Source: Pseudovirgaria hyperparasitica
Taxonomy: Eukaryota
Assembly (NCBI GenBank): GCA_010093815.1
Contig: ML996580.1
Reading direction: 5' to 3' (one strand)
Length of the DNA stretch: 64,000 nucleotides
Of this stretch, positions 1-64,000 are shown in pieces; the first letter of the stretch is position 1, and every line of letters begins with the position of its first letter. A model generated the notes under the pieces. It was not told the DNA's origin. It ran no database searches and saw only the letters and a list, made by a program, of their open reading frames with translations. The position numbers were made by a program, and so were the translations under genes.

Positions 1-926
1 ATTACTATTGTGCTCTGGATCGAGAGACCTCGGATGCATGACAGTGGCGCATGGGATGTCGAATATCTTTATTCCATTGCATACAACGAGTAAGTGAGCG
101 ATTGGGGAACGAGAGACTATGTCGATGTAGCTTTTTGAGATATCTTGCTGCTATATGTTCAGTCAATAGCGTGTGTATCGGCGTTATCCATGAATATACG
201 TGTTTTGATGACATGATACGACGGACTTACTTTCCCGGCAGTGAGTGGTAGTGCCACATACACGTCGCATCAACGAGCTGGATGACGCTGCACTATGTTA
301 TGGAATGTAGCGCAGCATTAATCGACCACCTACGCGCTGTCTTCCACGCGAAAGCCTTCTGGAAACATAACAACACTGGCAAAAGAGGAGCCGAAAGCCA
401 CAGTCCCGAGATCCGAGATCCGAGTTGCCCACTGCTAATTAGCGGGGCAGCGGGGACTCTGGATATTCAATGGCTAAGTTATAACCCATGCCATACTACA
501 TTACTAGTAGAACTATTAGGCAATTAATGATACACGCTGGGCTGACTTTAGGGCTGACGGGATGGACCTGGCTGAGCCAAGCTTGAACCCTAATCCTAAT
601 AACTTCTCCATCACGGCAGTTGTCAAGTCATTCTGATTCGGCCATTTGACACGTCGTCATGGCCCTCTTTCATCGACTGACTACTAACTTCTATCATGCA
701 CTATCATGTATTTGAAGCCTCTTGTCGGATACAACACCTCTTCCGTGTCTACATTCCTCATTTGTTGACATCTCCACCACGGCAGTTGCTTTCCCTCTCT
801 TTCCAATAATTCATACACACTCGCTTCTCACTTCTTATTGCTATTCACTCCTAAAGTCCAATTATCTTCCCATCTGTTGTCCCGTTACGTCCTCCTCTTT
901 CAATTGTATTCCACACCTGCCTAGGT

Positions 927-2066
927 ATGACGCTGCCTACGGGTATCTACCGAGCGGACCACGTAGGCTCTTTCCTGCGTCCACAGCCAGTCCTTGCTGC
1001 CCGTGAGAAGGTTACTGATGGAACACTTGGGTCCAACGAGCTTCGCGCCATCGAGGACGAGCATGTCACGACCCTCGTAACCAAGGAAACCGATGCTGGA
1101 CTACGGTCAATCACAGACGGTGAATTTCGCCGAGCATATTTTCATCTCGACTTCCTCAAGCACCTTGACGGTGTTCAAGTTGAGGGCTATATCGCGTCCA
1201 GCAACACCATACGTGACGGCTGGACACCGCCGCGTCTCGTCGTCAACGGCAAGCTTGGCCACTCCAAGCCCATCCAAATTGATGACTTCAAATTCCTTGA
1301 GTTGGCCATCAAGAAGGCGGGCGCGACTAACGTGACCACCAAAGTCTGCATCCCCTCGCCGACAATGGTCCATTTCCGCGGCGGCCGTGACAGCATCTCA
1401 CGGGATGCTTATCCGGATCTCGAGCCTTTCTTCGAAGATCTTGCTCGTGTGTACCAAGAAGAAATTGATGACCTCTACAAAGCCGGCTGTCGCGTCGTAC
1501 AACTCGATGACACGAATCTGGCCTATCTATGCGACCCGTCCATGCGTGAGGCCGCTGAGAAGCGTAACGAGGACCTCACCACGCTGCCGAAAAAATACGC
1601 ACAACTTATCAACAGAGCCATCTCCAAGCGTCCAGCAGACATGACTATTGGGATCCACCTATGCAGAGGTAACTACCGGTCACAGTGGTTTGCGTCAGGC
1701 GGCTACGAGCCTGTAGCCGAAGTACTATTCAAAGACCTGAATGTCGATGCCTACTTCCTCGAATACGACGATGCGCGCTCGGGCGATTTTGCTCCGCTGC
1801 GTCATCTACCAGAGCACAAGGTTGTGGTGCTTGGCCTGATGAGCAGTAAGAAGAACACTCTTGAGGATGCCGATGCGATCAAGAGGCGGCTGCACGAGGC
1901 AGCTACGTACTGCCCGAGAGGGCTGGCGCAGCTGTGTATTAGCCATCAATGTGGGTTCTCTAGTACGAGTGAAGGCAACGATTTGACCGAAGAAGAGCAG
2001 TGGGCAAAGGTGAGGCAGGAGCTGGACATTGCGAAAAGTGTCTGGGGCGAGGATCTGTCCCTGTGA
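927..2066 (+). CDS. Cobalamin-independent methionine synthase-like enzyme, single catalytic barrel (Meth_synt_2 / YxjH-like), 379 aa, intronless
   Basis: RADHVGSFLRP start, ITDGEFRR, VQLDDT, and Zn-ligand motifs IHLCRGN, LEYD, QCGFSS. Confidence 0.9.
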   Translation: MTLPTGIYRADHVGSFLRPQPVLAAREKVTDGTLGSNELRAIEDEHVTTLVTKETDAGLRSITDGEFRRAYFHLDFLKHLDGVQVEGYIASSNTIRDGWTPPRLVVNGKLGHSKPIQIDDFKFLELAIKKAGATNVTTKVCIPSPTMVHFRGGRDSISRDAYPDLEPFFEDLARVYQEEIDDLYKAGCRVVQLDDTNLAYLCDPSMREAAEKRNEDLTTLPKKYAQLINRAISKRPADMTIGIHLCRGNYRSQWFASGGYEPVAEVLFKDLNVDAYFLEYDDARSGDFAPLRHLPEHKVVVLGLMSSKKNTLEDADAIKRRLHEAATYCPRGLAQLCISHQCGFSSTSEGNDLTEEEQWAKVRQELDIAKSVWGEDLSL

Positions 2067-2437
2067 ATCTGAGGCTACTGATTGATTAATCGAGCCTAGA
2101 AATCGTTGCTCATGGATGAAGCCGCTAGAGGGGCTCCAATTGAATCTTTTCCAGCTGTTGTGCATTTGCCAGAACGTTAGCCATTAGCATATCGGCCCGT
2201 CAAAGCTTACCTAGGCCACTCGTCTCCAGGATACCCTGACAGGACTTCAGCGGGGTTCGACTATACAAATAAAGCCTCAAGCTTAGAGGCATGTATAAAC
2301 TAGATTCATTTTATGGTCATAATCGAAAATAACGCGTTGACTAGAGCAGAGGCCTTATATTTAATAGTTCCCTGTTCACTCTCAAGGTCTCTCTCTCACT
2401 TGTACGACAATTTATTCATTTATTCTTCTCAAACAAA

Positions 2438-3808
2438 ATGCTTTCTCCCATCCTCCTTGTAGCATTCCTATCTATGCTTTTCATTCCTTCCCTAGCACAG
2501 GGCGATTCCACTCCTTCTCGAGCAGCACCACAGCCAGAGTCAGAGCCCAAAGAAATCACCTTTGCGATCCATACGGAATGCAACAAATATCCATTGGTAC
2601 GACTTGAGATTGAAGAAGCTAAGCGCATGGCCGAAGAAGCCAGAAGCATATTGTCGCAGTCGCCGTCGGAGTTGACAAGCCTCTCAACCGCCAGGTTCAA
2701 ACTGATCTTCGGTACCAAACCTAGCGAGGACCCCGCGGCTAAAACCAAAGTACTCAACGTCCTCAAAACATTCGCGGCCCTTCGAGAGGTGAACTCCTTT
2801 GGTTCCGCAGAGATCCAATTCTACTGCGGCGATAGTCGCTGGGGCAAAATCCCCGAAGTGTCAAAAGAAACGTTCGACGTATTGAAGAGGACGGTTGGGC
2901 GGCTTGGCCTTGGCCGCAAAGACCTGGCAGATATGCGTAAAGCCGGAAAACCGCTGTACATTGATCCGCAAGGCATGATGTTCACTACGGAATCCCCAAA
3001 CTGCAAGGACCCTGACAACATCGCGGAAACCTACACTGGTAACCTGCACCGCTATATACCCAAGCGAGTGCCGGAGCTTCGTGCAACAATCTCACTGTGC
3101 AACAACTATCTGGATGACGCGCATGAAGATCCGAAAGCTTTAATTAGTAAAACTATCGTAGGAGTTTTAAGAGACGCAGGACCTCAGAGGGTCTCAGACA
3201 TTCTGCTAGATGAATTGAGACCGTACATGAGTCCGACTATCCTGCACACTTTATTACATATACCGCATTTTGCGCGTAAGTCTACCCAGTCTGTACACCA
3301 CCATTTGCAGGGAGAATTGCTCGCTTTTAGCACCTTTTGCTCTTTTTATTTCGGCATATCTCTGGCTCTCGGGTGTTAACGCGGTGATGTAGTGAACAAG
3401 ATGTCCAGTAAATACGAAAAGTATACCTGGGATGGTGTGGTACAGATGTCCAGAAGTAATCCGCTCGATCATGTCGAAAGCTACGGTAGGTCCTCAATCA
3501 TTGAGAGTTCTTGCGAGTGTATTTATTATTAACACCTCGTAGTGTTTTTTATAATGTTAGAGTATCTCGAAAGCCTTGGCTTTACACTCGACACACGTAG
3601 TAGGCAGACGTTAAAAGAAGGGCGGTTGACGTTGGATCTTCCACATGGGGCGTTTCGGGGCCTTTCTTTGGGCTTGGAGGGTTCTCGGGGGGAAGAAGGC
3701 TCTAGGAGGAGGCAGCGTTTCCCAGGAGGGATGACAGGGGGGGAATCGGGATCCCCGGTAGACGATCGTAGGAGGCAGGGTATACGAATACCTCCTTGGG
3801 AGCAGTAA
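2438..3808 (+). CDS. Secreted zincin/M35-like metalloprotease-fold protein with degenerate HExxH (HTLLH); exons 2438-3275, 3393-3485, 3543-3808
   Basis: Signal peptide MLSPILLVAFLSMLFIPSLA; GTAAGT..GTTAAC..TAG and GTAGGT..TTAAC..TAG introns keep the frame; spliced C-terminal part reads TILHTLLHIPHFAL...YTWDGVV...HVESYVFF. Confidence 0.65.
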
Positions 3809-5056
3809 ATGCTCTGCTGTCACCAGCCGCTACCCACACAGACCACCAGAAAGCCACACAGACCATAACCTTATAGCCTATGCTCTATACATACTGTATA
3901 TATATATTTATTTATATATACACCGGACCCACCTCCGAGCTCCACTCTACGTTATTACGCCTCATATCGATTGCGCCGTCCCGCACTGTCCTCGTAGATA
4001 TCCCATACACGCCCCCTTCCCCTCCACTTATTTCATCCATTTGTTTCATCTTTTTGAGAACTCGTCTCTACGGGAGGCCCTAACGGGGTTTTTGGGGTCT
4101 TGCGCATTTTTACTTACATGAACAGGCCGCATTCATAATCTGCACCCGCCGCATTTCTCTCCGACACCGTGCGCGTATACGTACACATGGATCACAGACA
4201 CGCACTTATAGCAGTCTAGCGCGCACAGACACACACGCGCGCGCTCACTTACATACCAAGCGCGAGTCCTACGTTATGGCTTTTGTCTTGCGTAATTGTG
4301 ACGGAAATAAATGATTGCGGTGGTTTCTAGCATGGTAAATAACATTTTAGTAGACGTAGGTAACAGACGTATAGATATCAAAACATGAAAAATTCTACTG
4401 CCGAAGAAAGACTTGAGAATTAATAGTAGTCAAGATATCCCAGAATAGTACATGAATAATCTTGGCACGCTGCGCAAATCCAAGCAATGTAGAAATCCTC
4501 CAAGTAATTAATTTCCTAGATCGTATCCAATGGGATACCTAGGGAAAACGGACTCAAGGAAAAAAAAACTTCTATACAGATCCAAAGCCAAGGAATCTGA
4601 ACAATGAACGCCGGAAAAATATTTTTCTTCATTTACCATAATGATGAGAAAATTTTCTCGGAATGCCTTCTTTAGACAAACTTGGAGAGAGTCGAAGTTT
4701 TGGTAGCTATGTGTGTAGGTAGTACCTACCATGCACGTACGCACGCACGTATCCATCCATGGATCCATCGGATTGTTGCGTCCGCGCGCCAAGAAGGATC
4801 GGATGAATTCTTAGTGACCTTGGACGGATACACATTTTCAGACGAAGCAAGCCAACCAGTGACAGATCCAATGACATAGCACGCACATCCCTGTTCCCAT
4901 ACGCCGTAGACAGTAGACTCGGCTAAATGCTACGTGCTTTGCAATTTCTCTTTCCTTCTTCTTTCTTGTGTGGATGGCGTTTGTTAATTTGCTGTGGTCT
5001 TGAACTCGTCATGCACCTCAGCACGGCACGATGATATGATTTCGCGTAGGGAGGGG

Positions 5057-5432
5057 GTTTTATATGGGTGTGGTTTATATGGGTGTGGTTTATATGGGTG
5101 TGGTTTATATGGGTGTGGTTTATATGGGTGTGGTTTATATGGGTGTGGTTTATNNNNNNNNNNNNNNNNNNNNNNNNNNNNNNNNNNNNNNNNNNNNNNN
5201 NNNNNNNNNNNNNNNNNNNNNNNNNNNNNNNNNNNNNNNNNNNNNNNNNNNNNNNNNNNNNNNNNNNNNNNNNNNNNNNNNNNNNNNNNNNNNNNNNNNN
5301 NNNNNNNNNNNNNNNNNNNNNNNNNNNNTTTATATGGGTGTGGTTTATATGGGTGTGGTTTATATGGGTGTGGTTTATATGGGTGTGGTTTATATGGGTG
5401 TGGTTTATATGGGTGTGGTTTATATGGGTGTG
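5057..5432. repeat. 15-bp minisatellite (GGTTTATATGGGTGT)n, about 6-7 perfect copies on each side of an N gap
   Basis: Perfect tandem units visible directly at 5057-5153 and 5329-5432. Confidence 0.97.
5154..5328. other. Assembly gap (175 N) inside the minisatellite
   Basis: Run of N characters. Confidence 0.99.
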
Positions 5433-5772
5433 TGGTTGTGTATTGTATGAAATGCGAATTGTGGAATGTAGGTATGAAAATAGAAACACACACGCGCGCG
5501 TGCGTAATTAGCCATGGAGCTCGGATGGATCCATTTATACCGGAATGGCGGTGTGGGGCTGGGATGTGGTCTAGGTGGGTCCAGCAGGGAGGGTCTCGAA
5601 GGAATGCTCAAGAATATGACTGCGGTCTTTATCGTCAAGGTAGAGAAATATGGTCTGGGTGTATGTGTGTATCTCAGAGAGTGAGGAGGGGATAAATCAG
5701 GCAATTGCACGAAGATTGCTCGCATGTGAGCTACCTAGTAACGTGTCTTTTGACAAATGTCCAATCCAGGAT

Positions 5773-8700
5773 CTATCTGACGATGACCTCGATTCCGATC
5801 TCGTTGCTCCAACCCACATCCTTTCCACTGTCTTTGTAGGCTGCGGCGACGTCAATTTCCAGTACACCATCGCCATTGTCATTGATATCTGTCTTAACAA
5901 ACCGCGGATCCACAGGTACACCAAACAGAACTGCAAAGAAATCGTCGATTACGTTCCTCTTCCCCAGGCCGCTCACGTAAAGCCCAAATATGCCCAGTGC
6001 CTTCAGACTCGAGTAGACACGCAATCGTCCAGACCCAGTCTCGATACTTGCCATGGTGTTGACGATCGCTGCAGATCCTGTCATCTTGTCCAGCAAGCCT
6101 AGATTTGCGATCGAGATGTCCGCTGGTCCAGATCCCGAGCCTTTGCGGCGTAGGGTGAAAGATTGTACTGGTACTGCGGACAGAATATCCCAGGCATGGC
6201 TATTCAACGATACGTACAGAGGATTCCTGTTTGTAGCTTCCGAGGCAACCGATAGAGGAGGCGCTATACTGCCGCTTGTGTATGATCGGATGATGTATGT
6301 TCCAGTCTCTGCCCCAGGGAATTGGCTTAGCTTGATGTGCTCCGTCAAATCGGCGGACGTCGTATTGAATATGCCCAGGATGCTGGTGCCTGTTTGGGCT
6401 CCCCCATTATAGCTGCTTACTTTGAGAAGTACATGCTCATCGTAGGATGTATAAGCGTTGGTACTCTTGCCTACAGTGCTTGGACGTAAAATGATCGTAT
6501 CGCCACGTGGATTCTTCGCCGTCATCTGGTCGATCAGCTTGATGTCGTGTTTTCCAGGCTCGTCGGTGATGTAAATTGGCCCGCCTGATACACATCGTGC
6601 CGCTGCATGAAAGGCAGAGAAGTCATGAACAGTTTGGAACATATCCCAGTCCGGGAGTGTATTTAGGTGTTGTGTCAGTAGGGAAACGTGTGCATTGCAA
6701 AATATATGCCACGGGTGAGATGCCGGAATCTCAGGGAAGAAGTCATCAGAGTTCCTCAGAAGTAGTCGTGGCTTGTTGTTCGGTAGTTGGCTGTGGAACA
6801 GCATCTGAGGCGTAAGACTCATACAGCTGATTGCCTTAGCTCCAAGGTAACGCATATTGGCAATGCTCCAACTGTCTTGATACCTATCGAGCGTTAGCCT
6901 TCTAGAGATGCTTCAACGGTAAAATGTATCATCGAAACGCCCTGAACCGAGGAGACGAAGCGAGATAGTTGGCCACTCACTCTTTTATGAGACTCCTTCG
7001 AGCAGGAGCTTGGTCGATTTCATCAACCATGAACTGGAATTCTTAGTGTGCAGCACAGCAATGACAGATTAGACTCACCTGAGCATCTGTTTTTACACTG
7101 TCGACTCCACTTTGAGACAGGAATGAGTAGAAATCGGCATACATGCGACTGGCCTGGTCGGCGGGAACAACGTATTTGTTCCCGCCTGCAACACCATCTC
7201 GCATATGGACCTGAGTGATGCCATATTCTTTAGCGATCTTGCCGTGGGGCGCGATCCCACCCCAGTAACCCAAAAGGGCATGCCACACTGCGATATGCTT
7301 GATATTCGGGTTGTCCTTGCGAATCTTCGAGGTGCAGTATTTGAGTCCTTGCGGGAAACCCTCTTTGATAGCCTCAAACTCCATCCAACCCGCTCGAAAC
7401 TGGTCCAGTCCAGGAGTATACTCGCCGCCTTGATTGTCTCCCAAACTTTGCCAATTATCGTCAATAATAAGATTCGTGATGGTAATTCCACTGCTTCTTA
7501 GTGATTCTAAGGCTTCGAATATACGATCCTGGTGGAGCTTCTGGCCGAGGCCATTCCAAGTACAGTATGTCAGCCCATCGTACCATTCTTGAAGCCACTG
7601 TGGTTCGGGCCCGGCTTCCTCGAGAGCTTTGACTTCTTTTTGCATTGCTTCACTCATGACCTCATACTGCATTGAGACTTTCCTGGCATGATACATTGCA
7701 GCGGAATTGGCTAGCTCAAACGTGTGTCCTACAGCTACCACAACCTTGGACTCGCTCTGGTTGACAGCATCGTTCTGCCCCTGAATGACAACGTTTCCGT
7801 CCCCATCGTGATGAATAATAGTGAGTACATCGTCTGTTCCACTGATTGCAAGGACTACGACATGATAACCGTCTTCGCGCAGGAATGACGATAGGACTGA
7901 GTCTTTATCAACATCGAAATGATCAGTTCCCTACGGTCTGATTAATATGGAAGTATCCTGTATCTATGTTTGGAGAAAAATTACCTGCCTAGGTGCCAGC
8001 CAGGGGCTCCAAATACGGACAAGTGAGAACCATCGCTTCAGGTGCGTTGGGGTACCCAGAGTGTGGCGTGTATAGCTAGAAGCTTCTCCAGGGGCCGCAT
8101 CGGCGGGAACAGTAAGGTACCAGAGTAATGTATCGGGAGTTTCGCTGCTCTCGTTCGAGATTGTAAATTCGGGACTAATACCCTGGAAGAAGTAATCCAA
8201 CTTCTGCTTAGGAATCGTTTTCGGTTGAAATAGCAGTGTTCCATCAGCGATGCCAAATAGATCGCGGGCCCATTTCCAGGAATCGTTTGCACTCGAACGG
8301 AGCCGGATAGTGAACGAGAAAGCTGACATCTGCTTGTCCAAGGTCAAGGTAAACAATTGACGTCTAGTCGTCTTCCTGTCCGTGGCTTTGTTGATGTCCT
8401 CGTACATTCTTTAGCAAAACTCTCACGCAACGATGCGGATACATACTGTAATATCAGCATCCCTAGATTGTTGAAACGGCAAGCTCTCCCATTGTTTTAA
8501 AGTGTGGTCATGCCATAGATCAACGCTCCAGTCTTTGTCGGAATCGGCAGCAGTCTCGACGAGCACGGTGAAGAGAGCCTGTTCAGCTATAAGAAACTGC
8601 TTTGGGATAAGACTCAGTACGAAATAAAGAATACCTTCGTTCCTTCTGACACGACAGTGATTTGGCCGAGAGGCGGATCACAAACTAGTTTCAAGAACAT
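5773..8700 (-). CDS. Raffinose synthase / seed imbibition (Sip1) family alpha-galactosidase, GH36, multi-exon
   Basis: Spliced start MFLKLVCDPPLGQ at 8700; motifs YCTWNGLG, LIIDDNWQ, VWHALLGYWGG, SVKTDAQ, RNSDDFFP, PDWDMFQT, CVSGGPIYITD. Confidence 0.92.
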
Positions 8701-9351
8701 CTTTCCTGAGTTCGGTGAATAGTCCAGTACGACTATGAAGCGGGCGTGGTTGAACGAAGTGAGTGAATACGCACTATTTCATAAACCTAATCAAGATATA
8801 GAGAGCATGCAACCTCAATCGTGAACAAGGCAAGCCAACTCGAAGATGGGGTCAACACACCAGATGCGGAGAAGACACAGATAGATAGGTACCAAGGGAG
8901 CTAGACGTGGGGTAGCAGGTGCCAGTTCAGGGTCTAGTTCAACCTGCAGTTGGTGTCCGGGCTAGCGAGATGATGAAGCTGATGACCCTTATGATCGGTT
9001 GTCTTGTGCGTCTAGTTGTGCATCCCTGCCCTTTAGAGTCGCAGACGTACAATTGAAAAGAGGGGAAACTCAAGAGGTTCATCGTCCACTGCAGAAGTCT
9101 CCATATTCCATCGCGCGAAGTTTCAAGGAACTAAGGCTGGAGTAAGGCTCTAGAATGACTTATACAATTGCCTAGATAGTATGGAGAGCAGGCACTTGCC
9201 TCAGACCTAGTCTTCATGCCTTGATGCCTTGATGCCTTGCCGAGACTTTCTCCATCTGATAAGGCTGAATAAAACTAGTAGCCTCCGCCATAACTTTTCT
9301 CGCATTCTTCGCGTCGAACGGCCGCCTCGATCGTAGCATCCTGTCGCATTG

Positions 9352-11531
9352 ATGTCATTGACTGATGCAAGCTCTCGCGTGGTGCGGCGCGGTGCATCAC
9401 GATGCTCCATATTCCCGTCGCCATCGCCTGTCTCGTATGACGCGCGAAGATGCATTTCCCAGGGGTGGCTAAGGAAAGAAGTGGAGAGAAATCTGAATTG
9501 GAGTAGGACTGCTAAGGAAATCGATGCGGGCAGGCAAAAGAGTTTTCTGACCATGCTCGAGGAGCGCGGCCTTGTCAAACAGATAGCTGGGTATGCCAAA
9601 TTACAAGTTTTTGAAATATTGACCGCAGCTAACTGAGGTTTAGGAATCGGGATGCGTTGGACAAGCTCCTTACGAAGAAGCGCATAGGGGTCTACTGTGG
9701 TGTTGACGCTACGGCATCCTCTCTACATATTGGGCACATGCTTCCTGTGATGATACTGTTCTGGTCTTATGTCCACGGTTATCCGACTTTCCACCTGGTG
9801 AGTAATGTACCTGTACTCGGGGTCAATGATGCTAACAGTCGTGCAGATAGGTGGTGCCACTGCAAAGATAGGAGACCCTAGCGGCCGCTCGACAGAACGA
9901 GAGCCCATGCACAGGAGCAGCAGAAGTAAGAATATTTTGTTAATGCAAGAACAAATTAAGAGAATGTGGAAGAAAATAGAGTTTTATGCTGCTCGTCACG
10001 GCTTTGTTCATGATAAGAAGAGCATGAGCTGGCTACGCGGAATTTACAACAACTCAACCTGGCATAATAAAGTCACTGTGTCGGAAATATTGGGCCAGCT
10101 CGGGAGGGGAATAAGAATCTCGACCTTGCTGGGTCGTGACAGGTAAGCGAGCACTCGAGAAGTAACTAGACAACTACAGTCTAATACCATATTAGTGTAA
10201 AAGAACGTCTGAATAGCGGTGTCGGTATGAACGTTGCCGAATTCTTCTACCCTCTGATGCAGAGTTGGGATTGGTGGGAGATGTTCAAACAAAAGGGGGT
10301 GCAACTTCAGATTGGCGGTTCCGACCAATATGGCAATCTTCTGTCGGGCATTGAAGCTGTGAGTTACATGCAGGCAAATGTGTCGCATGATTCCGAACGA
10401 ATTAAGCAACCAGACCTGGCCGAGGGCGACTTTAGCCTGTTTGCGATTACGACTCCCCTATTGACAACCCCGTCCGGTCAGAAGTTGGGCAAAAGCGCTG
10501 GAAACGCTGTGTGGTTGGATCCGAATCTGACCACACCATACGAGTTATACCAATACTTCGTCCGCCTTCCCGACAGCGAGGTCGAGCAATACCTCAAATG
10601 GTTCACATTCATCCCAGTCAAGGACATTGGGGTCATCATGGAAGAGCATAACAAAGATGCCAGCAAGCGTCTCGCCCAAAACTTTCTCGCCCATGAATTC
10701 GTCGAACTCGTTCACGGCTGGCATATAGCTGAAGAAGCCCGGATACAGACCACTCAACTTTACCCAAACAGCGTCAACGTATATGAGTACTTCAAAGACC
10801 TCATAAACATCAAAAGTCCAAATCAAACCGCGAAACCCCCGCCGCCTCTCCCAGACTACGCCGCCCCGGTCCAGGTCCCTGATAAAGATGCGCGCAAGCA
10901 ATTCGCTCAGTACACATTGCCCGAGCTCAACAAATATGCACCCCAGATGAACGTTTTCAATAAGAACGTTGATACTGCGATCAAGCTCCCGCGCGCATTT
11001 TTCGCGCGGAAATCCTGGCCCGTCATCTTGTACACTAGCGGCCTGGCGGGTTCGCGCACTGAAGCCACAAAGCTGTTACAAAACAAAGGCGCATACGTGC
11101 ATGGCGCGCACGGCGGCAACATTGAGACTAAAGATCGCGTTGTCTGGAACCCGATCACAGCGACCAAGATCGGCGACGCGGTGCAGTACATTCGCGACAA
11201 TACGCTGATGATCAGAGCCGGGAAATGGAATCTCAAGGTTATTGAGGTTGTCGATGATGAGGTATGGGAGCAAGAGGGCATGACGTTCCCGGTGGATAAA
11301 GACGGGAAGCCAAAGGCACAATTGGCAAGACCTGGAGAGGAAGAATACGATGAAAATGTCGAGGCTATCAAGCTGCTGCAGAGTCTGCCGCGCAGTAGCT
11401 GGAAGCCGGGGATGACAGCTGGTGAAGCGCTTGAAATTGCTAAGGCACGCGATGGATCGAAGCCGACCGCTCAAAAAAGGTTCAGTGATGCGCCGCCAGA
11501 TGGACTGTCAGGGTTTAGTGGCGTTCATTGA
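9352..11531 (+). CDS. cyt-18: Mitochondrial tyrosyl-tRNA synthetase, CYT-18 type, 4 exons
   Basis: [15 protein letters not shown] (HIGH motif), [28 protein letters not shown]; Arg/Ser-rich presequence; C-terminal S4-like region ending IRAGKWN. Confidence 0.92.
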
Positions 11532-11745
11532 GCAAACTCCTCGGAAATGTAATATATGTATCAAGAGTGTGCGCGGGTTGAATAGCATTGCATGGCGAGT
11601 GTCAAGAATCCTGCTCGAGGAGCATCTTATCTGTACTATATTGTACTTTAACACGCATAACACATATACTCCCCCAACTCCGCCACATGCAACATCAAAA
11701 CTTCCTATTACCACAAGTCCGCAATACGCTCGAGTTGGTATTTTT

Positions 11746-13879
11746 CTAGCTCGTCTGCTTTCCCTTCTCCAGTTTCCGCTTCTTCGCTCTGATCTTCTCT
11801 GCTTCTTGACTCCGCTTCTCGTTGCCGTACTGCATCCTCTCGTATGTCTTGCGCTTCTTGCGGCTCATCATCATCTTGTTGCGCTGTTCCTCCTCCTGCT
11901 CTTCACGCTGTTTCTTTGCGTGCTTCTTTCTTGCAGCTTCCGCTTTTGAAAGTGGAGTGGGAGCCGCCGGAGCAGGAAGACCGGCAGCTTCGGCTTCAAG
12001 CTCGCGCTGATGCTGAATCTGGGCTTTGGTGGCTTCGTCTTCGGACTCTTCGTCCTCAAAGCCTTCGAAATCGGACTCTGCAGCAGCATCGGCTGCTGCT
12101 GCGAATGCATCCTCTGAGTCGGAGTCGGAGTTATCTGATGCGACATCCATGTCAACATCGTCTTCGTCGGACTCTCCTTCGATCACGTCCTCATCGCTCT
12201 CCTGAGACTGGTCGGCGGCCCCTTCTATGGGAGCTGGTACATCCGCGTCATCGTCATACTCATCTGCCTCGCCGACCCGCTCTTGCTCCTCAAGTGGAAC
12301 CGTTGGATCATAAGCGCCCTTCTTTGGCTTGACCCATGGACTCAGATGTGGCGGTAGCTGCGCGCCTGGGGAATAGATGTCGGGACGAAGGAGTTTTGCT
12401 TGATTGATACAATCCCATACCCATTGCGGCTGGACATATGTACGGCCAGGCACCATTGCACGGGGCCACAAAAGCTTCGTCACGGGTGCTTCAACCCCTT
12501 CGCCATTATTGCTCTGAGTAGCCTCTGATGCGATCTGGGGACGGTCAACTATTTGGTGGGTGATCAACGGGTCAGACTCGTCAGTGACATATGCGCCGTC
12601 GCCGAGAATGCTGTCCCAACCAACGCGCTTACAGCCAAATGCTTTCAAGATAAACTCCAATGGCTGGCGTGGAGTCTCGCGAGAGAGGTAAAATGTGTAG
12701 TCAGCAAAGAGTGAGGCAATTTCGGAGCTGCTAGCTTGCGGCTGGGGAAGGATGTCGGCATCTGCGCCAGTTGTCTCGAAAGTGTCAATGCCATCAGTGA
12801 CTTCCTCAACCATATCGGTTTGGGCCTCATCAGTCGGTAGTGCGATATCGGCGGATTGCTGGGCAGCGATCTTGTCGGCCTGGGCCTGAGCAGCGGCGGT
12901 AGCTTCCTCATTGACTGCGCCATTCTCAATACGACCCTGACCATTGAGCTCCTGGGTAACCACAGCTCTACCCTCAAGAGTGAAAGCACCAAGCTCTCCA
13001 CCTGCTTCATCACTCGCTGCATTGAACTTTGGAGGGTATACAAGCCCGATCGAGGTGTACAGCCGGTAGTTTACAAAACCGAGCAGCGTCGTGTAGAATT
13101 CGATGAAAGTCCCCATGATCCGGAAGTCAATGTCGCCGCTTACGTTCTGAACAAATTTATATGGAACAAGCCACATTATGTCTTGTCCTTGTATGGTAGC
13201 TTGGTAATAGATGCCTTTTATCGACAGAAAAGATTTTCGGAGCGAGTGGGACACAATGAGGTAGTGTTCAAACTCTAGACATAGTCTCTGGCAGAGCTCG
13301 ATAGTCTTCGAAGGAATGTGGGTATGTGAAGGGAGATTTGCAAAGAGAAACAGCATGGATAGAGCATCGTCAAGATCCCTCAGAGCGTCTACGAAGGTCG
13401 GGTATCGTTCTTTGATAATGTGATCTAAGGCGATCTTGGGTTTCAAGGTTTTCTCTAGACGCGCAGCATCTCCAGCTTCCCCTCTTCCCAGCGCGCGCGA
13501 GATCTTCTTCCCGAGAGCTTTATGTTCGCGGAATTTTGCAATCAAGGGTTCGTGAAGTAGATATTGTATGTCCTTGGTGTAGTAGAACGTTGTTGCCGGA
13601 GTTGCGCCTTTGGTAACTTTCTTCTTATTCCTTGGTTCACGCGGATATATACCTGTGAGCAGTCAGATATCAAACATCTAGTCCCTGATAGAGTGATATA
13701 CCTTTGAAGATACATAGTCGTCGGAAGTCAGGAAGCGAAATCTGAAGTTTGCGCACAGCTCTTGTTCTCGTAATGTAGTTGGTGGCAGCACCAGTGGTTC
13801 CTATGCTCACCAATTAGCCTAGGGAACAAGAACAATATGGCATGTGTGTTTTACCCTTTTTCTTAAGTCTGGCTCCCAT
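11746..13879 (-). CDS. NOP7: Pescadillo homolog Nop7 (60S biogenesis, BRCT domain), multi-exon
   Basis: Spliced N-terminus [79 protein letters not shown]. Confidence 0.96.
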
Positions 13880-14111
13880 CTTGATGGCGACGTCTCATTC
13901 ATATATCTCAATGCGACAACCCAAAGGTTTTGAACAACCAAAAAAAAGTTCGGCATCGGATATACTGCGGGCGGGGAAGGAACGACCTCCGCAAGGAGTC
14001 CGTGCGTCAGTCTGCTTCCTACTAAGTAAGGTTGGGGGTTGACGACGGCGCATGTAAAGCTCAATTGTTCAGCCCGCGATGCAGCGACAGTCAGGTTAGT
14101 GACAGGAAAAT

Positions 14112-15533
14112 ATGAGTGTCCAACGGCAAAAGCTGGTGCTATTTGGAGCTGCTGCAGCTGTTCGTTTGCTCCTCTTCACGGCTTTCCCAGCGCTACCCGA
14201 CATCTTGACTGGACGCGTCGAAGTTTCCACACCGGTGTCAAGTTTCAAGCGATGTATGCCATAATTGAGCATACTCATATATCTGCTAATAGTTCCACAG
14301 TACAGGAGGGCCTCTTCCTATACAATCACAATGTGTCTCCATACGACGGCGGCGTATACCACCAAGCGCCACTACTACTTCCAATTTTCAATCTGTTACC
14401 GAATGCAACCACGTATCCATTCTTTACAAACTTGATGTACATCATAGTGGACCTCATGGGTGGTCATATGATTATGAAGCTTGCTGAGACCGGCGAGTCT
14501 ACATCTTCCCGATTATACGTTTCCCCCAGAAGTGAACTTCGATGGAGCAGCATCTCGATCGGGGCTGGGTGAGTCGCACCCATGTGTAAAACACGCCTGC
14601 TACTGCTAACTCGTGTGTATAGTTACTTGTTTAGTCCATTCACGCTCATCTCATGCATAGCACGACCAACAACCGTTTTCGCTAACCTCTTCATGCTTAC
14701 AGCCATTGCTGAGGCCGCTAGGGGCGCAAGTGCCACCTTTATACTCGCCTTGTCCTTTGCTTCGTATATTTCGCTCCATCCAATATTACTCTTCCCACCA
14801 CTTGCGATGCTCGTATATGATGTCCATTCGAAGAGGACTAAGAGATCTATAAGCCCTATTGCTTTCAGTGTCCGCTACAGTCTAGCGGTCTGTGCTACGA
14901 TAGGGGGCTTATTACTCGTCTCGTATCTGCTTACAGGGTCCTGGGAATTCCTGGTAGCGACATATGGCGTTCGTCTCCTATTGCCGGACCTTACTCCGAA
15001 TGTCGGTCTTTGGTGGTACTTCTTCATAGAAATGTTCGATTCCTTCCGCGGATTCTTCCTCGGGGTTTTCTGGTTGCACATGGCATCCTATGTGGGCGGT
15101 CTAAGTATACGTATTCGCAGGCAGCCTCTCTTCGTTGCTGTGACGATGACTGGTATCTTTGCAGTCTTTCAACCGTATCCAAGTATTGCCGACAGTGCCC
15201 TATACCTTGCTCTGGTTCCTCTGTATCGTCACGTGTTTCCTCGTAGGTCCAATCTCCCCGAGTCCGAATCGTAGAAATGCTAAACTTCTCACAGTCATGC
15301 GGTACACATTCCTATCATCAGCTGCGATCATATATACTTCCTTCCTCGGGCCAGCTTTCTATCATCTATGGATCTATGCGGGCTCTGGAAACGCAAACTT
15401 TTTCTATGCAATCACTTTGGTATGGAGTCTTGGCTTGTCAGTCGTTGTCGTTGACTCCATCTATGCTGTATTGCGAGACGAGTGGGAGCTGGAGAGACCA
15501 GAGATGAAAGGTCAAGAAGTCCGTATGATATAA
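14112..15533 (+). CDS. GAB1: GPI transamidase subunit Gab1/PIG-U, 4 exons
   Basis: RVEVSTPVSSFKR|QEGLFLY, SPYDGGVYHQAPLLL, DLTPNVGLWWYFFIEMFDSFR, WIYAGSGNANFFYAITL. Confidence 0.95.
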
Positions 15534-15919
15534 AAGTGAATCAAAAAGAAGTAAACATCTGTCAAGTTCCACATCCTGTGGTAAGCAAAAGAAACATTTG
15601 TTTCATACTCGTTGTGGATCCATGCTCGCAGTTACACAGTGCTGTGTAGCACCCGGAGCATGTTCACTTGTGTGTGGATCCCTTCTGAATGGTTCCCAAT
15701 TCACTTGTGAGGCCTTATTTAGCTTACCCAACCAAACCTTAAAGCGCTTATACCCGACAATTTCGACCTGACTTCTTCCACATACATCTCGTATTGGAAA
15801 TTGCATAAGTCACAGAATCCACGGACTAGTAAGTCCAAATACTGATCCAATAATCATTTGGTCAAGAAGAAAGCAACACTAACAACCTACTACCAAAGTC
15901 TCACTTCGAAGACTTGATC

Positions 15920-16370
15920 ATGGCTCCAAAAGTCGTCGACACCACTACAAGTGATACTGCCGTTACCTTTACTGAGAAGGAAATGTTTATGCTGGCCTCC
16001 GCATGGCAGTGCATGTCGGAGCAGCCGAAGGTACGCGGAATTGTCCGAGGCGAGTTGATATCTTGAATACTTCTGACCCGTGTTCAAGATCGATATGGAC
16101 AAGCTCGCGAAGATTTGCGGATATACCGCCGGATCCTGTTCGGTCACCTTTGGCAAGCTTAAGCGTAAGATCAAAGCTTTAGGAGATTCAAACAGCGATA
16201 TCACCGCAGCTCCTCCATCTACACCAAAGTCAGGCGGTCGAAAGCGCAAGCCTAAGGAGAACGAGGGCGAGGAGTCGCCAACGAAGAAAGTTCGCAACGT
16301 GAAGGCTCCTGCAAAGGTTGACCCTGAGGAGGAGAGCCCGGAGCCCGAAGTCAAGGACGAAAGTCACTAG
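15920..16370 (+). CDS. Array paralog 1: small basic HTH/Myb-like protein, 130 aa; exons 15920-16030, 16089-16370
   Basis: MAPK..FTEKEMFMLASAWQCMSEQPK | IDMDKLAKICGYTAGSCSVTFGKLKRKIK, then GGRKRK tail; phase-0 GTACGC..CTGAC..AAG intron. Confidence 0.85.
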
Positions 16371-16896
16371 ATCAGCATGTTCGCATGATCACACCACGCT
16401 CCGAAGGTCTTGAGAATGAAGTGGGATATGGATTACTTTGCGGCTTATATGTGGCATGAATCGTGACTCGCATTGCGAGCTCGCTCATGTCAATCCGAAG
16501 AAGTATTGGTGTTATTCAAATGTGGACTTAAATAGAATGATAGGTGTTATTGAGGCGATGACCCCGCAAGCTCACTTCTTAGTCATGAACTGCCTTTTTG
16601 AACCATTGTCTTTTATTGCCTTGAGCCATTCCGTGGGAAACGGTGAACTTTGCCTGTATTAGGGACAATTCGCGGCATAATCACCTTGCCGGCTGAGGTC
16701 ATGTCACTGAGAGCTGTAATCACTTTTCCGGCAGAATGGTCTGATATCTCTGCCCTCGGCTCGGCTTTCTTATAAATTTGACGAACTCTCGCATTCCCCT
16801 TACATTCCACAATCCTTACAACAGCTCGCCCTTCCCTTCGTCTACCAACATCTCCCACTTCAAATTTCTCCGTAAGGTTAGAAGCAATCACTCAAC

Positions 16897-17435
16897 ATGC
16901 CGCCAAAGGCCTCCAAACCTGAAGCTACCAAATCATCCACCTTTTCGGAGAAGGAAATGACTATGCTGGCATTCTCGTGGCAATGCTTTGACGAGAAGCC
17001 TAAGGTATGCTGTCGCTGAGAATTCGTCCAATGACTATGGCTGATCATGGCTAGGTCAACAATGTGAAGCTCGCAAAACTCATGGGTTACACAGAGGGCA
17101 CTGCGAAGACAACATGGAATGCTCTGCAGCGTAAGCTAAAGGCTTTGGCTGAGACTGACGAAACTGAGGGCAATGATGAGGGCAATATGGGCATCACTAA
17201 TAACGACAACGATGGTGATGATGATGGTGCCCCAGTCCCTGTGACCCCAAAGACAACACCTCGCAAGCGTAAGACCAAAGGTGAGGACGTCAAGGCGAGC
17301 CCAACCAAAAAGTCTCGTGCGAAGCCGAAGACCCCAGTCAAAGCCCAAAGCTCGGATGACGACAAAGACGCAGAGGCTGTGGAGGCTGTGGAGGCTGTGG
17401 AGGCTGATGGCGAGGAGAACAATATCAATGACTGA
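16897..17435 (+). CDS. Array paralog 2, 162 aa; exons 16897-17004, 17055-17435
   Basis: MPPK..FSEKEMTMLAFSWQCFDEKPK | VNNVKLAKLMGYTEGTAKTTWNALQRKLK; GTATGC..CTGAT..TAG intron. Confidence 0.85.
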
Positions 17436-17960
17436 TTCTGACACGCACATGCTTTCTTTGGGCTAGTCGATACTGTTTTTGGTGTACATGGTGGTCTGAA
17501 AAGTTACGGTGTTCCACGAAAGCTTCACTCTTATCCAGTTCGTTAGAGGTCAGAGGGATCGGTGAATTGTTTTAGATTCTAGGACTTCACCTACATACAG
17601 TTTCTAAACGCAGATATGCCGTCAAGGAATTCGATTGTGTCAATGTGTCAAATGAAGTAGCACAAATAACATATTTACGTCTTTACGACACTATGTATCA
17701 AGGATCCATGTATGCTCGTTCACTGGTGTGATAAACTCACTAGCTCATTTGAATGCACTACTTACACGAGTAAACCATAGATTAGCGCTGCCTCCACACT
17801 TCGCACTTTACGTGTCAACTAAAATTTCCCTGCTTACCTCTCACACAGCAAATATATCACCCTTTTCAACTCTTCCTAAGGTAGCGCTTGTCTCCTTACT
17901 TTCTTACCAATTGTACTAATTAGGCCTGTAATCTAGTCATATCTGATCATACATTAAGAC

Positions 17961-18454
17961 ATGGCTCCAAAGGTTGATCCTGAAGCTATTCCCACGGTGC
18001 TTACTGAGAATCAGATGAAGATCCTTGTCTTCATGTGGGCTCAAGTTGACCCTGACCCCAACGCTTCTATCGTGAGTCTCAAGTCATATTCATTGACTTC
18101 TATTATGGAAAGCTAAGATTAGGATAGGTGGATAGTCATAAGATTGCAAATGACCATGGACTCGCTTATAACTCAGTTCGCAAGTGGGTAGCAACCATTC
18201 GCAAGACGATTCGTGCCAGCGTCGAAGGTGGCGCCGGTGACGATGCCTCTCGCAAGGCTAAAAGTGATCCTAAAGCCAAGGTCATAGGAGGTAGCAAGAA
18301 GCGCAAAGATGCTGAAATCAAACATGACGAAGCATCGGAGGAAGACAAAGAGGGTCCGCCTACCAAGAAAGCAAAGAGCAAAGTTCGCGGAAGGAAGAAA
18401 ACCCCTGCTACTGACTCGCCGGAACTTGGTGGAGAAGCAAGTGGAGAAGCTTAG
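17961..18454 (+). CDS. Array paralog 3 (most diverged), 145 aa; exons 17961-18071, 18128-18454
   Basis: MAPK..LTENQMKILVFMWAQVDPDPNASI | VDSHKIANDHGLAYNSVRKWVATIRKTIR; GTGAGT..GCTAA..TAG intron. Confidence 0.8.
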
Positions 18455-18949
18455 ATGGACTGAACATTGCCCAAGCTCTGATACGTATTGACCTTCTCAT
18501 AGCGGCGCTATTGAGTTCAAGTGTCTCCTAGGCGGAGCTTTTCGTGATCGACACGCACCGCTTCACATAAACAAGAAGACCCGTGGCATCAATACCTTGG
18601 ATACAAGCCTAGATCTGGTACTGACAGTCAAAATACAATCAATGGTCTTTTATAAGCTTCTTTATCGTAGTCTGTGCACGAATTTTTGTTGACTGCCGTT
18701 CACGCAACTGTTTCCATGGTGACACAGTTTCACTGTTGAGACAAACCCTGACCCGGTTTCCGGCAACAACAACAACGACAATTGATCGTTGCCCACACCT
18801 GTTTCGATCTTTCTTTCTTCCCTGCGCCTAAATATATCTAGGATTCCAAATCAGTTCCTGGTCCGTACATCACTGTCAAGTCTTTCATTCACTGAACTAT
18901 ACAGACCCGAGGCAAAACACGAACTTCAACCGTCAAGAAGGACAGCAAT

Positions 18950-19473
18950 ATGGCACCCAAGTCTGATTCGAAGACCGGCTCCGCTACGAGCTTGACTGAG
19001 AAGGAGATGAAGCTACTGGCCCTGATGTGGCTCTGTACTGATGTCCCAGATCCAAAAGTACGTATCAAAACCTCACCTTCTCCAAAGATCACAAGCAATT
19101 ACCTTTCACAATCCCTCTGAAGCACTTGTCTAACATATCACAGATCGATTACGACAAACTTGCTGACCTGAGCGGCTACACCAGATCTTCAGTGATGACC
19201 TACGTCCCAGTCATCAAGAAAAAGATCAAGAAACTTCAAGGCCCAGATGCAAGTACAGCTACTGCCCCTGACTCCAAGAAGGCCTCAGCAAGCGGCCGAA
19301 AGCGTAAGGCAGCTGATGTGGAGGACGAGGATGTCGACAATGACACACCCGCTCCCCCGAAAAAGACAAGGGTCATCAAAAGCGCCAAAAAAACTGCGCC
19401 AGTGGTCAGAGCCGAGCACAGTGAAGAGGAGGAAGCTATTGAGACGCATACAGAAGGAGAGATCGAAGCTTAA
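18950..19473 (+). CDS. Array paralog 4, 145 aa; exons 18950-19057, 19144-19473
   Basis: MAPK..LTEKEMKLLALMWLCTDVPDPK | IDYDKLADLSGYTRSSVMTYVPVIKKKIK; GTACGT..CTAAC..CAG intron. Confidence 0.85.
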
Positions 19474-20075
19474 ACTCATTGTGTGCAGGTATGCGTGGAG
19501 GCAGCACTATTCATGATTAGGTTCAGGGGTGAATGGAAATCTCTTTGCCTCCTTTCTGGCAAGCATACATCCATTTCATCGTATCTTCATAGTAGATGTT
19601 GTGAACATCTGGGGGCTGGAGATGATCAACGCATTGGGTTTGGGGACTCTACGGGGCAGTCATGGTATCTAGCTGCTCTAAGTATCGATGCATTCGCATA
19701 GTAGTAGATGAATGCAACACTGCCGGAACTGGCACAAAATCCTGCTACTGCTCGCCTTGAGTCACTTATGGCTGACAGCCTGCGAGTTCACCTGTTGTGA
19801 TTGGTGCGCCCTTTTCTCAAATAAATATTTAAGCCGCCTCTTTCTCCACATTTTTTTCTGATTGCAACAACATTGTGAAAGCTGCCTCACCTCACCCACA
19901 ACAACCTTTCAACTCTGATAACGTGAGTACATTATTCTAAACCTAACCTATTTCTGACTTTCTGTTTTTGATCGAAAGATCTTGTGTTCATCGCTCACAT
20001 TTCATGTCAATAGTTCACATCCCTGGTCCACCCAGCAAAAGAACCAAATCCTCCAAACACTCAAACCACGTCAAT

Positions 20076-20638
20076 ATGCCTCCAAAGGTCGACCTCTCTG
20101 GTATGCCCGAGCACTCTGCTCGCATGCTCGCCCTCGCTTGGCTTTGCATGGATACTGAACCCAAGGTGAATCTTCTCCCACTGATCTCCCGTAAGCACGC
20201 GCTTACAGAAATATACTGATACTTTCTTTACTACATCATTGCGCAGACCTAGAGCTAACTCTCCAACTCTAGATCGATACTGCTAAGCTCTCTCAGCTTT
20301 CCGGTTATACCCTCAAGTCTACCGCTGAGATGTTGCGTGTCGCAAAGAAAAACATCCGCGCTATGGATACCGCAGATGGCAAACCCGTGACCGAGCCCAC
20401 CAGCAAGGCTGCCAAGCCTGTAAATAAGGTGAAGGCGACTGCTGGTAATCACGATAAAGATGAAGACAACGATCTGAATGAGTCTGTACCCACTGTCAAG
20501 GCTATTAAGGGTAGGAAGCGCAAGGCTTATGTCGACGAAGACGAGGATGTTCCAGCCAAGAGAACCAGAGGTAAGGGAAAGAGGATTCCCATGAACGAGG
20601 AGAGTGCTGATAATGGAGATGATGAGGATGAAGTTTGA
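20076..20638 (+). CDS. Array paralog 5, 151 aa; exons 20076-20165, 20273-20638
   Basis: MPPK..MPEHSARMLALAWLCMDTEPK | IDTAKLSQLSGYTLKSTAEMLRVAKKNIR; GTGAAT..GCTAAC..TAG intron. Confidence 0.85.
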
Positions 20639-21174
20639 GATGGATTGGGATGGAACGAGATGGAATGTAAAGCACTAGAGGCTATGGTGAGATTTCGTTG
20701 CACTGATGGCTAGCACCAACCGGGCGAATGGACCCGATTTGACTGCGCTGCCAGATATCTTGTGCATGTAGCATGCGTTACCCACATTAGGAATAGAAAA
20801 GACGTTCCTATACTATCTACTATGGAGCCAAGTGTTTTACTGTCATTGGGAGTCACTTTATAACTATCCGACCTATGAAGTGACTCAGTTCACACGCCGG
20901 AGTAGATGCAACATCCATGGTTTTCATGATTCTACACAGCTTAGGCAGGAATCTTTCTCAATGAAAATGTATCGTAGAGCTCTAAATATCTCTCAAACAA
21001 TTCCACCAAGAGCACACCGTTCGGTGCTCCCCCTCTCAGTAGCACATGAATCATGAAATACATGCACCGATCCCCTCGATACCACACAACGAACACATCC
21101 ATACCCCTTCACCAATCCCCAGAGCCCACGTCGAAGGTAAACCAGCTTGTACCCTTTCAAAACCTCTAATACAG

Positions 21175-21666
21175 TTACCCAATCACGCCTGGCCTGAATC
21201 CAGCCATCCTGTATCTATCATTCAACTTCTGTGCATCGACCAGCATCTGACGACACCTCTCATATCTTGCCTCAAGCGCATCATATCTCTCCTGCATCTC
21301 GTCCATTGAATCGCTACAACCAACAAAGTCCCCGTCATCATCATCCTTACGATCCTCATCTTCTTCTTTCAGGTCGTGGATCGTCCACCTTTTCTGTTTC
21401 TGGCACCACGGACAGATCTCCTTGGTACCGGCACCACTTCCGTGTTCGGATTTGTACGCATATAGGACCAAGGTAATGGAGTACACATGGGTAGCGATTG
21501 TGTATATACCGCGGAATATAAGCACGTGTGACGCACCGGGGGATGATAGAGGGCCCCAGACAAGGAGCGCTGTTGATATGAAGGAGAGTATGTGCGGAAG
21601 GATCAGGCCATAAAGTAGATATTTGTATACACAAGATCGTGCAGTTTTGGGTCGAGGAGGCGGCAT
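21175..21666 (-). CDS. Hypothetical small membrane protein (~163 aa): two hydrophobic segments, CPWC, acidic patch, C-terminal coiled-coil
   Basis: First ATG of the 21175-21711 ORF is at 21666 (MPPPRPK); coherent TM-TM-coiled-coil layout (MDEMQERYDALEARYERCRQML); no family recognised. Confidence 0.55.
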   Translation of the reverse strand: MPPPRPKTARSCVYKYLLYGLILPHILSFISTALLVWGPLSSPGASHVLIFRGIYTIATHVYSITLVLYAYKSEHGSGAGTKEICPWCQKQKRWTIHDLKEEDEDRKDDDDGDFVGCSDSMDEMQERYDALEARYERCRQMLVDAQKLNDRYRMAGFRPGVIG

Positions 21667-24600
21667 TGAGGAGTGGGTTTCAAGATTGAATGCTTGGGTG
21701 TGAGGATACACACAATTTAGAGTACGTTCAGGTGTGAGGGCAAAAGAATGGAAAATCTCGGAAGATGGTGGCGAAGGAGATGACTAGAGGACGTGTATAT
21801 GGACGCGTAGAGAGATAGCATGAAGAGAGAAGTCAATTACGGAACTGTGGGTGTTCTAATTTGTTTACAATGCCAAATCACAACACTCTGCTGTAACGAT
21901 GCATACACCCAGAATAATGACCATAAATGTTGCATTTTGAAGATCCCCAAACTTCTACATACATTCAAATCGAATTCAAGCACTGCATCAAGTTCAGCAA
22001 TGCTGGACTCTCTGACTAAAAAGAGACATACCCAAGTACTGTCTCATGCTGCGTAGACTGTGATGCATTATGGAAGGAATTGTCAAGATCGAAGCCTATG
22101 TAAGCAAAATTTCTCACAGCGCAGATTGTGATTTCGTGACAAAGACTCACGAGTTAGATTAGTGCTAAAGGGGCATTGAGGCCTGGAATTTGGCAACATA
22201 TGGCGGCCTCAAATCGAACCAACAATCGCTCACGTTGGGGCACCTCCTTCTCATATGTAGACTGCGACCCCATCAAACTGCACTAAGATACCGGGTTCTC
22301 TAGAGCCATGATCTTTGGTGGTATGGTCTCCTTTATAACTGGCAGTTCCTTTCAGCTTTTCGATTATGATTTACCTTACGACAGTTTTCACAGGGGTGAT
22401 CTGGTGGTTCTGTGGTATAGTTCACCAGGAGCCCATATGTTATGGCACTAAGACGCAGTGATATTATCTGGAGGGTTCAAGCCGTATCTACAAATTTCGT
22501 TCTCTGACTTGGTCCCGCGCTTCGTCCTTAGAGCGATGTCTTATGGCTTTGGTTTTCAAAGTATGTTCATATGTATGGCTGGGTACCTTAATAGTGTACT
22601 ACAATAATGTTTCTTCATTTCAGATTCGGTTGATGTTCTCGAAAATGCGTGGAACAGAGAGCGACGAAGATATGGTGTGAAAATACGTGTCTCCACCCTG
22701 AAATTGACGGAAATTTGTACTTGAGACTTACAAGTTGCTTCGTCGACCGCCACTCCGTCCCTACGTTGTACCGGAAAAGCCAATGATTCTTCACCTCCCA
22801 CCTGCAGATTGACGTTTACCTACTGACTGCACAAAGTTGGATGTGACAAATCCTGCTATGGTTGCAGCATTGCTCACTATCCAGGCAAGAGACAGAATCG
22901 TCAGCGCTCCTCTTGACTCATATCAATATACGACTTTGTAGAGCCTTCTCATAGTATTTGATGAGTAATAATGTCGTATCTAACCTGATGAGATGGAGGC
23001 ACCTTCAAACATAGTATTGACGTTATGTCCTTCAGTACCCCTCTCAGATCTTGTCAGTCGCTACGCATCAGATAGGTAGCATATATGTGGAAAGTTGAGT
23101 AAACTTGAGTCTGAGATCATCCAAATAGAGCATGGACCAAGAAGATTCGATATATGATGACGATTCCTGAAGCGTACGTTAGAGCTAACGACTTAGTGTT
23201 CTTAGCCACCATATTCATATGGTGCACTTCGGTATGTCATGTCTAGCGCAACCAGGACCAACAGGTCTAGGAAGAGATAGATTCGAATGTGGGTCTGCGC
23301 AACACAGGCCACTCCGATTCCTGTCAGACCCATCAGTGTTTCCCGTCCTAGACGTTCCCAACAGCATGAGGCATATCGGACTTTTCAGGCAGGCGTACGT
23401 CCCGGACGGCAATTTTTTTCGTGGCTATGCATCGGACTACACCAAAAAAACTAGAAGTCGGTGTTCAGTCGAACATGAATTTGATTAACTCGGCATTCTG
23501 AGTGGATAGAGTGTTTTTGATAGATATCCATACTCCATGCCTAGTAGATATAAGCATATTTCAGAGTACTTACAGGCCTTTTCCAGGTTGCCAACCACCA
23601 TATCGCTGTTTGTTGCGGAACATGCCGTACGAGAGATGCACAATGTACAAACACATCCGTCTAACTCCATGGTGATCGCGAGAATTGAGAAACTTATCTT
23701 GAGGCGTTCCAGCACTCCAGGAGACTGTGGCGTCGTGTTAAGAGATCGGAAGAAACCTTTCCGAACAGCTTCGAAGGATCCACATCGGATACGAATAACA
23801 CGAAGGGGCGTCCTGCTTTTGCGATTTGGAACAATGCCAGAAGATAACAGTAGTAACAGCAATAAAGAGGAGTTACGTGAGAGTAATGGAAAGAAACATA
23901 TGAGATCGCTATTCATGCACGCTATGCTACAGCAAACAAAAGCTTGGATATATTCTAACAAAAGAACATGTATGAACAATACTTACTTACTCCTTGCCGC
24001 TCACTTCTCCTGATATAATGTATGGACGTGGCGAACCATGATCGGCGAAGCTTTTAACAGACCCTGCCTGTAAGTAACAAGTATTCCAGGTCATCAATAT
24101 CGTTATCGTTTCCAGCTGTGGCGTGAGTATAGATCCGGATGGTGCTCCACATGCTCTCAGGATCGGGAAGACATTATGAGCACAAGTTCGCGGCTATGTA
24201 CGCATTTGGTTCGGATCTGACGGACGAAAACTTCTTGATCTTCAACATGCAAACGCCACCCCTGCTGCACGTTCTAAATGGTCTTTTGTGTTTTGTCTAT
24301 CGTCAAGTAGTTGAAGTGGGTGGGAAAGGTTCGAACGGCCGCGGCCCGCGACGGCTTGGAAGCCAGATCATAGGAAATTATTTGGGCAGAATCCGAATCG
24401 TGACAGAGTTCTGAACGGGTGTCAGCAGTTCCGACGAATGAGAAGAGTTCCTGCGCGTCCAAGTACGGAAATTTTCCTGCCCGATCTAGAGCGTTGAATC
24501 CCTTTGAGCGAGCTTTTTCGGCTTCGCGTAGATGTGGTGCAAGGTACAGGCGCGGAGAGACGCTACTGCAGCTTGGCCAGCACTCTGAGAGTCGTCGATG

Positions 24601-25106
24601 AGGCTATTCGGACATCCCGCAGTCCGCCGGAGATAATATCATCGCGACCTGTCTGGCGATGATTCTGGGCTTCGAGCAGCGCCGACAAGCTACGAGAGGC
24701 TCTACGATGAATCTAGACTGCTTATACGATGTCTACGAATATCATTTCATGATGGATCACCACTAACATCATGAGAGGAATTGTAACGTCTACCGTAAGA
24801 GATAATCCTGAAGGATTAGGCCAACAAGCGCGTATTTCGAGGGACAAGTCTCGAGACTTCGGAAGAGAGCTGAATATGAATCACCATGGCATGGCGTCCC
24901 GAAACGAGGCACAAACAGGATTTGCAGTGTGAATTCGTGTTGGGGTCGAGAAACGCGGAGTCGTTGGTATTTTGGTCACGAGGCTGAGTCGTCGTCGCAA
25001 GGCTGGCCGGCGATCAATCGCCGACTGGTGTATGTTGCTTCTTCTTCTCCCAGCCAGAGCTGACAGTTTGGTGTCCAATGTTCGTCCGAATCAAATGGAA
25101 GTAGAG

Positions 25107-25142
25107 GATGGCACAGACGATGGCACAGACGATGGCACAGAC
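25107..25142. repeat. 12-bp tandem repeat (GATGGCACAGAC)x3
   Basis: Three perfect copies seen directly. Confidence 0.9.
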
Positions 25143-25953
25143 GATTGATTGCAATCATACAAGGACAAGGCAGCATAGAAACGTCCGAGTGTTAGCGACG
25201 TGGCCATTTCTGGCCAGGCTCACGTGAGGAGAATCCCCCAAATGCCCACTACAGGCTACAGCAAGCCTCGCATTTGCAATTCAGCAAACGCCCCAAGAAC
25301 AAAAAGCCCATCCATGGCCCTGGGGCTCCGACACGCTGGCCCAAACATGAAACGCACACCCCCCCTGGTGGATGCAGCTCGGGGCCAGGCCAGGGCACTT
25401 TGACGTCCGCATGCGGCGTCTGCAGCCAGTCGGGCTGGGGCAGGCTGGGCCGGCCTGTTTGAAACGGCAAAACTGACAGGCGTAGGCAGATAATTATATC
25501 GAGCTTACGTTGCGCGAGGCGCCAACTCACACATGCAGACGATAGAGTGATTAAGGGCTTTTACGGCGGGCCCACAGTGAGTGACTAGCCTGCACATCAC
25601 CCGTTGACACACATTCCATGCTAAGGTCTTGGATCCACACAGCTCGCAGATGCACACGCAGGTACACGCCGCGTGTTGCCCTCGTCATAGGTCTGGCCGC
25701 TGTTTGTTAAACGCCTTGCTTTTATTGAGGCTGATGCATGGCCCAGGAAGCTGCATACGCTGGCTGTTATATTAAGTTCCCTCTGCCTCTTCTTGGTGTC
25801 TGTATATACAACTCGAAACCAAGACTCCTCTCTCCAAGACCAACCAGAACATTCAACTACTGTCAACCTCCCGCTTCAGATCCAGTCCGTCATACATAAC
25901 ATTACTCCTCAACTATCTGCCATATCGCATTCGCCTCCAGCCACATCCTCACA

Positions 25954-26246
25954 ATGCATTACTACGCTCTCGCCTACGGTACCGACATCCAGGACGATAT
26001 CTACGAACAAGTGATCGGACAAGCATTGAAAGCTGAGATGGAAGATGACATAATCCTTCTCAACACACATAAAGAAGAATCTTACGATGAATATTCGGAC
26101 GATGAATATTCAGACGATGATCTCGCCGAGTAAGTCCATATGAATTGCACATTGCTTAACAACACGCTAACCTGAATAGGCTTCAAGACTGGCTCGATGC
26201 AGACATGTCAGCACCTTCAACACCTCGCGAGCAAAAGGAATATTAG
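25954..26246 (+). CDS. Putative 80-aa highly acidic microprotein; exons 25954-26129, 26180-26246
   Basis: CACAATG start context; canonical GTAAGT..GCTAAC..TAG 50-nt intron that keeps the frame; TATA-like TATATA near 25803; absent from the ORF track. Confidence 0.6.
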
Positions 26247-27455
26247 ACCATTTCGCCTTTATCTCCTTCACTTCGACAATCTCGCCTCTTCGACTCCTTC
26301 TACGTCCAGATTCATGGACGTCGCATCTTCACACAGTGTTTTAGCGCTATCTACTCTATGCCTTCCATATACGCCTCCACGATCAATTTCATTTGTTCCC
26401 ACTCTGTACTAGCTATATACGGGGGCTCTTTCCACCTCAAGGGTCTTCCTTGTCTTCATCAAACATGTCACAATATTTTATTTTTCTCTCAGATTAGGTG
26501 TTCTCGGGGTGCACAGAATTAGCGGAAAGCTCGGACTTGCAAAAGCATTTTTTTACTTTTATTGTACTACTGTAAAATTTGAATATAGACTTTGGAAAGC
26601 GAGGCGTTTGGGAAATGAGAACTGTTGATGACGTCGGGCATCACCACAGCGATCGGGCTACCGATCTGAATTTACGAGAGATTACGAATGTATCACCACA
26701 ATAATAGAATAGAACAAACGTCGCATGCGAATGCAAACAAAAACCATTTCGAACAACCGTACTATGGTGATCTTCATCTTTGAAACCTGTGCAACGTGCC
26801 TTGTCACCATTTCAAAACACCTCGCGTTACGAGCAACCGCAAACGTGATCTTTCTACGTCCGAGATGTAATATCGTTTCCGCCAGAAAACACTGCTCAGT
26901 GATTAGTAGATTGCCGCAAACAGCAGTCCCAAGCGTACGAAACCAGCATACGCGTTTTCCGTTGCAGTGGAGACGCGTTCAGCCCAAGCCCCACAATGAC
27001 TCCATCGCGCAGCGCGCCCATAGAAAGTTTTGCTGCATCTGCCACCTGCATCGCGAGGCTCAATCTTTCGGGTCATAAGGCTATCGTGTACATGCGCGAG
27101 GAGCGGGGGTTGGACCGATCTCCTATGCGGCATACAATAGGAGATCTAAGTCATGCATAAGGCTGTGACGTCAATTCATCGCCGATAGAAAAATGATTTT
27201 TGAGGCGTGTGAGTCCGGTTGTCGGGGAATTGGGTATGGGTATGACGTAGAGCTGGGGTTACAGTGGTTTTCTGATGTAGGCTTGATGCTAAGGATCGTA
27301 GGCATCGAGGATGGGATTCTTGCTGATACATGGATGACATGGGCCTGGGACCGGCTCAAGATAGTCGCACCATCTAGTATGCTACGAGGGTCTGTCCTTT
27401 AGACGTAGTCCCAAGATGTATGTGTCGTCAACTATTTCATTGTGCCTATAGGTAG

Positions 27456-28144
27456 CTATTCATGACACGCTCCTTCTTGCCAGCCTGAACTGACCCCAGT
27501 CGTATAACGGCCAAGAATGAGCTCCCCAAATAGCACACCACCAAGGACGGCAAACAGGAAGCCTACGTTAAAGGTCATCACTGCGAGCATGCTGTAGATC
27601 GGTCAGCATTGAATATTGAAACAACGCAAGGAAGGCCTATGACGACATACAGGATGTAGCCAATAAAAGCTCGGAGGAATTCCAACAGCGCGCGTGTCCC
27701 ATCTCTACTCAGGGACCATGCACCATTCGACACCCACCCCGATGGTAGATATGCGCTTCGCGAAGCTGCCCGCTCGACGACGATATCATTCGCATCTGAC
27801 TTTTGGCCAGCATCATCGTTATCGGAGTGCATATGCGTAGCAAGGTATGGGGATAGTGGTTCGGCTTCGGATTCATTGGCCTCGGAGGAATAGTTTGCTT
27901 CCCGTCGGCTTCGCGACCTGTGATGCTTCTTAATGTCCGGCGATCGAACTGCTACCCACGATCTCTCGAGCTGGGTCTTCAGTGCCCCGAGATAACGGTT
28001 GGCCATCGCGATGAATATCAAGAAGATCAGAGATCCGACATATGCAGCTGGCGAGTTGGTAGTCCATCCGGGGAAGAACAAGGTGACGCGAGTGGATGTT
28101 GAGAATGTGGACGACATGGTCGTCATCATTGTGTTTGCTTCCAT
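27456..28144 (-). CDS. Ctr-family copper transporter; exons 28144-27651, 27591-27456
   Basis: Met-rich N-terminus, LFFPGW, spliced TM2 MLAVMTFN (MxxxM), TM3 GVLFG (GxxxG), C-terminal GACHE. Confidence 0.92.
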
Positions 28145-28259
28145 AATTCATGTAGATATAGGGGCGTCTGCAGCAGAGCTGTCCCTCAATCGCTGTTGCA
28201 GACGATAGATGATCCTTTGTGATTGAGATCTATTGAAGTCCGTTGGCTCACGTATTCAT

Positions 28260-28756
28260 AGAGCACGAAGATGCTGTGATATGCCTTTCTCTTCGTGGCT
28301 AAGAAGAACGTAAGCTTGCTAAGTTATTGGATACATGTCGGCTTGGATAACACCTCAAACGTGCTCAAAGTATATCATTGAGCCTGTGGGGTCGGCTTCC
28401 ACTCAGTACATTGCTGTACAGTTGCTGCAATCTATCAGAGCACACATTACCTATTCACCACCAGGCTCTGATCCTTATGTTGCGATTAGTTGTGCGCTGA
28501 TGATTTTACGCCTTCTTGCATACTTAGAGGACGGTAGTTAACATCTAAGTCGTTGTCGCGTCGATGGATAGCTCTCATACTGAGGGCAATTTCACGCACG
28601 CCACAAATATGTGACGCAGTAAGTCGCCATACAAGTATTAACTTGTATACGATCAAGCCGGATGTGATGCTATAGTATACTACGAAACAATAAAAGTAAC
28701 AGCACTGTGCCAACTGAACATGATTACAACGACGCGCCATCTACCTTATTTGCTCA
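28260..28756. promoter_or_regulatory. Cluster of Mac1-type copper-responsive-element-like motifs upstream of the Ctr gene
   Basis: CGTGCTCT (minus, 28260-28267), CGTGCTCA (28360-28367), TGTGCTCT (minus, 28437-28444), TTTGCTCA (28749-28756). Confidence 0.5.
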
Positions 28757-28853
28757 ACAATGCTTATGTCAGCTAGTTGACACTACTAGTAGCCCGTAGA
28801 TACCTAGTTATGACTAGGCGCAAATAGGAAGGGCGGATTTCTTTCACGTATCG

Positions 28854-31800
28854 ATGTCCTCACGTCTCAAGGTGCGCAATCATTATTTCGAGGTGTAATT
28901 CTCTAACACTTTATTAGCCGGCCAGCTTACGAGCGCCAGTGACTGCACTTGCGACCAGCTGGAATCTAGTTCTAGCCGGCGAAGGGCCATATTTGCGCGT
29001 GTGGAAGTATGAACATCATACGTCACCTTTACTCGTACATCCGATCTTTGAAGCTCAGGCAATACATGGCATTGCTACGAGGACTATCAACGTGACAGAT
29101 GCAGTGTTAGTCGTATGGGGAGGTCGAGAAATACGAGTGTTGCATCTCAAGCATGAAGTCAACGCAACCGCGCCTGACGAACTCAGCATATCGATCGTCG
29201 CCTCTGCTACCGCTCCGGACTGGATACTAGACCTTACTCTAGCTTGTGGAAAGGAGCATTCGGAAGGGACCACTCAAGTTGTGTTACTAACAGCTCACAA
29301 TGCTCTGCTCACCTTGGACGTTAACTTCAATCCTGCAAGCCAGCATCAGGTAACACCCTTGCGACAAATCACAACAGGATCGCGTTGCATACTGTATGCA
29401 GCACACATCTTACGGACTGGTGACGACTGTTTTCTTGTTGCGTCGGGCACAGCTTTTGGCGAGATCATTGTATGGTCAGTGGAGTCTATCAGTAGCGAAG
29501 ATGTTACCGTCAGGCTATGCCATGTGTTCACAGGGCATGAAGGCTCAATATTTGGCGTTCAAATATCACATGAACTGAGCCTTAACCCCAAGATATCCCC
29601 TCAGAGATTATTGGCGAGTTGTAGCGATGACCGTACCATTCGCATCTGGAATTTGTCGGGCATTGGGGACAAGGCAATATCCAACGACCCTTCAAGAACT
29701 CTCGACGCGTTGCGCGATAGAGAGACTGGATTTGGGGCTAACATTGAGGACATAAATGCCGTTCCTGATGACCGGAATCGATGCATAGCGACGGCTTTTG
29801 GTCATCTTTCGCGAATTTGGCTCGTGCGATTCCTCGACCACCGTAGTTCCAACTCGCAAAGTAGGATCCGGCTTATATCGGCAGGGGAAGATGCGAGTTG
29901 CCAATTATGGCAGCTGGAAGCCAAGAGTATAGAAGGCAAATACGCTGCCGTACTTGAGCATCTTAGTACTTCTAGGCTTCATAGCGGCAAGAACATCTGG
30001 TCTATCTCTGTCCTGGAGACTAAAATGATATCTGGTTCGAGGGACAGCAACAATGTCATAGTTATTAGCGGGGGTGCTGATGCTGCTGTTGTTAGCAGAT
30101 CCTTTCAAGCTACTGAGTCGCTATCTGAGGTCGAAGAAGTGCTTACCGAGTCGGTAAAGCCTTCTGCCATTCTCGACGAAGAGTGGACTGTGCCGCAAGC
30201 ATTAATTGCAGCAAACTCATGTTCCGAGAGTCGCCAAAGATCTCCCGAGCAACATAATCCTGCATCGTTCTTCCGGGCGTACTCATTCATCAGTGAGAAC
30301 GAGGTCTTGGCTACGACAAGCAAGGGACATATTCTCAAGGCAAGCATTGAGCCTGGTAAGTCTCTGAGATGGAGTCTACTTCAGCAACTACATGACCTTG
30401 AGAAGTTCGCGCTATGTACCTCGTCTATCACGGCACAGATGGCTTTTATTGCCTCTGGCAGTGGACAGATTTACTGCTTCCAGAATCAGACTGCCTTGTT
30501 GACACCGTTGGTCAGAGTAGATGGCAAAGTCGCCGCGATATTCGCGCGAGACAATGCGTTTGATGTCGAGACCGCACCACGGGAGATTAGTCTGCTCATA
30601 ACCACAGTTGGCACCACATTCGCGCGCCGTCTGGTTGTCGACGTGCCGAGCACGAATGCGAGCCCAGTTGTTACCAAGGCAGATCGTATCACTTTGGAGC
30701 AGGGCTTCACTGTGACCGCGTACGTACACGAATCCCCAGAGGATTCAAATGATGGAAGATTCATACTTGGAAGCCGGGAAGGCGCAATTTCGCTATGGGA
30801 TCTGAACCTTGAGTCAAGTCACGCGACACTGACGATGCGGCATGTTCATAGGAATGAATCGGTGACAGCATTGGAATGGGCTTCAGAGTCTGAAGGGAAT
30901 CTCCTCTTTTCAGTCGGACGCGATGGTACATGTTGTGTACACCGAATTGATTTCTTCCGCAGGACTTTCGTCACTGTACATAGGTCAAATCTACCATTTG
31001 GACCAAACATCGAGGGGTTGAGCCTAGACAAAACGACCGGCGACGTGATTGCATATGGCTTTCATGGGAAGAAGTTCACCGCTCAGTCTCTGAATGATGA
31101 ACAAGAACTGATCACTATCGAATGTGGTGGTGCTCATCGCTTATGGGCTTATAATTCGCCGAGAAATATAGACACTTCCAACTCTGGTGGAACATTGATC
31201 TGGACGAAAGCCTCAAAACTTCGCATATGTGCAAAACCTCGAGCTTCATACAAAGAATTGCAGCATGGAGGACATGGACGAGAAATCAAGGCTTGTGATG
31301 TCTTCAGTCACGGATCTAGTAAACTCATTGCAACCGGTGCAGAAGACACCGACATTAAGCTATTCATACCGACGCAGGGAGGCGAAGCAAAACACTTGGT
31401 GGGCTTCAAATGCATTCGCACGGTCCGGAAGCATGTTACTGGCATCCAGAATCTGAAGTGGTCCAAAGACGGCTCCTTTCTATTCAGTAGTGGCGGATGT
31501 GAAGAGTTCTTCGTATGGCGCTTCCACAATGTGGACGTTCTACGCATCGGTGTCGTCTGTGAGGCTGTATGCCCTACCATCAGCGATGTATCGGACTTAC
31601 GCATCACGGACTTCGATATCCTAGAGGGACACAGTGACGAGGATGCTGAGTCGTACAAGTTCACAATCGCTATGACGTTCTCTGATTCCACGATCCGAGT
31701 AAGTACCCAAGCCAGCCAATCCTCCAGCCCCTTACGACCCGTCTTACTCATCTGAATTCTAGATCTACGACTACACCTCAACTACAGCGTCCAAGAAATT

Positions 31801-32425
31801 CGCTCTTCAGAGCACTGGCACATACACCACGGCATGCCTGACCAAAATCGCATTTCTGTCCCCAACCACCTTTGTCACAGCCAGCACGAACGGACACATT
31901 GCATACTGGACGCTGTGCAATACCGTTCCGAGCGACGCCCCACCCGCTCTAGTCTATTCTACTCATCATCGCATTCACCAATCGACCATCAAATCGCTCG
32001 CGCACATAGCTTTGACCGATGGCACATCGCTCATCGTCACTACAGGCGATGATAATGCATTAGGCTTGACCCTGTGCTCTTGGAGCGCAACTACCGAGAT
32101 ACCGTCTTTCTCAACACTCCTTATTCCCCGTGCTCATGCTGCTGCGATCAACGATTGTGCATTGCTGGACTCCCAATCCGGCGTCTTCGCTGTGACGGTC
32201 TCGAATGACCAGAGGTTGAAAATGTGGAGCATCAAGGTAGATCTAGATAAGAAGGGGACCGACAGATTGGATGCATGTCTGGTTGAAGATGTGCCCAGCG
32301 CTGTGGCGGATGCGAGTAGTCTCTGTGTGTATCCAGATTCAGGAGAACTTCAACAAGAAGGCGTATTGCTGAGAGTACTAGTATGCGGCGTGGGTATGGA
32401 GGAATGGAAGTTCAATACGGTTTGA
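28854..32425 (+). CDS. RTT10: WD40 protein WDR6/Trm734/Rtt10 (tRNA 2'-O-methylation regulator); exons 28854-28871, 28918-31698, 31763-32425
   Basis: VASGTAFGEI, FTGHEGSIFGV, SCSDDRTIRIW, CGGAHRLW, HGREIK, ATGAEDT, LFSSGGCEEFFVW, TGDDNAL; canonical introns join the ORFs in frame. Confidence 0.88.
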
Positions 32426-32634
32426 TACCACTAGGCGATGCAAAAAGTGCTTAATAATAGAACAGATCTGGTATTGCGCCTCTGATCGCGTGAACCTGGA
32501 TTTTTTATCTATTATGAGGTGTAGATAATACATGCAATGCAACGTCCCAAACCCAAGGCCATGAAACGCCCAGAAGGTTACCCATCAGACCAAGGACATC
32601 CAGGTACAACAGCACCAAACTTATACACAACTTC

Positions 32635-35600
32635 TTATTCGTATCTCGGGTCATCATCTCCAGTTGCCGCTGGTGTTGGTGCGCTCCATTGTCCCGGCGT
32701 CTCAGCAAATCCACCTGGAGTCTCTGCATAGCCACCAGGCGTGGGAGCAGCATACGCCCCAGGCGTTGGTGCTCCCGCCGGTGTGGCGTAGTTGCCATAA
32801 GAGCCAGCACCGTAGCGAGGCGTGGCATGGTCTCCAGGCGTCGGTGCAGCAAAGCCTGGTGTTGGCGCATCATATGCCGCGGGCGTTGGGGCGCTCTGGT
32901 AGGTGTTGGACGGCGGCGAGGCCGCATTGCGAGACGCAGATGAGCCCCATGTTGATGATGAAGCGTCAGTGGCATAAGGGTTAGGGGTCTTGGCAGAGGC
33001 AGACCACGTTGACTGTTGAATTTTAGCGGAAAACCACGGTTGGGATCGTTGAGCACTTACGTTTCCATAGGCAGTTCTACTGCCATCATTACCACCATAC
33101 GCAGTACGGCTACCATCATTTCCTCCGTATGCGGTGCGACTGCCATCGTTTCCGCCATACGCGGTCCGGCCTCCGTCATTTCCGCCTTGCCATGCGGGCG
33201 TCTTTGCAGAACTCCATGCTGGAGTCTTAGCACCACCGGACTTCCATGCAGGCGTTGCTCCGCCCATGCGCGAGCCTCCCCATGATGGCGTCGGTCCAGC
33301 AGCGTTGGGTCCAAAGCGTCCTGGTGTACCACCGCCGATCTTGGGACGAGTATTCCCAAAGCGGTTGAAGTCGACTGATTGACCGGTGATTGGATCTTTG
33401 ATTGCAAGAATGTCTTTTTTCATGGTGATCGTCTTGCTCTTCGTGTGTAGCTCCACTCTTGCTTCCAAGTCAGTCGTATCTTTGACAATGCCCAGTAATC
33501 CTTTGTGTGGCCCTTTTTTAACGTGCACTGTCTTCCCAATGAGCTTGTCTCTACCGAAGGTTTTGGGAGGTGCCATGGCACCACCAGCATTCGGTGCACC
33601 ATTGCGGGGTTGCAATGCTGGATTCATCTTGGTGAGATCAGGACCAGCGTTCTGAACGCGTCCCCCCTTTGCAGCCACAGTCGTGACATTAGTGCTACGC
33701 GTCACGAAAATACCGGCATTCTCGGTCTGTTGTCTGTTCTGACAGAATAGAAAGTTCCTGTGGATGTGCATGATGCGACCTTGCTTGGACTCCATACCTG
33801 ATTCTTTGACAGTATCATCGGGTCGAAGTTCGGACCCATCACGATCAGTAGCTACTGCTCTAGCACGCTTCTCGATCTTACTTGAGATCTGAGACGGAAG
33901 CATCGTTCGGACAGAGCCATTCTGGTCGAGAACCTTGAGAGACTCACGATCGACGCGAACGATGCACGCGACGGTCGAGACGTCCAGCTGAACAAGATCG
34001 TAAAGGTCGTAGACCCCGCTGCTAGGTAAGTTGGTTGCAGCACTTGCCAGTCGAAGGTCCCTCGATAATACCGGCATCTCTTGGTTGTTGGAATCTGCTA
34101 GGAATGTCACTTGATCGCCCTTAACCTTGACAACCATTCCAACTTCATCCTGATATTTGCCAGCCAAGACCTTGACATAATCACCCTCAGCAAACTTCTT
34201 TCTGAGAGCCTTGATGGGTGCCTCTATAGTCTGGTCTACCAACATCCCTTCGGTGACTTTCAAGGTGACAATTTCTCCACGGACAGAAATAGCCCGTCCA
34301 ACCACGCCTGCTTGTTCTCCTTGACTAAGCTCGACGAGATCGCCGGGGAGGAAAGCATCTGCCGTTACGCTGTTTTTCAGTGTATTTGCTAGAGCTGTCA
34401 AATCAAGTTCTTCGGTTCCATCAGCCGCGCCAGCGGCAAACTTGCTGACTTCATCAAGCTTCGGATTGACATTCTCTGTTTCCAGGTATGTTATCCGATA
34501 GTCTTTGATCAAGAAGCCGTTCTCATACGAATCGCCCTTGTACGTGTAGTCTCGCCTTCCCAACCCACCGTTCACAGAAAGGAATTTGGCATTTCTTCCT
34601 TTCCGTGCCTCGGTCTCGTTGAATAGTCGCTGTGGAGGTCGAGGCATGTTCGCAGGCTTTCCGAATTTGCGTTTCTTGTCAGTAGCCGGTGCGTTGACAT
34701 CTTCGTTAAGACCATAATCCAAGCGGGGAATGAGCTTGACGGTGACATCTACACCATTCGCTTCCACAGCTACGACCTGTGCAAGATCTCCTGCATACAT
34801 TGCAGGCCTCTTCATGCGTACGTAGGCTCCTGGGTTGAGTGTCTTCGACTTAGTGACTCGAAGGAGGTCCGGCATCTCATTGACGGGTATCAAGATCATC
34901 TTTGTGCGTGGGTAGCAGAACGCGATGCCCTCGGTGGCCGTGAAGACTGCATTTTGGGTGCGTGCTTCAATGTATATGTAGCCAGCCATTGTTCCTGCGC
35001 CTCGCTCGAAAGCAGAGAATATTTGGAGGGGCTCTCGCGTCAGTGCTTGCTCCTGTTGTCTTTTCGTGATCGAGAATATGACTTCCTTTTCTTTGCCCGG
35101 CTTGCACCGTACTCCCCAGATGCTCGGATCATCTACTGAAGGGAGCAGCAGTCTTTGTGGTACCACCGCTGAGTCTATTGCAGCGGCTCGACTGCGGCCA
35201 TATCGTTCGCGAAGTGCCTGAAGTTGCGATGTCAACGATTTGTACAAGCCAGTCTGGTGAAAATACTTACTGCGGCCTGTTTCTCAGCATCCATACTCGC
35301 CTCCATCTCACGTTGTCTATCCAATTCGCGATGGCGACGATCGTCTCTATTATCGTCGCGCACATCTAGGAGATCATCGGGGTGCACTTCTTCTGGCATG
35401 TCTCCCTCCTCGTCTTCCATTTCTTCCTCGTCTTCCTCGTCAACTTCGGCTTCGACATCTATGAACTGTAGTCTTGCGTCGCGCTTTCTTCGTTTTCGTG
35501 TATGCCCCTGGGAAGGTTAGCCATAGATTCGACATATATGTAGTGTGGTCAGCACAAACCCGAACTTCATCTTCTTCATCGTCCTCCTCTTCATCCTCAT

Positions 35601-35874
35601 CGTCATCGTTCCCTAAGTCTTCGCCTTCACCCTCCTCATCTTCGTCTCCGCCAGCTTCATCTTCGTTGTCCTCATCGCCACTTTGGTGCCTACTCCGCGA
35701 TCTTTTCGTAGGACGCGACCCTTGTTCATCTTCATCTTCAGCTGGAGGTCGAGATCGTCGGTCTTTGGTGGCAGGAGGTTGCACATCATCTTCATCTATA
35801 TGAGCCGAAGGATTGAAGTCTTCTTCATCATCCGAGTCATTAAACTGCTGGTCCAAGAAATTTGAGGTCGACAT
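32635..35874 (-). CDS. SPT5: Transcription elongation factor Spt5 (acidic N-terminus, NGN, KOW domains, C-terminal repeats)
   Basis: [60 protein letters not shown] and APTPG repeats. Confidence 0.97.
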
Positions 35875-36159
35875 AGTAATGTGAGTGGAGGTCGTTCGTG
35901 GACGTTGAGGTAATACGCGTAAGGTGACGAACAGATCTTGAAGGGAATGAACAAATAGCAATCGTTGTATCGCCTCGAGAGATTTTGAGGACCTTCAGTA
36001 TCGCTTAGGCTGAGATGGACCTTAGTTACCTATCGCGAGGCAACTATATACGAACACGGTTCACGGTTTCTGTAGAACCGCATCCAAATGTGGCTAGACC
36101 TGAATAAGACCTAGGGTTGTTACGGCACAACTACGGTACCGTGGCCACGCTAGTGGAAT

Positions 36160-36171
36160 TTAGGGTTAGGG
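36160..36171 (+). promoter_or_regulatory. TTAGGGTTAGGG telobox-like element in the SPT5/RPL34 divergent promoter
   Basis: Two perfect TTAGGG units about 113 bp upstream of the RPL34 ATG; a further TAGGGTT near 36112. Confidence 0.5.
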
Positions 36172-36283
36172 CGACTTTGCTGCTTAGCGATGAGCCCACA
36201 GCTCAATTCAACCTCGACAATTTCGACATTAGCGAATTCGCGACGACGACTCTACTAACATCACAGCATCCAACGTCGCCACG

Positions 36284-36878
36284 ATGCCTTCCACAAGACT
36301 GACCTACGTAAGTAACTCCTTATCACATCGCCACTGTCAACTCACTAACATTGACCCTTTCCAGCGCCGAAGGAACCCGTAAGTCCCTGAGCCTAAACGC
36401 ACGCACAATTTTCCGTCTCGAACCCTACGACCTCAGCACCAACGCAACCCTTAGGGAACCCGTATAATGACATCTGGGAAATAGATACAACACCAAGTCG
36501 AACAAGGTTCGCGTCATCAAGACCCCCGGCGGTGAACTACGATACCTGCACATCAAGAAGCGCGGCACTGCGCCTAAATGCGGTGACTGTGGCATCAAGC
36601 TCCCGGGTGTAAGTTACCCTGCTGTTTCAATACTCCATAGGCACATGAGTTCTTGGACAGTGTAGATATAAGGACAAGCATCTGACGCAAGATATTAGAT
36701 TCCCGCCCTCCGTCCCCGCGAATACGCCACCGTCTCTCGCCCTAAGAAGACCGTCCAGCGTGCCTACGGTGGCTCGCGCTGCGCCAACTGTGTCAAGGAC
36801 CGCATTACCCGAGCATTCCTAATTGAGGAGCAGAAGATCGTGAAGAAGGTGTTGAAGGAAAGCCAAAAGAAGCGTTAA
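36284..36878 (+). CDS. RPL34: 60S ribosomal protein L34 (eL34); exons 36284-36307, 36365-36378, 36485-36608, 36699-36878
   Basis: Spliced [82 protein letters not shown]; missed by the ORF track. Confidence 0.97.
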
Positions 36879-37293
36879 AGCGAGGGGAAGAGAGGATGTG
36901 CTGGGGTACGGTAGACGGTGTTTCTTGACCACGGTTCATCATATAGGGAAAATATGGGATCCCTAGGAGCTCGCATTGTATGTGGCAGTTGGAGTGGCAG
37001 ATATTCCCGCGCCTTGAAATAACGTCCAAACTCAATTCTCCCACTGATGGAGCGTGACGAGCAGATTTGCCCCGACACATGGTCATGCCATTCTAGAATA
37101 GGGATATTTCCTATTGTCTCATACTCGTGTACAGAACAGACTACCTCCGATACCGTTATGAACACCATGCATCGAAAACTTGAGCCGTAAGGATATGCCC
37201 ATCCCTTCCCCCAGGTCATAATGTAAACGCCATGCTATGCTTTTATCGACCACTAATCACTTCTTAAAATATACTGAAAGACCAAGCCGAGGC

Positions 37294-39649
37294 CTACTGA
37301 GGAAAATTGGGGAACCCAGCATTGTAGTCTGTATTCCATTCCTGATCGAAATCTAATACCCAGCTGACCGGGTCAAAGAACTCGTAGCTATTTGCTGCTG
37401 TATTAGCAAGCCCATTTGCCATGCCTAAAGGCATGTTCAAGGCTGCCGTAGCAGCTGGGCCACCAATACTAGCAGGAATGCCTAGACTACCGTCCAGAAC
37501 ACTGAGATCTGCTCCACTAGTGTTCGCAAGACCTGGCGGTGGCGTTGAGTTGGAACTTGAGTCTGGATTGGTTGGGTTCTGCACGGCGGTTTCGAGTTGC
37601 TCTTTCACGTGTGTCTCGCGCCAGCGCCATACACTGTCGAAAACGACACTCATGCTCATTCGACTGCGGACTTTGAGACGAACGGCGTCTTCTGACATGT
37701 CGAAGCTGCCTTGTCGATTGAAAGGAGTATGTATGGCCGCCATGGGTGAGTTCGATTTTGACGGGTTGGACGCGCCCCCGCTGCCAGATTCCTTCCACAA
37801 TTGTGCGAGAACTTCGCAGAGACGCATTGGTAGATCGTTCTGCTTCGTAGAGAAACAACGAGCCATACGTACAGCATTACTGAAATACTTGCGACTATCG
37901 CAATTGATGTAATGAACTGTATAGTCAGAGTTGCATAACTTTAAGAGGGCAAATCCCGCCGCCAAAAGCATCTGAAAAATTATATTTGGAGCGTGATGAA
38001 GACGTTGCGCTTCATGTAGGCGCATCGCCTGGTCAATAAATGATGTGGCGGCATTATACAACTCCAGTAGATCCTTCCTTATCCTGGGATCGGAAGTTGT
38101 GTCGAAGAAAGAATATAATCGGAGGTGTAGATGGACTGCCTTCTGGTAAAGCCATTCGATATCTTTACATAATTAGTCATACGAAGCACATGTCATGACT
38201 ACCGAAAACTTACCAGTGAACAGAGGCTCCATATCAAGGGTCTCGCGAAACAGTGATTCGACCTCAATTTTCGCGAAAGACGGTGCGTCTTGGTTATGCG
38301 GATGATAGAAGGTATTTCCGGACTCGTCAAGAACATGATTAGCATAGATATTCCTTACAATCCTATCAGCGGCCATCTCAAGCCGCAGCCTTGCGAACAA
38401 TTGAGGTGAGAGTGCCGTAAGGGGCTCTTTCGGATTATACTTGATGAATTTTAGGGTCGAGTCATATTCGGTGTTTGGAGGCTGCCCGTAACCTGTGGAT
38501 ACGCTGTTGATTGTCAGTGGTACACTTCAAGCAGGCGTAGTTTACGCACGACTGGGCGACAATGTTACAAACTGCCCACGTTCGTGTGCGATCATCTATA
38601 TCTTCTCTCTGGAGCTGAATTCTATATCTGGAGAAGTCGTCTGCATGCGCCGGTTGATGCAGGCCAATTTGCATGGCAACCTGCATCATGAGTCCACATA
38701 ACATAAAGGTAATATCAGTCGACGTCCGATCGGTAGGAAGTGGCCAAGTGCAGTGCAAGCACAGCGCTTTGACGACGTGATGATTTCCAGGAACTTCGGC
38801 AATGGTCCCCCATAATAATCCTGTCAAGGGATTCTTCATTCGCTCGTAGTCTCGCGGGTCTGACTTGCGCGCAGCGACGGCAATAATAGTCCAGAAAAGT
38901 AACCTTGAATCTTTCAGGTATTGGTCTGGTGACTGGTCAGGGTCGAGAAACGGTAGATAAGGGTGGTATTGATCGAAGAAGATTTTGAACAACTCATTGA
39001 CTCGATCTGGGGCATAAAGTAGTTCACCAAGGGCATGTAGTTTAACGCCACTTGGACTTCCTCCTCTTAGATCAAGCAGTGAGGCTACAGCCTGGTGTGG
39101 ACCTAGAAACTCGTCTTCATTCTGCAACCTGTTATACGTTTCGATTTGTGGTATGCCGCCTGAGAACGGTGTAGACGCCGAAGAGTGCTGTATAGGCTGT
39201 CCCGACATCCTGCTCACTTGTTGTTTGAGCTCTGCTATCTCGCGTTCCATTTCAGCATGTCTGCTTCGCTTGCCGACGCGCTTGAAATTGGGCTCAATCA
39301 AGCATGTGAGCTTGTGTTTGCGGCATCGTGAGCAAGGAACAAAGGGATCTTGTTGAACATCGCATCGCAACTACTTGTCCATTAGCAGAATGGAAGCTTG
39401 AGGAGGGCAGAATACACCTACCTTCTGCTGGCGGCACTCATTGCAAGCGCGCTTGATCGCAGGCTGCTTCAAGCCTCTACCGCCGGAATCAATTGGCGAT
39501 GTGCCTCCATTCCCATCATCGCCGTCATCGCTGTCGCGAGCCCTCTTGCTGTTCTGAGCTCGTAGGCTCGTTGGGCTCAAATTGTGCTGGCCAAATTGCC
39601 CATTGCCATTGCGCGCTTGATTGGGAGTCGTCGGCGTGATGGGATTCAT
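37294..39649 (-). CDS. leuB: Zn(II)2Cys6 transcription factor, Leu3/LeuB-like, multi-exon
   Basis: KRACNECRQQK|LRCD..PCSRC..C..NFKRVGKR; fungal TF middle region; LKVRSRMSMSVVFDSVWRWRE; acidic C-terminus FDPVSWVLD. Confidence 0.8.
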
Positions 39650-40165
39650 CTCACCATGCTTCTGACGATATGATCTGGGGAAGCAGTCCCGATATCGCTC
39701 TCGAAAAGAGTGGCTGACTTCCGAGTCGAGGGGCTCTAAAGACGCACGAGCTTTGCAGCGGGGAAGTCGCTAGAAGAGAACTACAGATCTTGACCTTAGG
39801 GTTCACTAACTACTTGACTCATCTTTTCACGAGTACATCATGTAGGTACGACCCAGACACCTGCTCACGTGTGGTTGCCCATGTCTTCCCGTGATGAAGC
39901 GCATGTCGCATAGATATCAAATGCCTATCTGGCGGTGTGCGACGGATCCATACTCACCTAGGCAGGATTCTGTGCGTGGAGTGTCCGATGCATCGACGGA
40001 TACGTTTGTTAGCATCTCACGAGCATCAATCACTGTTGCGCAGTACCAAGCAGCCCTACAAAACCAAATATTTCATCTGTATTGGTGGAGTCAGACGTGG
40101 ACACTAATACATAAGTACTATGTTGTATTGCACCTCATCTACAGGTCGGCAGCTAGACTTCCAGA

Positions 40166-41102
40166 TCACAATTTTTGCGTCAACCAGAAGTCTAGATATT
40201 CAACGATTGCCTTCAAACTCTGCTCTTTTACATATCCTAGTCAGCCATTAGCACATCAGCAACTATGAAATGGGTCCACTGCTCACTCTCGTAAGGATTC
40301 TCCAGGTTCGCTCTCAATGCAAAGCCATGCTTTACCTTAGCAAACAACTGCACCTGGAACTCCCTCCCATCCTCCGTCAACATTCCCACTGCACGATTCC
40401 GGTCCTCCGTCCCAAACGTATGGTCAATCTGACTACAACTCAGGAACAATGGCTTCCTCAAGCAACGAAAATGGCTTTCTTTTAGAAACGCCGGGTGCGC
40501 AAACGCTCCTGCATCGCAAATTCCCGCATCCGAAAGCTCGTTGCAAACAAACGGCGCGCCGAAGCAATACCTACAAACATTATCAAGACTCTCCTGACTT
40601 CAATGAGGCTGCCAGGTCAAACCTACCCAACACAAGCAAACTTCTTTCCTTTCCCAAACCTCTCCCTCACTTCATCCACCCACTTTGGTACCGCCCCTTC
40701 CGCAAACTCCATATTCACCCTCTTCCATTCCTCATAATCAAACCCCGGTTCACTCACCCCATCCGTGCGATGCTTCCACACGGGATCACCGCGGAAATAG
40801 TCTGGGCCAAGGACTAGGTACCCGGCGTCTGCAAAGGCGTCCATAACCAAAAAGCCGTTTGCGAAGAAGCCCCAAACATCGGGGAAGTAGAGCAGGACGT
40901 GGCCATTCTCACTTGAGGAAGGGGGCTTAACGATGTAGGTATCGAGCGAGGCGATGGTTTCATGGGCGCCGCGGGGAGTGCCAGTGTGTAGAGTGCCTGA
41001 GAGGCAGCATGTGCTGGGGGGTTTTGCGAGATAGTCATTATCGTTGGGTGCAGGCCGTTGGAGGGTTTCTGGGATGAAGCCCGACACCGATGCCGATGCC
41101 AT
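40166..41102 (-). CDS. Dienelactone hydrolase family protein, 3 exons
   Basis: CCLSGTLHTGTPRG, YFPDVWG, PDYFRGDP, spliced nucleophile VG|YCFG, AHP, DHTF, HGFALR. Confidence 0.9.
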
Positions 41103-41647
41103 CGTCGGATAGAATTGATTCTATGTTAAATGCTTTTGATATATCGATTGGGTGCCCTGATATTATCGAGCTACTATGCACAGTCTGAGCTGGTACTAGG
41201 CATATTGCGTCAACTTCTCCACTTACGCTGAAGCGGATCGGGATCTCCTCTACAAGGTTGTCGGAATAGCGGGGTGCAGGTGGTTGTCCCGTCTGGAGCA
41301 AGCATTTGGTAGGAAAGCTCTAATTCCAGGGAGGGCAACGATAAGCTACCGGAACATGAAAATCGGCTGTTGTATCTGGGAGATCTCCGCATCAGAGAAT
41401 CTTGGCTGCATTAGTAGATACAAAAGACAGCTTGACGCTACGCGAAAGCCCTATATGAGTCTTGAATACTGAATTACAGTAAGTTATTGTTCGCTGAAAG
41501 ATGTTTCCAATCGTGTTTACCAAGATTCCAGATTCAGACACCTCATGCTCTACTACACATATTAACTCTAGACTTGAAGAATGGTCAAGCATCTTCCATT
41601 CATATCTCCATGGTAGTCTCGACCTTCTTGTCTTCGTCAAAGCAAGC

Positions 41648-43282
41648 ATGGAGAGAGTGGATGTCTACGCCAACGATCCAGGAAAGAGTGAAATTATAGG
41701 CATACAGCGCGACAATCAGCTCGAGCCAATGAAAGTTCATGATGCAGTTGAATACGCAGAATACCGCCAAGGACTAGATCTAGATATGTCAAAAGCTAAG
41801 GTACTTTTCATGTCGTGTGCCTTTCCCCTATCTCACTGTTCATCCAGGAAACTCGCGTACGGTGGAAAATCGATCTATTCGTCCTGCCTATTTCCACTTC
41901 ACGCAATGCCTTCAATTCATGGACCGTACAGCGCTAAAGTACGCGAATCTGTTTGGGTACCAGGAAGCATTAGGTCTCGAAGGAAACCAGTTCAGCTACC
42001 TCTCAGCCATGGTGTATGCTGGATACTTCTTCGGGCCGTATCCCAGCGGTTAGCTTATTAGACGCTTCCCGGCGCAGAGGGTGATTGGTGTGAGCTGCTT
42101 GCTCTGGGGGATCACGGTCTTGATTTTGACCCGGTGCCGCTCGTTCTCTAGTGCACTTGCGGTGCGATTCTTACTAGGGCTGTGCGAAGCAGCAGTAACA
42201 CCGGGCTTGACCCTTATGGCTGGATTCTGGTGGACGAGGAGAGAGATTCAGTTGAGGCAATGCCTCTGGTATTCGTCCTTGGGTTGGGGTGGCATCATCG
42301 GATCATACATCTCGATGGGTGTTTCGAAACTCCCTGTAGATCTGAAGCCGGAACGATGGCAGTTCATATTTTTCATACTTGGTGGAGTGACTTGTTTATG
42401 GTCCTTCCTGATCATATTCGCCTTGCCAAATGCACCTTCCAATGCTCGCTTCTTCACAGAAAGAGAGCGGATTGTTGCTGTGACAAAGTTGCTGGCAATC
42501 AAACTGGAATTAAGAACAAGAAGTTCGATCGTAGCCAGGTGCAGCTGGCATTCATAGATCCGAAGGCAGCCCTGCTATTCGTCTCTGTGTTTGCGGCTGC
42601 AATCCCGGATGGCGTCGTTCAGAGTTTCAGTACTGTCATCATCCGCGACCTTGGGTTCTCAACGACGCGAACAACAGAGCTGAAATCAGTAGGCGATGCG
42701 GTACAAATAGTGGCACTCGTGATAGGAGGAATAATCATCCTCAACGTCCGCCAGTCTCGACTTTTGGTGGCTACAGTAGCCAATATCCTTTGTACTGTCG
42801 CAGCTGCCTGTACTGCGTATCTTCCGAGATCAAACACTTGGGGCCGGCTGATATCATTCTAGCTGGTAACCGCTCAATCTGTCGGATTTACAGTCTCTTT
42901 GACGACCCTCTCTTCTAACATAGCTGGCTATACCCACAGATCACTTACTAGCGCATTAGTATTTACAGCATATTGCTGAGGGAATTTTGCTGGTCATTTT
43001 GTCGTAAAGGCCTCGGAGGCTCCGAACTAGTCGGGAGCAACAATTGGTCTCTTGGTGGGATACAGCATCAAGCTTAGCTGTCATCTTCTTGCTTTACTAG
43101 GTTAGTTCGTGCATCTCAGAGTCTCCAGAAGCTAATCAATGCTTCTTGCTACAGGGTACATGTATTTTACCAATCGATGGCGAGATCGACAATATGACTC
43201 GGCAAACAAAGAGGCCAGCGATGAAGCCGGTATGCTTGACAAGACAAAGTTCCAAAACGAACACTTTCGATATGTTCTGTAA
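41648..43282 (+). pseudogene. Allantoate permease (Dal5/ACS-type MFS) pseudogene
   Basis: WKIDLFVLP, QFMDRTAL, GNQFSYL, RFLLGLCEA, ARFFTERER, NQTGIKNK, SN(I)AGYT and FRYVL* are all recognisable; frameshifts near 41895 and 42480; in-frame stops at 42051, 42860, 42977, 43028. Confidence 0.9.
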
Positions 43283-43837
43283 ACAGTGTTGCATAAAGTG
43301 TACACGTCCACGCGACGAGCGGCTTTACACGCGTTGACTTGAAACTTAGCGTCTTGGCACCCTGTTCGTGAGCATTTCACTCTAATACAAGCTTGAGTAT
43401 CGTCTTTTCTGTACCTATGTGAGCTGAATCTAAACAGCCGGAAGAATGTCTGTAGATCCCTAAGCACACTTACCTCGTGAACTAGGATATTCTGCCGTCA
43501 TTAGAGATATGCGACGAAACTTACGCAACGGAGCGGCAAATGATCTACTCGGCACATTGGATGCCGATCCCCAAGTTTCGGCGTTTGAGGTGGAGTTGAG
43601 TTGCCGGCGTCCTGATGATTCCGACCTCAAGCATCCTCGTCCCAGTCTCGCGCTCTATAGCCTTAGACTTCACACCCTCATATTACGGTCTCTTGCACAG
43701 CGTTCTGGATAGTACATTCTCACTGTTAAAGTAGTTATATCATAGACAGCAAGCACAATTCGCGACGCGAGTGCACTTCTAAGAGAGGGGCGGGGCTTGT
43801 GTGCGAATCAAGTTGCTTGGATTCGTCAGCGGTCAAG

Positions 43838-45515
43838 ATGTCAAAAGTTTACGACTACGCAGAAGGTAGTTTCGAACACCCTGGAACAAGCCCAGCATAC
43901 TCATACGACTACAGTTGCGAAACACAGCACTGCAGAATCATGCTGGGTAGTCCTCTACGGCGCCGTGTACGATGTCACAAAGTTCATCCCATCACACCCT
44001 GGTGGTAGCAAAGTAATCCTCCAGCTCGCTGGTCAAGACGCAACTGAAGAGTACGATCCCATTCACCCCCCAGGGATTCTTGAAGAGAATCTTAGACCCG
44101 AAGACAAACTCGGCACTATCAACCCTGATACCCTCCCATCGACGACCTCTCCTGAGTCCCCTGCTCTATCCTCAGCTCCCTCAGCTTCCTCCGGTCCCCC
44201 ATCTCTCTCCTCCCTTCTCAACCTGACCGAGATTGAAATCGCCGCGACATCTCTCATCAGCAAGAAAGCTTGGGCATACTACTACTCTGCCTCGGACGAT
44301 CTCCGCTCCAAAACTCTCAACAACACCGCCTACACATCCATCCTCCTGCGCCCCCGGATATTCATCGATTGCACTCGCTGCGATCTCTCCACGACCCTCC
44401 TCTCTCACCCCGTTTCGCTCCCAATCTACGTCTCACCAGCCGCGATGGCGCGCCTCGCACACCCCGACGGCGAAGCTGGTATCGCACGCGCATGCGCCAA
44501 ATTCGGCGCCGCACAACTCATTAGCCAGAACGCAAGCATGACGCCGGAAGACATCGTAGCAGGTGCGGAGCCTGGACAGGTATTCGGATGGCAGTTGTAC
44601 GTGCAAAACGAGCGGACAAAAAGCGAGGCCATGCTAGCACGAATCGCGAAGCTGCCGGCCGTGAAATTCATTGTGCTGACGCTCGATGCGCCGGTGCCGG
44701 GAAAGCGCGAGGACGACGAGCGGGCGAAGAATATTTCTATTCCTCAACCGACAAGCGCTGCTGTGCAAGCGGGAGAGGATACGAAGGCTACCCCTGGTGC
44801 ACCAGGTCCCGGCGCTGGTATCGGCGCAGCGTTGTTCTGGGGCACGGCAGCGGATCTGACATGGCGTACGACGCTCCCCTGGCTGACTCGACATACGCGC
44901 CTCCCCATCGTCCTTAAGGGTGTTCAAACTCACGAAGACGCATACCTTGCCTCGCAACAATCGCAAGTGCGGGGCATAATACTGTCGAATCACGGGGGTC
45001 GAGCGCTCGATACGGCGCCACCGGCTGTACACACACTGCTGGAGATACGGAAGTATTGTCCGGAGGTATTTGAGCGGATTGAGGTGTGGGTGGATGGCGG
45101 GATTAAGAGGGGCACGGACGTAGTGAAGGCGTTGTGTCTGGGGGCTAAAGGTGTTGGGATCGGGAGAGCAGCACTGTTCGGGTTAGGCGCTGGGGGTCAG
45201 GAAGGCGTTGAAAGGACGCTGGAACGTGAGTTGTTCTCTCTGTTGTCTAAGTGATTCTATAATCTATACTGACGTTGAATCCAGTCTTGAAGGCGGAGAC
45301 GGAGACATGTATGAAGCTGTTAGGTGTGGAGCGAGTGGATCAGCTAGGGCCTCAATTTGTAAGTCACATGCCATTAAATGATATAGACCCAAGGACAGAC
45401 CGCTAACAAATCTTGATGGTAGATCAATACTCGTACGGTCGAGCGAGACATCTACGATGGACCAGCGAACCTCGAACGACCGACTTTGTGGGAGAACACA
45501 AGATCAAAACTGTGA
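43838..45515 (+). CDS. Flavocytochrome b2-like (cytochrome b5 + FMN alpha-hydroxyacid dehydrogenase), 4 exons, ends in SKL
   Basis: [19 protein letters not shown] heme domain; [35 protein letters not shown]; spliced end ..WENTRSKL*. Confidence 0.92.
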
Positions 45516-45835
45516 AATGGAAACACGCTGTGGACGAGTCTCTACCACAACGATATATCAGCCTTTTTCATGATGACATGAATCCCCCAGGAAGTTCATC
45601 CAAGACACTCAAATATAATCAGTCACGTCATACAATTTTGCAGGTCATAAAAGTTTCTCATTATTTTCGCCGTGATCATGCATGCCGGCTTACCTCTATC
45701 TAGGAGGGCTTATAGGATGGTTCACAGGAAGTATTTAAAGCATTGATACTCCATGCTCATGTGAATTTCAAGTCCACATCCCTCACTCTCACAAGAATCG
45801 TTGAGCTTTGTCTACTTTCGGCGTCCTCAGCCTGT

Positions 45836-48175
45836 TCAGGGCATCATGAAACCACTGATATCAAAGTCCATACCATGAACGTCGGTATGGACCTCCATAC
45901 TCTCGAGAAGTTGATCGCGAGAGACTCCATCGCGTGGACGAAGGGACTTGCGTGGTGAGAGGCTTTTGCTGGCTTCACGCTTGCCGAAGGTCTTCTCGTA
46001 TGGAACCGGTTCGGTCTCAACAGCAATACATCTACTATTATCGTTCCACACCGAATCTGCAACAGCCTTCCAGATATAAGTGATGTCAATTGTCATTTCG
46101 GGCGTATAGAAGATGCGACAGTCGGCAGGTTCGTAAACGAATTGTAGTGGAATCTGGTTCTCATCGCCCTCACGGATGCCATCTCGAACGTTCAGACCTG
46201 GGCTACCTGCTGCGCGGTTGTAGGGTATCATACTGGCATACCCCTCAATTTCAACTTCTTTTGGATTCAAAGCCTTCGCATCGCTCACGGCCTGTTGAAT
46301 ATAACCGAATGGGAAGTTGTTGGTTCCCTTGACACCTCCAACGGCTTGAATTGGGTTCGTATTCGCTCTTCCACCTAGTGCGATGATCTTCACACCAGCT
46401 TGTTGTTTCATCATTTCGGAGAATATGGTGCATGTTGAGGCACAGTAGCCGTCCGTCACCATGATGATATTATCAGCTTCGAAGTATTGCTGGGTCAAGT
46501 TGGCACGATTATTGTATCCCGTGATGTTTATACCGCCGCTATTGTATGGAGTCAGAGGATCGCTAAGATTCCATCGATTGAGACTGGTGTACTTGTCACC
46601 GTCGACTTCGTTCGGTCCAAACTTGTCTTCCCAAGATTGCCATGGTTCGTAATTCTCGTCTGCGTCAGACCTGTAATTGAAGTATGATGATACGATGTCC
46701 AGGACGGTGTAATTAGTGTTGTAGGTACGCGGTATACCCTCAGCGAACATGCTATACGCCTGGCCAATCTGATTGAGGGCATCGTTGGCTCGAAACCTAT
46801 TGGCACCGTATGGGAGAATGGAAGGAAAAAGCTTCTTGAAGAGATCATAGCCTTGAAGAATGGTACCACCGCCGTTTGCCTGAAGATCAATAATGAGCTT
46901 TTTCTTGCCATCTGCGTTTGCTTTCTTCAGAAAAACGTCCCCAGCGTTCTGGAAAGGAATCTCTAGTGAGCCTGTGCTGACAAAGGAAGGGACACGTAAC
47001 ACAGCAACGTCCTCAAACCCCTCGCCTTCAAGGTAGTATCCACTGATCACATAGGATGCCTCCACAATGGCAGAAGGATATCCAGGGAAAGCGGGCTGTA
47101 TCGGTGCCGCTTGTCTTTTCGATGCGGTAGGGGCGACTGGGTGTAATCTGATTCGATTTTCCTCGTCGGGAATAGCACCGGTAGTTCCAACGCTCATACT
47201 TGATGCTGATGTTGAGCCATAGTAAATGAATCTCTTAGCAAGTTGTTCGCCAGTGGTGATTCCATCCCAGGTTCTAGCTATCACGCGAGCCTGGTTGACG
47301 AAAGTAGTCTCACTACCATTTGCGAATGTGAGCTTTGTTGTAGCACCTGGGTAGACGAAGCGACCACGTCCACTGCCTGAGAATGCACCATTGCCAGTTC
47401 CTAGACCGCCAAGAGAGACCTGAGCCAAGTTTCGAAAAACATTGTTATACAGAGCATCTCGGTCCTGCAAGGAGCCCGACTGGCTGAATTCTTCTATCCA
47501 CTCTTCTACGTCCGTGTCGTCGATCTTCGTAACAGCCGATGGGGTGTAGGTATTGTTGCCGAAGTGAAGAGCGACGATGTCTTGGTAGCCATAAACACTA
47601 GGCAACTGATGGCCGTCATCAGAGACTGAGACTAGAACGGCTGGACGTGCCCATGCGAAGATACCGCCTACTATATCAGGGATATACACGAAGTGGCCAT
47701 CGTGGGTTGACTGAAATAGGGTGTATAGGTCAACACCGAATTCGTATTCGGATTTGTACTTGTTATCATTGACCTTTTCTGCGAGATCAACTAAACCACC
47801 GACAACATCAACAGCATCCTGGACTTTCTCAAGGTATTCTGCCGGGGGATCTTTGAGGTAAGATAACGTGCTCTGCCAATCGATATATGGGCGGATTCCT
47901 TCGATGAGAGCCAAGGCTGAAGACTTGTTTAGCGGGACAGAATTAAGGCAATCGTGAGCCAATTTAGCAGGTACAATAGGTGCCGTAGTTGGTGTAGCAA
48001 AGATGGCAGATGCGACAGCACCACATGGCGTCGAAGCATTGTTGTTCACCTGGCGTCGGAAGAATGATTGGGTTTCAGCTTGCCGAGGGCGGGAGAAAGG
48101 GCTGACTGGAGAAGTAGAAGAGAGTGTAGCCAAGCTCACAGCGGCCAAGGCTAGTGGACCAGATAGGAGGTGCAT
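45836..48175 (-). CDS. Secreted peptidase S41 family protein, 779 aa, intronless
   Basis: Signal peptide; WQSTLSYLKDPP, HDGH, LIIDLQANGGG, TDGYCASTC, GGR..QAVGGVKG, PLQFVYEPADCRIFYT. Confidence 0.9.
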   Translation of the reverse strand: MHLLSGPLALAAVSLATLSSTSPVSPFSRPRQAETQSFFRRQVNNNASTPCGAVASAIFATPTTAPIVPAKLAHDCLNSVPLNKSSALALIEGIRPYIDWQSTLSYLKDPPAEYLEKVQDAVDVVGGLVDLAEKVNDNKYKSEYEFGVDLYTLFQSTHDGHFVYIPDIVGGIFAWARPAVLVSVSDDGHQLPSVYGYQDIVALHFGNNTYTPSAVTKIDDTDVEEWIEEFSQSGSLQDRDALYNNVFRNLAQVSLGGLGTGNGAFSGSGRGRFVYPGATTKLTFANGSETTFVNQARVIARTWDGITTGEQLAKRFIYYGSTSASSMSVGTTGAIPDEENRIRLHPVAPTASKRQAAPIQPAFPGYPSAIVEASYVISGYYLEGEGFEDVAVLRVPSFVSTGSLEIPFQNAGDVFLKKANADGKKKLIIDLQANGGGTILQGYDLFKKLFPSILPYGANRFRANDALNQIGQAYSMFAEGIPRTYNTNYTVLDIVSSYFNYRSDADENYEPWQSWEDKFGPNEVDGDKYTSLNRWNLSDPLTPYNSGGINITGYNNRANLTQQYFEADNIIMVTDGYCASTCTIFSEMMKQQAGVKIIALGGRANTNPIQAVGGVKGTNNFPFGYIQQAVSDAKALNPKEVEIEGYASMIPYNRAAGSPGLNVRDGIREGDENQIPLQFVYEPADCRIFYTPEMTIDITYIWKAVADSVWNDNSRCIAVETEPVPYEKTFGKREASKSLSPRKSLRPRDGVSRDQLLESMEVHTDVHGMDFDISGFMMP

Positions 48176-49990
48176 GAGTGGCTAAAGAAGAGACCAGAAT
48201 GCGAATAATCGACGTAAACGAGTGGACGAGGGTGGGAACTGGAGATGGAGATGGGTCCGAGAGGTTAACGAGCGACGTGAGGAGCAGTGAAGGTGCTGCT
48301 TCGGTTGTAGAGGAGAGGATAAATGAAAGGAGAAGAGGGCTGGACGTCAGAGGAGAAGTTGGTGAAGTGAAAGACCGAAGGTGAGCGCGAGCTTGTTGAG
48401 GCAGCTGCGATTTAAACTCAGTGTAGCTAGCAACTGCAACGTCCTCGGGATAACAAACAGCAAGACCAAAGACGAGATCTGTGAATCACAACCTGGTCTT
48501 AGTGTGGAGCTGAAAGTGAATAGACGTCGCGTCTGGATTTGAAAATCAAGAATGAATAGCAACGAATGAGTAACAACAAAAGCTCCGTGAAAGTCGAAGA
48601 ATGACAGGGCAGTTAGCAGAAGTGTCTCCTGGACGCGCTTTCTGGACGGAAGAAGCGATGGCAGGCTATAGAAAAATGAGAGCGAGGATATGGAGGAATG
48701 AATGAGAAGGAACAGGAGACTGATAGGACTTATGCTCTACTTAACGGGGAATTGTAGGTCTACCCTAGGCTATAAGAGGTAGCTAGAGTGTGGTTCCAAA
48801 TGATATCACAGACCCACGATATGTTGAGATGAGTGATATACACATAGTACTTTGAATATGAGCGAGGGAAAAAGAATATAGACAAGATTACACAAAGCCT
48901 ACATGCCATACCTATCAAGTACAACAGCTGTGTGCATGCTGTCAAGGGAGCCAGCCCCTGGTGACCAAGCCGCATACCTAGGTAGCAAGCACCTACAAGC
49001 AATTTGCATAGTGAAGGGAACGCGCCGCAAGCTGTCGCAAGGAGAGATTGTCCTAGGTAGGGAGTCTAGTTACAGGGAAGTCTTGCGCGGAACATGGCAA
49101 GAATGCCCCGAGGCGTTGGCTAATGCACGAAGCTGATATCTTTGGGTATGACAGCAGCTATGTCTGTGATCAACGCTCACAACGTTGCATGCAAGCATGC
49201 GGTGGACGGATCCAGTCACTCAGGGTACAAGCAACCAGAGCTACAATCATGATCGCAACTGGACTGACCGGGGACCCACTTGGTATATCGTCATTGTTAT
49301 GGGCCATCTCAAAAAGAATATTATGGGATGCAGTAATAGATGATATCGGAGAGATGATGTAGATCCGGATCAGGGGAAAAGTGGAATGGATCAATGGATG
49401 AGTCGGTCCTTTGAAACCGCCAAGCCCGCCCACCTTCCCACCCCTGACATTATAGATCTCCAAAGCCGTTTTTTCAGACGCTTGTTGTTCCTTGGCTTCT
49501 GGTCCTGTCGTCAAATTATATCAGTGTATGTAGCAATACTTTTTCTGGACAAGATAAGTTCTGACAGCATTAGTTATGAATTGGGTCTCGTGAAACCTGC
49601 AATCTACCGACTATCGAAGTCCCATGTCGTACTGCATTCGCACAGAATATGTTTGTTTCGAATAATCGACGTTAGTTGTAGGTATCCACCTAGTCAAACG
49701 TCCTCCCTTTTACTGATTTGTTCTGTAGCACCATTAAATCGTTCGATCTTTCCTCCACACAATGTTGGTGCTTGGCCATCCCCGTTGAAGATGCAAGTAA
49801 TGAATTGTGCCGTTGCGGCCGGCGCAGATTTGTGGTTTCACGACACCTTGCCGCTGAAATACCTTGTAACTATGTATGTATACGTATTACTTTTTACCCA
49901 CTATTGATGCTCATTACGATTACACTGAAACACAGGACGAAGATGATACGCAATCTTCATATCCTTAATCCTGGCCCAGAACTACTCTAA

Positions 49991-52458
49991 TCAAACCTGT
50001 ATTGTCGTGTTGTGATGGTGGTGATCATTGCGCTGCTCCAACGCCGCCCGGTACTACACAACTTCGTCAGTCACGATGCCACACATTCCGACCTTGACTA
50101 ACCTTGAAAGCAAAATTCAGTACCAGTGCGACTGCTAATCCGACACAAATGACGACTGGTCCTATCACTGAGTCGAAGTCCTTTCCACTCCTCTCTCGAA
50201 TGAGTTTACTCCTGTACATGTAGATTGCCCATCCCCATCCAAGAATGAAGATCGCTAGAGCTGTGTATACATACGCAAGAGTAACGGCAACGGTGTTGTC
50301 CACTCCTGCGGCATTGTACAGACCCAAGGAGAGTGATGCCAGTAACACGGCAACATGCTGCCATTTGACAAACGTACGCTGGTTTGCCAGCCATACTTTA
50401 GGCTCCACAATCACCTCTCCTCGATCCTTAAGCCAATTCGTGGGCTCCACAAGGCCTGGAGGTAATTTCGCATTCCCAAAGCGTTTGGATTGACCGTACT
50501 TTGAATTGGAAAAGGATGGAATAAAGGACCGGATACCTGTCCGGCTTCGCTTCGTGCGCTTGCCTTGAACGCCATCGTCGTCCGAATCTTCGTCCTCGAT
50601 AGCAGCATCCTTTCCGCTTTCTCGCGTGATTGCCGCCATCGAAGCTTTCCGTGCCATCTCGGCTGTAGCTTTACCTGGCCTTGAAGGAGCTGACCTGCTG
50701 GCTGGTGAGCGAATGGGAGAACCCATCGCCGGCTGAAAGCTCTGTCTCGCCAGACTGCTTTGCGTACCAAATAAACTTCCAACAGCAACATCATCTTCGG
50801 CAGCCTTGGCTTTGCGTTCTTGCTCCTCTTCGAACGCTTTTTGTGGGTCTCGGCGGATGTCTGTCTCCACTTCACTGAGCCAGAAAGGAAAGCTATTGAC
50901 GTAGTCTTCGAAAAGGACCGCAATGCCATGAACGAACTTAGAGAAGCGAGGGGCCGTCTTTACCAGATGAGAGTCCATGAGGTCAGACACCCATTCATAA
51001 TTCTTATTTCCCTTTATACGGATCTCTAAAAGCGCGAACGGAAATCTGTTGATCTCGCCTTTCTTGACTCCACTGAATGGATACTCCATCTCATTATTGT
51101 CGATATCTGTACGATGCCACTCAGCCGGATCTCGACATGGTCTAGACTGATCCAAAGCGTCTTCACGGATGAGACTGAGGTTCGTGTCCAGGGAAATCCT
51201 CACTCGGTCGTCTCCGGGTATCTGAAAGGCGGTCCGGGTGTAGTTTGCACGTACCATCGGCTCGAGCTTTGCATCCTGTATCAGTTGGCTAATATCATTG
51301 ACTGCTGTTTTATAGTCTTGGACATGGGCGGAATCTTCCCCGAAGCGATCCTCCAGTTTCTTGACGTTTTTCTCTAGCCTGTTGTCACGTGTAATGAATC
51401 CTTGAACGTATTTATCTTTAGTTGAGAACCTCTGCTCCTCGCTCACATCACCTTCTTTGATGATCTTTTTCTCGACCAAGATCTCGGGCTTTTCAGCTAG
51501 TTGTCCATACCATCTGAGTCTTAAAGAGGCAGCATTTGGCTTGTGATCGACCTTATCAGTATACAGTGAGAAGTTAGGGTTGTCGAAGTATATGGATGTA
51601 ATCGTAGGGTCTCGCTGGGAGCCTTCGGCGATTTTGGAAGTCTGCGGGTTGTATACAAGGACCGGCAAACGGCGCAAGATTACGGTCTTGACCTCGAGAA
51701 GATTCTCAGGGTGAACCCAGACTAGTAAGATTAGTTTCCACCATGATTTGATTAGTATTATACCACCCACATTTGTGTGATACGAAAGTCTCGCCACCGG
51801 TCTGGCCTTCACTGAATGACAAGCCCTCTTTCTTTCCCTCCAAACTTTGTCTGACGAACGAGTACATTGCAGAAAGCTTGTACAGGAGTGGAGAGTAGTC
51901 CTCCGAGTTGAATGGCAGAGCAGCCAAGCGGACCTGAAGAAGAGGTCGCACCCTGTACATATGCCCTCGTTTACGATCATGCTTCTTCGCTGCCTTCAAA
52001 AAGCCTGTATAGTTGATACGACTGTACTTTTCTAGCTCATTTACCTCTTTCGTAACGCTATCCAGCTCTTTGAGTGTCTTCTTGAGGATCGTCTCGCGCT
52101 CGTCATCGGATACTTCGCGGGTGGCAGATGACTTGGTTATAACATCTTGATCTTTGCTGTCTTCGGAGCCTTGTGGGCGAAGGGATAAGGGTTCAAGATC
52201 GTTCTCGCACGCTGACGTACGGTCGCGAAGTTTTTGATAGGTCTGCGCTTGGAAATCGTTCACTTTCTCCAATTGGACGTTGACTAGTTCCTCGACAAAA
52301 TTGCTCTCATCTTCTTCCGTCCACTCGTCTTCATCTCGTTCAATCGGTGATCCATCGCCCTCGCTCTCTTTGAGGAGCTTCTTGAGCTTTCCGTAGTCAA
52401 TATACTTGTCCTTCCAAGGGCCGTAAACAGACTTTCGCAACGTGCTTCCAAAACGCAT
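49991..52458 (-). CDS. VTC2: Vacuolar transporter chaperone subunit Vtc2/Vtc3 (SPX + VTC + DUF202), 3 exons
   Basis: MRFG..YIDYGKLKK SPX domain, NYTGFLKAAKKHD; spliced HKFWVHPENLLEVK; YTRTAFQIPGDDRVRISLD; VEPKVWLANQRTF plus three TM segments. Confidence 0.92.
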
Positions 52459-52656
52459 CTCTAAGTTATACTGGGTTAAAATAAGAAACGATTGTGGCCC
52501 GAATTGCGATGAAGACTCTTCTACGGTTCAAAGATTTTGTGAGGAGCTCGAAGATTGCTAGGAATTGACTTTTCAAGGCCGGGTATAAAGAACCTGTTGC
52601 CCCTCTGGTCGTCGGTCAAGCTTGACGGTCGGCCAATGGCCAGCCACCGAAAAGGG

Positions 52657-52662
52657 CACGTG
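52657..52662. promoter_or_regulatory. CACGTG E-box (Pho4/NUC-1-type site) in the VTC/Nudix divergent promoter
   Basis: GCACGTGC about 200 bp upstream of the VTC ATG; VTC genes are PHO-regulon members in yeast. Confidence 0.45.
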
Positions 52663-52909
52663 CGGACCTACACTAAGATTACCAGCCACTGCGCAACTAC
52701 AGTAGGTAATTACCTCCCTCTCGGACAGCCCAGGTAGCTTGAAGGGAACTAGTGCGGCTCCGCGTCACTCTAACTCTAACTCTCTCCTAATCTCTGTATG
52801 GATGAGATCTGTTTGACGCGCGCTTATCGCGTTTTTGGCGTCGCCTATACGTATTGGGAATGCAACTCACTGACTTCAAGCTTCATCTTCGTCTCACCTA
52901 TGCTTCGTT

Positions 52910-54329
52910 ATGACTTCACTGTGCAGTGACCCTACAACAGGTGTCACACATCATCTTCAGAATGCTCTTCTGGACTTAGCTACGAACCCATATCCGAATG
53001 TCCCGAGCCCACCGGAAACCAAGAAAAGAGCCTCTGTGGCAGTGATACTAAGAATACAGCCTACATATGCGTACTGGCCAGAGAACACGCCAGAGTATAG
53101 GAGACACAAAGAGGCCGACTCTTTGCCCGGCCGCTTGAATTCTTTCTTCAGCCAAAATTGGACTCAACATGGCGACCCGGAGGTACTTTTTATCAGAAGA
53201 GCTGCCCGCCAAGGGGACAGATGGACGAGCCATGTAGCCTTACCTGGAGGCAAGAGAGACCCAGAGGACAAAGACGATCATGCAGCGGCTGTACGAGAAG
53301 CTTGGGAAGAAGTCGGTATCGACTTGTCTGACACGCAAGCTATCTCAGCCGGGAACCTTCCGCAAAGAGTTGTGACTACGTCCTTTGGCAAAGTCCCGTG
53401 AGTCTGGGCAATGTGTGTGAGGTACTCTATACTAGTATTGCTGATATACATTCAGTCTTATGGTCCTCTGCCCTTACGTATTCCTCCTGACGTCCGATAA
53501 GGCACCATCCCTACGACTCCAACCAACCGAAGTTGCCTCGGCGCACTGGGTTCCTCTTCGAGCACTCCTATCTTCCAAACAACGGACATACGAGTACCAG
53601 GATGTTTCGAACCGATTGGCTAAGAATGAAGTCGGTATCAAGCGCTCATTCTTTCGCCTTATGCTCGGACGGATGCTGTTCGCAGCCATACACCTCATAC
53701 CATCACAAAGTCAATACTGTAGCTCCATTGAAGAATTCATACCCACAGAGAGTACTAGAGAAAGTGAAATTAGAGGACCTAAAAGAGATTTGGCTACAAT
53801 TCTGCGAGGGGGTGTGAAGCCATATACCTCTTCTCCGTCAGAAAAGCCGTTGCTCCTGTGGGGCTTGACCCTGGGGGTCATGGCGGATTTCCTGGAATTG
53901 CTACCACCTCATACAGCACTTGAGCTCTGGACATACCCTACATTTACTCCCTGGGACGTCAGACTTACATTGTGGGTGATGTCATGGCGGTTCCGGAGTC
54001 AGAAGAAAGAGGAATTAGCAACGGATGGGCTGGGACCTGATGCTCTCGTTAGTGATAGCAATGTTTTGAACAATGTGCAGTCGTCTCCGCTTGAATCATA
54101 CGCATATCCTTATCGGAAACCCGCGGAATGTGGAATCGGTGGTCTTGGAGCTGGAACGTATTACGATAAAATCAGGAAGTGCCAGGTTTCTCGACAAGGA
54201 GCAATCAGTATTCTCCTCGAAGGCTATTATGAGATAGTTCGGAAGGCTGTTGCGATCGCACTGATTGGTCGATTCTCCACAGCAACGCTGGCTGCATACC
54301 TAATCTGGTACAAATTCAGAAGAAAGTAA
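52910..54329 (+). CDS. Nudix hydrolase, CoA-diphosphatase-like (Pcd1/NUDT7-8 related), 2 exons, hydrophobic C-terminus
   Basis: KRASVAVILR, EVLFIRRA..DRWTSHVALPGGKRD..AAVREAWEEVGI Nudix box, QPTEVASAHWVPL, LLWGLTL. Confidence 0.88.
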
Positions 54330-54751
54330 ATAAAGTTAAAGGAGCTTCAGTGTTATTGCAGATCATGCAAGCTTCGGCAGGAATGCAAATTTCCTACTAC
54401 GCTTGGTCATGGTAGCAATTTTTAGCATACCCATAACATTATCTTGCCAAACATGTGAACGCAGCTAGTTTGTTGTGGAGTGGTTCGCTTTAGCGGCTTT
54501 CCCCCTCGGCGCGCAGTCAACCGCGGTAGTAGGAACGTGAGACCGGGTGATGCTTGACACGCGAGCGTCTTTATACTAAACCTCCTCATCTCACCATGGT
54601 AGACTACCTGCCACTTGATCTTAACCTCCTCCAGCTGTTTTGTTAGTCATGCGAGCTTTGGTTTCCTTATTCCATTATATGCAATCGACAGATAGCTCGC
54701 TCTGTCGGCGATAGTGCTTGCACCTTCAATGTGTCCAGCACATCTCTCATC

Positions 54752-55957
54752 ATGTCCGACTCAGTAGGTAAGTGAAGATCCGTCTTGACCGCGGTGCATT
54801 TCTCTTACAATCAAATAAGCTGTGCTGACAGAGGACTGCCTAGATCGCGTTTTCAGTCATGCGCTCAACACAGTGAACAAGATACGGACTGGCTCGGAGA
54901 AACCCCCAGCCAGTGTCCGACTAAAGCTCTATGGCTTATACAAGCAAAGCATGGGTACGCATTCAAGATGCCCCAATCAGCAGATTTCGGTGGACTGACA
55001 AAGTTTATCATAGAGGGGGACGTTGAGGGGATACAAGAGCGTCCCGAGGGCCAAGGAGAAGAAGTTCATAGGGCGAGGGAGAAGTGGTAAGCATCACTAA
55101 CAAGGATGACCAGCTATTACAAGCCTGTTAACGAACCTCGTAGGGACGCCTGGAAGTCGCAGCAAAGCCTCACCCGGACCGAGGCAAAGCGACGGTACAT
55201 TACAACTCTTATCGAAACAATGAATCGATACGCTTCACCGAGCCCGGATGCTCGTGAATTGGTCGCCGAACTTGAATTCGTCTGGGACCAGGTCAAATCA
55301 AATGTCCCTTCCTCATCTTCATCATCGCCGCTACAAACTATCGGTGGAGGGTCATACCCTGTCAATCTAGGCTTCTCACAAGATTCTCGCCAGTTCCGAG
55401 ACTCGCCGCCGCGAGACTACGAAGATACAAATACAGACGCTCCAATGAAGGTCCTCAGTCCATTATCGCAGAGTGAAGTGGACGAAGTAGAAGAGGCGGC
55501 AGATGAAGAGTTTGTAGATGCTCAAGATTCCCGCTATGATGTGCAAGACGGACGAGATTCAGAACGGAATGCAGACAAGGAGGTCCGCCCGTTGCCAACA
55601 CCCTCCCCAGACAAAAAATGGAGGAAAAGTGTTGAACAGGCATTGGTCAAGATGACTGCAGAAGTGGCGGCTTTACGAGAACAACTCCAATCGCGGCGAA
55701 TATTTGGGGTGCGGCGGCAACACAGCTTTTTGGGATGGTTTACCTGGATCACATGGACTGGGCTTAAGATCGTCGCAGTTGATGCTATCATACTGTTCGT
55801 AGTCCTGATCTGGATGCGACGAAAAAAAGATCGTCGACTTGAAAATGCGATCCGAGTTCTGCTCGGAGATGCAGCAATCCAAGTCAAGAAAAGCAGTGCA
55901 CAAATGGGCGCCAACATCGGAAAAATTGCGCTACCGAAACTACCAGCCAAAAATTGA
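54752..55957 (+). CDS. ATG37: Membrane-anchored acyl-CoA-binding protein (Atg37/ACBD5-like), 4 exons
   Basis: Spliced MSDSV|DRVFSHAL..RLKLYGLYKQSM|EGDV..EKW|DAW..EAKRRYITTLI ACBP domain; coiled coil ALVKMTAEVAALRE; C-terminal TM. Confidence 0.85.
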
Positions 55958-56054
55958 TCATAAAGTGTAAGCTTGACACGGAGGAAACTAGACATGAATA
56001 ATTTCTATATTGACAGTAGAGAGCAAACGTGTTCACTCATACCGGCTCAACCAG

Positions 56055-57089
56055 CTAGTCACACGAACTCCGAAGGCCACACTGTACACTCTTGTCACAT
56101 CCCGCGCGGCCACCATTCCAACCTTGCAACCTGTTCGCGATATCGTTGGCATATGCCCTGGTGTGAGGGTCGAATGGAGAGATGTTCAAGTTTCCATTGC
56201 TGATCGATCCGCTGTTGTACATTCTTGCAGCAGCGTACGGAGTACCAAAAAGGGACTGGTCAATCCAACCCATGAGCGTTGCGCCGCCGTTGAAGTAATG
56301 CAGCAGTCCAGGTTTCCCCTGACCTCCTGGATCCTTCTCAGCTGCGATTCCACAAACGCCGTCTTTGATCATAGCCTTGATGCTTCCGTTGGGGTCAGCG
56401 GGGTCGTATTTTTGCGAACCATCACCGGCCTGCATCAGACCGCAATGCGAGCCCGAGCCTTCTGTCATACAATGAACATGTACATTTCCAGTGGACTACA
56501 GGAAGTCAGCTCTCGGTCTTAGTTAGGCTCTCGTACGAAGACACTCACCTCCTGCATGATCTCGGCAAGGATCAATCGTTTATCAATTTGCGTCTTCTGA
56601 GACACTTCTGTGATGGCGTTCTTCATGAATCCAGCCTCCTCCTCATTGGTTCCAGCCATCATCATGACAGGCTTGTTGATCTCCCACATGGCGTCGAAGC
56701 TCACCCATTGCGTCTTCGCAGGAAAATCAGGGATCTTTCCCGAAGTTACGCACGTATATGTGGAATCTGGATCAGATGGCGCAGATTTTCCATCCGTCGA
56801 GTCGGAGGAGTACCATGCCAAAAGCAGCTCATTGCTGTGTGCTGTACACACGCCGTAAGCTTCGGCAGGTGCCTGGCGAGCGACGTGAGTATGCGCTTGA
56901 TCGAGCTGTATGCCTGGATATGCCAATGCAGAGGAAGCGAAGAAGAAGAGAGAAATGGGGGCCTTGAATTGAGGTCAGCTAATCAGTCCGAATACGATTG
57001 CCAAAAAGTACAAGTTATGATGTATACTAGAACACGGGCGCAGCGTGCTTGAGAACCCACAGATCGCGACGTACCTTTGTCTGAACCAT
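56055..57089 (-). CDS. Secreted lysozyme-like / SLT (GH23-like) protein, ~289 aa; exons 57089-57075, 56962-56549, 56495-56055
   Basis: CACAATG start; spliced signal peptide MVQTK|APISLFFFASSALA; IDKRLILAEIMQE|STG, GLMQ, AARMYNSG motifs. Confidence 0.82.
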
Positions 57090-58444
57090 TGTGAAAGCAA
57101 AAAGTATCACGATACGCTAATAACTGCAAAGGGTATTGGACAGGAAGAAGATATTCAGTCAAAGGAATCAATGGTGAGCCAGGAAAGCACGATGCGTGTT
57201 ATCAATCACCATCTCCGAATGTCTCCAGACCTTATATACATTACACTAAAGCCATAGTAAGGCGACCGATTTAGAAACCCTAGCCCGTGTTAACCAACAA
57301 CCTCATCATTATAATCATTATTGTGCTGGCGGCGGCGTATCTAGCCGTTTCACGGTCGTAGTGTTCGCCAAGACCGGCTGCTGGGATATTTTTGGACACA
57401 TAAAGATCCGTGCGTGATGGTTCCTGAGCAGATCTGTTGGTTCGAGGCAACATGTCAGCGTGAGTGGCAGTAAGCTTGGACTTTGCTGCGGGACTTGTTG
57501 TGGGGAGAAGGTCTGGAATAGAATTCCTGAGTGGGATGAGTAAGTGTTTGGCGGTGGCTGCGGTATGAGATTTGTTCGTTCTGGTTGTGATTATGCGCGG
57601 CCCATGCATGCATTCGTTTCTCCTCCCTTATCTTGTGAGTATGAATACGGGAGGCATGCGTGTTCGACAACACTTGTTCCGAAGTAGCAAAAGCATCTTA
57701 CTGTCTCTGTGCCGTACACGAGACGCCCTCACAGGTCGCTCCCACTGATCCCTCACAGAATGCCACAGTCTTTTAGATCATGTCCAGTCCTGCAGCAGCA
57801 TAGCGCCCTTCACCATGAAATCTTTCCTGATTTGCTCGGCACTTCGTCTTTGCGACACGTATCTGGAAACACCCGGTGCCGGCGCAGATATCTGAGCAGC
57901 TGCTCCGGGTAACTCATCAGGCTGATATGCGGGCTTTTAGTCTGCGAGAGGAACGTCTACTGGTTGGATTCTGGGGTTGGTGGCTGCCACTCTTGGGGCG
58001 GCTGAGTAGGTCAGGTACATGTAAGATCAGGCCATGAATAGGTACTGTACAGCTGCGCCCAGTGGAGCCAAGGGGCATGGATGTTGTGAGATAAAGCTAA
58101 GCGTATCTAGAAGTAATAATTATTACTGAGCAGAATACGCTCATTTGAGTTTGAAATGAGACAGTTGAGTTGATTGAGTTGTACAGTTGTTCGGTCTCGG
58201 CAGCGGGCCGGATGGATCTGTAAGGGATGCTAGTCCTCGTGCGGTACTAGCTCAGCCCTACTGGAGTTTCTCCTCGTGCGCCGTGCGATGAGAGCTTGGG
58301 TGAATAATGACGCGCTAGACATCCATTCGGGATACCTCCACCCAACTGCAAAATTCAACTCGAACTTCAAGGAAAACAACCACAGTCCTACCCCCTATCA
58401 ATCGCACCAGACACCCCGATCACACTCTCTAGTCTCCGACGCAC

Positions 58445-59117
58445 ATGGGTGCCTCCGCCTCCAAAGCTGCCAAAGGCGCTGGCTCAGCAGCCCGCCAATA
58501 TCCCACACGCATTCCCAGCACAGCAACACAGACAAGTCGAAGTAGTCCTCCACCATTAGCTTCAGCAGCCCAACCTCAGACGCAAGCCCAGACGCGCCCT
58601 TCACCAGCCCCTCCCATCCACTCCCAACAACCAGGTCCTTATAACCCCCCCTTTCCCTCTCACTTCTCCCCAACCTACATCTAACGCCGTCTCAGAACCC
58701 GTGCCCCAAGACTCCAACCCTTCCCTCTCCGCGCGTCTCCGCGATATCGGCCCTGTACGCCCCACCGAATCCTATGCCTCGCCATCCTCCGACATCTACA
58801 ACAGCGCGCCTCAGTACCCCTCGCCATACCCGACGCCCGCGTCGAATCCCGCGCTGATCGTGCTCGCGGCCCGGAAGCGCTTCCAGGAGATTGCAGATCA
58901 AGAACATGAGGATGTTGGGAGGAAGGGGTTTGCGGGCAGGACGCTGTTGGATGCCGAGACGATACGGCAGGTGTTGGTGTTGAGAGGAGCAGGGAAGCGA
59001 GAGAGCGATATTGAGACGCTGTTGGGGTTGAAGAAGGGGGTTATGGGAAGGCTGGGGGCAGAGGGACTTGTGGGTGTTTCGGGGCCGACTGGGGGCGCGA
59101 TTGAAAAGACGGCATAG
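58445..59117 (+). CDS. Fungal hypothetical protein with C-terminal HTH-like domain; exons 58445-58634, 58696-59117
   Basis: MGASASKAA..ARQYP start; frame-preserving intron with CTAAC..CAG; GRTLLDAETIRQVLVLR..IETLLGLKKGVMGRLG. Confidence 0.75.
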
Positions 59118-59341
59118 GGGACTCGTCGGGATTGGGAGGAGTCAGGACGGAGGCCTGAATTGGTCGTGAAAAGTGTGTATATTTGGCGAAGGAGAGCTGG
59201 TAGACATGCCCCCTGTATGACTATGTATATGTATATATATGTACAACATCCGACATGAGAAGATACATGTCGCATATTTCCACTAAATGTCTTAAAGACA
59301 TGCGTCATGTTCGTTATTCACACTTTTATGTTCGTTCCGAA

Positions 59342-60601
59342 TCATTGTTCCTCCTCCAGCTTTGCCAGCGGTTCCCGCATCGGCTTCACAGCCGCCTCCA
59401 GAAGCGGCGTCCTGTCCTTCCCAAGCACCACTATCAAAAATTAGCTCATCAGCTCCTCTCTCGTTCTCACCATATGCAACGAGGTCACTCACATCTTTGG
59501 TACAACTCGTAGCTCGTCACTATCACAAGTGGCAGCCCGACCATGATCGTCAATACCCTATGTAATGTTAATACCGTCAGGCTCGTCGTCATGTTCATCT
59601 TCATATTGCGTCTGCCACACTTACTTCCTCGACGTCGACTTGTACCGCATCGCAGCATCAGGCGCACCCCCTATTGTCCCTGCCGCAGGCCCATTTGGTC
59701 CCGCCGTGGCCGTCACAGACGCACTAGATGCAGCACTCTTCTTCCGCGATTCCTCGAGCAAACCACCTCGCGACAACGTTCGCGAAGCTTCCGCTGGTGC
59801 CAACGCCCTGATTCGTTCTGCAGACTGAGGGACTTTTTTCGAAGGAGGATGTGTCGCAGATGCGGATGCAACAGACGTCGGTGGGATTCTTACTGGAGGA
59901 ATAGTATGGCGAGGGGGAACAGTCTGTTTCGCGAGCTCCGCCGCAGTCGCACGTGCTGCATTGACCTCTTTCAGAATCTTGGACGTTGCGGGTGTCACGG
60001 GGGTTTGCTGCGTCGGGGGTTGGATGGTGGAAGTAGGGGATTCAATGCTCGTTGCGCTCGTTTTAGGCTCGACGGTAGGTGCTGCAGCTGCGATCGTAGC
60101 TAGCTCTACTTCCAGATGTGTGTCATCGGTAGTTCTTTTGAATTGAGTTGCTTCCGGTGGAGTGTCTGAAGTAGATTCTAACTTGTGGTTTGGAGAAAAT
60201 TCTGAAATAGATTCTGGAGTAGGTTGTGGAGTAGGTTTTGGAACAGATTCTGTAGCAGATTTTGCAATGCTTTCCTTTATGATTTCTGGTAAACATTCCA
60301 CAGTAGATTGTGGAGTTCTCTCTGGACTACATTCCGGCACAATTGTAACAGTAGGTTCTCCAGTACTCTCTGGCGTGGACTCCAATATCTGTTCCTTCAC
60401 AACGCTCTTCGCCGACGTCTTCACCGACGCCTTCACATTCTTACCCGAAGCCTTCTTCGGTGAAGCTTTCGTAGCTTTCGTAGCAAGCGTGCGGGTCGTC
60501 GTCGCCTTTGTCGGCGCGTTTTCTTGTACAGATATTTCTGGCGCAGTGGTCGCGACGATCTTCCTGGGCCGTCCGCGTTTTCGGGGAGCTTCAGCTGTCA
60601 T
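59342..60601 (-). CDS. Protein with N-terminal AT-hook, Pro/Glu/Ser/Thr-rich linker and C-terminal single TM, 3 exons (alternative ATG at 60667)
   Basis: CCCACCATG start, PRKRGRPRK; spliced end RYKSTSRK|VLTIMVGLPLVIVTSYELYQR|LVLGKDR..EEEQ*. Confidence 0.7.
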
Positions 60602-61160
60602 GGTGGGTGATTGGTGGTGAATACAGGTGGTACGAATGAGCGGGAAAGGGTAAAAGATTTTGGGCATCTGGGTGACGCGAGAAGACGCGTCGGTGGGTTG
60701 CGGGGATCGCGCTGCTGAGGTGCTAGCTAATCTAGTGGGCGTTTTACTGTAGACTTACATTAACCTTAAATTGAGCATCGTGAAACAACATGATGAGGGG
60801 AGGAAATTCTCCATGAGCCAATTGGTGGATTGCGTTATATGGTGTCTGTAACAAAGGTGCACTTTTATCTGTAACCGGATGGACGTTTTAGCAGTGCATG
60901 ACTTTAGAGTTAACGCATGAGCCTAGTTGCTTGAGAAGCTCCAGGACACGTAACATATTGCACTGGCTTATGATACATACTGCGGTGATACATGTCTTCG
61001 CGCATAGCCAGATCCATCATGGCATATCTATAGAGGCATTTCCCAGCACAAAAGACCTTCCGGCACTATATGACACCTCGAACAAAGCCTCCGCTACACT
61101 CTGATACCCGAAACTAGGGCCGAGAGAATGTTTGATAGTCTTCAATACCATGCTTCGGAC

Positions 61161-62139
61161 TCATCTGAGACCATCCAGTCTTCGTTCTTGCACCTCCGAC
61201 AGCGCACGGCTGCCGCTCAAGAAAGCAACAACACCAACAGCCGCCGCAGCTGGCAGAGTTTGAAACAAATTCCACGTGGTATAGTAGAGGAAGAATATCC
61301 CTTCCATAGCAACAATCGATCCGACAAACAGTGCGTGTGATACTGGCGCTGCGTTCATCGCTTTGCCAAAATGGCTACCATTTCCTCCCAAAGTGAGCCA
61401 TAGACCAAGAACAGCCGGAAGAGCCGCGATGACCGCGATTGTAAAGACTAACGTTATGATAATAGGTGGGGAGGAAGGGTCAGACCGGAAGATGTGACGA
61501 ATCTCTTCTAAGGCGCGATATCGGATTGGTGGCTCTGGGATCGTAATTGGCGCGGCCGGATCTTGCTCAACAGCTAATGTGAAGACAGGAGAACGGTATG
61601 GTTTGCTCGATCCGAAGGACGCGACTATCAGTGAGGCCTTGAGTGGAGCTGCGGAGGTAACGAGTTGCGTGGGCAGGTCTTTTTGTGTCTATTCCAGTTG
61701 TAAGCATAGGCCTAGGTGGTGTAGTTCCATCAAAACATACAACTTCGACCTTGCCCTTTCCATTCTCTTTCAAGGTGAGCGGGAAGGACTCTTCCAGGCC
61801 AGATGATGGTTCAGTGAGAGTAAGGAATGCCTGATGCGGGCGTTTGGCCTTCTTATCCTCTGTGGTCGTGAGAACAATTCTCAATGTGTCCTTTCCTCCG
61901 AGAGCGACCGTCTTCGGCAACGGTACGGTAGCTGACAGTCTGCTCATAACATTGTCAGTCGGTCTTCATAGAGCTAATCGTACTGAGCAGTCTTACTTCT
62001 CCTTCGCTCCACCACCGACTCCAGCGCCTTTGCCTGACACAGTCAAGGTGGCATCTTCAAAAGACCAAGATGAAGCTGCCAGTCCACGCTGGGCTGAAGC
62101 AATTAGCAAAGTCGGTATTATTGAGTGCAGAAGACGCAT
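61161..62139 (-). CDS. SWP1: Oligosaccharyltransferase subunit Swp1/ribophorin II, 3 exons
   Basis: Signal peptide then SWSFEDATLTV; KRPHQAFLTL; RYRALEEIRHIFRSDPSSPP; FLYYTTWNLFQTLP..FLSGSRALSEVQERRL. Confidence 0.92.
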
Positions 62140-62551
62140 TGTTGCCCAATGATGTGTGTGAAGCTTTCTTCAATTTGAAGCTTCGAGTCCAACTTGCAAC
62201 GTAACCACTTGCTAGAAACCGGAACGCACGGGCCTCATTTTCGTCCTCACATATCACACCGCATTGTGAACATGCAACAGCTCTAAAAGTCTGTATCCTC
62301 TGGAGATTTATAGCTAAGACGAAATTATTCTCCTACACAACAATATTTCTTGTGTAAATGTTGAGTAGCCCATGATACGAGTGTTTGATATGATTCAGAT
62401 CACACATGGTATCAAGCTGTTCACGATGCTTGCAGCTTGCTACAGCTAAAGGTCGGAGTTTTCAAGACGATCGCTATGATCTATGAAATGACAGTATCGG
62501 ATTCTCAAACCTTCCAACACATAGATTGGTAACATGAAACACGTCAACTGC

Positions 62552-64000
62552 TCAAGCCCTCTCCTCGCCCCTAGCGGGCACAACCTCGACACGCTCGGCA
62601 TGCTTCGTTGCTCCGAGCTTCTCATTGAGTGAAAGGTCATGCGGATCGACACCCCGGGCAGCAGCGTCAGCTTCCACGTTCTTAACCAATTCGGTCACAC
62701 CGAAAAGATCGTCCATCCTTTCAAGCGCGAGACCCTTCGTCTCAGGAATAAAAAACCACACAAAGACAAACATGGAGAAACAGAATGAGCCATAGATGAA
62801 GAATGTACCATATCCGTTCTTCCCCACAGTCGCCATCATGGTCAGCGTCGCGCGCCCAACGACGAAATTGAACAGCCATTGTGTTGCCGCAGCAATTGCG
62901 ACATTCAGCGATCTTAGTCGCGCAGCAGGTATTTCTGACACGTAGATCCAACATACCGGGCCCCAGCCAAACTGGAAAAAGGCAGCAAAGAGGAAGACGC
63001 AAACGAGTGCAACATATCCAGCAGGTGGTACGGATTCTCCTTCGACCTGATTCGAAATGCGGAGGTATAGCGCGATATAGAACATGGCCGTGCCTTGCGC
63101 AATGGATGTCCAGAGGAGCGATTTTCGGCGGCCGAGAGAGTCGGCAGCAAAGAGGAGAAACGCGGCACAAGTTGTCATCTTGACGACACCATAGATTCCA
63201 GTAGCGAAGAGACCAGTTTTCACACCTACGATTCCAAGCTGTTTGAAGATCTGAGGGGCATAGTAATCTTGAAAATGTTACTACTGTGTAATCTTTGGAA
63301 TGCATGTGCAAAACGACTGAAACTTACTAATCGCATTTGTTCCGGTCATTTGTTGGCATATCATCAGAACAATCGATATGATAGCACGCTTTCGATTCCC
63401 AGGAATTGTCCACATCTCCCTCAGAAGATCCATGACAGATGCACCACCAATAAGCATACGTTCGTGGTCAAGCTGAGCCTGTATGTCTGCCAATTCGTTT
63501 TGGATGTATGGATGTGTCGTAGGCAAATGTCGAACTCGGGCGAGAACTTTGCAAGCCTCATCCCAGCGATCAGCCTTTGCTAGCCAACGGGGCGATTCCT
63601 TGTTCAAGAACATAGTAACGATCAGTAGGACAGCTGGCAGGGCCTGGATAGTAAGAGGTGCGATGTAGGTAGCACTTCCTGTCATATGCAAGATGCATCC
63701 ATAATTCACCCAGAAGGCCAACATGGTTCCAGTCGCAATCTATTGACATGATTAGAAGATGCTCTAGAGAATGATGAATTACTGGGGTCATACGAAAAGC
63801 TGGTAAATACCAGTCAGACCGCCACGGATCGCCCGTGGAGCATTTTCTGAGATGTAGAGAGGGACAGCCATAGATGCGGCACCCACGCCAAACCCAGCGA
63901 TCAAGCTAAGAACGAGTAAGTTCCTGGTATACCTAGACTTCTGCTGGTGCTTACCGGCCAATATACATGACTGCAATGTGGCCGAAGCCACATGCCTGCA
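62552..64000 (-). CDS. MFS sugar-porter family transporter, quinate permease-like; 5' end lies beyond the window
   Basis: [67 protein letters not shown]. Confidence 0.92.

Follow-up and report, generated by a model that had tools for sequence, protein, structure and literature searches.

What are the five small genes that stand in a row beside GAB1 in the rust-parasitic fungus Pseudovirgaria hyperparasitica, and how did so diverged a set arise? We analyzed a 64,000-nucleotide stretch of contig ML996580.1 (GCA_010093815.1), referred to here as the window. Between positions 15920 and 20638, its plus strand carries five two-exon genes, g1 to g5, encoding proteins of 130-162 aa and lying about 1 kb apart, with start-to-start distances from g1 to g5 of 977, 1064, 989, and 1126 bp (Table 1). 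The gene upstream of g1 was identified as that of the GPI transamidase subunit PIG-U by a Pfam scan, in which PF06728 matched two ORF pieces at E values of 1.3e-67 and 1.2e-19. The spliced products of g1 to g5 are identical, letter for letter, to five deposited proteins, which are entered as "hypothetical proteins" of P. hyperparasitica where a name is given. All coding introns are of the GT..AG type, in phase 0 and 50-107 nt long, and they occupy a common position directly ahead of the exon 2 start (I/V)(D/N)xxK(L/I). The original prediction had described this layout from the letters alone, including intact frames in all five copies despite heavy divergence, M(A/P)PK starts, and an exon 1 motif that is looser in g3 and g5. 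The gene models and the alignment bore out each of these points; the start is MAPK in g1, g3, and g4 and MPPK in g2 and g5. Exactly five copies, and no relic copies, were found when the window was searched in all six frames by tblastn and a profile scan.

Table 1. Genes and introns of the array and its upstream neighbor (window coordinates).
Feature	Position	Strand	Remarks
GAB1 (GPI transamidase subunit PIG-U)	14030..15533	+	several exons; upstream neighbor; PF06728
g1	exon 1 15920-16030, intron 16031-16088, exon 2 16089-16370	+	130 aa; P0001
g2	exon 1 16897-17004, intron 17005-17054, exon 2 17055-17435	+	162 aa; P0003
g3	exon 1 17961-18071, intron 18072-18127, exon 2 18128-18454	+	145 aa; P0005
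g4	exon 1 18950-19057, intron 19058-19143, exon 2 19144-19473	+	145 aa; P0004
g5	exon 1 20076-20165, intron 20166-20272, exon 2 20273-20638	+	151 aa; P0002
g1 5'UTR intron	15829..15898	+	70 nt, GT..AG; joint 15828->15899, one contig each in X1 and X2
g3 5'UTR intron (inferred)	17881..17936	+	56 nt, GT..AG; X1 contig loose end before 17935 matches 17862-17878; boundary read from sequence
g4 5'UTR intron	18861..18904	+	44 nt, GT..AG; joint 18859->18904, cut +1
g5 5'UTR intron	19923..20013	+	91 nt, GT..AG; joint 19922->20014

Two public runs, X1 and X2, whose kind is unrecorded, were taken as transcript-derived solely because their contigs skip GT..AG introns. Contigs from these runs cover all five genes. 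Intron-skipping contigs confirmed the predicted coding junctions in four of the five (g1, g2, g4, and g5), with joints at 19057->19144 in g4 and 20163->20271 (cut +2) in g5. The g3 coding intron lacks such support; cover stops near the end of exon 1, and no X1 or X2 contig covers 18215-18757. Four genes also have an intron in the 5'UTR, seen as contig joints in g1, g4, and g5 and inferred in g3, and none was present in g2 in the contigs covering 16641-17002.

A profile built from the five proteins recovered a family of small uncharacterized proteins in Pezizomycotina, in which 293 representatives scored E<=0.001, 57 of these reaching E<=1e-10; the family is defined here by profiles A1 and A2. 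Its named members belong to Dothideomycetes, Sordariomycetes, and Eurotiomycetes, and when members other than the queries were compared with the five-protein profile, scores ran from 82 bits (E 4.7e-18) downward. The matches extend over the full length with a common motif order (WxC, PK-ID..KLA..GY, basic helix 3, RKRK, PTKK). In tblastn, the Exserohilum turcicum protein P0006 (ACJQWK_11114) hit g1 at 6e-18, g2 at 3.5e-13, g5 at 3.8e-4, and g4 at 0.014, and g3 was linked to the family only via g4 (5e-6) and g1. P0006, P0095 of Pyrenophora seminiperda, and P0163 and P0166 of Hortaea werneckii have the same architecture as the array proteins and share with them the string F(T/S)xxE..LA.AWQC...PKID..KLA...GY...SA......KKKL, followed by TP..RKRK, (S)PTKK, and an acidic end. 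Judged by locus tags, the named hits in relatives are one or two dispersed genes per species, whereas Pseudovirgaria has five in a row. A word-indexed protein search with g1 exon 2 returned the g1 protein itself as its sole match (one of six candidates). The suggestion that the array is an undescribed system was not upheld, since the genes are already annotated and some family members, P0163 and P0166 among them, already bear the label "Myb-like domain-containing protein". The array exists as described and is mildly unusual, without being a new kind of system. The family itself is poorly known, HTH/Myb-like, and probably nuclear; our searches found no member with a tested function.

In our judgment, it is fairly probable that the array arose by an ancient tandem expansion beside GAB1/PIG-U and that it encodes five small nuclear DNA- or chromatin-binding HTH factors, sub- or neo-functionalized. 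The core domain was examined first at the level of fold. AlphaFold gave confident three-helix cores for both g1 (helices 19-30, 40-47, and 51-75; core pLDDT 87-96) and g3, the most diverged copy (helices 16-27, 40-47, and 51-72; core pLDDT 87-95), each followed by a disordered tail that is basic and then acidic. In these two copies, the core thus has the form of a three-helix Myb-like domain of about 50 residues. Pfam scans with single exons gave nothing useful because the intron splits the domain. When the spliced g1 protein was scanned, hmmscan aligned residues 33-66 to positions 15-49 of the 50 in PF22980 (Myb_DNA-bind_8), with helices 2 and 3 in register, at 17.7 bits and E 0.0023, below the 27-bit gathering cut-off; g2 to g5 gave no match to this model at E<=1. 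PF22980 is an approximately 50-residue Myb-like DNA-binding domain, placed in Ascomycota by Atlas clusters, and no array protein reaches its cut-off. Among 104 family members, 15 matched it at E<=0.01, the strongest at 7.6e-5, and the highest score among the extra proteins, 24 bits, was that of P0096. In the Atlas, g1 and g5 have as neighbors clusters from Ascomycota, with PF22980 present in 11-60% of the members. Our literature search found no paper naming Myb_DNA-bind_8 or PF22980, so membership would carry no tested function.

In canonical Myb and SANT domains, each of the three helices contributes one aromatic residue, and the spacing is regular. In the alignment of g1 to g5, helix 1 has the W of AWQC, helix 2 has only the Y of GY, and helix 3 is not uniform (F, W, W, Y, L). 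At cut-offs of E<=1 or E<=10, no canonical Myb or SANT family was matched in Pfam. On both counts, the five proteins differ from canonical Myb/SANT members. Weak Foldseek and VIA matches were almost all HTH DNA-binding domains, with homeodomains, sigma-70 region 4, and LuxR-type HTH domains, likewise three-helix units of similar size, filling the top of the lists; none was significant. The match to 7vim_A, for example, had a TM score of 0.76 by target, an rmsd of 1.4 over 61 columns, and a probability of 0.98, but an E value of 0.81. A PDB profile search by sequence matched only low-complexity tails (best NOB1, E 0.033). The HTH/Myb-like core of the original prediction is partly supported: the three-helix prediction is confident, the weak neighbors are HTH domains, and the one Pfam lead is Myb_DNA-bind_8, but the fold matches are insignificant and the Pfam score lies below threshold.

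A three-helix unit of this kind could also be a protein-interaction module, SANT- or HOP-like, and the proteins nuclear adaptors or histone-binding, chaperone-like factors acting via their basic and acidic tails. The HOP structures 1uhs and 2hi3 were among the top Foldseek rows for g3 (E 0.33-0.35), 8-12 of the final 30 residues are acidic in four of the five copies, and the core pI is just 6.2 in g2 and 6.9 in g3, all of which would suit an adaptor; moreover, every fold and family match is too weak for transferring a DNA-binding function. However, all five copies have a basic helix 3, where the family consensus reads IKKKL, the weak structural neighbors are mostly DNA-bound HTH domains, and Pfam describes its nearest model as DNA-binding. 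We consider the adaptor explanation unlikely, although it deserves to be kept in mind.

The age of the copies was assessed from their divergence. At the protein level, the copies resemble one another much more than chance would allow (tblastn of g1 against the g2 locus, 1.7e-10), whereas similarity at the DNA level is almost nil, the sole match being 72 nt at 76% between the first exons of g1 and g2. Over the core, pS is 0.63-0.87, which is saturated, pN is 0.31-0.58, and pN is below pS in 10 of 10 pairs; dN/dS is not estimable, as the Jukes-Cantor dS is undefined in five of the 10 core pairs and above 1.4 in the others. A RIP signature was looked for and rejected, the array indices (TpA/ApT 0.72; (CpA+TpG)/(ApC+GpT) 1.30) being normal and the same as in the remaining window. 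With synonymous sites saturated and no RIP signature, the duplications are old. The locus shows that an old tandem array is able to survive in a filamentous ascomycete when its members have diverged too far for repeat-directed mutation and recombination to reach them.

The copies did not diverge equally: g1 is the least diverged and has the highest family-profile scores, whereas g3 has the longest branch (1.62) and the lowest scores (42.3 and 14.2 bits). These values, the unconfirmed g3 coding intron, and the loss from g3 of the C of the WxC motif and of the S/T of the SPTKK site would all fit the idea that the array includes functionless duplicates in decay, with g3 as the foremost case. Yet all 145 codons of g3 can still be read without interruption, even though divergence is saturated; a 5'UTR intron of g3 is spliced out in an X1 contig; the AlphaFold core is as confident as described above; and g3 retains its M-A-P-K start as well as the two basic clusters. 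We consider decay very improbable.

A further issue was whether the five copies share one origin within this lineage. A tree with the five as one clade had a log-likelihood 36.7 above that of the free quick tree, and the single origin was not rejected (p-AU 0.886). In the alternative view, the copies would predate the lineage: the g3-g5 type, if not the full array, would go back to early Dothideomycetes, and each copy would have orthologues elsewhere. The complete saturation of synonymous sites would agree with such an age, and the free tree joins g3-g5 with P0102 and P0130 of Meristemomyces (SH-aLRT 90). Over the core, g1 is also nearer to Pleosporales proteins (57% identity to P0095) than to its own neighbors (22-55%), and two paralogues occur in other Dothideomycetes (LTR08_000343 and LTR08_005692; LTR86_002125 and LTR86_006485). 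However, the locus tags of these paralogues are far apart rather than in tandem, the M(A/P)PK start common to all five is rare elsewhere, and the one-clade tree fits better than the free one. Taken together, this older origin seems rather unlikely. Under tandem expansion, one gene next to GAB1/PIG-U would have been multiplied, with g1 as the conservative copy and g2-g5 as fast-diverged duplicates.

We next considered the parts of the proteins outside the core. All five begin with M(A/P)PK, whereas among 270 other family members only 14 have a start of the M(A/P/S/G)PK type. After removal of Met, each of the five sequences presents the X-P-K motif (X = A, S, or P) of the alpha-N-terminal methyltransferase NTMT1 and its yeast counterpart Ntm1/Tae1. 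According to a review, N-terminal methyltransferases favor an XPK sequence in which X is A, S, or P, and the N-terminal domain of CENP-B binds DNA more strongly when methylated (PMC10293735). As in CENP-B, the XPK N-terminus of the array proteins stands just ahead of a domain of the HTH DNA-binding type; however, no sequence relation and no significant fold relation to CENP-B was found, and the likeness is a functional analogy only. The sequence behind the core contains (G/P/S)(R/K)KRK and P(T/P/A)K(K/R), basic clusters that resemble a bipartite nuclear localization signal, and the basic tail is SPKK-like in g1 and g2. The idea of a secreted effector was rejected: no copy has a hydrophobic N-terminus on reading of the sequences, and the family spans fungi of many lifestyles.

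In its strongest form, the methylation motif would make the array a diversified set of alpha-N-methylated HTH chromatin proteins, Ntm1/NTMT substrates that are either linker-like or locus-specific, in which a permanently charged N-terminus acts together with the HTH and the basic tail. The family might also be tied to the RNA polymerase I upstream activating factor, because two of its representatives (P0043 and P0096) combine the domain with an Rrn9 domain, either as a fusion or through merging; tblastn with these two proteins found no RRN9 in the window. We give this combined proposal only a slender chance.

For the tandem expansion that we favor, the following mode of action can be proposed. 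Each protein comprises the M-(A/P)-P-K start, a predicted HTH of about 55 aa with three helices, a disordered linker, the two basic clusters, and, in four of the five copies, an acidic end. The HTH would be a distant relative of Myb_DNA-bind_8 with a long, basic third helix of the LKRKIKAL type, and the protein would most likely work as a small nuclear DNA- or chromatin-binding factor whose helix 3 contacts DNA. Nuclear import and extra non-specific affinity for DNA would come from the basic clusters, and the XPK N-terminus, like that of CENP-B, may carry alpha-N-methylation that strengthens DNA binding. The five paralogues may differ in their targets or partners. We infer the nuclear location, the DNA binding, the N-terminal methylation, and the division of labor among the copies.

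Members of the family occur throughout the largest group of filamentous fungi, many crop pathogens included, and Pfam detects the family only marginally. Within 5 kb, the array provides five natural variants of a single small HTH scaffold, all intact and all covered by contigs, and is a convenient entry to the family's binding targets and possible XPK methylation; its value lies in annotation and in being a tractable test case.

Each of the five genes would form its own transcription unit. No 7-, 8-, or 9-mer was common to all five upstream regions, and the same was true of shuffled sequences. A TATA-like match to our own pattern was detected upstream of g2 only, and one transcript contig spans the 3' end of GAB1 into g1.

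The five genes of the array (g1 to g5, numbered in order along the window) were modelled by reading the sequence over 15500-21200 and splicing it by coordinates. The original prediction of an array at 15920..20638, with five same-strand genes sharing one intron position, proved exact. Exon 1 was divisible by three in length in all five genes, and every coding intron was of the GT..AG type (58, 50, 56, 86, and 107 nt in g1 to g5) and lay directly 5' of an exon 2 start reading (I/V)(D/N)xxK(L/I)....G(Y/L). The predicted exon-1 motif was likewise recovered, g3 and g5 being the looser copies. The spliced products were identical at every residue to the deposited proteins, which, where a name is given, are called 'hypothetical protein EJ05DRAFT_...' from Pseudovirgaria hyperparasitica (Dothideomycetes, order Acrospermales), a fungus described, according to the abstract of PMC3317363, as a mycoparasite of rust sori. 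In all six frames of the 64 kb window, tblastn and the family profile recovered exactly these five loci. One further match, at 35443-35994 (-), was confined to the low-complexity basic/acidic tail part of the profile (positions 74-140, E 2.4e-4), with the core, the three-helix domain of about 55 aa, unmatched; this ORF probably encodes an unrelated charged protein.

Exons of the array genes and their 5'UTR introns
Feature	Position	Strand	Details
g1	exon 1 15920-16030, exon 2 16089-16370	+	130 aa, P0001
g2	exon 1 16897-17004, exon 2 17055-17435	+	162 aa, P0003
g3	exon 1 17961-18071, exon 2 18128-18454	+	145 aa, P0005
g4	exon 1 18950-19057, exon 2 19144-19473	+	145 aa, P0004
g5	exon 1 20076-20165, exon 2 20273-20638	+	151 aa, P0002
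g1 5'UTR intron	15829-15898	+	skipped in contigs
g3 5'UTR intron, inferred	17881-17936	+	loose contig end at 17935 matches 17862-17878
g4 5'UTR intron	18861-18904	+	skipped in contigs
g5 5'UTR intron	19923-20013	+	skipped in contigs

Splicing was assessed in contigs from two public sequencing runs, X1 and X2 (one sample, one study, run kind unrecorded), using those that map here and lack GT..AG intervals. Four coding introns (g1, g2, g4, and g5) were missing from these contigs, with borders exactly as predicted, which confirms four of the five proposed junctions; contig cover excluded the g3 coding intron. No 5'UTR intron was seen for g2 in the X1 and X2 contigs. Because seven different canonical introns were missing, the contigs can derive only from spliced RNA, and such transcript-derived contigs exist for all five genes, their depths giving no basis for ranking the genes against one another. 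One contig in each run (2232 nt in X1, 2262 nt in X2) led from the 3' end of the upstream gene GAB1 through the g1 5'UTR intron into g1 (window 15500-16562, extending upstream of 15500). This reflects either overlapping UTRs or read-through between GAB1 and g1, and need not mean a single transcript. At position 19880, a low-depth X1 contig carried a 26-letter loose end resembling a sequencing adapter, which is most likely an assembly artefact and not biology.

Single exons gave no match in Pfam because the intron splits the domain. Among 1.84 billion representatives, a profile built from P0001 and exon fragments of the five (A1) matched 293 proteins at E<=0.001, of which 57 reached E<=1e-10 and five E<=1e-30; the last were the g1-g5 products themselves, and the next best scored 82 bits. 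Most A1 matches were 110-220 aa long. Two word-indexed profile searches returned 88 and 70 matches, whose source names included Dothideomycetes (Bipolaris, Alternaria, Cercospora, Hortaea, Elsinoe, and others), Sordariomycetes (Colletotrichum, Pyricularia, Verticillium, and Ophiostoma), and Eurotiomycetes (Exophiala). Nearly all were named 'hypothetical' or 'uncharacterized' and a few 'Myb-like domain-containing protein'. An alignment of 104 members (A2) gave the consensus ...RE...LA.AWQCF...PKID..KLA.L.GY.N..SA......IKKKL, then TP, KRK, P.KK, and an acidic end. Full-length g1 scored 17.7 bits against PF22980 (Myb_DNA-bind_8; threshold 27, E 0.0023), residues 33-66 aligning to profile positions 15-49 of 50. 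This profile matched 15 of the 104 members at E<=0.01, and g2-g5 gave no match at E<=1. In a protein-language-model atlas, which offers leads only, g1 and g5 adjoined Ascomycota clusters with PF22980 in 11-60% of members. The sub-threshold g1 score, the lack of g2-g5 matches, and the atlas neighbours together indicate that the array family is a distant sister group of PF22980 and, by the curated test, not a member. No paper on Myb_DNA-bind_8 was found by family name or by accession. The proposal of an undescribed system had to be given up, since the genes are already annotated and belong to a large family. Among curated families, a Pfam Myb-like one stands closest to it. What is new is that five tandem copies are intact, each with transcript-derived contigs, that all five conserve an XPK start, and that the family escapes Pfam thresholds.

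An AlphaFold2 run with a 104-row alignment placed helices at residues 19-30, 40-47, and 51-75 of g1 (block pLDDT 87-96 in the core), leaving the other 55 residues without structure; g3, the most diverged copy, had the same core, with helices at 16-27, 40-47, and 51-72. Foldseek against PDB gave no match at E<=0.001 for either model (best E-values 0.9 and 0.24), and the top rows consisted almost entirely of DNA-binding domains of the HTH type (homeodomains, sigma region 4, LuxR-type response-regulator domains, and ArsR). EsrB (7vim_A) was the best geometric fit (TM 0.76 by target, rmsd 1.4 over 61 columns), and in a sequence-profile search of PDB the core matched nothing except Lhx9 at E 0.85. 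We conclude that the core is likely a three-helix fold of the HTH class. The HTH half of the predicted 'HTH/Myb-like' fold was thus retained, whereas the 'Myb-like' label derives solely from the Pfam match below threshold. Homology allows no transfer of function to g1-g5. We regard it as rather unlikely that the domain mediates protein interactions and that the proteins serve as nuclear adaptors or bind histones.

The M(A/P)PK start claimed for all copies was found in all five proteins as M-A-P-K or M-P-P-K, followed by ten completely diverged residues, and occurred in just 14 of 270 other family members (10 proteins lacking a Met start or exceeding 260 aa were left out). Helix 3 was basic in all five copies, and a (R/K)KRK cluster and a P(T/P/A)K(K/R) cluster, both basic and spaced by 12 to about 25 residues, look like a putative bipartite nuclear localisation signal. 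A [ST]P.[KR][KR] site was present in 233 of the 270 relatives and, within the array, in g1 and g2 only (SPTKK); at the same tail position g3, g4, and g5 carry PPTKK, APPKK, and VPAKR, with the phospho-acceptor lost. S/T-P-x-K-K is similar to a CDK site or to a minor-groove motif of the SPKK type, and a phospho-regulated step was possibly lost in the diverged copies g3-g5. In all copies but one, the final 30 residues were acidic. According to the review PMC10293735, eukaryotic alpha-N-terminal methyltransferases (yeast Ntm1/Tae1, human NTMT1) favour XPK in which A, S or P takes the X position. On balance, we favour an old tandem expansion of a GAB1-adjacent member of a Pezizomycotina-wide small-protein family; the products would be small nuclear HTH proteins binding DNA or chromatin, alpha-N-methylation of the XPK start would possibly aid binding, and the duplicates would have diverged in function.

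The heavy divergence first noted was borne out, as core identity between copies ranged from 12/55 to 30/55 and DNA-level similarity persisted only over 72 nt at 76% (g1 exon 1 versus g2 exon 1). The dN/dS ratio proposed as a check was not estimable because synonymous differences (proportion 0.63-0.87) were saturated; non-synonymous differences (0.31-0.58) were lower in all ten pairs, which, short of a formal test, agrees with long-term constraint. That some copies are decaying appears very improbable to us. Array GC content and both RIP indices were the same as in the remainder of the window, and the copies have by now diverged too far to be targeted by repeat-induced point mutation or unequal recombination, a possible reason for the stability of the array.

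A 215-row tree (224 proteins minus nine outside 100-260 aa) was poorly resolved over most of its extent, with a short g1 branch and the longest branch for g3, and g3-g5 fell into a weak group with two Meristemomyces proteins (SH-aLRT 90). With 79 rows (the best 75 matches plus six neighbours, minus two longer than 260 aa), the tree holding the five together lay 36.7 log-likelihood units above that of a free quick search (p-AU 0.886). The test does not reject a single origin of the five, and one origin is the simpler account; long-branch attraction could favour such a tree. We consider it improbable that the copies are older than the Pseudovirgaria lineage. The conservative copy is g1. It had the best family-profile scores, and in the core it shares 57% identity with P0095 (212 aa) from Pyrenophora seminiperda. 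P0095 carries the source name 'gpi transamidase component pig-u' and by length has no obvious PIG-U part, suggesting that the name was taken from a neighbouring or merged gene; this hints, no more, at a family gene beside PIG-U in Pleosporales also. Named matches in other Dothideomycetes comprised two paralogues with distant locus tags (LTR08_000343 and LTR08_005692 in Meristemomyces, LTR86_002125 and LTR86_006485 in Recurvomyces), indirectly indicating that they are dispersed and not tandem. Two cores in one polypeptide were found in three of 285 family proteins (P0113, 340 aa; P0089, 137 aa; P0134, 228 aa), and P0015 (784 aa) combined a single full copy with a second stretch resembling the tail and with a DUF4097 domain; tandem duplication of the unit, or merging of tandem genes, thus extends outside Pseudovirgaria.

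Two A1 matches, P0043 (501 aa) and P0096 (721 aa), had an N-terminal Rrn9 domain (PF10680, RNA polymerase I UAF subunit; E 1.5e-17 and 3.1e-16, respectively) and the family domain at the C-terminus. Because a Met stands 5-9 residues ahead of their F-T-(D/E)-R-E motif, within the range of stand-alone members, they may be merged neighbouring genes instead of true fusions. Fused or merged alike, they point to a recurrent link between this family and RRN9 in some species; no RRN9 was found in the 64 kb window. Upstream of the array on the same strand lies GAB1, the GPI transamidase subunit PIG-U, preceded by Pescadillo (-) and tyrosyl-tRNA synthetase; downstream, an ORF with no match in Pfam is followed by a Ctr copper transporter and a WD40 protein. 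This neighbourhood suggests neither a mobile element nor a metabolic cluster. The upstream regions of g1-g5 had no word of at least 7 bases common to all five. ORFs of 165-202 aa at 21175-21783 (-), 23485-24013, and 9207-9722 (-) had no Pfam match at E<=0.001, and the first of these adjoins the array on its downstream side, on the opposite strand.
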